Source of the DNA: Candidatus Saccharimonadota bacterium
GTDB taxonomy: Bacteria; Pseudomonadota; Gammaproteobacteria; Enterobacterales; Enterobacteriaceae
Direction of reading: 5' to 3'
Length of the DNA: 32,000 nucleotides
NCBI RefSeq assembly: GCF_000973505.1
Contig: NZ_CP010048.1
Coordinates: forward strand, 390,001-422,000
Shown here: in pieces, positions 1 through 32,000 of the stretch
How positions within the stretch are numbered: position 1 is the first letter of the stretch
Layout: the number at the start of each line of letters is the position of its first letter
The notes under the pieces: model-generated
The model's input: only the letters and a program-made list of their open reading frames with translations
The model's database searches: none
Told to the model about the DNA's origin: nothing
Translations under genes and position numbers: made by a program

Positions 1-4
1 TTAA

Positions 5-1003
5 TTGGAATATGTGGTGCCAAAATTTACTAAACCTGAAAAAAATAGTTTTATACTTTGCACTGTTTTATCAATGTTGTTGCATTTTATTTTAGCTGTT
101 TTTTTGTATTATAGTTATACAGTAAAAAATAAAAATAATATATCAAAATTAGCAAATAAAAAAAAATTAACATCCATGGATATAGAATTAACTAATCAAT
201 ACACAAAAACATCAAAACAACCATTTATTCAGACACCACAAGAAAAATTAAATAAAATAAAAATATTAGAAGACATCACACCCATGCAACCGGTTTCTCA
301 ACCATCTATTCAGACACCACAAGAAAAATTAAATAAAATAAAAATATTAGAAGACATCACACCCATGCAACCGGTTTCTCAACCATCTATTCAGACACCA
401 CAAGAAAAATTAAATAAAATAAAAATATTAGAAGACATCACACCCATGCAACCGGTTTCTCAACCATCTATTCAGACACCACAAGAAAAATTAAATAAAA
501 TAAAAATATTAGAAGACATCACACCCATGCAACCGGTTTCTCAACCATCTATTCAGACACCACAAGAAAAAAAACCACACATTTTACCTAACACTAAAAA
601 AATTACAAATGAATCTAATCTCAATTATTTATTGAATAAATTCATCAATAATAATGAAAATTTACTACAATTAAAAAATATAAACATAAAATCTATTAAT
701 AATACTAAATTTTATGAACAAGAATATCAATCAAAACTAGATGCAATAAATTTATATAAAATCATGATTACTCAATCGATCATCAATAAATTTTACAATA
801 ATACTAATTTTTCTGGAAAACAATGTACTTTACATATCACATTAGAAGACAATGATACAACAAATATCATAAAATCATTTGAAGGCAATTTCGAACTATG
901 TCAAGCGGCAATATCTGCAGTAAAATTAGCTGAAATACCAAAACCACCTGATTCAGAAATTGGTGAAATTTTTAAAAATATTACATTAAATTTTACACCA
1001 TAA
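5..1003 (+). CDS. tolA: TolA (Tol-Pal system inner-membrane protein). The central domain is built from 27-aa tandem repeats. The start codon is uncertain (TTG at 5, at the window edge).
   Basis: The N-terminal hydrophobic anchor (ILCTVLSMLLHFILAVFLYY) resembles TolA domain I. The C-terminus GKQCTLHITL...LCQAAISAVKLAEIPKPP...FKNITLNFTP matches the recalled E. coli TolA domain III end (...CTLRIKL...LCQAALAAAKLAKIPKPP...FKNAPLDFKP). The gene lies directly upstream of tolB-pal-cpoB. Confidence 0.85.
   Translation: MEYVVPKFTKPEKNSFILCTVLSMLLHFILAVFLYYSYTVKNKNNISKLANKKKLTSMDIELTNQYTKTSKQPFIQTPQEKLNKIKILEDITPMQPVSQPSIQTPQEKLNKIKILEDITPMQPVSQPSIQTPQEKLNKIKILEDITPMQPVSQPSIQTPQEKLNKIKILEDITPMQPVSQPSIQTPQEKKPHILPNTKKITNESNLNYLLNKFINNNENLLQLKNINIKSINNTKFYEQEYQSKLDAINLYKIMITQSIINKFYNNTNFSGKQCTLHITLEDNDTTNIIKSFEGNFELCQAAISAVKLAEIPKPPDSEIGEIFKNITLNFTP
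227..571 (+). repeat. Perfect 81-bp tandem repeat, 4 full copies plus a 21-nt partial fifth copy, in frame inside tolA
   Basis: Copies at 227-307, 308-388, 389-469 and 470-550 are identical base for base. Positions 551-571 repeat the first 21 nt. The encoded unit is IQTPQEKLNKIKILEDITPMQPVSQPS. Confidence 0.97.
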
Positions 1004-1093
1004 TAAACATAAATACTATTCCTTTAATATCGAAAAAATAATAATTTATTCATAATTTTTTCCTCTGGGGATAGCAAACAATATTTTTAATCA

Positions 1094-2398
1094 ATGTACC
1101 ACATATTTACATTATTAATTGTTTTTTTTTGTATTCCATCATTGATTTTTGCAGAAATTTGCATTGATATTACTAAAGGAATTAACCGTCCACGTCCAAT
1201 TAGTATTCTTCCTTTTAATACAACAAACCTACTCAATATTGGTGATATTGCCGAAATTATTGCATTTGATTTAAACAGTACTGGTAAATTTTATGTTTTA
1301 TCTCGTACAGAATTTCCAGAACAGCCTACTAATCTTTCTGAAATTACTGTCCACAAATGGTTAAAATCAGGTAACGATATTATCGTTATTGGTAAAATCA
1401 ATATTATAAATAATAATCAGTATGAAATTTTTTATCAATTAGTAAATATTGCTAATAAACATCCTAATAAGACTGTCATTTTACAAAATAAATATACAGT
1501 TACTCAAGAATGGATCCGTTATGCTGCACATACTATTAGTAACGACATTTTTGAAAAATTAATTGGTATTTCAGGGGAATTTTGTACTAAAATTGCTTAC
1601 ATTACGTATGTAAAAAATAGACAATATCCTTACAGATTGTATATTTCTGATTATGATGGTAATAATCAGATTTTAGTCTATCAATCTACAGAACCATTAA
1701 TGTCACCCGCTTGGGCTCCATCTGGAAAACAATTAGCGTATGTACTATTTTCAAATAATCGTTCAATACTTGTATTACATGATTTAAACAATGGTTCTAT
1801 ACGACAAATAGTTAATTTTCCTCGCCATAATGGCGCACCTGCTTTTTCTCCTGATGGAAAAAAATTAGCTTTTGTTTTATCCAAAACAGGGAGTTTAAAT
1901 TTATATATTATGGATCTTAGCTCTAATTATATTAAACAAATTACCAATGAACGTAATAATAATACAGAACCAAGTTGGTTTCCAGATAATAACAATTTAG
2001 CATATACTTCAGATCGAAGTGGAAAACCGCAAATATACAAGATTGATACTAGCAAAAAAAATATTTCATCAAAAAGATTATCTTGGGAAAATGTTAAAAA
2101 TCAAAATGGAAAGGTTAGTTCTGATGGAAAATTTTTGATTATGATAAGTGGAAACAATAATGCTCAATATATTACAAAATTAAATTTGCTAACCGAACAA
2201 TATCAAAAATTAACAAACAGCACATTAGATGAAACACCTACATTATCACCAAGTAATAACATGATTATTTACAGTACATCAGAACAATCATCTTCTGCTA
2301 AACTATATCTAATTTCAGTTGATGGACGATTTAAAACTTGCCTTCCAATAAATGACGAACAAGTTAGATTTCCTGCGTGGTCTCCATATATAAAATAA
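1094..2398 (+). CDS. tolB: TolB, periplasmic beta-propeller protein of the Tol-Pal system
   Basis: The 434-aa ORF has a signal-peptide-like N-terminus. Long collinear matches to recalled E. coli TolB include PLMSPAWAPSGKQLAYV, FPRHNGAPAFSPDGKKLAF, SKTGSLNLYIMDL, NNTEPSWFPD and VRFPAWSPY. The tolA-tolB-pal order is conserved. Confidence 0.95.
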   Translation: MYHIFTLLIVFFCIPSLIFAEICIDITKGINRPRPISILPFNTTNLLNIGDIAEIIAFDLNSTGKFYVLSRTEFPEQPTNLSEITVHKWLKSGNDIIVIGKINIINNNQYEIFYQLVNIANKHPNKTVILQNKYTVTQEWIRYAAHTISNDIFEKLIGISGEFCTKIAYITYVKNRQYPYRLYISDYDGNNQILVYQSTEPLMSPAWAPSGKQLAYVLFSNNRSILVLHDLNNGSIRQIVNFPRHNGAPAFSPDGKKLAFVLSKTGSLNLYIMDLSSNYIKQITNERNNNTEPSWFPDNNNLAYTSDRSGKPQIYKIDTSKKNISSKRLSWENVKNQNGKVSSDGKFLIMISGNNNAQYITKLNLLTEQYQKLTNSTLDETPTLSPSNNMIIYSTSEQSSSAKLYLISVDGRFKTCLPINDEQVRFPAWSPYIK

Positions 2399-2435
2399 TC
2401 TTAAGTTATAAAAAAATTACATAAGGATAATAATT

Positions 2436-2954
2436 ATGAACATAAAATTCTCACCATTACAATATATTATATTTATAATGATTTCTAATATATATATAAC
2501 ATCTTGTTGCAACAATGATTCAATTGATACTGAGTACAAAAAAAACGTAAATATAAATACCACTCAACATACTAATGATACAAATCCATTTGTGATGAAC
2601 AACATAACCAATCAAATTCGCATTTTAAAAAATATAAACACAATTTATTTTGATCTTGATCAATATAATATTTTGCCTCAATTTTTTCAAATATTACATA
2701 AACACGCTGATTTTTTATGTAAAAATGAATATTATAAAATAGTTATAGAAGGACATGCAGATGAACGAGGTACACCAGAATATAATATTGCTTTAGGAGA
2801 ACGTCGTGCAAATTCTGTTAAAATGTATTTACAAAGCTTAGGTGTATTAGATCAACAAATGTCTATTTTGTCTTATGGTAAAGAAAAACCAATCTTTTTA
2901 GGACATCATGAAGATGATTATGCAAAAAACAGACGAGTTGTATTAGCATATTAA
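2436..2954 (+). CDS. pal: Peptidoglycan-associated outer-membrane lipoprotein Pal
   Basis: A lipobox-like ITSC lies at the end of the hydrophobic N-terminus. The OmpA-like C-terminal domain reads IYFDLDQY...[29 protein letters not shown]...SYGKEKP...NRRVVL, close to E. coli Pal. Confidence 0.95.
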
Positions 2955-2979
2955 TTCAATAAATTATTTATTAAAAGCG

Positions 2980-3747
2980 ATGAAAACATATTTAAACGTT
3001 ATTTCCTTCAATGCGGTCATAGTTATATCTTTAAGTATGATTCATTCTATAAATGCTTATTCAAATATTGCTAATCATAAAAATATACAAAACAACATAA
3101 CTCAATTAAAAAATATTTCTCATGCACATAGTGAATGTTTAATAAATTTTCAAAAACAAATTTTATTAATAGAAGAAGATATTAATGTTTTAAGAGGACA
3201 AATTCAAGACACTGAACATCAATTATCAAAAATGATTGAACAACAAAAAAATATTATTCAAAAAATAGATGGGATCATAAAGAAAAAATCAAATCTATCA
3301 AATAATTACATTGATAATAATGTGATTTTTCATTCAAAAAACACAGAAAACATTTTTCACACTAATAATGATAACAATCAACATATTAATGATTATAATA
3401 AAGCTGTAAGTTTAGTTTTAGAAAACAAACAATATGAACAAGCTATTCAGGCGTTTCAAAAATTTATATTACAATATCCTAATTCTGTATACCAACCGAA
3501 CGCACATTATTGGTTAGGACAATTAAATTATAGAAAGGGTAATAAACATAATGCATCATATCATTTCGCATTAGTAGCAAAAAAATACCCAAAATCACTA
3601 AAAGCAGCAGATTCTCTGTTAAAAGTTGGAATTATCATGCAAGAAAATGGTGACAACGACAACGCCAAATTTATTTATAAACAAATTAATTATTTGTACC
3701 CAAATAGTGATGCAGCTAAACAAATTCACAAACGATTAAAGCAATAA
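2980..3747 (+). CDS. cpoB: Cell-division coordinator CpoB (YbgF), with a coiled-coil and TPR domain
   Basis: Its position immediately after pal matches E. coli. It has a signal peptide, a coiled-coil region (LRGQIQDTEHQL...) and a C-terminal TPR-like region (YNKAVSLVLENKQYEQAIQAFQKFILQYPNS.YQPNAHYWLGQ...). Confidence 0.85.
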   Translation: MKTYLNVISFNAVIVISLSMIHSINAYSNIANHKNIQNNITQLKNISHAHSECLINFQKQILLIEEDINVLRGQIQDTEHQLSKMIEQQKNIIQKIDGIIKKKSNLSNNYIDNNVIFHSKNTENIFHTNNDNNQHINDYNKAVSLVLENKQYEQAIQAFQKFILQYPNSVYQPNAHYWLGQLNYRKGNKHNASYHFALVAKKYPKSLKAADSLLKVGIIMQENGDNDNAKFIYKQINYLYPNSDAAKQIHKRLKQ

Positions 3748-3914
3748 TAAATAATGTCATTTACAATAATTAATGTTTTCAAAATTACAAAATATTTTTA
3801 ACACAACAAAAAACAAAAAAATATGTGTTTTATTTTAATGTTCACATCTTATCCGTTTTTGTAACTACAAAAGGTTATTCCCCAATCTTACAAATAATAT
3901 TTCACAAGCCAGTA

Positions 3915-4634
3915 TTAATTAATACGTAAATAATAAAATTTAATAAAACTAAAATTTATGTCAGGGTCAAATTCACAAACTATTGGTATCCCAGTGGGGA
4001 TATTAAGATCAATAATTTCATCATCATTTAAGTTATTTAAAAACTTTAGTATAGCTCGAATAGTATTTCCATGAACACTAACAATCAACGATTTTTTATT
4101 TTTAATTTGAGGAAAAATTTCATGTGTCCAGTAAGGAAGAATGCGATTTAACGCTAATGATAAACTTTCCGAACGAGGTAATTCTTTGAAATTTAAATTA
4201 ACGTAACGAGGATCTTTTCGTAACAATAAAACTTCATCAGCATCTGTTTGCGGAGGGCTAATAAAAAAGCTTCGTCTCCATTGTTTCACTTGTTCGGCAC
4301 CATATTTTTTAATAACGTCGCATTTATTCATCCCCTGTAAAGATCCATAATGTCTTTCATTTAATCGCCATGATTTTTTAACTGGTAACCATGTTTGATT
4401 AAGTTCATCCATGATTATCCATAGAGTGTGAATAGCACGTTTTAACACTGACGTATAACCACAATCAAAAACAAACCCTTCTTTTTTCAAGAATTTTCCA
4501 GCTTGTTTGGCATCATGACATCCTTTCTCTGAAAGGCCAATATCCACCCAACCAGTAAAACGATTCTCCTTATTCCACTGACTTTCTCCATGTCGAATAA
4601 GTACTAACTGAATATTCGTGCTTTTCATCATCAC
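3915..4634 (-). CDS. gpmA: 2,3-bisphosphoglycerate-dependent phosphoglycerate mutase, lacking the usual C-terminal tail
   Basis: [20 protein letters not shown], the catalytic His motif, and then [30 protein letters not shown] and HGN..RA are collinear with E. coli GpmA. The ORF ends at ...FYYLRIN, about 17 residues short of the E. coli C-terminus. Confidence 0.93.
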
Positions 4635-4878
4635 AGTAAAATCTCACTTAAATTAATATACAGACATTAATTTAGTATCATACCATTTATATTGTATTAT
4701 CTATATAATATAATATTGTTACTGATATTTCAAAAAAAATATACTAAAAATTTTTAAACAATCATTATTTACACACTGTATAAAAATATCATTTAAATGG
4801 TTTATCACAACAATAAACAAACATTCTAACTAATATCCATAATCATTAACTTTCACAATATTATATTAAAGATATTAC

Positions 4879-5895
4879 ATGATGAAACAAATAATTTACA
4901 TTACGAGCCCGAATAGTCACAACATACATGTTTGGAAAATAGATGAAAATTTATTACCACGACCAATACAAACAATAAATACCATAGAACAAGTACAACC
5001 TATGATTATTCATCCTAACAAAAAAAAATTATACGTTGGAACGCGAATTACTCCTAAAATAATTATTTATCATATTGAAAAAAATGGAATTCTTAACCAA
5101 CAAGGAGAACTATTAATTTCCGGATATTCAACACATTTAAACATTAATAAACAAGGATCTTGTCTCTATTCTACCTCTTATAATAACAATAGTTTAGATG
5201 TCATACAATTAAATAACTCCGGTGAATGCACGTCAATATTACAAATATTAACAGGATTATCAGGATGTCATTCCTCGAATATAGAGATAACTAATACAAG
5301 ATTGTGGGTACCGTGCTTAAAGGAAGATTCTGTAAGAATATACGATATCAATAATTTAGGAACATTAAATACTCGTTCATTAAAAATGATTAACATTAAA
5401 ACTAATTCAGGCCCTCGACATATGGTATTTCATCATTCATATCGTTATGCATATATTATTAACGAAATCAGTAGTACTGTTAATGTTGTTAAAATTAATA
5501 AATATACTAATTGCACACCAATAATTACACAAACAGTGAATATTATTCCTGATGATAATATGAATATAAAAATCACAAAGAATAATTGGGCATCAGATAT
5601 ACATATTACCCATGATAATTGTTGGCTATATTGTAGCGAACGTCAAACTAGTATTATCAGTTATTTTAAAATACTTCAGGAAGGTAAAAAATTACAATAT
5701 GCAGGCTCTCAAGCTACTGAATCACAACCTAGAGGATTTGCAATAGATGATAGCGGAACATACTTAACTGTAGCTGGACAAAAATCAAATTTCTGTTCTG
5801 TGTATGAAATTGATAAAAAAATTGGTGCATTAAAACACTTTTTTCGATTTCCAGTCGGAATTGGCCCTACTTGGATTAAAATTTTAAATCAATAA
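4879..5895 (+). CDS. pgl: 6-phosphogluconolactonase (YbhE/Pgl family, beta-propeller)
   Basis: MKQIIYITSP...IHVW, QVQPM, GCHS.NI, LWVPCLKED, GPRHMVFH..YRYAYIINE, WASDIHIT and ESQPRGF are collinear with recalled E. coli Pgl (MKQTVYIASPESQQIHVW...GPRHMVFHP...WAADIHITPDG...ETQPRGF). Confidence 0.9.
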   Translation: MMKQIIYITSPNSHNIHVWKIDENLLPRPIQTINTIEQVQPMIIHPNKKKLYVGTRITPKIIIYHIEKNGILNQQGELLISGYSTHLNINKQGSCLYSTSYNNNSLDVIQLNNSGECTSILQILTGLSGCHSSNIEITNTRLWVPCLKEDSVRIYDINNLGTLNTRSLKMINIKTNSGPRHMVFHHSYRYAYIINEISSTVNVVKINKYTNCTPIITQTVNIIPDDNMNIKITKNNWASDIHITHDNCWLYCSERQTSIISYFKILQEGKKLQYAGSQATESQPRGFAIDDSGTYLTVAGQKSNFCSVYEIDKKIGALKHFFRFPVGIGPTWIKILNQ

Positions 5896-6031
5896 AATTT
5901 GAAATTTATCGAAAATTTCTTGCTGAAATAAAATTTTACTCTTGACCTCCTGTAATTTATACGATAATCTTAAACCAAACAGTTTTTATCATGTTGATTA
6001 TGTATTTACGTTTAAATTTAAGGTGATATTT

Positions 6032-6742
6032 ATGGACCGATTCTCCCGTTTTCAAGGTGCACTTGTAGAACGAGCCAATAGTACAATTCAGCCGTTTATT
6101 GCGCAAGTGTTTGGCTGGATGTCTTGTGGGTTATTATTAACATCTTTTGTTGCATGGTATGCTTCTCAATCACCAATAATATTACAGTTTATTTTTTCTA
6201 ATCAAATCACTTTTTTTAGTCTAATTATTATTCAATTAGGGTTAGTTTTTGTCCTTTCTGGTATGGTGTCTCGTTTAAGTGGGGCATTAGCAACAACATT
6301 ATTCATGTTTTACTCAATGCTGACTGGATTAACTTTATCTAGCATTTTTATTATTTATACTGCTTCTTCTATTGCCAGTACTTTTATAGTAACTGCAGGA
6401 ATGTTTGGAACTATGACATGTTATGGTTATACTACTAAACGAGATTTAAGTAGCTTGGGAAACCTACTATTTATGGCCATGATTGGAATAATATTGGGTT
6501 CTGTGGTGAACCTATGGTTGAAAAGTACTCCGTTAATGTGGTTAATTACTTATATTGGTGTTGTTATATTCGTTGCCTTGACTGCTTATGACACACAAAA
6601 ATTAAAATCCATGGGCGCTACTTTAGCTATGGACAATAAAGAGCAAGTTAGAAAGTATTCCATTCTAGGAGCACTAACGTTGTATCTTGATTTTATAAAT
6701 TTATTTTTGATGATGATTCGAATTTTTGGTAATCGAAGATAA
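6032..6742 (+). CDS. ybhL: BAX-inhibitor-1/YccA-family inner-membrane protein YbhL
   Basis: From the ATG at 6032, the protein MDRFSRF...AQVFGWM..GLLLT.FVAWY...LTGLTLSSIFIIYTASSIASTF.VTAGMFG...YGYTTKRDLS...TAYDTQKLK..G...RKYSILGALTLYLDFINLFLM.IRIFGNRR is nearly collinear with E. coli YbhL. The track ORF start at 5942 is an unsupported upstream extension. Confidence 0.9.
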   Translation: MDRFSRFQGALVERANSTIQPFIAQVFGWMSCGLLLTSFVAWYASQSPIILQFIFSNQITFFSLIIIQLGLVFVLSGMVSRLSGALATTLFMFYSMLTGLTLSSIFIIYTASSIASTFIVTAGMFGTMTCYGYTTKRDLSSLGNLLFMAMIGIILGSVVNLWLKSTPLMWLITYIGVVIFVALTAYDTQKLKSMGATLAMDNKEQVRKYSILGALTLYLDFINLFLMMIRIFGNRR

Positions 6743-7017
6743 ACAAAAAATCAAAAATTTATATATTTATATAAAATGACATTACATTAATAGTTGATTT
6801 TTTGTTAGTTTAGTGTCACTGCTTGTACGTTAATTTTTTATATAAATTTTAATTAATTATTATAAAACAACAAAATAACAAAAACAGGTGTTGTTGTCCT
6901 TTATTATAAACAGTAAACATAATATTTTTGTTTTATGCTTTTTTTTATAAATAAAATAAAGGACAATAACAGCTCTGCTAATTTAATGACACGTTTATTA
7001 TTTTATATTCTTATATA

Positions 7018-8133
7018 TCATATCAAGAAATGTAATATATCACCATCTTGAATGAGGTAGTTTTTTCCTTCAATTTTAATTTTTCCGTGTTTTTTTGCAG
7101 AAAACTTTCCTTGAAAAAAAATAAAATCATTATATCGCACAACTTGAACGCGAATAAACATTCTTCGAAAATCGCTATGAATCATATCAGCTGCTTGTAT
7201 TGCTACAGTGTCTTTTGATATTATCCATGCTCTTATCTCTTGTGTATTAACAGTGAAAAATGTTTTTAATCGTAAAACATGATATAATGTATTAACAAAA
7301 TCAAATATTTTAGAGTGATTAAAGTAATCTTCAAAAAAAGACACCATATCATCAAACATAATATCATTATATTTAACTTTTGTTCTCATTGATTCCGATG
7401 CAGACAAAACACATATTGGTATATATGGAACATTATCAACAGTAGAAATTTCTGATATTTCATTCAAATAATAATTATTATTACTAATACTGTCGATATT
7501 AGCGATATATATCATTGGTTTATAAGTTAAAAAATTAAAATTCTTCAGAATCACTTTCTCTTCTTTATCGAAAATAAGATTGCATAATCTAGTTCCCTCA
7601 TATAAATGTTCTAAACAATTATTTAATAATGATACAGTTTGAGTAATATCTTTAACAACATCTTTTTTTTTGTCGTATCTACTAGTTTTTATTAAGGACG
7701 ATATCAATCGTTCACAAAGTGAAATATCAAACAATACTAACTCATCATGAATAATCTGAATATCTGTTTTAGGATCAATGTTATTATTAACATGATAAAT
7801 ATCATTTTTATCAAAACATCGAACAACATGACATAAAATATCAACTTGTGCAATATCATTTAAAAACTTATTACCTAATCCTTCTCCTCGTGAAGCCCCT
7901 TTAATCAATCCAGCAATATCAACTAACACTATATTTCCAGGAATTATACGTGTTGTGTGTACAAATTTAGATAACTTATATAGACGAATATCTAATATTG
8001 AAAGAATCCCTCGATTAGCATTGATGGTACAAAACGGAAAATTTTCAGATTTTACTGAAGAATGTGTAAGTAAGTTAAACAAAGTTGATTTACCTACATT
8101 TGGCAAACCAATAATACCACATTTGAATGTCAT
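7018..8133 (-). CDS. ychF: Ribosome-binding ATPase YchF (Obg-like GTPase/ATPase family)
   Basis: The N-terminus FKCGIIGLPNVGKSTLFN carries the P-loop. FPFCTI, VDIAGL.KGAS.GEGLGN.FL, VVRCF, and the C-terminal TGS-like region IHSDF...GK.Y...DGD..HF follow. It lies downstream of pth, as in E. coli. Confidence 0.93.
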   Translation of the reverse strand: MTFKCGIIGLPNVGKSTLFNLLTHSSVKSENFPFCTINANRGILSILDIRLYKLSKFVHTTRIIPGNIVLVDIAGLIKGASRGEGLGNKFLNDIAQVDILCHVVRCFDKNDIYHVNNNIDPKTDIQIIHDELVLFDISLCERLISSLIKTSRYDKKKDVVKDITQTVSLLNNCLEHLYEGTRLCNLIFDKEEKVILKNFNFLTYKPMIYIANIDSISNNNYYLNEISEISTVDNVPYIPICVLSASESMRTKVKYNDIMFDDMVSFFEDYFNHSKIFDFVNTLYHVLRLKTFFTVNTQEIRAWIISKDTVAIQAADMIHSDFRRMFIRVQVVRYNDFIFFQGKFSAKKHGKIKIEGKNYLIQDGDILHFLI

Positions 8134-8212
8134 AATATTTTAATATTATATAAATGATAATAATTTACACCCACATTAAATACAGTTATTAATAATTAAT
8201 TTCAATAAAACA

Positions 8213-8787
8213 TTAACATTTATTTAAACATTGTACAAACCCAGAAATATTTTTTATCAAAATCATTTCAGTGCAATTTACTACTTTAATAAGTAGTTCA
8301 TCAATTTTTTTTTTTCTTGTAAAGAAGGTTCGCTAAGCACAAAACGAGTTATTGAATTTTTTCTTAAAGGACGACCAATACCAATTCTCAATCTATAAAA
8401 ATTTTGATTGTCTAATTTTTTAATAATATCTTTGATTCCATTATGTCCATTATATCCACCAGAAAATTTTAATTGTGCACGACCTGGAAGCAAATCAAGT
8501 TCATCATGTGCCACTAAAATTTCATCACAAGATAATTGATAAAATTTAGCAATAGATAAAACAGACATTCCACTCATATTCATATAAGTAGTTGGTATTA
8601 ATAATCTAACATCAAAATCACATAAAACAATTTTTGCTGTATATCCATAAAATCTGTTTTCTTTTTTTAAAGAACATTGACCATTATACAACATCATTAA
8701 TTTTTCAACATACCAAGCGCCAATATTATGACGGGTATTAAAATATTCAGACGAAAAATTAGCTAAACCAACAATAAGTTTAATCAT
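8213..8787 (-). CDS. pth: Peptidyl-tRNA hydrolase Pth, with its reading frame broken at an A11 tract. The frame-0 ORF is 8281..8787. The conserved C-terminus continues in the -1 frame to a TAA at 8213-8215.
   Basis: IKLIVGLAN...TRHNIGAW, LLIPTTYMNMSG, ILVAHDELDL.PG, GHNG.KDI and FYRLRIGIGRP are collinear with E. coli Pth. After the A11 run (8305-8315 on the + strand) frame 0 gives LMNYLLK-stop. The -1 frame gives IDELLIKVVNCTEM..., matching E. coli [14 protein letters not shown]. Confidence 0.85.
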
Positions 8788-8882
8788 GTTTTTATTATTT
8801 ATCCTTCATTTAATGAATACTGACTCACTGCTAATACATCAACTTTATACTAATTTACTATAATCTAAAATATCTCCACTGA

Positions 8883-9821
8883 TTAATGTTGAAACATAGC
8901 AGAAATTGATTCCTCGTTACTAATTCTTCGAATAATTTCAGCTAACATACCAGAAAGTGTTAATATTCGAATATTAGATAAAGATTTCATGCACGTGCTT
9001 AATGGAATTGTGTCACAAATTACAATTTCATCAATTACTGAAGTACTAAGGTTTGTATAAGCATTTCCAGAAAAAATTGGATGGGTGGCATAAGCAAATA
9101 CCCTTTTAGCACCCTTTGTTTTTAACACATCAGCAGCTTTACATAACGTTTCACCAGTGTCAATCATGTCATCCACTAATATACAATCACGGTCAGAAAT
9201 ATCTCCAATAATATTTACAATTTCTGCAATGTTAGCACGGGGTCTACGTTTATCAATAATAGCCATGTCAGTATCATAAAGTAATTTTGCAATTGCTCGT
9301 GCACGCACAACACCTCCAATATCTGGAGATACTACAATAGGATTTTCTAATTTTTTTTGTAACATATCTTCTAAAAGAACTAAACTACTAAAAACATTGT
9401 CTACAGGAACATCAAAAAAACCTTGAATCTGTTCAGCATGTAAATCAACAGTTAAAATTCGATCTATACCTACACTTGATAAAAAATTTGCCACTACTCT
9501 AGAGGTAATCGGAACACGAGCAGATCGTACACGGCGATCCTGTCTGGCATAACCAAAATAAGGAATTACTGCTGTGATTCTACCAGCTGATGCACGACGT
9601 AATGCATCAACCATAACTACTAATTCCATTAAATTATCATTTGTAGGAAAACAGGTAGATTGAATAATGAAAATATCTCCTCCTCGTACATTTTCATTGA
9701 TTTGTACACTTACTTCTCCATCATTAAATCTACCAACAGAAGCATTACCAAGTTTTATATATAAACGATTAGCTATTTTATGTGCTAATTCTGGAGTAGC
9801 ATTCCCAGAAAATAATTTCAT
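8883..9821 (-). CDS. prs: Ribose-phosphate pyrophosphokinase (PRPP synthetase)
   Basis: [48 protein letters not shown] and [17 protein letters not shown], plus the PRPP-binding loop [11 protein letters not shown], match Prs. Synteny with pth and lolB is conserved. Confidence 0.95.
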
Positions 9822-10159
9822 TAAAATATATCCTAATTTTGTCTAGAACAAAATTGTTCACAATATATAATCTAAACACCACATATATAATATAAGTCAA
9901 AAAATAATACAATTACATGCTATAACTATTAACAATTTTTTTTAAAAAAATATTAATACTGATATTTTAACAATTTATCTAAAAAAAATCTCTATAATGA
10001 AAACAAGAATAAACAAATTTATTTTAATACCATTATTCATGGTAACTATATCGTTATAATTAAAAAATTAAAATAATTTTAAAAAAATAACATTTATCAA
10101 TTAATTTATTGTGAATATATAAAATCAAACTGACTTTTCTGATAATAGATCACAATAAA

Positions 10160-10795
10160 TCACTGTATTTTCCAATTATATATTTTTATATTAAAAAAAT
10201 AATTTTTATCACATAATATTTCTATGACTTTAGGTAACATAGGGCAACTACTATTATAGTAACTTTTGTACAATATTGTAAAATTACCACTATTACATGG
10301 ACAGTAAACTTTTTCTAAACAACACTTTGCGTTCAAAATAAAATCACATTCATTATGACCAGGCAAACCAACTATCCATGCTTTAAAATTTTTAAATGAA
10401 ATCTTCAAATGTAATAATTCTTGAATTATATTTTCGAAATAATCAATAGTACAACAATTTTTTATACTTTTATCATCAACAGGACATACTTTATTTTCTA
10501 ATATGTTAATTTCAATACTTTCTAATCCAATAGGATGGATAAAAATAAATTTGTAATGTTCATCATTAACTTTTTGCCAAACAAACGATAATCGTTTCCA
10601 ATGCGTTTGAAAAATAGCACATGTTATAACACCTCGAATCTGATACCTTTTTACTTTTAATAAAGATTCTCTATGTTTTTGCCATGCGTTAAAATTTTGA
10701 CAATTATTAAAAAAATATTTTTCATATCTGCAAGAATTTACAACAAAATGCATTAATATAAATAAAAAATAAAAAAACACCTTACAATGATACAT
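10160..10795 (-). CDS. lolB: Outer-membrane lipoprotein LolB (lipoprotein localisation receptor), divergent and Cys-rich
   Basis: It has a hydrophobic N-terminus with a lipobox-like VNSC. WQKHRESLLKVKRYQIRG resembles E. coli WRQHQQDVRNLNQYQTRG. FKAWIVGLPG resembles LRQWILGLPG. The C-terminal IKIYNWKIQ resembles LKMDNWIVK. It lies next to prs as in E. coli, but without ispE. Confidence 0.75.
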   Translation of the reverse strand: MYHCKVFFYFLFILMHFVVNSCRYEKYFFNNCQNFNAWQKHRESLLKVKRYQIRGVITCAIFQTHWKRLSFVWQKVNDEHYKFIFIHPIGLESIEINILENKVCPVDDKSIKNCCTIDYFENIIQELLHLKISFKNFKAWIVGLPGHNECDFILNAKCCLEKVYCPCNSGNFTILYKSYYNSSCPMLPKVIEILCDKNYFFNIKIYNWKIQ

Positions 10796-10898
10796 TATTT
10801 AATAATATATATATCGTATTTATTTTTCATATATACTCTGTTTTTTATTAGAAAAAATATATTATGAATTTTTATAAAATAATTTTTTATATTTTACC

Positions 10899-11921
10899 TC
10901 AAGACACACATTGTTCTAACCATTTACTAATTTCTGTTAATTCCGGATATTCTAACCACCGTTTCATCCATTGTTTACAACAAAATCGAATATTTTTTGG
11001 GTTATATGGTACATTAATTAACCGAAATGATAATTCTTCTAATGGGTCAGGATATAAACTATCAGTAAACATACAACTACGAACAATAGTACCATTTTCT
11101 ATATCAAAAAAAAATGACACACCCCCCCAATCAAAACGCGTATTCAACTCATGACTAAAATCAGGGGCAAGTCCAAAATTCCATTTCCAAGAACTTTGCT
11201 TAAGAAATAATTTCAAAAATTCGAAATCATCTGAAAAAATTTTAGGTGAAATAATTTCTGATATTACTTCTTGATCACAAGCATTGAAAAAAGATTCTTT
11301 TAAAGATTGACATAACATTTCATGATTGATATTTGGTTTTATTTGAATTAAATTAACTACCCTAGAACGAATTGAGGTGATCCCTTTTGATTGTAATTTT
11401 TTTTCATCTGGAGTAAGGTAATAAACTAACTTGTTTAGATCAGTATGTAACAATAAAGTTCCATGGTGAAATTTTCCACAATTTGTCCGGCGGTATGCGG
11501 ATCCGCTTATTTTTCGATTTCCATAATTAGTTTTCACTAAAATATCATTTCTTCCACATACAAAAGCATCAATATTTACTCGGTGTAAAGCATCAAGAAC
11601 AATCTTTGTAGAAAAATTATCATCATGATCAAAAAATTTACTTTTACTCGACATAAAAGTAAAACAGGTATTTCCCAAATCATGAAAAACAGCCCCCCCA
11701 CCACTACTTCGCCTAGCTAACCGAACACCATCCCGGTCCATACGCCGAGTATTACATTCTTTCCATGGATTTTGCGCTCTGCCAATAACAACAGTATCAC
11801 AATTACGCCATAAAAATAATATACATTGATATTTTGGCATATTATGAAATATATAATTTTCTGCTGCTAAATTAAACCATGGATCATACGAATCTGAAAA
11901 CAACAATCGAATTGAAGACAT
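10899..11921 (-). CDS. lplA: Lipoate-protein ligase A
   Basis: MSSIRLLFSDSYDPWFNLA.E..IF, LFLWRN.DTVVIGRAQNPWKECNTRRM..DGVRLARRSSGGGAVFHDLGNTCFTFM, KGITS.RSRV.NL and SSW.WNFG.AP.FSH are almost collinear with E. coli LplA. Confidence 0.95.
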   Translation of the reverse strand: MSSIRLLFSDSYDPWFNLAAENYIFHNMPKYQCILFLWRNCDTVVIGRAQNPWKECNTRRMDRDGVRLARRSSGGGAVFHDLGNTCFTFMSSKSKFFDHDDNFSTKIVLDALHRVNIDAFVCGRNDILVKTNYGNRKISGSAYRRTNCGKFHHGTLLLHTDLNKLVYYLTPDEKKLQSKGITSIRSRVVNLIQIKPNINHEMLCQSLKESFFNACDQEVISEIISPKIFSDDFEFLKLFLKQSSWKWNFGLAPDFSHELNTRFDWGGVSFFFDIENGTIVRSCMFTDSLYPDPLEELSFRLINVPYNPKNIRFCCKQWMKRWLEYPELTEISKWLEQCVS

Positions 11922-11982
11922 CTTATTTTACTCCTGTAAAATTAGGAATACAAAAAACTAAATTATATATTTTTTTAGCTAT

Positions 11983-14406
11983 CTATTTATCTCTTAATAA
12001 CACTTGGAAACGATTTTTAAGTACAAAAATACATTCTTGAATAATTAATTTAATCTCTTTTTCTTGCAATGTATGAGCAGTATGATATATATAAAGACTA
12101 ATAGATAAACTTTTAAAGCCATTGGGAATTCCATGCCCTCGATAAATATCGAATAATGTAATATCAATTAATTTATCTTTAATAGTCTTTTTACATTCAA
12201 ATATAATTTCTCCAGCAGAAATATGTTCAGGAACAATGATAGAAATATCACGACGGTTAATTGGGAATTTAGGAATAATAATATTTTTTAATGTCATTTT
12301 ATTTTGAGATATCTTATCCCAAAACAATTCAAAAGCACATGTAGTAGTTTTTAATTTTAATTTTTTAGCTAAAATTGGATGAATAACACCAACAAATCCA
12401 ACATACTCTTCTCGTAAAAAAATTGATGCACTTTGACCAGGATGTAATGGTAAATATACATTTGTTGACTTAAATTCAATATCATTTAATTGCCCCATAA
12501 ACTCCAATAATGCTTCTATATCACCTTTAATATCGTAAAAATCTAACGAACGAGACAAAACATCCCAATGATCGTCAAATCTTTCTCCAGTTATGATACC
12601 AGATAACATAAGATGTTGATGAATTTTATTATCTATATTGGATCTATTAGGTAAAAAACATTGACCACATTCAAATAAACGAATATTTTTTTGTTGTCTA
12701 TTTTGGTTATAAATTAACGTGTTTAAAAGTCCTACTAATAATGATAAACGCATTACAGACATATCATTTGTAAGTGGATTAAATAACTTTATCGGAAGAT
12801 TGTGGGGATACAACAAATTTTGAATATCATGATTAACAAAACTATACGTGATTATTTCTTGATATCCCAAATCCACAAGTAACGTTTTTATTCGAGATAA
12901 TGAAAAGTTATTTTTGATGTGTTTATTTATATGCAACTTAGCGTATACAGAAACTTCTGCTATTTTATCATAACCATGTAATCGAACAATTTCTGCTATT
13001 AAATCTTCTTCAATTTTTATATCAAAACGCCAAGTAGGTACCAAAACTATCCATGAAACATCTTTTTGATAAATTTGTACACTACAACCTAAATGAATCA
13101 AAATATCAACAATTTCATTATTTGAAATAATATAACCAAGTAATCTATTTAATGTACTACGATACAAAATAATAGCATTTTTCTTTGGCAACATATTTTG
13201 ATTAATAACAGATGTTATTGCACCAGATCCTCCACCACACATTCTGAGCAGAAAAAACGTAGCACGCTCTAATGCTAATTCAGAAACTTCTGGATTAATA
13301 CCATTTCGTTCATAATATTGGGAAGAATAAGTAGTTATTCCATATCGTTTTATAGATCGAATAATATGCAACGAATTAAAAAATGCAGATCCTAAAAATA
13401 TATTAGAAATTTTTGAAAAATTTAAAGTATCAAAATTTTTAACAGATATTCCAGCTATTTCTAAAGGACCTGTATGATCAGCAATAATTAAAGTATCTGG
13501 ACTCAGAGCTATTTCATTATCATATGAAATAGCTATGGTTTCTTTCTGAGCAGCGAAACGAACATTAATGCCACCATGAATATCATTTAGATCAAAAATA
13601 TGTATTGGTTGCCCCAATTCTAATAACACATAATTAATAATGTCCATTACTATATTAGAAATCATGACTCCAGAACGTCTTAATTTTTCTTTCATCCACA
13701 ACGGTGTGGAAATAGAGGTATCAATATTTTTTAATATTCTTCCGAAATAACATGGACATGCTTCAGGAACATCAATAGATATTGATACTACATCATCAAT
13801 CGTAGGTATTACATGATCAATTTTAGGATATTGAATAGGTAAGCGATATATCGCTGCGATATCATGCGCAATTCCCATTAAATTCAAACAATCACCACGA
13901 TTGGGTGTGATAGAAATATCGAAAATATTATCATCTAATTGTAAATATGTTCTTAAATCTTGACCAAGTGGTGCATCCATTGGCAGTTCAATTATAGAAT
14001 TATTTATAATAATATCATGATATATGATTCCTAAAGACTTAAACGAACACAGGATCCCTTCCGATAATTCATTCTGTATTTGAATACATTTTACTTGTAA
14101 ATTATTAGGTAAATTTGCGCCCCTAAGAGCAACTGCTACCCGAATATTTTTTTTACATCTTTTCGAATTAGAGATAATTTTAAACACACCTACATGGCCA
14201 GTGTCTATTGTATTAACCAACAAATTACAATTATCAGGATGTACTTTGACATCTATGATGTTACCAATTACTACACCAGTAAAATATAATGAAACAGGTT
14301 CTACTACATTAACTTTTAAACCTGACATAGTAATTTTTTTAGCCAACGTAACACTATCAACGGGTAGGTTAACCCATTCGCGTAACCATAATTCACTAAA
14401 TTTCAC
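11983..14406 (-). CDS. pheT: Phenylalanine--tRNA ligase beta subunit
   Basis: The 807-aa ORF begins MKFSELWLREWVN, as in E. coli PheT. Its length and its position directly downstream of pheS are conserved. Confidence 0.93.
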   Translation of the reverse strand: MKFSELWLREWVNLPVDSVTLAKKITMSGLKVNVVEPVSLYFTGVVIGNIIDVKVHPDNCNLLVNTIDTGHVGVFKIISNSKRCKKNIRVAVALRGANLPNNLQVKCIQIQNELSEGILCSFKSLGIIYHDIIINNSIIELPMDAPLGQDLRTYLQLDDNIFDISITPNRGDCLNLMGIAHDIAAIYRLPIQYPKIDHVIPTIDDVVSISIDVPEACPCYFGRILKNIDTSISTPLWMKEKLRRSGVMISNIVMDIINYVLLELGQPIHIFDLNDIHGGINVRFAAQKETIAISYDNEIALSPDTLIIADHTGPLEIAGISVKNFDTLNFSKISNIFLGSAFFNSLHIIRSIKRYGITTYSSQYYERNGINPEVSELALERATFFLLRMCGGGSGAITSVINQNMLPKKNAIILYRSTLNRLLGYIISNNEIVDILIHLGCSVQIYQKDVSWIVLVPTWRFDIKIEEDLIAEIVRLHGYDKIAEVSVYAKLHINKHIKNNFSLSRIKTLLVDLGYQEIITYSFVNHDIQNLLYPHNLPIKLFNPLTNDMSVMRLSLLVGLLNTLIYNQNRQQKNIRLFECGQCFLPNRSNIDNKIHQHLMLSGIITGERFDDHWDVLSRSLDFYDIKGDIEALLEFMGQLNDIEFKSTNVYLPLHPGQSASIFLREEYVGFVGVIHPILAKKLKLKTTTCAFELFWDKISQNKMTLKNIIIPKFPINRRDISIIVPEHISAGEIIFECKKTIKDKLIDITLFDIYRGHGIPNGFKSLSISLYIYHTAHTLQEKEIKLIIQECIFVLKNRFQVLLRDK

Positions 14407-14421
14407 CCACTAACCTCAACA

Positions 14422-15417
14422 TCATTTAAATTGTTTAAGAAAACGCAAATCATTTTCAAAAAACAAACGCAAATCAGTAATATCATAATATAACATTGCT
14501 AATCGTTCTATTCCGATACCAAAAGCAAAACCAGAAAATATTTTTGGATCAATATTAACATTATTTAAAACATGTGGATGAACCATACCACAACCTAATA
14601 TTTCCAGCCAATCATAATTTTTTAACAATATATCTATTTCAGCTGAAGGTGCTGTAAAAGGGAAATATGAAGGCCTGAAACGTATCTTTATAGAATTTTT
14701 AATACTTGTAAAGAAATCATATAAAAAATTAGACATGATATATTTCAAATTACTAAAACTAATATTTTTATCGACAACTAATCCTTCTATTTGATGAAAC
14801 ATAGGTGTATGATATTTATCATAATCTTTTCGATATACACGTCCTGGCGAAATAACCATAATTGGTGGATCGTTAATTTCTTGCATAACACGAATTTGCA
14901 TACCAGAAGTTTGTGTACGAAGTAAATAAGTTGTATCAATCCAAAAAGTGTCCTGTTCATTACGGGCAGGATGATTATCAGGAATATTCAGTGCATCAAA
15001 ATTATAATAGCTATTTTCAATTTCTGGACCATATACCACAGAGAATCCTATATTTTTAAAAAATAAAATAACACGATTCATTGTATGTGTTATCGGATGT
15101 AATCCAGCAATTGAAGGTTTACGTCCTGGAAGAGAAATGTCTAACACACTATCTACAATTTCTTTATCAATAGACATTAATTGCAAAACGTTTCTTTTCT
15201 GAAAAATCAGTTCTTCTATTTCTTTTTTTGCTTTATTAATAATTTTATATTTTTTAGAACGTAACTCCGGAGGTAAATTGCGTAAAGTTTTTATTTTCTG
15301 TGTAAAATGTCCATTTCTTCCTAAACACTTAACTTTTAAAAATTCTAAAACATCAAGATTTGTTGTTTTGTTAATGGCGATTTTTGTTTGTTCAATAACA
15401 TTTAAAAATTTTAACAT
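14422..15417 (-). CDS. pheS: Phenylalanine--tRNA ligase alpha subunit. The ATG at 15417 is preferred; the track TTG at 15429 would add 4 aa.
   Basis: It carries class II aaRS core motifs (HP...FWID...LLRTQTS, GRVYR.D.D..H.P.FHQ.EG, FGIGIERLAML). Length and order (pheS-pheT) match E. coli. Confidence 0.93.
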   Translation of the reverse strand: MLKFLNVIEQTKIAINKTTNLDVLEFLKVKCLGRNGHFTQKIKTLRNLPPELRSKKYKIINKAKKEIEELIFQKRNVLQLMSIDKEIVDSVLDISLPGRKPSIAGLHPITHTMNRVILFFKNIGFSVVYGPEIENSYYNFDALNIPDNHPARNEQDTFWIDTTYLLRTQTSGMQIRVMQEINDPPIMVISPGRVYRKDYDKYHTPMFHQIEGLVVDKNISFSNLKYIMSNFLYDFFTSIKNSIKIRFRPSYFPFTAPSAEIDILLKNYDWLEILGCGMVHPHVLNNVNIDPKIFSGFAFGIGIERLAMLYYDITDLRLFFENDLRFLKQFK

Positions 15418-15598
15418 AAATTTTCTCAAATATTAACATACAAAAACACATAATTGATTAATTCCACTGTATTGTTACATTATAAATATAAATGCCATGT
15501 ATATTTAATAAATAAATAATTTATGTAATTTATATGAAAAAAATATACATTTCAGTAAACATATTTTAAATTATTAAAAAAATATCTTCATTCCATGA

Positions 15599-15949
15599 TT
15601 AAATAGATCTAATCTTTTTTATTAATAAAGAAAATGTTGTTTGATCAAACATAGCAAGATCAGCAAGTACTTTACGGTTCATCATTATAGATGATTCATG
15701 TAATTTATTTATTAAACTGCTGTATGACATACTATTTTCCCTAGCAGCAGCGTTAATTTTTATAATCCATAATTGCCTGAATTGCCGTTTTTTTTGGCGC
15801 CGATCACGATAAGAATATACTCCAGCTTTAATCATTGCTTGAAATGCCACACGATACGCCCTCGAACGAGCACCATAATAACCCTTCGTTCGTGAAATTA
15901 CTTTTTTATGTCTAGCATGTGCAGCTACACTATTTTTCACACGAACCAT
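15599..15949 (-). CDS. rplT: 50S ribosomal protein L20
   Basis: The ORF is 116 aa, very basic, and begins M.RVK..V.A..RHKK....KGY.G.RSR.YR.A.Q, typical of L20. It lies downstream of rpmI. Confidence 0.95.
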
Positions 15950-16044
15950 AATTTTCCTTTTTTATTTGAATATATAATTATTTTTTACACGAAATTATTT
16001 AAATTTTTCATGTATATTTGCCATTAAAAATGGCAACATAATAC

Positions 16045-16242
16045 TTATACATAAGGCAAATATTTTTTAACTGTTGTTAAACAACTTTTAGAAACTAAAG
16101 ATTTTTTCCGTAAATGACGTTTTCGTTTGGTCGATTTTTTAGTTAAAATGTGTTGCAAATAAGAATGTTTATACTTAAATTTCCCCAACGATGTTTTTTT
16201 AAATCGTTTACTGGCACTACGCAACGTTTTCATTTTTAACAT
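16045..16242 (-). CDS. rpmI: 50S ribosomal protein L35 (start at the ATG at 16242, 65 aa)
   Basis: [17 protein letters not shown]...[15 protein letters not shown] aligns with E. coli L35 (MPKIKTVRGAAKRFKKT...[15 protein letters not shown]). The track start at 16254 is a TTG four codons upstream. Confidence 0.93.
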
Positions 16243-16300
16243 AACATTTTCCAAACACAGCCCATATCTTCATCTTTAGATACAATATTTAACATAATAT

Positions 16301-16837
16301 TTATTTTTTTGAACTTAATAACATAACCATTTGCCTACCTTCTAACTTATTGGGGAAAAAATCTACTACTGACCATTCTTGTAGATCGTTACATAAACGA
16401 TGTAAAATTTTCACCCCTAAATCTTGATGTGCTAATTCCCCCCCCCGGAAACGTAAAGTAATTTTAATTTTATCTCCCAATTGCAAAAAACGAATTATAT
16501 TTCGCAATTTAATTTTATAATCACCTTCATCAGTATTTGGACGAAATTTAATTTCTTTAAGATGTATGATTTTTTGTTTCTTTTTTTGTTCTTTTATAGA
16601 TTTATTTTTTTCATATAAAAATTTTCCATAATCCATAATACGGCATACTGGCGGTATGGTATTAGAATTAATTTCCACTAAATCAAGTTCTAGTTCTTGA
16701 GATTTTAAAAGCGCTACATCCAAACTGACGATGCCAATCTGTTTACCGTCTGTGCCAGTCAATCGCACTTTGTTAGCAAAAATTTCTTGATTAATTCGAT
16801 TAGGTCGTATCGACTGATTTCTTCTTCCAGTTTTGAT
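16301..16837 (-). CDS. infC: Translation initiation factor IF-3, probably initiating at a non-canonical AUC at 16837-16835. The first canonical start is the GTG at 16768.
   Basis: [39 protein letters not shown] and IKFRP.TDEGDY..KLR..IRFL are collinear with E. coli IF3. The in-frame sequence upstream of the GTG reads [23 protein letters not shown]. This aligns with E. coli [23 protein letters not shown] and starts right after the thrS TAA TAA and a GGGGGA Shine-Dalgarno. Confidence 0.85.
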
Positions 16838-16849
16838 ATTTCCCCCTTA

Positions 16850-18058
16850 TTATTGATAAGCGTAACTTTTAATTTCATATATTAATTTATTTATAAAAAC
16901 ATTCACATCATAATTTCCCAAATTTTTTCCTCTAGATGTACGAACAGATACTGTTTTTTCACTAATTTCTTTATCACCACAAATTAATATATAAGGTATA
17001 CGTTTCAATGTATGCTCTCTAATTTTAAAACCTATGGTTTCGTTACGTAAATCCGCTTTCACACGAATATCTAATTTCAACATATCTTTCTTTAACATAA
17101 GAATATATTGTGCATGTTTTTCTGTAATATTTAACAAAACCACTTGTACTGGAGCCAACCAAATAGGATAAAATCCTGCACATTCTTCTGTTAAAATAGC
17201 AATAAAACGTTCTATTGAACCAAGAACAGCCCTGTGAATCATCACTGGTGGAACTCTATTATTATACATATCTACATAAAACGCATCTAAACTATTTGGC
17301 AAAGAAAAATCTAACTGTATTGTACCACATTGCCAGAATCTATTCATGGAATCTAATAAAGTAAATTCAATCTTTGGTCCATAAAACGCCCCTGCATTCA
17401 TTTGATATTTAAATACAATATTATTTTCCTTTAAAATGTTAGCTAAACTACGTTCTGATATATCCCATATGACATCTTCACCAATTCTTTTTTCCGGTCG
17501 GGTAGATAATTGAACAATTATATTTTTAAAACCAAATATATCATAAATATCATACATCATTTTCACACAACAATTAAGTTCATCAAGAATTTGGGATTGC
17601 ATACAAAATATATGCCCATCATCTTGTACAAATCCTCGTGTTCGCATTAATCCATGTAATGCTCCAGAAGGTTCATTACGGTAACAACTTCCAAATTCTG
17701 CTAGCCGTATCGGTAAATCTCGATAGGATTTCACTCCTTGATTAAAAATTTTTACGTGGCCAGGACAATTCATCGGTTTAATACAATATTCATCATTTTC
17801 TGAAGCAATAGTATACATATATTCAGAATAATTATCCCAATGACCAGTTTTTTTCCACAACGTTTGCTTCATCATCCATGGAGTTTTAACTTCCTGATAT
17901 TCGTATATTTTAAATTTTTTTCTTATGAATTTTTCTAACTCACAAAATATTATCCATCCATTAGGGTGCCAACACACCAAACCAGGAGCATTTTCTTCTA
18001 TATGATACAAATCAAGTTGTTTGGCAAGTTTGCGATGATCTACTTTTTTTTTATTCAT
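16850..18058 (-). CDS. thrS: Threonine--tRNA ligase, catalytic plus anticodon-binding core only. The N-terminal TGS and editing domains are absent.
   Basis: The 402-aa ORF aligns from E. coli ThrS residue ~240 (DHRK.GKQLDLYH..E.APG.V.WH..GW) to the C-terminus. The zinc-site contexts [14 protein letters not shown] and VMIHRA are present. E. coli ThrS is 642 aa. The order thrS-infC-rpmI-rplT-pheST is conserved. Confidence 0.9.
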
Positions 18059-18583
18059 ATCTGTTTTAATATATAATGATATATGAAATCTTTTTTTACG
18101 AACAGGACTATTTTTTTTAAAAAAATAACGTATAATCTTAAAAATATCTTGTAACCAATTTAAATATTTTAATTTTAGATTAATTAAAATGTTTTAACAT
18201 AATTTATTTAATAAAGACCAAAATAATAAGTTAACAGACAACACTAAATAAACTAACAGATAACACCAACTATGATCATTGAGTTATTTAATAATACCAT
18301 AGTAGCATTATAATTATTATTTTTTAAATTCTAACTAATCAAAATTCACCTAAAGCTATATTTTTTAATGATAATAAACAACAACATAAATGTAAATTAA
18401 TATTTGAAAATTATTTATTAATCTTAATCTCTTTAAATACATTTATTAAATTAGTTTACAATGATTATAAAAACAGTAGTATACTATATTTAAAATATCA
18501 TATTTTACCAAAAAATAAACTATTACACTATCATTTAATAATACGTTTCCGAATATTACAAATCTAAATAGTAATCACCTATT

Positions 18584-19444
18584 TCAAGAAATATCTCCAT
18601 TATTCGATATTAATAAATATTTTATTAAATTATCTATGGATTGCATTTGCTTTAAAAAATTCTCTAATTCATCTAATAATAATGCAGATGATCCATCACA
18701 TTTAGCAGATTTGGGATCTGGATGTGCTTCAAGAAATAAACCGGCAATACCCACAGCTATACCAGATCGCGATAATTCATAAATTTTCCCCCCCCGTCCA
18801 CCTGAGACACAACTAAAAGCATTTCTAATTTGCAAGGCATGAGTAACATCAAATATTATCGGACAACCTCCAGATACTGTATTCATTACATTGAAACCAA
18901 GCATATCCACAACTAAATTATCATAACCAAAACTTGTACCTCGATCACATAAAATTATCTTGTCATTTCCATAATTTCTAAATTTATCAACAATATGACT
19001 CATTTGTGTAGGATTAATATATGGAGGCTTTTTAATATTAATTACAGATCCAGTACGCGCCATAGAAATTATAAGATCAGTTTGCCGTGCTAAAAATGCT
19101 GGCAATTGTAAAATATCAACAATACTGGATGCAATATCAGCTTGATTTGATTCATGTATATCTGTAATAATTTTTACCCCAAAAGTTTTTTTTAATTCTT
19201 GAAATAATTTCATTCCCTGATCAAAACCAGGACCACGATAAGAATGAATGGATGAACGATTTGCTTTGTCAAAAGAAGCTTTAAATATATAGGGTATATT
19301 TAATTTTTGAGTTATATTAACATAATGTTCACAAACTTTCATCACTATATCTCGTGATTCTAAAACATTCATCCCCCCAAACAACACAAATGGTAAATTA
19401 TTCGATATTTGAATATCACCAACATTTACAATCAATTGTTTCAT
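18584..19444 (-). CDS. kdsA: 2-dehydro-3-deoxyphosphooctonate aldolase (KDO-8-phosphate synthase)
   Basis: [94 protein letters not shown] are collinear with E. coli KdsA. Confidence 0.95.
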
Positions 19445-19630
19445 ATTACACCGAAATCCATAGTTTGACAGTAAACAAATATTGTTTATTTGATCATGAA
19501 ATTATAAAAAAAATTTTTATATTCATGAAAAATTAATTCAATCAATAAAATCATATTGATATATCAATATTTAAATATTGATAATAAAAACCTATTTTTA
19601 AATAAAAATATTGTTTTTTTATGAAAAAAC

Positions 19631-20467
19631 TCAACAAAATTGTCCATATGTAACACGTTCATTATTATTATAATCACGTACTGTAGTAATATCTCTAAAA
19701 CCAGATTGACGAAACAAAAAACGTACATCACATCCTTGTAACCATCCATGTTCTAAAAATAACCACCCTCCTAATTTTAAATATTTAACAGAATTAATAC
19801 AAATATGTGATAAATTAAATAGACCAGAATGTTTTGCTATCAGAGCTGTTTTTGGTTCAAAACGGACATCACCAAATAACAAATGTGGATCGTATTTATC
19901 TATATATGGCGGATTACTAACAATAAGATCATAATTATGCATTTTTAAATTCTGAAACCAATTTCCAAATACAATCGTAACATTGTTCATTTTTAATAAA
20001 TTAACATTTTTCGATGCTAAATAAACAGTTTTTAATATAAAATCAACCCCTGTAATTTTCCAAGTAGGACGTTCTGATGCAATCGCCAAAGCTATGGCAC
20101 CACTACCAGTGCCTAAATCAAGAACATTCAATGAACTTACACATGAAGAAAACTTTAATAATACTTGCTCTACTAAACACTCAGTATCACTCCGCGGAAT
20201 AAATATTCCTGATGATATTTTGAAATTTAATGACCAAAATGAATGTTCACCAGTTAAATAAGCAATGGGTTCACCACGTATTCTACGTGCTAATAATTTA
20301 TTTGCTCGCTTTTCTTGATATTTAGTAAGTGTTTTGTCACCAAAACCTAAAAAATACACACTAGACTTCCCAGTGATCTTTTCTAAAATACACTCTGCAT
20401 CACGTTTCGCAGTTTTAAAAATACACAAACGTGAAATTGCTTGACTTAACCAGTTTTTAACATTCAT
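19631..20467 (-). CDS. prmC: Release-factor glutamine N5-methyltransferase PrmC (HemK)
   Basis: GEPIAYLTGE..FWSL, IPR.DTECLVEQ, the SAM motif LDLGTGSGAIALA.ASERP, the catalytic motif VSNPPYI, GDVRFEP..AL, LEHGW and RDY..NERVT match PrmC. It lies immediately downstream of prfA. Confidence 0.93.
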   Translation of the reverse strand: MNVKNWLSQAISRLCIFKTAKRDAECILEKITGKSSVYFLGFGDKTLTKYQEKRANKLLARRIRGEPIAYLTGEHSFWSLNFKISSGIFIPRSDTECLVEQVLLKFSSCVSSLNVLDLGTGSGAIALAIASERPTWKITGVDFILKTVYLASKNVNLLKMNNVTIVFGNWFQNLKMHNYDLIVSNPPYIDKYDPHLLFGDVRFEPKTALIAKHSGLFNLSHICINSVKYLKLGGWLFLEHGWLQGCDVRFLFRQSGFRDITTVRDYNNNERVTYGQFC

Positions 20468-20488
20468 TTTGAATTATCTGATAAGAAA

Positions 20489-21544
20489 CTAATTAAAATT
20501 ATATTTTTCTGTAAGAGGTTTTATTAAAATATCCAAATTTCCTTCCATAACTTCATTTAAGCAATACACTGTTAAACCAATTCGGTGATCAGTGATACGA
20601 TTTTGATGAAAATTATATGTGCGAATTCTGTCAGATCTGTCACCAGTACCTAATAAATTACGTCGGGTAATTGATGATTGTTCTTGTTTACGTTTGGATT
20701 CAACTGCAGATAAACGGGCACGTAAAATTTCTAATGCTTTAGCTTTATTTTTATGTTGTGATCGACCATCTTGACACGCTACCACAATTCCTGTGGGAAG
20801 ATGAGTAACACGAATCGCTGAATCAGTGGTATTAACATGTTGTCCACCAGCACCAGACGAACGAAAAGTATCAATCCGTAAATCACCCATATTTATCATC
20901 GGTAACTCTTTATTACACAACTCTGGAATAACAGCTACTGTACAAGAAGATGTATGTATCCTACCCTGTGATTCAGTACAAGGAATTCTTTGCACTCGAT
21001 GTCCTCCTGATTCAAATTGTAATTTTTTATAAGCGTGATCATAAAATTTTATAATAATCTCTTTGTAGCCTCCCTGTTCCCCGTGAGTACTATGAATAAT
21101 TTCCATTTTCCACCGGGACTTTTCAGCATATCGCACATACATGCGAACAAGCTCCCCCGCAAACAAAGCTGCTTCATGTCCCCCGGTTCCAGCCCTTATT
21201 TCGCAAAAACATCCTTTTATATCGTTGTTGATAATTTTAGACTCAAGTAAAAAACTCAATTTTTTTTCAAGTGACAAACGATCAATATTTAATTTTTTTA
21301 TATCATCTTGAGCAAGATTATATATTTCTGAATCTTCTAAAATAGACTGTAAAGAAACAATGTTTTTTTTAATTGCCATCCACCGTCGAAAATATATTAT
21401 GAGATTACTTAATTGACCATATTCTTTAAATAAGGCTCGAAATTTCTTTTGATCATGTAACATGTTTGGATCATTAAGCAAAATTTCCAAATTTTTATAA
21501 CGTATATTTAATGTTTCTAATTTAGCAAGTGTAGAAGATTTCAT
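20489..21544 (-). CDS. prfA: Peptide chain release factor 1
   Basis: The ORF carries the GGQ motif ([22 protein letters not shown]), [15 protein letters not shown] (the PxT tripeptide is PCT here) and GTGDRS.RIRTYNF.Q.R.TDHRI.LT. It is 351 aa. Confidence 0.95.
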
Positions 21545-21739
21545 AAATTAACTATTTTTACATCAAAATATGGCATTTTTAGATTAACATACTTTAAATA
21601 ACATGCCAAATATTACATATGATTTTAATTTTAATTAAATCAATTTGTCATTAAATAGAAACAACATATAAATATAAAATAATCTAAAATACATTTACAG
21701 TTAATACTTACTTGATTAAAAATGATTAATAATGTAAGT

Positions 21740-21769
21740 TTGTTAAATTCATTAAATTTATGGTATAAT
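21740..21769 (+). promoter_or_regulatory. Candidate sigma70 promoter of the suf operon: TTGTTA, 18-nt spacer, TATAAT, with an extended -10 TG
   Basis: The -35 TTGTTA is at 21740-21745. TGg at 21761-21763 is followed by a consensus TATAAT at 21764-21769. The site is 50-85 nt upstream of the candidate sufA starts. AT-rich DNA produces chance -10 matches, so this is not proof. Confidence 0.45.
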
Positions 21770-21854
21770 CAAATTAAGTGATTTGTATTACAAAAGTACT
21801 AAATTAGTATATCACATAATGGAAGTAGAAAAATATTTTTATTTGGGTATCCTC

Positions 21855-22253
21855 ATGCGCAATGATATTAAAAAAATCACTTCAAAACAACACTTTAATT
21901 ATCTAACTCAAAAAAACAAATACAAATTAATTTTAACCAATGAAGCTGCTATACATATTCAACAACTAATATCTAATGATGTTAATATGATCGGTTTACG
22001 TATTAGTATTAAAAAATCTGGATGTGCCGGTTTTAGTTATATATTTGATAAAGTAATGCAAAAAGATATTAATTGTACCGACTTAATATTTGAATATGAA
22101 AATGGAGCTAAAATATTTATTCCACACGCTACGATTCCATTTATGAATGGAAGCGAATTAGATTATATTAAAGAGGGTTTATGTTCTACATTTAAATTTA
22201 AAAACCCCAAAGCACGCTATTTATGTGGGTGTGGTGAAAGCTTTACTATTTAG
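21855..22253 (+). CDS. sufA: Fe-S cluster A-type carrier SufA. The start at the ATG at 21855 is chosen by length comparison; in-frame alternatives lie at 21819 and 21783.
   Basis: LT.EAAIHI..L, SGCAGFSY, GS.LDY..EGL...F.F.NPKA...CGCGESF match the E. coli SufA/IscA family, including the three conserved Cys. It is the first gene of sufABCDSE. Confidence 0.9.
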   Translation: MRNDIKKITSKQHFNYLTQKNKYKLILTNEAAIHIQQLISNDVNMIGLRISIKKSGCAGFSYIFDKVMQKDINCTDLIFEYENGAKIFIPHATIPFMNGSELDYIKEGLCSTFKFKNPKARYLCGCGESFTI

Positions 22254-22342
22254 TTGATTTCATACAAGAAACTTGTTTCATAGTTTTAGAATATTTTTAA
22301 ATTATGAAATAACATTTTAAAATACAACAATGAAAAAAAATC

Positions 22343-23809
22343 ATGACATTTATAAAGATTTATAAAGAAGGTTTCGTTACCGTATTAAATACTGAAACAT
22401 TCCCTTTAGGAATTAATGAAAATATCATTCACGCTATTTCGAAAAAACGTAATGAACCAAAATGGATGCTAAATTTCCGATTAAAAGCATACCGTACATG
22501 GATAAAAATGAAAGAACCTCATTGGCTTAAAGGAAATTATCCAACATTAAATTATAATGAATATAGTTACTATTCTGCTCCATGTTCCTCTTTGAACTCA
22601 GAAAATTCAAGTAAAACATATAAAAATAATGAACATACTATCAAAAATAAACAAAAATCAAATAAAAAAAATTATTTGACTAAAGAAGTTAAAGAAACAT
22701 TTCAACAGTTAAAAATACCTATCTATGAAAATAGTGGTATAGCAATAGATGCAATTTTTGATTCAGTATCTGTTACCACAACTTACCGTTCCGAATTAAA
22801 ACAATTAGGAATAATTTTTTGTTCGTTTAATGAAGCAATTCACGAACATCCAGAATTGATACAAAAATATTTAGGAAGTGTCGTACCTATTAATGATAAT
22901 TTTTTCGCGGCTTTAAATTCTGCAGTCGTATCCGATGGAACATTTATTTACATTCCTAAAAACATACGGTGCCCAATTGAACTTTCTACATACTTTCGTA
23001 TTAATGCTGAAAAGACAGGACAATTTGAACGTACGATACTAATCGCTGATGAAGGAAGTTACGTTAGTTATATTGAAGGATGTTCTGCACCAATTAGAAA
23101 CAGCTATCAATTGCATGCTGCAGTAGTTGAAGTTATTGTTCTGCAAAATGCACACGTCAAATATTCCACAATACAAAATTGGTTTTCTGGTAATAAAAAT
23201 TCTGGAGGTATTTTGAATTTTGTTACTAAACGCGCACTATGTTTGGGCACAAATTCTAAAATGTCTTGGACACAATCTGAATCTGGTTCTGCCATTACTT
23301 GGAAATACCCCAGCGTTATTTTAAAAGGCAATTATTCTATAGGAGAATTTTTTTCAGTTGCTATTACAAAAAATTGTCAACAAGCAGACACAGGAACAAA
23401 AATGATCCACATTGGGAAAAATACCCGATCGACTATTATTTCCAAAGGAATTTCAAGTGGAAAAAGCGAAAATACTTACCGTGGATTAGTAAAAATATTA
23501 CCTAATGCTAATCACTCAAGAAATTTCACGCAATGCGACTCCATGTTAATTGGCAATAAATGTGGTGCACACACATTCCCATATATTAAAGTACATAATC
23601 ATACTTCTCAAGTAGAACATGAAGCTACCACTTCACGCATTAATGAAGAACAGTTATTTTACTGCCAACAACGTGGAATCAATGAAGATAATGCAATTTC
23701 TATGATTATCAATGGATTTTGTAAAGATGTACTTTCTAAATTACCTTTAGAATTTGCTATAGAAGCAGAAAAATTATTAACTATCAACTTGGAACATAGT
23801 ATTGGTTAA
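22343..23809 (+). CDS. sufB: Fe-S cluster assembly scaffold protein SufB
   Basis: [120 protein letters not shown] and LEFA.EA.KLL are collinear with E. coli SufB. Confidence 0.96.
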
Positions 23810-23912
23810 ATATGTGCAATTATTAATATAAATACGATGGACAACATACAAAAATAATACAATTAACAAAGAATGAAATTATTTAATTATTCAACTAGTT
23901 AAAGAGAAACAT

Positions 23913-24650
23913 ATGCTGTTGATCAAAAATTTAAAAGTAAATGTCGATAATATAAACATTCTTAATGGCGTAAATTTGCAAATTCAATCTGGTGAAACAC
24001 ATGTTATCATGGGACCAAATGGAGCAGGAAAAAGCACTTTAGCAGCAACACTTGCCGGTCGTAAAGATTGCATTGTAACCTCAGGATCTATTTTTTTTAA
24101 AAACAAAGATCTACTTCTTTTAGAACCAAATGAACGTGCCGGAGCGGGAATTTTTTTGGCATTCCAACATCCTGTTGAAATTGCAGGAATCAAAAATCAA
24201 TTTTTTTTACAAACTGCTATAAATGCAGTAAGAAAATATCGTAACCAACCAATCTTAGAACGATTTGATGCCAACGATTTTATAAAATCAAAATTAAAAC
24301 TTTTAAAAATGCCTGTTGATTTTTTAAATCGTTCAATTAATGTTGGATTTTCAGGAGGAGAAAAAAAACGTAACGATATTCTACAGATGGCCGTATTAGA
24401 ACCATCATTATGCATTTTAGACGAAACAGATTCTGGGTTAGACATTGATGCGCTTAAAATCGTTTCTAATGGAATTAACACACTAAAAAACTCCACACGA
24501 TCGTTTATTATTATTACACATTATCAAAGAATATTAGAACATATTAAACCTAATTTTGTACATATTTTATATCAAGGATGCATTATAAAATCAGGAGATA
24601 TATCTTTAGCTAAAAAACTCGAGGAAAAAGGTTATGGATGGCTCGCCTAA
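23913..24650 (+). CDS. sufC: Fe-S cluster assembly ATPase SufC
   Basis: The ORF has Walker A (GPNGAGKST), the ABC signature (FSGGEKKRN), Walker B (LCILDETDSGLDIDAL) and an H-loop (IITHYQRIL). It lies between sufB and sufD. Confidence 0.95.
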   Translation: MLLIKNLKVNVDNINILNGVNLQIQSGETHVIMGPNGAGKSTLAATLAGRKDCIVTSGSIFFKNKDLLLLEPNERAGAGIFLAFQHPVEIAGIKNQFFLQTAINAVRKYRNQPILERFDANDFIKSKLKLLKMPVDFLNRSINVGFSGGEKKRNDILQMAVLEPSLCILDETDSGLDIDALKIVSNGINTLKNSTRSFIIITHYQRILEHIKPNFVHILYQGCIIKSGDISLAKKLEEKGYGWLA

Positions 24651-25959
24651 TTACATTGACAATAATATAATAAATAGATGGTACCATTTATTTAAAGAAC
24701 AAAACAAAATTCATTCTAACCAAAAATATCAGTATTGGGAAAAAGTCCAGAAATACGGATTAACCAATCAAAATAATGAAAAATGGAAATATATCCCACT
24801 GCATAAACTACTTGCTAACAATTTTATTAATGCGAACAAAAACTGTCCAATAAACACCACTATTCGAGATAACATCAATTTAAATAAACCAGCATATCAA
24901 CTAGTATTTATCAACGGTTTTTTTTCCCAAGAATTAAGCACTCAAGATACTGGGCCATGGAAAATAAAAATAATAAATAGAAATATGCACCAACTCCTAC
25001 CACAACCAATCCAACCGGAAATATTTTTATATTTAACTGAATGTTTAAGTTATGAAACTACATATATTTCTCTTCCTAATAACACGACAGCAAAAATTCC
25101 ACTATATTTATTACATATTAATCAAGGATCTAATGATAACAATATATTAATGAATATCCATTACAGACATCATGTTAAAATACACAAAAATTCTCATGGT
25201 GAAATTGTTGAACATTTCGCTAGTGCAAATACAAATAGTCATTTTACTGGTGCACGTACATCTATTATAGTTGATTCTAACGCACGCATAGAACATACAA
25301 AACTATCTTTTGAAAATCGTGCTAGTTATCACATCTCTCATAATGATATACATATACACTGTAATTCTATCGTTCAAAGCAATGTATTTAATATTTATGG
25401 AAACCATTTCCATCAACATCAAACCAGTACAATATTACACGATAAATATGCTGCTGTATCACTTAACAGTCTATTATTACCTTTAGACGAGGACATTCTT
25501 GATATGTCTACCTATGTAAAACATAACACACCAGGATATAATTCAAGCAAGCAAATACACAAAATTATTTCAGGTAATCAAGGACAAGGTATATTTAGAG
25601 GATTAATTACAGTAGATAAAGAAGCTATTAAAATTAATGGAAATATGCTTAGCAAAAATTTATTATTACATCCATTCTCTAAAATTTATTCTATGCCACA
25701 ACTTGAAATTTATGCTGACGATGTCAAATGCTCTCATGGAGCAACGATTGGGCACATCAATCATGAAGAAATATTCTATTTATGTACACGAGGGATTCCA
25801 TATCAACAAGCATGCCAAATAATTGTATACGCTTTTGCATTAGAAATTATAGATACTATTAATGATAATGAGATTCAAAAAAATATTTCTACACGTATTA
25901 TTAATATTTTAACAAGGATATTTCAAAATGGTATATCCCATAAAAAAAATTCGGTCTGA
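24634..25959 (+). CDS. sufD: Fe-S cluster assembly protein SufD. Its start overlaps the sufC end by 17 nt.
   Basis: The N-terminus MDGSPNY...RWYHLF resembles E. coli MAGLPNS..QQWHHLF. NEKWKYIPL, HFTGAR and PQLEIYADDVKCSHGATIG.I..E.IFYL..RGI......I.YAF follow. Confidence 0.92.
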   Translation: MDGSPNYIDNNIINRWYHLFKEQNKIHSNQKYQYWEKVQKYGLTNQNNEKWKYIPLHKLLANNFINANKNCPINTTIRDNINLNKPAYQLVFINGFFSQELSTQDTGPWKIKIINRNMHQLLPQPIQPEIFLYLTECLSYETTYISLPNNTTAKIPLYLLHINQGSNDNNILMNIHYRHHVKIHKNSHGEIVEHFASANTNSHFTGARTSIIVDSNARIEHTKLSFENRASYHISHNDIHIHCNSIVQSNVFNIYGNHFHQHQTSTILHDKYAAVSLNSLLLPLDEDILDMSTYVKHNTPGYNSSKQIHKIISGNQGQGIFRGLITVDKEAIKINGNMLSKNLLLHPFSKIYSMPQLEIYADDVKCSHGATIGHINHEEIFYLCTRGIPYQQACQIIVYAFALEIIDTINDNEIQKNISTRIINILTRIFQNGISHKKNSV

Positions 25960-27175
25960 ATTTCCAATATTGAAAACAAAAATTAATCACAAGCCATTAA
26001 TTTATCTTGATAATGCTGCTAGTACACAAAAACCCAATGTAGTAATTAATTACCAAAGCCAATTTTATCAACAAAAATATTCGGCTGTACATAGAGGGGT
26101 TCACACATTAGCTAACTTGGCAACACAAGAAATGGAAGAAGTTCGAATGTATGTAGCAAGTTTTATTAATGCATCATCTTCAGATGAAATAATTTTTACT
26201 AAAGGAACTACTGAAAGTATCAATTTAGTAGCAAACACTTGGGGCCATCAATATTTAGAAGAGGGAGACAATATTATAATCACTGAAATGGAACATCATT
26301 CAAATATTGTCCCTTGGCAAATGCTTGCAAAAAATAAAAACATCACATTACGAATAATACCATTATTACCAAATGGTACATTAAATCTTAATATGTTAAA
26401 TGACTTAATTGATAACCATACAAAATTATTATCAATTACTCATGTCTCTAATGTATTGGGCACACTAAACCCATTAAAAGATATTATCAATAATATTCGA
26501 ACAATTAGGAGTTCTATCATTGTATTAGTTGATGGAGCACAAGCTATTGTGCATGAAAAAATAGATGTACAACTCCTAGATTGTGATTTTTATGTTTTTT
26601 CTGGTCATAAAATGTATGGGCCATCGGGAATAGGTATATTATATGGAAAAAAATCTATACTGCAAATTATGTCTCCATGGGAAGTCGGGGGAGGTATGAT
26701 TCAAAAAGTAAATCTTAATACAGATACAACATTTCTCGCACCACCTTGGCGATTTGAAGCAGGATCACCCAACATTAATGGAATAGCTGGATTAGGGGCA
26801 GCTATTAGATACATCAATAATATAGGATTAGATCAAATAAAACTATATGAAAAAAATATTATGCAATATGCAGTAGAATCTCTACAAAAAATAAAAAATA
26901 TAACAATTTATGGTCCTAAAGAAGATCGCATATCAGTTGTTTCCTTTAATATTAATAAATATCATGCTTATGATATTGGGTTATTTTTAGATCAAAATGG
27001 TATTGCTATTAGAACTGGACACCATTGTGCAATGCCAGTTATGAATTATTTTAATGTTTCTACTATGTGTCGAATATCATTAGCTATATATACTAATAAA
27101 GAAGAAATTGATCAATTAATTCATGGTATAATGAAAATTAGCCACCTACTCAAACATCGCGTAAATAACAATTAA
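25928..27175 (+). CDS. sufS: Cysteine desulfurase SufS (group II, PLP-dependent). Its start overlaps the sufD end by 32 nt.
   Basis: IR.EFPIL, YLD.AAS.QKP, AVHRG.HTL, MEHH.NIVPWQML, ITHVSNVLGT.NPL, VDGAQA..H, the PLP-Lys context FYVFSGHK.YGP.GIGILY, WRFEAG.PN and the catalytic Cys context RTGHHCAMP match SufS. Confidence 0.96.
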   Translation: MVYPIKKIRSEFPILKTKINHKPLIYLDNAASTQKPNVVINYQSQFYQQKYSAVHRGVHTLANLATQEMEEVRMYVASFINASSSDEIIFTKGTTESINLVANTWGHQYLEEGDNIIITEMEHHSNIVPWQMLAKNKNITLRIIPLLPNGTLNLNMLNDLIDNHTKLLSITHVSNVLGTLNPLKDIINNIRTIRSSIIVLVDGAQAIVHEKIDVQLLDCDFYVFSGHKMYGPSGIGILYGKKSILQIMSPWEVGGGMIQKVNLNTDTTFLAPPWRFEAGSPNINGIAGLGAAIRYINNIGLDQIKLYEKNIMQYAVESLQKIKNITIYGPKEDRISVVSFNINKYHAYDIGLFLDQNGIAIRTGHHCAMPVMNYFNVSTMCRISLAIYTNKEEIDQLIHGIMKISHLLKHRVNNN

Positions 27176-27185
27176 AACCACCTTT

Positions 27186-27635
27186 ATGAATAATATAGTG
27201 AATTTACCAACCCAAAATATTGTATTACGTAACTTTCATAATTGTATTAACTGGGAAGAAAAATATTTGTATATTATTGAACTTGGAAACTATTTATCAT
27301 CGATTCCCCAATCGATGAAATCAGAAAAAAACTTAATTCCAGGATGTCAAAGCAAAGTTTGGTTTATCATGAAAATAACAAACATAAAAAACGGAAAAAA
27401 TATTGTGAGATTCTATGGTGACAGTGAATCCGCTATAACAAAAGGAATTTTGTGTATAATATTTATTATGTATCAAGGATTAACAATAGAAGAAATTATC
27501 TATTTTGATCCATACCATTTTCTAAATCAATTAGAATTAACTGAACATTTAACGTATTCTCGATCGCAAGGGGTAAGATCAATATTGCAAACTATTTATA
27601 ATCACGCCAGAAAACTATCCACAATTTCCCATTAA
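27186..27635 (+). CDS. sufE: Cysteine desulfuration (sulfur acceptor) protein SufE
   Basis: LRNF..C.NWEEKYLYIIELG, the acceptor Cys context PGCQSKVW, GDS.SAI.KG, and LT.HLT.SRSQG are collinear with E. coli SufE. Confidence 0.93.
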   Translation: MNNIVNLPTQNIVLRNFHNCINWEEKYLYIIELGNYLSSIPQSMKSEKNLIPGCQSKVWFIMKITNIKNGKNIVRFYGDSESAITKGILCIIFIMYQGLTIEEIIYFDPYHFLNQLELTEHLTYSRSQGVRSILQTIYNHARKLSTISH

Positions 27636-27642
27636 ACAAGCA

Positions 27643-27691
27643 GACAGAATGGTGTACATACAAAGTATGTACACCATTCTGTCATAAGTTT
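27643..27691. terminator. Probable bidirectional intrinsic terminator between the convergent sufE and lpp genes: a perfect 19-bp stem with a 3-nt loop, followed by TTTT on the + strand
   Basis: GACAGAATGGTGTACATAC (27643-27661), loop AAA, then GTATGTACACCATTCTGTC (27665-27683) are exact reverse complements. The stem is about 42% GC in a far more AT-rich context. It starts 8 nt after the sufE stop and ends 43 nt after the lpp stop. T-rich stretches follow on both strands (ATAAGTTTTAC / TGCTTGTTTAAT). Confidence 0.7.
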
Positions 27692-27725
27692 TACAATAAA
27701 AAAACAAAAAATGGTCAATAATTGT

Positions 27726-27962
27726 TTATTTACGATATGAAGAAACTTGATTATCAAGTCGCTGATTTGCCCGAATAGCATCATCCTTAGCAATTTGTAC
27801 TTCAGGCCGCAATGCACTTACATCATTGGTCACTTGATCCATCTTAGCATTTAATGTTTGTACATCAGAAGAAAGTTGTTCAACTACATTTCTCGTGCTG
27901 CATGCAGATAAACATACCGAACCAAAACAAACAACATATAATATTAACTTGCATGTATTCAT
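27726..27962 (-). CDS. lpp: Major outer-membrane (Braun) lipoprotein Lpp, 78 aa, starting at the ATG at 27962
   Basis: The lipobox is LSAC. The mature part ...[42 protein letters not shown]....YRK is nearly identical to E. coli Lpp, including the C-terminal Lys. TAAGGA lies 8 nt upstream of the ATG. Confidence 0.95.
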
Positions 27963-28095
27963 TAACAATATCCTTATTTATTTTTTATATAATTTAGTTG
28001 TGTACAACTAATATTTTTTAATTAAAATTATTTTTTTAAAAAAACAAAAATAAGCATCTCCATTATAATAATTACACTACTAACACAACCTTTCA

Positions 28096-28169
28096 TGCGT
28101 TCTAATGGATTTGAACCATTGACCTCTACCATGTCATAGTAGCGCTCTAACCATCTGAGCTAAGAACGC
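28096..28169 (-). tRNA. valV: tRNA-Val, anticodon GAC, 74 nt, with no encoded CCA
   Basis: The minus strand reads GCGTTCT TA GCTC AGATGGTTA GAGC G CTACT ATGACAT GGTAG AGGTC AATGG TTCAAAT CCATT AGAACGC A. It folds as a full cloverleaf: a 7-bp acceptor stem, a 4-bp D stem, a 5-bp anticodon stem (one G-U pair) and a 5-bp T stem with a TTCAAAT loop. It is close to recalled E. coli tRNA-Val(GAC), and it forms a GC island in AT-rich DNA. Confidence 0.93.
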
Positions 28170-28187
28170 ATACATAAAACGAATTTT

Positions 28188-28216
28188 ATTATAACCAATT
28201 GTTAGTACATGGTCAA
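28188..28216 (-). promoter_or_regulatory. Near-consensus sigma70 promoter for tRNA-Val: TTGACC, 17-nt spacer, TATAAT
   Basis: On the minus strand TTGACC is at 28216-28211, followed by a 17-nt spacer and TATAAT at 28193-28188. The -10 ends 18 nt upstream of the mature tRNA 5' end, implying a leader of about 10-11 nt for RNase P. Confidence 0.6.
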
Positions 28217-29128
28217 ACTATAAATACTATAATCAAATACTACAAAAATATACATAAATTTCAATAACTGCATTACTATCTATAACATAAAATGGCATAA
28301 ATATAATATAAATTATACATGATTTCAAAATAAAAAAATATATCGACTAACATTATAACAACACCACTATACTAGTTTATACATTTTAACAAATAAAATA
28401 TTCAAAACAAACAAAAATTTATAAAAACTATTTGTTATATTTTTTAATATATTTAATTGTTTAAACAAGTTAATTTACACATAATATATATCTATATCTA
28501 ATTACAGTTTATCAATATTTACTAAATAAATTATTAATAACCATCATCTACTATTACTTAATTAATAGCATCTAAAACTCAAAATCATTCGGGAAACTTT
28601 AACATATCATCAAAAAATATTTCATCTTATTAATATAAAAAATATAAAAAGTAATATGACTCTAATATAGAACAGTGAATACTTATTAATAATTAATAGC
28701 TATACAATATTGTGTATATCACCCATTCAGAGTGAATAAAAATATTTTTTTATATCATCGATAACATAATACATATTCTTGAAAAATATAATAATAAATA
28801 TAATATTATAAAGTACATTTAAAAAAATTATTATTAATAATCTAACTTAACCATCAATTATAGATATCAAAATCAATACTATTTTACATTAATTATTGAT
28901 TTTTTTAAAAAAATCACCATTATCATCTAAACATGCACCATTTTTAAAAAAATACTAATATTCTTACAAAACGACATGTATTCTATATTGAATTTACTAT
29001 CTTTTAAAAAACTAATACAAACTATACACAAAAATTATTTATGTGTTCTATCAATGATAGAATGATATTTTTAAGTAAAAAATTAAAAACAATAACAGTT
29101 GCAGTATTGTTTAAAACAAAAAAAGATA

Positions 29129-29156
29129 TTGATTAAAAATATTTATAATTTATAAT
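29129..29156 (+). promoter_or_regulatory. Candidate sigma70 promoter upstream of grxD: TTGATT, 16-nt spacer, TATAAT
   Basis: TTGATT is at 29129-29134 and TATAAT at 29151-29156, about 72 nt upstream of the grxD ATG. The chance expectation for such a match is high in DNA this AT-rich. Confidence 0.3.
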
Positions 29157-29228
29157 GCTAATGTTAGTTGGTAGTATTGATGATACCTAAATATAAATTT
29201 CAAAAAAAATCTATAAATAACCGTAAAT

Positions 29229-29588
29229 ATGATAATCAAGAATATAAAAAAACAAATATCGAAAAACCCTATACTTTTGTATATGAAAGGTTCACCTAAC
29301 CTACCGAATTGTGGTTTTTCCTCACAAGCAGTAAAAATATTATTAAAGTGTAATACACCATTTTCCTACGTTGATGTTTTAGAGCACCCTGATATTCGAT
29401 TAGAATTACCAAAAATTTCACATTGGCCAACTTATCCTCAGTTATGGATAGATTCTGAACTCATTGGAGGATCTGATATTATGATGGAAATGTATAAAAA
29501 AGGTGAACTTCAGAACTTAATTAAAAGGATAAAGTTAAAATACAATTTAAAGACAAATAATTCGGATAATATAACTAAAGCATCTTAA
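29229..29588 (+). CDS. grxD: Monothiol glutaredoxin Grx4 (GrxD)
   Basis: I.K.I..NPILLYMKGSP.LP.CGFS.QAV, Y.D.L..PDIR.ELPK...WPT.PQLW.D.EL.GG.DI..EMY..GELQ.LIK is collinear with E. coli GrxD, including the CGFS active site. Confidence 0.94.
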   Translation: MIIKNIKKQISKNPILLYMKGSPNLPNCGFSSQAVKILLKCNTPFSYVDVLEHPDIRLELPKISHWPTYPQLWIDSELIGGSDIMMEMYKKGELQNLIKRIKLKYNLKTNNSDNITKAS

Positions 29589-30544
29589 AATATTTATCTT
29601 CTGTAATGCATTTTTAAATTTTAAAATGAAAGTTAACCGTCTATTTTTTTAAAAAAATTACTACGGTACAACGTTTGAATGATCAGATTATTATTAAAAT
29701 AATAATAACATTTAAAAGCTTAAAAACGATTCAGGACAACTGTTAAATTTTTCAACATGTTACCATTTCTTAAAAAAATATTTTTTAAATCACTCCAAGA
29801 CCAAATTAACTTTTAAATGTAACCATCGTAAAACACACTTAAACATTTCCCATCTATAAATATTTCTCATTCTTATAAGACCTTTGTCCATTGACATACT
29901 CGAAATACATTTATACTGATATTCCGACTTTGATATCATAAAAAAATACATAAACTAATACAACACCAAAATATGGATTCTTTCTAAATTATATCAAAAA
30001 TTTTAAAATATTAAAATACGTTTTTATTATTCATTATCTCATTCAGTATACACAATAAAAACATTCGATATACTGATCAAATATGGTATAATCACATTGC
30101 ATATATTTAATATACAACTAATTATTTTAATAATATAATTCATTTAAAATAAATGTTTCATTTATATCAAAATAAGTTATATACATGCTAATAAATATAT
30201 GATAATATTATAAACTAATGTATTTTAATTTTATACGACAAGAATTTTAAAAATATAAAAATTATATACTAATATATAAAACATTAACTATGATTATAAT
30301 GATACATAAATAAAATATCAAAACTATACAATATAATATATAGTAATTCACTTAAACAAACGATATACAATATTCAAAATATTTTAATATTATTAGAGAA
30401 TATATGCTGTTTTTATTAATCTAAATCTCAACACACTGGATTAATAAAAATTTCATAATTTGATAATTTTCTCATCCACCCATTAGGATGGATAGTAAAT
30501 CGAGAAAATACTCACTTAACTACCCCAACTATAAGGAGAGAAAA

Positions 30545-30976
30545 TTGGAAACACCACTGGGATCAGATTTAGCACGTTTAGTACGAATATGGCGAGCATT
30601 GATTGATCATCGACTCAAACCATTAGAACTCACACAAACACATTGGATTACATTACATAATATTTGTCAATTACCACCTGAACAATCACAAATTCAATTA
30701 GCAAAAGCTATAGGAATAGAACAACCATCTTTAGTACGTACATTAGATCAACTTGAAGAAAAAAAACTGATAACACGACACACTTGTATCAATGACCGCC
30801 GTGCTAAAAGAATAAAATTAACAGAGCTTGCTTCACCAATTATAAGAAAAGTTAATGATGTTATCAACGGAACTAGAAACGAAATTCTATCTGGAATTAA
30901 AGAAGAAGATATAAGATTTTTAACAAAAATTATTTTAAAATTAGAAAAAAACATTATGAACCTTTATAATAGATGA
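30545..30976 (+). CDS. slyA: MarR-family transcriptional regulator SlyA. The probable start is the TTG at 30545, behind AAGGAG. The longest ORF begins at the ATG at 30488.
   Basis: [87 protein letters not shown] is almost identical to E. coli SlyA, whose N-terminus is [20 protein letters not shown] at 30533-30538 lies 6 nt before the in-frame TTG. The ATG at 30488 has no properly spaced SD and would add 19 non-homologous residues. Confidence 0.9.
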
Positions 30977-31206
30977 TCAATTCCAGCTCTCTATAAATAT
31001 TTATGCCATAACAATCAATTATAACATACAAGTGTTGTTATAGCATGAATATTTTATATCGATTATACATTACACTTTCTTTACCATCCAAATAAAAATC
31101 AATGGTAAAAAATATTTTTTTATCAATATGATTAAAAATATCCACCAAAATTATTCAATTTTATTTAAACATAAATTATAGTAGAAAATAATCGGAATTA
31201 TTGATA

Positions 31207-31863
31207 ATGCACAAAAAAAAACAAACTGGAAATATCAAACAAATACGAAGAGAATATACACATAGCACACTATCTCAAAAAAATTTAACAAATGAACCGA
31301 TACAACTATTTAAAATATGGTTAAACCAAGCCTGTAAAAGCAAAATGCTTGATCCAACAGCAATGTGTTTAGCAACAATAGATGAATTAGGACAACCATG
31401 TCAACGATTAGTTTTACTTAAAACTATTAATAAAAACAAAATTATCTTCTATACAAACTTTAAAAGCAAAAAAGCTATGCATATTCAACATAATCCAAAA
31501 GTTAGTGTATGTTTTCCATGGACCACATTAGATAGACAAGTAATAATATCAGGATATGCCTCCAAACTACCAAAAAAAGATAACATCAAATATTTTTACA
31601 GTCGACCAAGACATAACCAAATCAGCACATGGGTCTCACACCAATCTGAAATAATAAACTCTAGAACAAGACTTACAAAAAGATTTTTATATTTTAAAAA
31701 GAAATTTTTAAACATTAAAGTACCTGTACCTAACTTTTGGGGGGGGTATCAAATCTATATTACTACTATGGAATTTTGGCAAGGTAGAGCACATAGATTA
31801 CATGATCGGTTTATTTATAAAAAAAAAGATAAAAAATGGCATATTGACCGATTATCACCTTAA
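31207..31863 (+). CDS. pdxH: Pyridoxamine/pyridoxine 5'-phosphate oxidase
   Basis: IRREYT...L, DPTAM.LAT.DE.GQP.QR.VLLK, FYTN..S.KA..I..NP.VS..FPW..L.RQV, YF.SRPR..QI..WVS.QS, VP.P.FWGG, EFWQG..HRLHDRF.Y and W.IDRL.P are collinear with E. coli PdxH. It is 218 aa from the ATG at 31207. Confidence 0.94.
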   Translation: MHKKKQTGNIKQIRREYTHSTLSQKNLTNEPIQLFKIWLNQACKSKMLDPTAMCLATIDELGQPCQRLVLLKTINKNKIIFYTNFKSKKAMHIQHNPKVSVCFPWTTLDRQVIISGYASKLPKKDNIKYFYSRPRHNQISTWVSHQSEIINSRTRLTKRFLYFKKKFLNIKVPVPNFWGGYQIYITTMEFWQGRAHRLHDRFIYKKKDKKWHIDRLSP

Positions 31864-31969
31864 TACTTATAAAATTACAATTTGAATCAACTATGAAAAT
31901 TTAAAAATAACAAGTAGTATATAATGTAACAAATTGAGTTGCAAACAACAACACAATGAGAACATACTA

Positions 31970-32000
31970 ATGAACAAATACAACCTGATCATCGATCTTC
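31970..32000 (+). CDS. tyrS: Probable 5' end of tyrosine--tRNA ligase (first 10 codons only, truncated by the window edge)
   Basis: ATG AAC AAA TAC AAC CTG ATC ATC GAT CTT gives MNKYNLIIDL, compared with the E. coli TyrS N-terminus MASSNLIKQL. tyrS follows pdxH in E. coli. The fragment is too short to be certain. Confidence 0.4.
   Translation, partial: MNKYNLIIDL

Follow-up and report, generated by a model that had tools for sequence, protein, structure and literature searches.

Split pth gene at an A11 tract in the Blochmannia endosymbiont of Polyrhachis turneri and its parallel in B. vafer

Sequence and homology confirm that the gene for peptidyl-tRNA hydrolase (pth) of the Blochmannia endosymbiont of Polyrhachis (Hedomyrma) turneri (hereafter B. 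turneri) is split at a tract of 11 adenines, with its conserved C-terminus continuing in the -1 frame. The frameshift is real, ordinary for the group and already annotated, and its counterpart in B. vafer has been published. It is probable, in our view, that a real one-base deletion in pth became fixed by drift and that full-length Pth is made from a minority of transcripts by slippage. What is added here is the identical A11 frameshift at one codon in two lineages, together with the E-K-x-K-I context that would predispose the site to it.

The pth locus and homopolymer runs in the window

Positions refer to the window, i.e. the whole stretch of 32,000 nucleotides that was analysed (27% G+C), which is part of genome CP010048 (Williams & Wernegreen, PeerJ 2015). 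The longest homopolymer of the window is T11 on the forward strand at 8305-8315, which is A11 in the pth mRNA (minus strand). The frame-0 ORF of pth (8787..8281, minus strand) encodes 168 aa with the C-terminus ...SLQEKKKLMNYLLK before the stop, a faithful read at the tract being GAA AAA AAA AAA TTG ATG AAC TAC TTA TTA AAG TAG. When the last A (8305) is re-read, the -1 frame continues ATT GAT GAA ... for 30 codons (IDELLIKVVNCTEMILIKNISGFVQCLNKC) and then reaches the TAA at 8215-8213. The frame is restored by 12 A (191 aa) or 9 A (190 aa), but not by 10 A. Apart from the indel in A11 the gene is undamaged, with two open segments that are each homologous to Pth. A sequence-only reading of this DNA had already described A11 as the longest homopolymer of the window and as the point at which pth is split, with a 168-aa frame-0 product, a -1 frame running to that same TAA, and a 191-aa Pth obtainable by one extra A or by a -1 slip. 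Recounting of the runs, re-translation of the ORFs and re-reading of the tract gave the same result on each point, and its coordinates, frames and peptide strings were all correct. The features of the locus are as follows.

8883..9821, minus strand: prs, upstream neighbour of pth, 100% identical to B. turneri Prs
8305..8787, minus strand: pth segment 1, frame 0, codons 1-161, from the ATG at 8787-8785 to E-K-K-K
8305..8315, minus strand: A11 tract, putative frameshift/slippage site, read GAA AAA AAA AAA
8213..8305, minus strand: pth segment 2, -1 frame, ATT (A 8305 re-used), 30 codons, TAA 8215-8213; C-terminal helices, including the tRNA-contacting helix alpha6
8281..8304, minus strand: frame-0 tail LMNYLLK and TAG (8283-8281), without Pth homology
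8275..8302, minus strand: weak AU-rich predicted hairpin starting 2 nt past the tract (-6.7 kcal/mol; z -1.7, 11/200 shuffles as good)
7018..8133, minus strand: ychF (engD), downstream neighbour of pth, ORF

The order prs-pth-ychF is kept in those Blochmannia that retain ychF (B. vafer, B. pennsylvanicus, B. ocreatus, B. floridanus and the Logan contigs). In B. obliquus (CP010049, L008 2071-3427), approximately 1.35 kb past pth carry no called gene, at the position that ychF/engD occupies elsewhere. This gene-free stretch is consistent with the engD pseudogene published for B. obliquus.

That the A11 tract is improbable in itself was ruled out. When the window was dinucleotide-shuffled 100 times, A11 or T11 turned up in 75 of the shuffles, and the count of 9-base A/T runs is as expected. 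What lies beyond chance is the position of the tract and the sequence that follows it, not the tract alone. Within the window's own genes the -1 frame is open for at least 30 codons at 2.3% of positions (P = 0.023). The eight or nine other 9-base A/T runs in the window are all in-frame KKK or FFF, and only A11 is out of frame. A second frameshifted gene was sought at these other runs and none was found. Eight of them, all inside intact ORFs, are listed by position.

158-166, in-frame KKK/FFF
1122-1130, in-frame KKK/FFF
5020-5028, in-frame KKK/FFF
7663-7671, in-frame KKK/FFF
11106-11114, in-frame KKK/FFF
18044-18052, in-frame KKK/FFF
31213-31221, in-frame KKK/FFF
31819-31827, in-frame KKK/FFF

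Runs of G were also observed in mRNAs of the window, despite its 27% G+C. These are a G9 in infC (CGG GGG GGG GAA, 16438-16446), a G8 in kdsA (18788-18795), a G8 at 31739-31746 (ORF 31201-31863) and two G7 at 11122-11128 and 11693-11699 (ORF 10899-11921). Each of these G7-G9 runs is read in frame as Gly-Gly; AT bias would not lead one to expect them, and slippage could occur at them. The infC ORF itself (16301-16768, minus strand) has GTG as its listed start, and its IF3_N match begins at profile position 11; the start codon of infC is often unusual. Close by, thrS (16850-18058, minus strand) encodes only 402 aa, its start corresponding to approximately residue 240 of full-length ThrS. The class-II core and anticodon-binding Pfam domains were found in it, and neither a TGS nor an editing (tRNA_SAD) domain. 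The top library match, a ThrS of 643 aa, aligns from its residue 239 onwards, the next being a 410-aa short form at 60% identity, and the 525-bp spacer upstream of thrS towards kdsA (18059-18583) contains stops in all frames. From its sequence, this looks like an editing-deficient ThrS; thrS is not mentioned in the genome paper (Williams & Wernegreen 2015).

Homology and structure of the -1 tail

Judged by alignment and profile scores, the -1 tail is true Pth sequence. The sequence-only reading had suggested scoring the joined protein against PF01195 beside the 168-aa version, and the joined form scores higher (174.8 against 166 bits; cut-off 27 bits), with profile coverage rising from 158/183 to 179/183. 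With TIGR00447 the score increases from 172 bits for frame 0 to 177.1 bits for the joined form (cut-off 100 bits). The joined 191-aa protein is a full Pth1 domain (PF01195 positions 1-179/183, TIGR00447 positions 1-171/172), whereas the 168-aa ORF spans PF01195 positions 1-158/183 only. Pth HMMs were also built without the B. turneri protein, one from 32 Blochmannia-clade sequences and one from 56 Pth sequences of other enterobacteria. On these the joined form outscores the frame-0 form by 18-20 bits, and none of 1000 composition-matched shuffles of the tail reached the score of the real tail.

It had also been claimed that the tail aligns to the E. coli C-terminus without gaps. The multiple alignment agrees, and is gapless at the tract for the 12-A reading only (EQKLIDxAIDEAxxCTE in E. 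coli-type sequences, QEKKKIDELLIKVVNCTEM here). Alignment to the solved Pth structures 7BRD, 2PTH and 3VJR continues through the junction to residue 179. An AlphaFold model of the joined protein, computed from a 65-sequence alignment, has a mean pLDDT of 92.5 and a pTM of 0.90. In this model a predicted helix (residues 156-171) bridges the shift site, with pLDDT values of 92-96 across residues 161-190; the frameshift cuts this helix and takes off approximately 30 residues, including the C-terminal helices.

The catalytic and substrate residues are all present in B. turneri Pth, namely N10, H20, N70, D95, K107, N116, R134 and K143. Their E. coli counterparts, with roles taken from published work, are N10, H20, N68, D93, K105, N114, R133 and K142. 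Seven of the eight occupy invariant or nearly invariant alignment columns, the exception being N116, which was assigned from its place in the GHNG motif, flanked by the invariant H115 and G117. Every catalytic and phosphate-clamp residue sits upstream of the shift. Downstream of it, the alpha6 contacts to the tRNA T-psi-C arm, N185 and H188 in E. coli, are replaced by Q and N in B. turneri, at positions that are N and H in at least 90% of relatives. In E. coli Pth, N185A and H188A each lower kcat/Km approximately 5-fold. These replacements may reflect relaxed constraint on the B. turneri tail. Overall, the tail is 27% identical to free-living Pth, against 25-40% for in-frame Blochmannia tails.

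Previous annotation and the parallel frameshift in B. vafer

GenBank AKC59914.1, annotated as 'peptidyl-tRNA hydrolase' of B. turneri, matches the joined 191-aa product at 100% identity. Williams & Wernegreen (2015) tallied seven homopolymer-frameshifted B. turneri genes as intact, with rescue by polymerase slippage, and entered the likely frameshift position in the GenBank annotation. Their text names ybeY as the sole case and does not mention pth. Because the deposited protein AKC59914.1 is the joined form, pth is one of the seven. The slippage mechanism had been acknowledged as already known when the split was noticed from sequence; it is the same as that proposed by the genome authors and described for Buchnera and Blochmannia.

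Searches of protein collections did not recover the 168-aa form of B. turneri pth. Likewise, no called gene matched the 191-aa product exactly, which fits a joined CDS of a kind that gene callers do not make. A search of genome contigs with the joined protein gave, among the matches listed, two distant loci (Thermodesulfovibrionales and an uncultured gammaproteobacterium). The B. vafer gene occurs twice in public sets, as a joined 194-aa GenBank CDS and as a 167-aa 'aminoacyl-tRNA hydrolase' (NCBI/UniRef, P0272). The latter is the truncated frame-0 ORF, and its presence as a RefSeq protein bears out the warning that such a gene is easily mis-annotated. The lesson for annotation is that an essential gene of translation quality control looks broken and that automatic pipelines shorten or omit it. 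Truncated or absent annotation can therefore lead to pth being miscounted in gene-content and minimal-genome comparisons.

Among the matches listed from a first Pth search there was no other Blochmannia, free-living relatives (53-60% identity) ranking above them. Sister loci were therefore located via Prs and a Blochmannia-only Pth profile, and the DNA was inspected at nine loci. The closest Pth to that of B. turneri has 51% identity among Blochmannia-clade sequences and 60% overall among the matches listed. A sister strain of B. turneri was sought in 5.8 billion proteins and none was found.

A closer look at B. vafer (CP002189.2, L003 4076-4659) reveals pth with CAT GAA AAA AAA AAA TTG ATT, an A11 at the homologous codons, so that both species have the tract context GAA AAA AAA AAA TTG AT. 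In B. vafer, frame 0 ends after LILS and the -1 frame goes on IDFIMNQAILCIEDIIFDKFVKVMNQLHPKI; the GenBank CDS is 584 nt long (585 minus 1). Williams & Wernegreen (2010, BMC Genomics 11:687) counted pth among eight B. vafer genes with poly(A/T) frameshifts, considered it an essential information-transfer gene that is probably rescued by transcriptional slippage, and reported no rate acceleration for it. The identity of the B. vafer tail to that of B. floridanus (55%, compared with 64% for the upstream part) agrees with this published absence of acceleration.

The other relatives have pth in frame. Besides B. turneri, 33 Blochmannia-clade Pth sequences were recovered, 31 of which are single-frame and full length (189-217 aa); the remaining two are the joined and truncated calls of B. 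vafer pth. The comparison of tract and frame across sister species, proposed by the sequence-only reading, was thus divided in its outcome, with the same A11 in B. vafer and an intact frame in the other 31. Relatives mostly have E-K-x-K-I at the shift site, with the following codons.

L011: GAA AAA AAC AAA ATC, in frame
L010: GAA GAA AAA AAA ATT, A9 run, in frame
L009: GAA AAA AAA TTA, A8 run, in frame
B. pennsylvanicus: GAG AAA TAT AAG ATT, in frame
B. floridanus (sister of B. vafer): GAA GGT ATT CAG ATT, in frame
B. obliquus: GAA AGA ACA ACA ATC, in frame

In B. ocreatus and all Logan-derived relatives pth is also in frame. No in-frame A10-A12 was found at the site among the 33 relatives, the longest in-frame run seen being 9. 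An E-K-x-K-I site is one substitution away from A12; x has become Lys in both B. turneri and B. vafer, and the run is one base short in each. Because the 31 other relatives, including B. floridanus, are full length, the two frameshifts are independent and parallel events at a break-prone site. A single frameshift inherited by both species from their common ancestor was rejected by parsimony, as the 31 relatives would need reversion. This parallel was not found stated in the searchable literature. The appearance of A11 twice, in lineages apart since near the origin of the symbiosis, offers a natural example of AT bias making slippage-prone tracts predictably.

Expression of the split gene and comparison with known systems

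The probable course of events is as follows. An ancestral A12 (GAA AAA AAA AAA ATT, E-K-K-K-I), which we infer because only the 12-A reading aligns gaplessly, would have become A11 when replication slippage deleted one A. Faithful expression would then yield a 168-aa protein that keeps the catalytic core and ends within a helix, without the last approximately 30 residues, among them the helix for docking on the T-psi-C arm of tRNA. RNA polymerase would slip back on the T11 template in a minority of messages and add one A, giving 191-aa Pth; from enterobacterial A11 evidence the slipped share would be approximately 20-30% of transcripts. The same protein would arise if ribosomes slipped by -1 on A AAA AAA, which may be part of the rescue. 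Because such leaky correction would supply enough of an essential enzyme, the frameshift allele would have been tolerated and fixed by drift. As with the ancestral tract, we infer the slippage, its efficiency and the polymerase responsible.

Transcriptional slippage adding one A is the most likely route for the rescue of pth. One added A is the exact correction needed by both frameshifted alleles, and in Buchnera the transcription errors at A/T runs are mainly single-A insertions, which rise exponentially with run length up to 11. Williams & Wernegreen (2010) quote approximately 30% full-length transcripts from earlier work on Buchnera and Blochmannia. As to stimulators, folding revealed no stem-loop upstream of the B. 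turneri tract (z +0.1), and an upstream RNA hairpin that promotes slippage was rejected (z +0.1 and +0.6).

Correction might instead be mainly ribosomal, with tRNA-Lys slipping by -1 on A AAA AAA, or with sliding on poly(A), so that 11-A messages yield the 191-aa protein. The tract does hold perfect X XXY YYZ heptamers in the zero frame, hairpins are predicted 3′ of it in both B. turneri and B. vafer, and the resulting protein would be identical to that from slipped transcripts. However, these hairpins are weak (-6.7 and -9.6 kcal/mol per 50 nt), not significant, and at positions that are not homologous. The core stem in B. turneri (ACUACUU/AAGUAGU, 7 bp) begins 7 nt past the tract, while the B. 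vafer hairpin (L003 4565-4614) comes directly after A11, with 11 of 200 shuffles reaching its folding energy. The predicted B. turneri hairpin is a possible, marginal candidate for a frameshift stimulator. Nor is there a Shine-Dalgarno-like stimulator; a GGAG/AGGA-like element is absent from the 20 nt upstream of the tract, and the 50 nt upstream are unstructured (z +0.1). Moreover, correction was transcriptional in the experimentally tested enterobacterial A11 case (tssM1), and the Blochmannia and Buchnera literature ascribes rescue to heterogeneous transcripts. A mainly ribosomal correction is unlikely on these grounds.

A further alternative is that rescue is neither needed nor occurring, either with the 168-aa Pth active enough or with pth decaying, relaxed or replaced, the tail being still open as the deletion is recent. 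Gene erosion in such genomes usually starts with a homopolymer frameshift (Williams & Wernegreen 2010). The catalytic and 5′-phosphate-clamp residues all precede the shift, kcat/Km falls only approximately 5-fold when a single alpha6 contact is changed to alanine, and B. turneri already carries other residues in place of N185 and H188. However, a cut through helix 156-171 with the loss of approximately 30 well-packed residues (pLDDT >90) removes more than a flexible tail. The tail runs for 30 codons without a stop (P = 0.023), is still recognised by Pth profiles, and diverges no further from free-living Pth (27% identity) than in-frame Blochmannia tails do (25-40%). Full length is kept in all 31 other Blochmannia-clade Pth, and comparison with B. 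floridanus shows the B. vafer tail to be conserved. Taken together, these data make the absence of rescue quite unlikely.

Selection could also have kept the out-of-frame A11 for control of dosage or isoforms, as in tssM1, with the ratio of full-length to truncated Pth held at a low fixed value. This reading arises because the frameshift occurred twice at one codon and no in-frame A10-A12 is found in the 33 relatives. Were it true, peptidyl-tRNA recycling would be tuned in a slow-growing symbiont, with a truncated form that lacks the tRNA-docking helix. We consider it very unlikely.

Finally, it is highly improbable that the break is not fixed in the DNA, whether as a homopolymer miscall or as a polyploid population in which many 12-A genome copies supply intact pth: long homopolymers are error-prone in sequencing and replication, and the deposited sequence is a majority genotype from the DNA of three pooled gasters, but the B. 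turneri genome rests on 1223x Illumina coverage with trimming to >Q30, GATK indel realignment and VarScan checking, flagged frameshifts were examined by hand by the genome authors, who kept that in pth, and the B. vafer A11 was obtained independently. A simple sequencing error at the tract is unlikely because of that coverage with indel realignment and because the same A11 is present in independently sequenced B. vafer.

The preferred reading, a one-base deletion leakily corrected by transcriptional slippage, can be set beside known systems, and opens no new mechanism. The lysine-codon slippery heptamer of E. coli dnaX (A AAA AAG), with its -1 shift, resembles the site in pth. However, the dnaX site is conserved and needs an upstream Shine-Dalgarno-like element and a strong downstream stem-loop, whereas B. 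turneri pth has no such element, its hairpin is marginal, and the frame is intact in most relatives. The two-frame arrangement is not conserved in the manner of dnaX-type sites, 31 of the 33 relatives being single-frame. In tssM1 of Citrobacter rodentium (Gueguen et al. 2014, PLoS Genet 10:e1004869) an A11 likewise lies just upstream of a premature stop, and reiterative transcription adds A to give 20-25% frame-corrected full-length product. In tssM1, however, both isoforms are required, their ratio matters and slippage is programmed, whereas any role of truncated Pth is hypothetical.

The poly(A) genes of Buchnera and Blochmannia are alike in having a lone indel in a long A/T run within an otherwise intact gene, with correction through heterogeneous transcripts proposed and approximately 30% full length reported (Tamas et al. 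2008, PNAS, and Wernegreen et al. 2010, MBE, as cited by Williams & Wernegreen 2010, 2015). Genes of this class carry a single indel within an A/T run 9-10 bases long or longer and are otherwise intact, and B. turneri pth, with its single indel in A11, belongs with them in this respect. The nearest likeness is B. vafer pth, the same gene with the same codons (H/Q-E-K-K-K), A11, lost base and proposed rescue. It differs in belonging to a distant lineage and in keeping the N..LH tRNA-contact motif in its tail, which B. turneri does not. Together, the pth genes of B. turneri and B. vafer are a convenient pair of loci for gauging how much correction an essential gene needs.

Follow-up and report, generated by a model that had tools for sequence, protein, structure and literature searches.

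Introduction

Editing by threonyl-tRNA synthetase (ThrRS) is the textbook class II solution to Ser/Thr discrimination, and to our knowledge it is retained by free-living bacteria. The engineered delta-N ThrRS of E. coli (residues 242-642; 1EVK, 1EVL, 1FYF, 1KOG), a laboratory construct, reportedly aminoacylates and mischarges tRNA-Thr with Ser (Dock-Bregeon et al. 2000). Without its editing domain, ThrRS activates as before but charges less efficiently (PMC4267643), and PMC4041444 describes ThrRS as misactivating Ser and using the editing-site residue C182 to clear Ser-tRNA-Thr. Two natural systems also have a catalytic protein without an editing domain. The yeast mitochondrial ThrRS (MST1; 3UGQ and others) consists of the core and the tRNA-binding domain; this 'minimalist' enzyme is error-prone, Ser-tRNA-Thr accumulates with it in vitro, and its catalytic site retains some pre-transfer editing (PMC4267643). 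In crenarchaea, for example Sulfolobus, the enzyme is split into ThrRS-cat and ThrRS-ed, so that editing is kept on a separate protein (PMC4267643). Loss of editing is described as common in host-restricted bacteria in reviews citing Melnikov et al. 2018, and the ThrRS, LeuRS and PheRS of Mycoplasma are reported to be editing-deficient (Li et al. 2011).

Here we describe the thrS locus of the Blochmannia endosymbiont of Polyrhachis turneri, an ant symbiont described in PMC4389277, within a stretch of 32,000 nucleotides (the window). We consider it highly probable, from sequence comparison, that this locus encodes a natural delta-N ThrRS, that it is the only ThrRS of the symbiont, that editing was lost by decay in place with a restart of translation, and that the resulting Ser errors are tolerated. 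The truncation of thrS goes unmentioned in the B. turneri genome paper, and our literature search, with Melnikov et al. 2018 outside its coverage, found Blochmannia not linked with ThrRS editing.

A ThrRS of two domains

The thrS product encoded in the window and the ThrRS annotated for the Polyrhachis turneri symbiont (hereafter turneri) are 100% identical, and the identical protein lies on a 749,321-bp Blochmannia contig, the reduced genome of a host-restricted bacterium. Against TIGR00418 (thrS equivalog), the protein scored 531.1 bits with a cut-off of 383.65, which assigns it to the bacterial threonine--tRNA ligases, and it covered profile positions 168-561 of 565. A Pfam scan of the 402-aa ORF returned tRNA-synt_2b and HGTP_anticodon alone, with TGS (PF02824) and tRNA_SAD (PF07973) absent. 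Residues 241-635 of E. coli ThrRS (1qf6) matched without a gap (E = 9e-189), and chain residues 2-394 of 1evk, the crystallized N-truncated E. coli enzyme of 401 aa, aligned to turneri residues 7-399. By these comparisons the protein is a ThrRS, yet not the canonical full-length bacterial form of 642 aa. The start codon is the assumed ATG at 18058 (Table 1).

Table 1. Features of the thrS locus and its surroundings, in window coordinates.
Feature	Position	Strand	Evidence or remark
infC, downstream neighbor	16301..16837	-	translation; IF3 alignment
thrS, N-terminally truncated threonyl-tRNA synthetase, 402 aa	16850..18058	-	ORF, ATG start, TIGR00418, E. coli alignment
Anticodon-binding domain, aa 305-392	16883..17146	-	PF03129 HGTP_anticodon, E = 1.7e-17
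Class II aminoacyl-tRNA synthetase catalytic core, aa 82-292	17183..17815	-	PF00587 tRNA-synt_2b, E = 1.8e-54, profile 1-178/179
His275 codon, zinc ligand in MIHRA = E. coli His511	17234..17236	-	invariant column, 7-sequence alignment
His149 codon, zinc ligand in DDGHIFC = E. coli His385	17612..17614	-	invariant column, 7-sequence alignment
Cys98 codon, zinc ligand in MNCPGH = E. coli Cys334	17765..17767	-	invariant column, 7-sequence alignment
A9 tract, thrS codons 3-5 (Lys-Lys-Lys), right behind the start codon	18044..18052	-	sequence reading
45 in-frame open codons directly 5′ of the thrS ATG	18059..18193	-	translation; P ~0.007 from base composition
kdsA-thrS spacer, 525 bp, 17.0% GC	18059..18583	-	position of the N-terminal coding half or pseudogene in relatives
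kdsA, 286 aa, upstream neighbor	18584..19444	-	Pfam DAHP_synth_1, E = 5e-64

Besides the three zinc ligands, 160 columns were invariant in an alignment of seven ThrRS sequences. Identity to ThrRS of free-living enterobacteria, E. coli included, is about 66%, which indicates strong purifying selection on the turneri enzyme, and every catalytic residue is retained. A preliminary description of this DNA had read the gene as a ThrRS cut to its catalytic core, stripped of its TGS and editing domains, alignable to the E. coli enzyme from about residue 240 and with intact zinc-site contexts and anticodon-binding domain; all domain, structure-sequence and alignment tests uphold this central reading.

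Among the systems named above, the E. coli delta-N constructs share with the turneri enzyme their domain content (class II core and anticodon-binding domain), their boundary and their zinc site. They matched it without a gap (E ~1e-188), and its start lies five residues upstream of the beginning of the crystallized truncated enzyme. Unlike the laboratory construct, the turneri form appears to be a living bacterium's only ThrRS, maintained by selection. The yeast mitochondrial enzyme was matched at E = 1e-83 and shares the architecture of core plus tRNA-binding domain, but in MST1 the editing domain was lost separately, within a lineage of eukaryotic organelles, and the enzyme co-evolved with an unusual tRNA-Thr1; the Blochmannia core is typically enterobacterial. 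With the editing-deficient synthetases of other host-restricted bacteria, turneri ThrRS shares a reduced genome, the loss of proofreading and presumably relaxed selection. In turneri, however, editing was not lost by point mutation; the whole TGS and editing half is missing, so that the editing domain is absent entirely.

Distribution of truncated and full-length ThrRS in Blochmannia

A comparison of thrS length across related endosymbionts showed that truncation recurs and is not peculiar to turneri. ThrRS of 402-431 aa are found in Blochmannia of Colobopsis, floridanus, vafer, the pennsylvanicus group and ocreatus, with 414 aa in B. obliquus, 404 aa in the Colobopsis nipponica symbiont, 423 aa in ocreatus, 410 aa in floridanus (Q7VR71), 411 aa in vafer and 408 aa in pennsylvanicus (Q492V5), chromaiodes, modoc and herculeanus. 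Full-length ThrRS of 642-649 aa are present in vicinus, in the C. nipponensis symbiont and in ten further Blochmannia-like contigs. Like turneri thrS, the other truncated genes belong to Blochmannia, lie in a prmC-kdsA-thrS-infC context and encode two domains, and kdsA adjoins thrS upstream at most other Blochmannia loci compared. In floridanus, pennsylvanicus, vafer, obliquus, ocreatus and the Colobopsis nipponica symbiont, thrS starts 4-23 residues ahead of the conserved DHR motif. The truncated genes differ in their start positions, in the amount of leftover N-terminal DNA (the kdsA-thrS gap varies from 244 to 2186 bp) and in representing, by phylogeny, separate losses.

In a bootstrapped neighbor-joining tree of a single protein, the ThrRS core domain, truncated lineages were placed as sisters to full-length ones with 97-100% bootstrap support; the weak points were the node joining vafer and floridanus (65%) and P0251, which remained unplaced. 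The B. vicinus group and the B. pennsylvanicus group, for example, are near-identical sister groups with and without the domain, and their cores are more than 90% identical. This topology implies at least five independent losses of the editing half among the closed Blochmannia genomes, and perhaps eight to ten if further contigs are included. One further candidate, P0002 (429 aa, JGI), was rejected as a split or frameshifted gene; an ORF with TGS and SAD lies directly upstream, and it is thus not comparable with the truncated Blochmannia enzymes.

Full-length relatives also bear on the question, since 7 of their 12 ThrRS carry substitutions at the editing residues H73, C182 or H186, an argument for editing being dispensable in the genus. 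At least five independent losses likewise suggest that ThrRS editing is, in general, under relaxed selection in this symbiosis. The wider proposal, that Blochmannia represents a natural replicated loss of proofreading, with at least five losses in closed genomes, at the same linker and at all stages of decay, is one that we put forward tentatively, as plausible and somewhat short of probable.

Origin of the truncation and the spacer upstream of thrS

The DNA upstream of truncated thrS genes preserves different amounts of the lost half. In pennsylvanicus, a clear pseudogene with stops and frameshifts lies 5′ of the truncated gene (tblastn E = 3e-21; 67% nucleotide identity over 1204 nt). A profile of the N-terminal half detected remnants upstream of thrS in P0242 (E = 7e-14), pennsylvanicus (2e-13), P0248 (1e-7) and ocreatus (4e-4), and gave no detectable remnant at that position in floridanus, vafer, turneri, obliquus and the Colobopsis nipponica symbiont. 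Read together, these sequences can be ordered as a decay series that begins with the evident pennsylvanicus pseudogene and ends with turneri, where nothing is detectable, and the series suggests a sequence of events. The 5′ half of thrS would have been inactivated by stops or frameshifts, while the essential core would still have been translated, with a start codon in the linker between the domains; the inactive 5′ part would then have decayed and shrunk to the present AT-rich spacer. The truncation in turneri probably arose as seen in its relatives; the series itself is observed in these, and for turneri we infer it from them. The N-terminal domains had been called deleted in the preliminary description. 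Their absence stands, but the wording does not, because the relatives suggest pseudogenization, internal restart and subsequent erosion.

The spacer of turneri itself gives the origin as an eroded remnant no direct sequence support, and a clean deletion would look identical today. Its length and extreme AT-richness were as first described; the GC content of the window averages about 27% and ranges from 16 to 36% across sub-windows. With stops masked, none of the six frames of 18059-18583 had a Pfam match at E <= 10. A custom profile built from 18 ThrRS N-terminal halves, mostly from Blochmannia, reached a best E of 4.1 on the thrS strand and E of 1.1-2.2 on the reverse strand, and nhmmer and blastn comparisons of the spacer with the N-terminal coding DNA of B. 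vicinus gave only low-complexity AT matches. An Rfam search of the spacer found no family, promoter-like and terminator-like sites in it occurred at the chance level set by shuffled sequence, and no terminator was found. The homopolymers that it contains are T7 (18125-18119), A8 (18118-18111) and A7 (18097-18091). Of the A9, T8 and A8 tracts previously placed there, A8 is present, T8 is in fact T7, and A9 belongs to the thrS ORF (18052-18044). An N-terminal half hidden in other frames, or joined through these homopolymers, was rejected on the negative Pfam, profile and nucleotide scans.

Those tracts give reason to consider whether a misassembly or sequencing frameshift hides a full-length thrS that could be rescued by polymerase slippage, or whether thrS is a pseudogene with ThrRS supplied from elsewhere. 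The A7, A8 and T7 tracts of the spacer and the A9 tract at thrS codons 3-5 would offer sites for it, and slippage rescue at poly(A) tracts has reportedly been seen in Blochmannia (Tamas et al. 2008). Yet no spacer frame has N-terminal homology and 525 bp is too short for some 240 residues, so that there is nothing for slippage to rescue. The genome is closed and its authors checked indels by read realignment, and sister lineages share the architecture, which occurs in more than 10 independently sequenced genomes; misassembly at the locus is therefore very unlikely. A dead gene, in turn, fits poorly with a core that is 66% identical to that of E. coli and keeps all catalytic residues. We regard both versions of this explanation as scarcely credible and as effectively refuted.

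The open stretch directly upstream of the thrS ATG needs separate treatment, since it could be read in two other ways. It is open for 45 codons and reads as first quoted, and it contains no ATG, GTG or TTG, an absence that follows from the ORF-start definition used in the ORF listing. The first alternative, taken from the preliminary description, is that the stretch is an eroded remnant of the editing domain, with faint likeness to its end and linker. Local alignments of the stretch with the 60 residues that precede DHR in 18 full-length ThrRS were scored against 2000 shuffles; the likeness was at chance (P = 0.76 by maximum score and 0.53 by mean score) and was dropped as evidence. The other alternative is that translation begins at a non-canonical ATT or ATA in the stretch and adds a novel extension of up to about 45 Lys/Ile-rich residues, unrelated to the editing domain. 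The long in-frame stretch leaves room for such a start, ATT and ATA codons are present in it, and the neighboring infC evidently starts at ATC, so that non-canonical starts do exist in the turneri genome. The run is also longer than at the matching position of five other truncated Blochmannia loci (9-25 open codons), and its length had been called unlikely by chance. By base composition this holds (P ~0.007), but it becomes only marginally unusual once account is taken of the six lineages examined and of the post-hoc choice. Moreover, the stretch resembles neither ThrRS nor any Pfam family, other truncated lineages have no comparable conserved extension and are annotated to start 4-31 residues before DHR, and a canonical ATG stands at the domain boundary. 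An upstream start thus seems improbable to us, and we retain the ATG in the linker as the start of the turneri enzyme.

Consequences for proofreading

An enzyme of this architecture would still charge tRNA-Thr and would be unable to hydrolyze Ser-tRNA-Thr in cis. Ser at Thr codons would accordingly be raised, to an extent limited by the discrimination of the active-site zinc and possibly by pre-transfer editing, unless editing were kept in trans, by an N-terminal module or an AlaX/ProXp-ST/DTD-like deacylase that comes from another locus of the genome or from the host. Such an arrangement has a precedent in the split catalytic and editing proteins of Sulfolobus (PMC4267643), and uncharacterized loci in the B. 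turneri gene list (BTURN675_020, 039, 040, 300, 365 and 488) leave candidates for it. The full gene list published by the genome's authors, however, names thrS once and lacks ybaK, dtd and yeaK; neither a second thrS nor a trans-editing factor is annotated in it, nor is a counterpart of the crenarchaeal ThrRS-ed. Within the 32-kb window, tblastn with five N-terminal domain queries found no separate N-terminal fragment, the best match (E = 0.09) being spurious and inside thrS. A protein database search with the B. vicinus N-terminal domain gave matches dominated by partial gammaproteobacterial ThrRS. In contrast to the crenarchaeal system, the module decays in place in Blochmannia relatives and is not relocated, and in several full-length relatives the editing residues are substituted. 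On the published gene list, the 32-kb window and the relatives, we therefore hold editing in trans to be very unlikely. With one thrS and no annotated trans-editing gene, tolerance of Ser-for-Thr errors is the most likely situation, and it is probably the one that applies in turneri.

With the only ThrRS of the cell lacking the editing module, the proteome would be statistical at Thr codons, in keeping with the idea that quality control of translation is eroded in bacteria confined to a host. The turneri case alone adds little, as the truncated gene is already publicly annotated and databases have contained homologous truncations ever since the genome of B. floridanus. The comparison across Blochmannia is more useful, with its repeated losses, graded pseudogenes, degenerate active sites in some full-length relatives and close lineages that differ only in the domain, and it offers a tractable system in which to ask how much proofreading endosymbionts need and how essential multidomain genes get trimmed. 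If the replicated loss is true and not yet described, the cost or benefit of Ser-for-Thr mistranslation would be directly measurable in a symbiosis. It would also raise the question of whether the linker holds a latent internal start that lets an essential multidomain gene be truncated 'safely'.

Two further observations concern the infC gene and the ThrRS core. The infC gene most likely starts at the non-canonical ATC (16837-16835), 12 nt past the thrS stop. From codon 1 its product aligns without a gap, at 66% identity, to the E. coli IF3 sequence. We also considered convergent compensatory substitutions in the cores of truncated lineages and set them aside; one column was found against 13 in the converse control, a signal that we consider unconvincing. 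The column that stood out corresponds to turneri residue 195, where Ala is replaced by Ser or Thr in five lineages.

The thrS gene of B. turneri

The Blochmannia endosymbiont of Polyrhachis (Hedomyrma) turneri has an annotated ThrRS that shows 100% identity to the one encoded in the window. On the minus strand the gene stands in the order prfA, prmC, kdsA, thrS, infC, rpmI, rplT, pheS, pheT and lplA, and Table S3 of the B. turneri genome paper (PMC4389277) gives the same inverted block. As the preliminary description had it, the ORF corresponds to E. coli ThrRS only from about residue 240: the match to 1qf6 covers residues 241-635 (E = 9e-189), and the E. coli enzyme crystallised without its N-terminal part (401 aa; 1evk and relatives) matches without gaps over chain residues 2-394. 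A Pfam scan of the product found no domain besides tRNA-synt_2b and HGTP_anticodon, and the NCBIfam thrS equivalog cut-off was passed (531 bits versus 384) over profile positions 168-561 of 565 only. The catalytic zinc-site contexts were indeed intact, like the anticodon-binding domain, since the ligands C98, H149 and H275 (E. coli C334, H385 and H511) occupy invariant columns in an alignment with six relatives.

Features of the thrS region of B. turneri (window coordinates unless stated)
Feature	Position	Strand	Remarks
thrS	16850..18058	minus	ORF call, ATG start (assumed), 402 aa
tRNA-synt_2b	thrS aa 82-292		Pfam
HGTP_anticodon	thrS aa 305-392		Pfam
infC start (apparent)	ATC 16837-16835	minus	12 nt past thrS stop, just downstream of GGGGG run 16846-16842
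pheT (PheRS beta)	11983-14406	minus	807 aa; B3/4 editing domain PF03483, E = 9e-45, profile positions 1-174 of 174

The spacer between thrS and kdsA

The spacer (18059-18583) is 525 bp long, as first described, and extremely AT-rich with 17.0% G+C, in a window of low G+C all along (16-36% per 500-bp step). The 45 codons in frame upstream of the thrS ATG (18059-18193) form an open stretch whose translation agrees fully with the quoted one. ATG, GTG and TTG are absent from it, which follows from the ORF definition used, and from the base composition such an open stretch is unlikely by chance (P about 0.007). Of the homopolymer tracts A9, T8 and A8 reported for the spacer, A8 was found there together with T7 and A7, and the A9 sits within the thrS ORF.

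Editing-domain homology in other frames of the spacer was detected neither by Pfam (all six frames, stops masked, E <= 10) nor by a custom profile or nhmmer. The custom profile of the N-terminal half, built from 18 full-length ThrRS (12 from Blochmannia) and searched in six frames with HMMER filters off, gave a sole match on the thrS strand at E = 4.1 and noise at E = 1.1-2.2 in reverse-strand frames; as a positive control it recovered the N-terminal half of B. vicinus, which is intact, at E = 2e-122. B. vicinus N-terminal DNA gave zero nhmmer matches in the spacer, tblastn of five N-terminal domains gave no credible match in the entire 32-kb window, and no RNA-like or promoter-like element stood out in the spacer. 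The faint resemblance claimed between the 45-codon stretch and the end of the editing domain did not hold up: in local alignments to the 60 residues before the DHR motif of the 18 full-length ThrRS, shuffled sequences equalled or exceeded its maximum score in 76% of cases and its mean score in 53%. The stretch itself is real, but its sequence gives no support for an editing-domain remnant. The factual elements of the preliminary description were thus all confirmed except for the homopolymer tracts, and its reading of a core-only ThrRS is supported by the sequence comparisons, apart from the claimed remnant similarity.

Short and full-length ThrRS in Blochmannia

Comparison of thrS length in related endosymbionts, retrieved with a profile built on four ThrRS cores from Blochmannia, showed that two-domain ThrRS recurs beside full-length forms, as listed below. 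B. pennsylvanicus, B. chromaiodes, the C. modoc symbiont and B. herculeanus, with 408 aa each, fall into one cluster with B. vicinus at 90% identity. The B. turneri genome paper never mentions thrS, which may be because ThrRS is short in all six genomes compared there. Annotated starts of short thrS genes lie 4 to 31 residues before the DHR motif, and in one of these proteins, P0248, the first residue is the Met in KMLQRIYG, a conserved motif located at the end of N2.

ThrRS forms and kdsA-thrS gaps (remnants sought with the N-terminal profile)
Source	ThrRS form	Length	kdsA-thrS gap	Remnant in gap
B. pennsylvanicus			2186 bp	clear collinear pseudogene of N-terminal half
B. ocreatus	two-domain	423 aa	1290 bp	faint collinear pieces in three frames, E about 4e-4
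B. floridanus	two-domain	410 aa	886 bp	none detected
B. vafer	two-domain	411 aa	792 bp	none detected
B. turneri			525 bp	none detected
B. obliquus	two-domain	414 aa	408 bp	none detected
Colobopsis nipponica symbiont	two-domain	404 aa	244 bp	none detected
Five further contigs	two-domain	404-431 aa		
B. vicinus, Camponotus nipponensis symbiont, ten further contigs	full-length	642-649 aa		

A neighbour-joining tree of the core domain (300 bootstrap replicates) placed the Camponotus symbionts in one clade (100%), with turneri as its sister (80%) and the Colobopsis pair (100%) outside, and the published phylogeny (PMC4389277) agrees with this placement. The short pennsylvanicus group is sister to the full-length vicinus group, in a 100% clade with the full-length C. 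nipponensis symbiont, and the short ocreatus is sister to that clade (97%). Among the database proteins, P0242 (407 aa) is sister to five full-length sequences (100%), P0259 (404 aa) to three (99%), and P0248 (431 aa) is paired with P0252 (647 aa; 100%); floridanus clusters with P0249 (100%). Because a lost domain is not plausibly regained in place, this interleaving in a single-protein distance tree implies a minimum of five separate losses when named closed genomes are considered (Colobopsis; turneri; floridanus, alone or together with vafer; ocreatus; the pennsylvanicus group), and the same tree would give about eight to ten once the further contigs are counted. Recurrent staged loss across Blochmannia is a more interesting outcome than the turneri case alone; that it amounts to a replicated natural experiment which is both real and undescribed we consider possible, at slightly less than an even chance.

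Decay of the thrS 5′ half

The B. pennsylvanicus pseudogene carries stops and frameshifts with degraded catalytic motifs, and was matched by tblastn at E = 3e-21 and by B. vicinus at 67% nucleotide identity over 1204 nt. The N-terminal profile matched upstream of P0242 (7e-14), pennsylvanicus (2e-13) and P0248 (1e-7). Unannotated remains of the N-terminal half lie directly upstream of short thrS at four loci, L010 1815-4000 (B. pennsylvanicus), L011 1646-3000, L013 2213-3000 and L008 2711-4000 (B. ocreatus), and together with the eroded spacers of the floridanus, vafer, turneri and Colobopsis symbionts they form a graded decay series. The simplest account of the N-terminal loss would be that the thrS 5′ half was inactivated, that the essential core was still translated from a start codon within the linker, and that the dead 5′ part eroded and was deleted. 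Removal of the turneri N-terminal half by a one-step deletion would have left a sequence identical in appearance to today's; we infer inactivation, restart and erosion for turneri by analogy with its relatives.

In L013 (Logan SRR32934495 contig, Blochmannia-like) kdsA was not called between prmC and thrS, and thrS N-terminal remnants occupy the 788-bp gap, which suggests that kdsA was lost in that lineage. L003 of B. vicinus has 1303 bp (4698-6000) with no called gene between kdsA and full-length thrS, partly alignable to B. pennsylvanicus (with a blastn match whose start lies about 350 nt before the ATG of B. vicinus), and this may be another eroded gene. In L004 5372-7290 (JGI metagenome contig Ga0497337_000568), with neighbours of free-living type, thrS consists of a 225-aa TGS+SAD ORF and a 429-aa core ORF overlapping by 49 nt, possibly through a frameshift that would be a true pseudogenisation step or a sequencing error. 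Window positions 28001-29000 and 30001-30500 (16-21% G+C, no ORF >=110 aa, tRNA-Val at 28095-28170 excepted) may likewise be what erosion has left of other genes, comparable to the thrS 5′ half.

Probable loss of editing and its consequences

The turneri ThrRS matches the engineered delta-N E. coli ThrRS almost residue for residue, an enzyme that, in work of Dock-Bregeon et al. in 2000, reportedly charges tRNA-Thr and also yields Ser-tRNA-Thr. Deletion of the ThrRS editing domain leaves activation intact with less efficient charging, and yeast mitochondrial ThrRS, which lacks the domain by nature, makes errors readily but keeps pre-transfer editing in its catalytic site (PMC4267643). Since the authors' complete B. 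turneri gene list holds one thrS and lacks ybaK, dtd and yeaK, we favour, from gene content, tolerance of Ser-for-Thr errors over trans-editing. The cores of short-ThrRS lineages showed no convergent substitutions hinting at compensation. Translational autoregulation of E. coli ThrRS is said to need the N-terminal domain (Caillet et al. in 2003), so such control has presumably been lost in turneri. Loss of proofreading domains is not general in this genome, as PheRS beta keeps a complete B3/4 domain.

The functional roles of H73, H77, K156, D180, C182 and H186 we take to be those of the E. coli literature. All six residues are kept in 5 of the 12 full-length Blochmannia ThrRS, and the other seven are substituted at H73, C182 or H186, as are those of Baumannia, a Sodalis and P0031 (H73/H77/C182/H186 equivalents substituted in the Blochmannia-like P0243, P0245, P0246, P0252, P0260, P0264 and P0270, and in P0293 of Baumannia, P0003 of Sodalis Ffu and P0031). 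C182 is given as the ThrRS editing nucleophile in PMC4041444. Because these substitutions occur in endosymbiont ThrRS still carrying the N-terminal domain, functional loss of editing may precede physical loss of the domain, and selection on ThrRS editing appears relaxed in Blochmannia.

Loss or degeneration of aminoacyl-tRNA synthetase editing in host-restricted bacteria is, according to reviews, established for Mycoplasma and was surveyed widely by Melnikov et al. 2018. Our literature search, in which Melnikov et al. 2018 was known through reviews, found no paper tying Blochmannia to ThrRS editing, and the short Blochmannia products are publicly annotated under the plain name threonine--tRNA ligase; the turneri case is therefore new, or at least undiscussed, within a known phenomenon. 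The infC gene next to thrS appears from the alignment to begin at a non-canonical ATC codon. Read from there, its product can be aligned to E. coli IF3 from residue 1 on, with no gap and 66% identity; the ORF caller placed the start 23 codons further on, at GTG 16768. The 2018 survey itself is said to have included ThrRS from about 10,000 complete genomes, presumably several Blochmannia among them. In E. coli, the start codon of infC is AUU and serves autoregulation.
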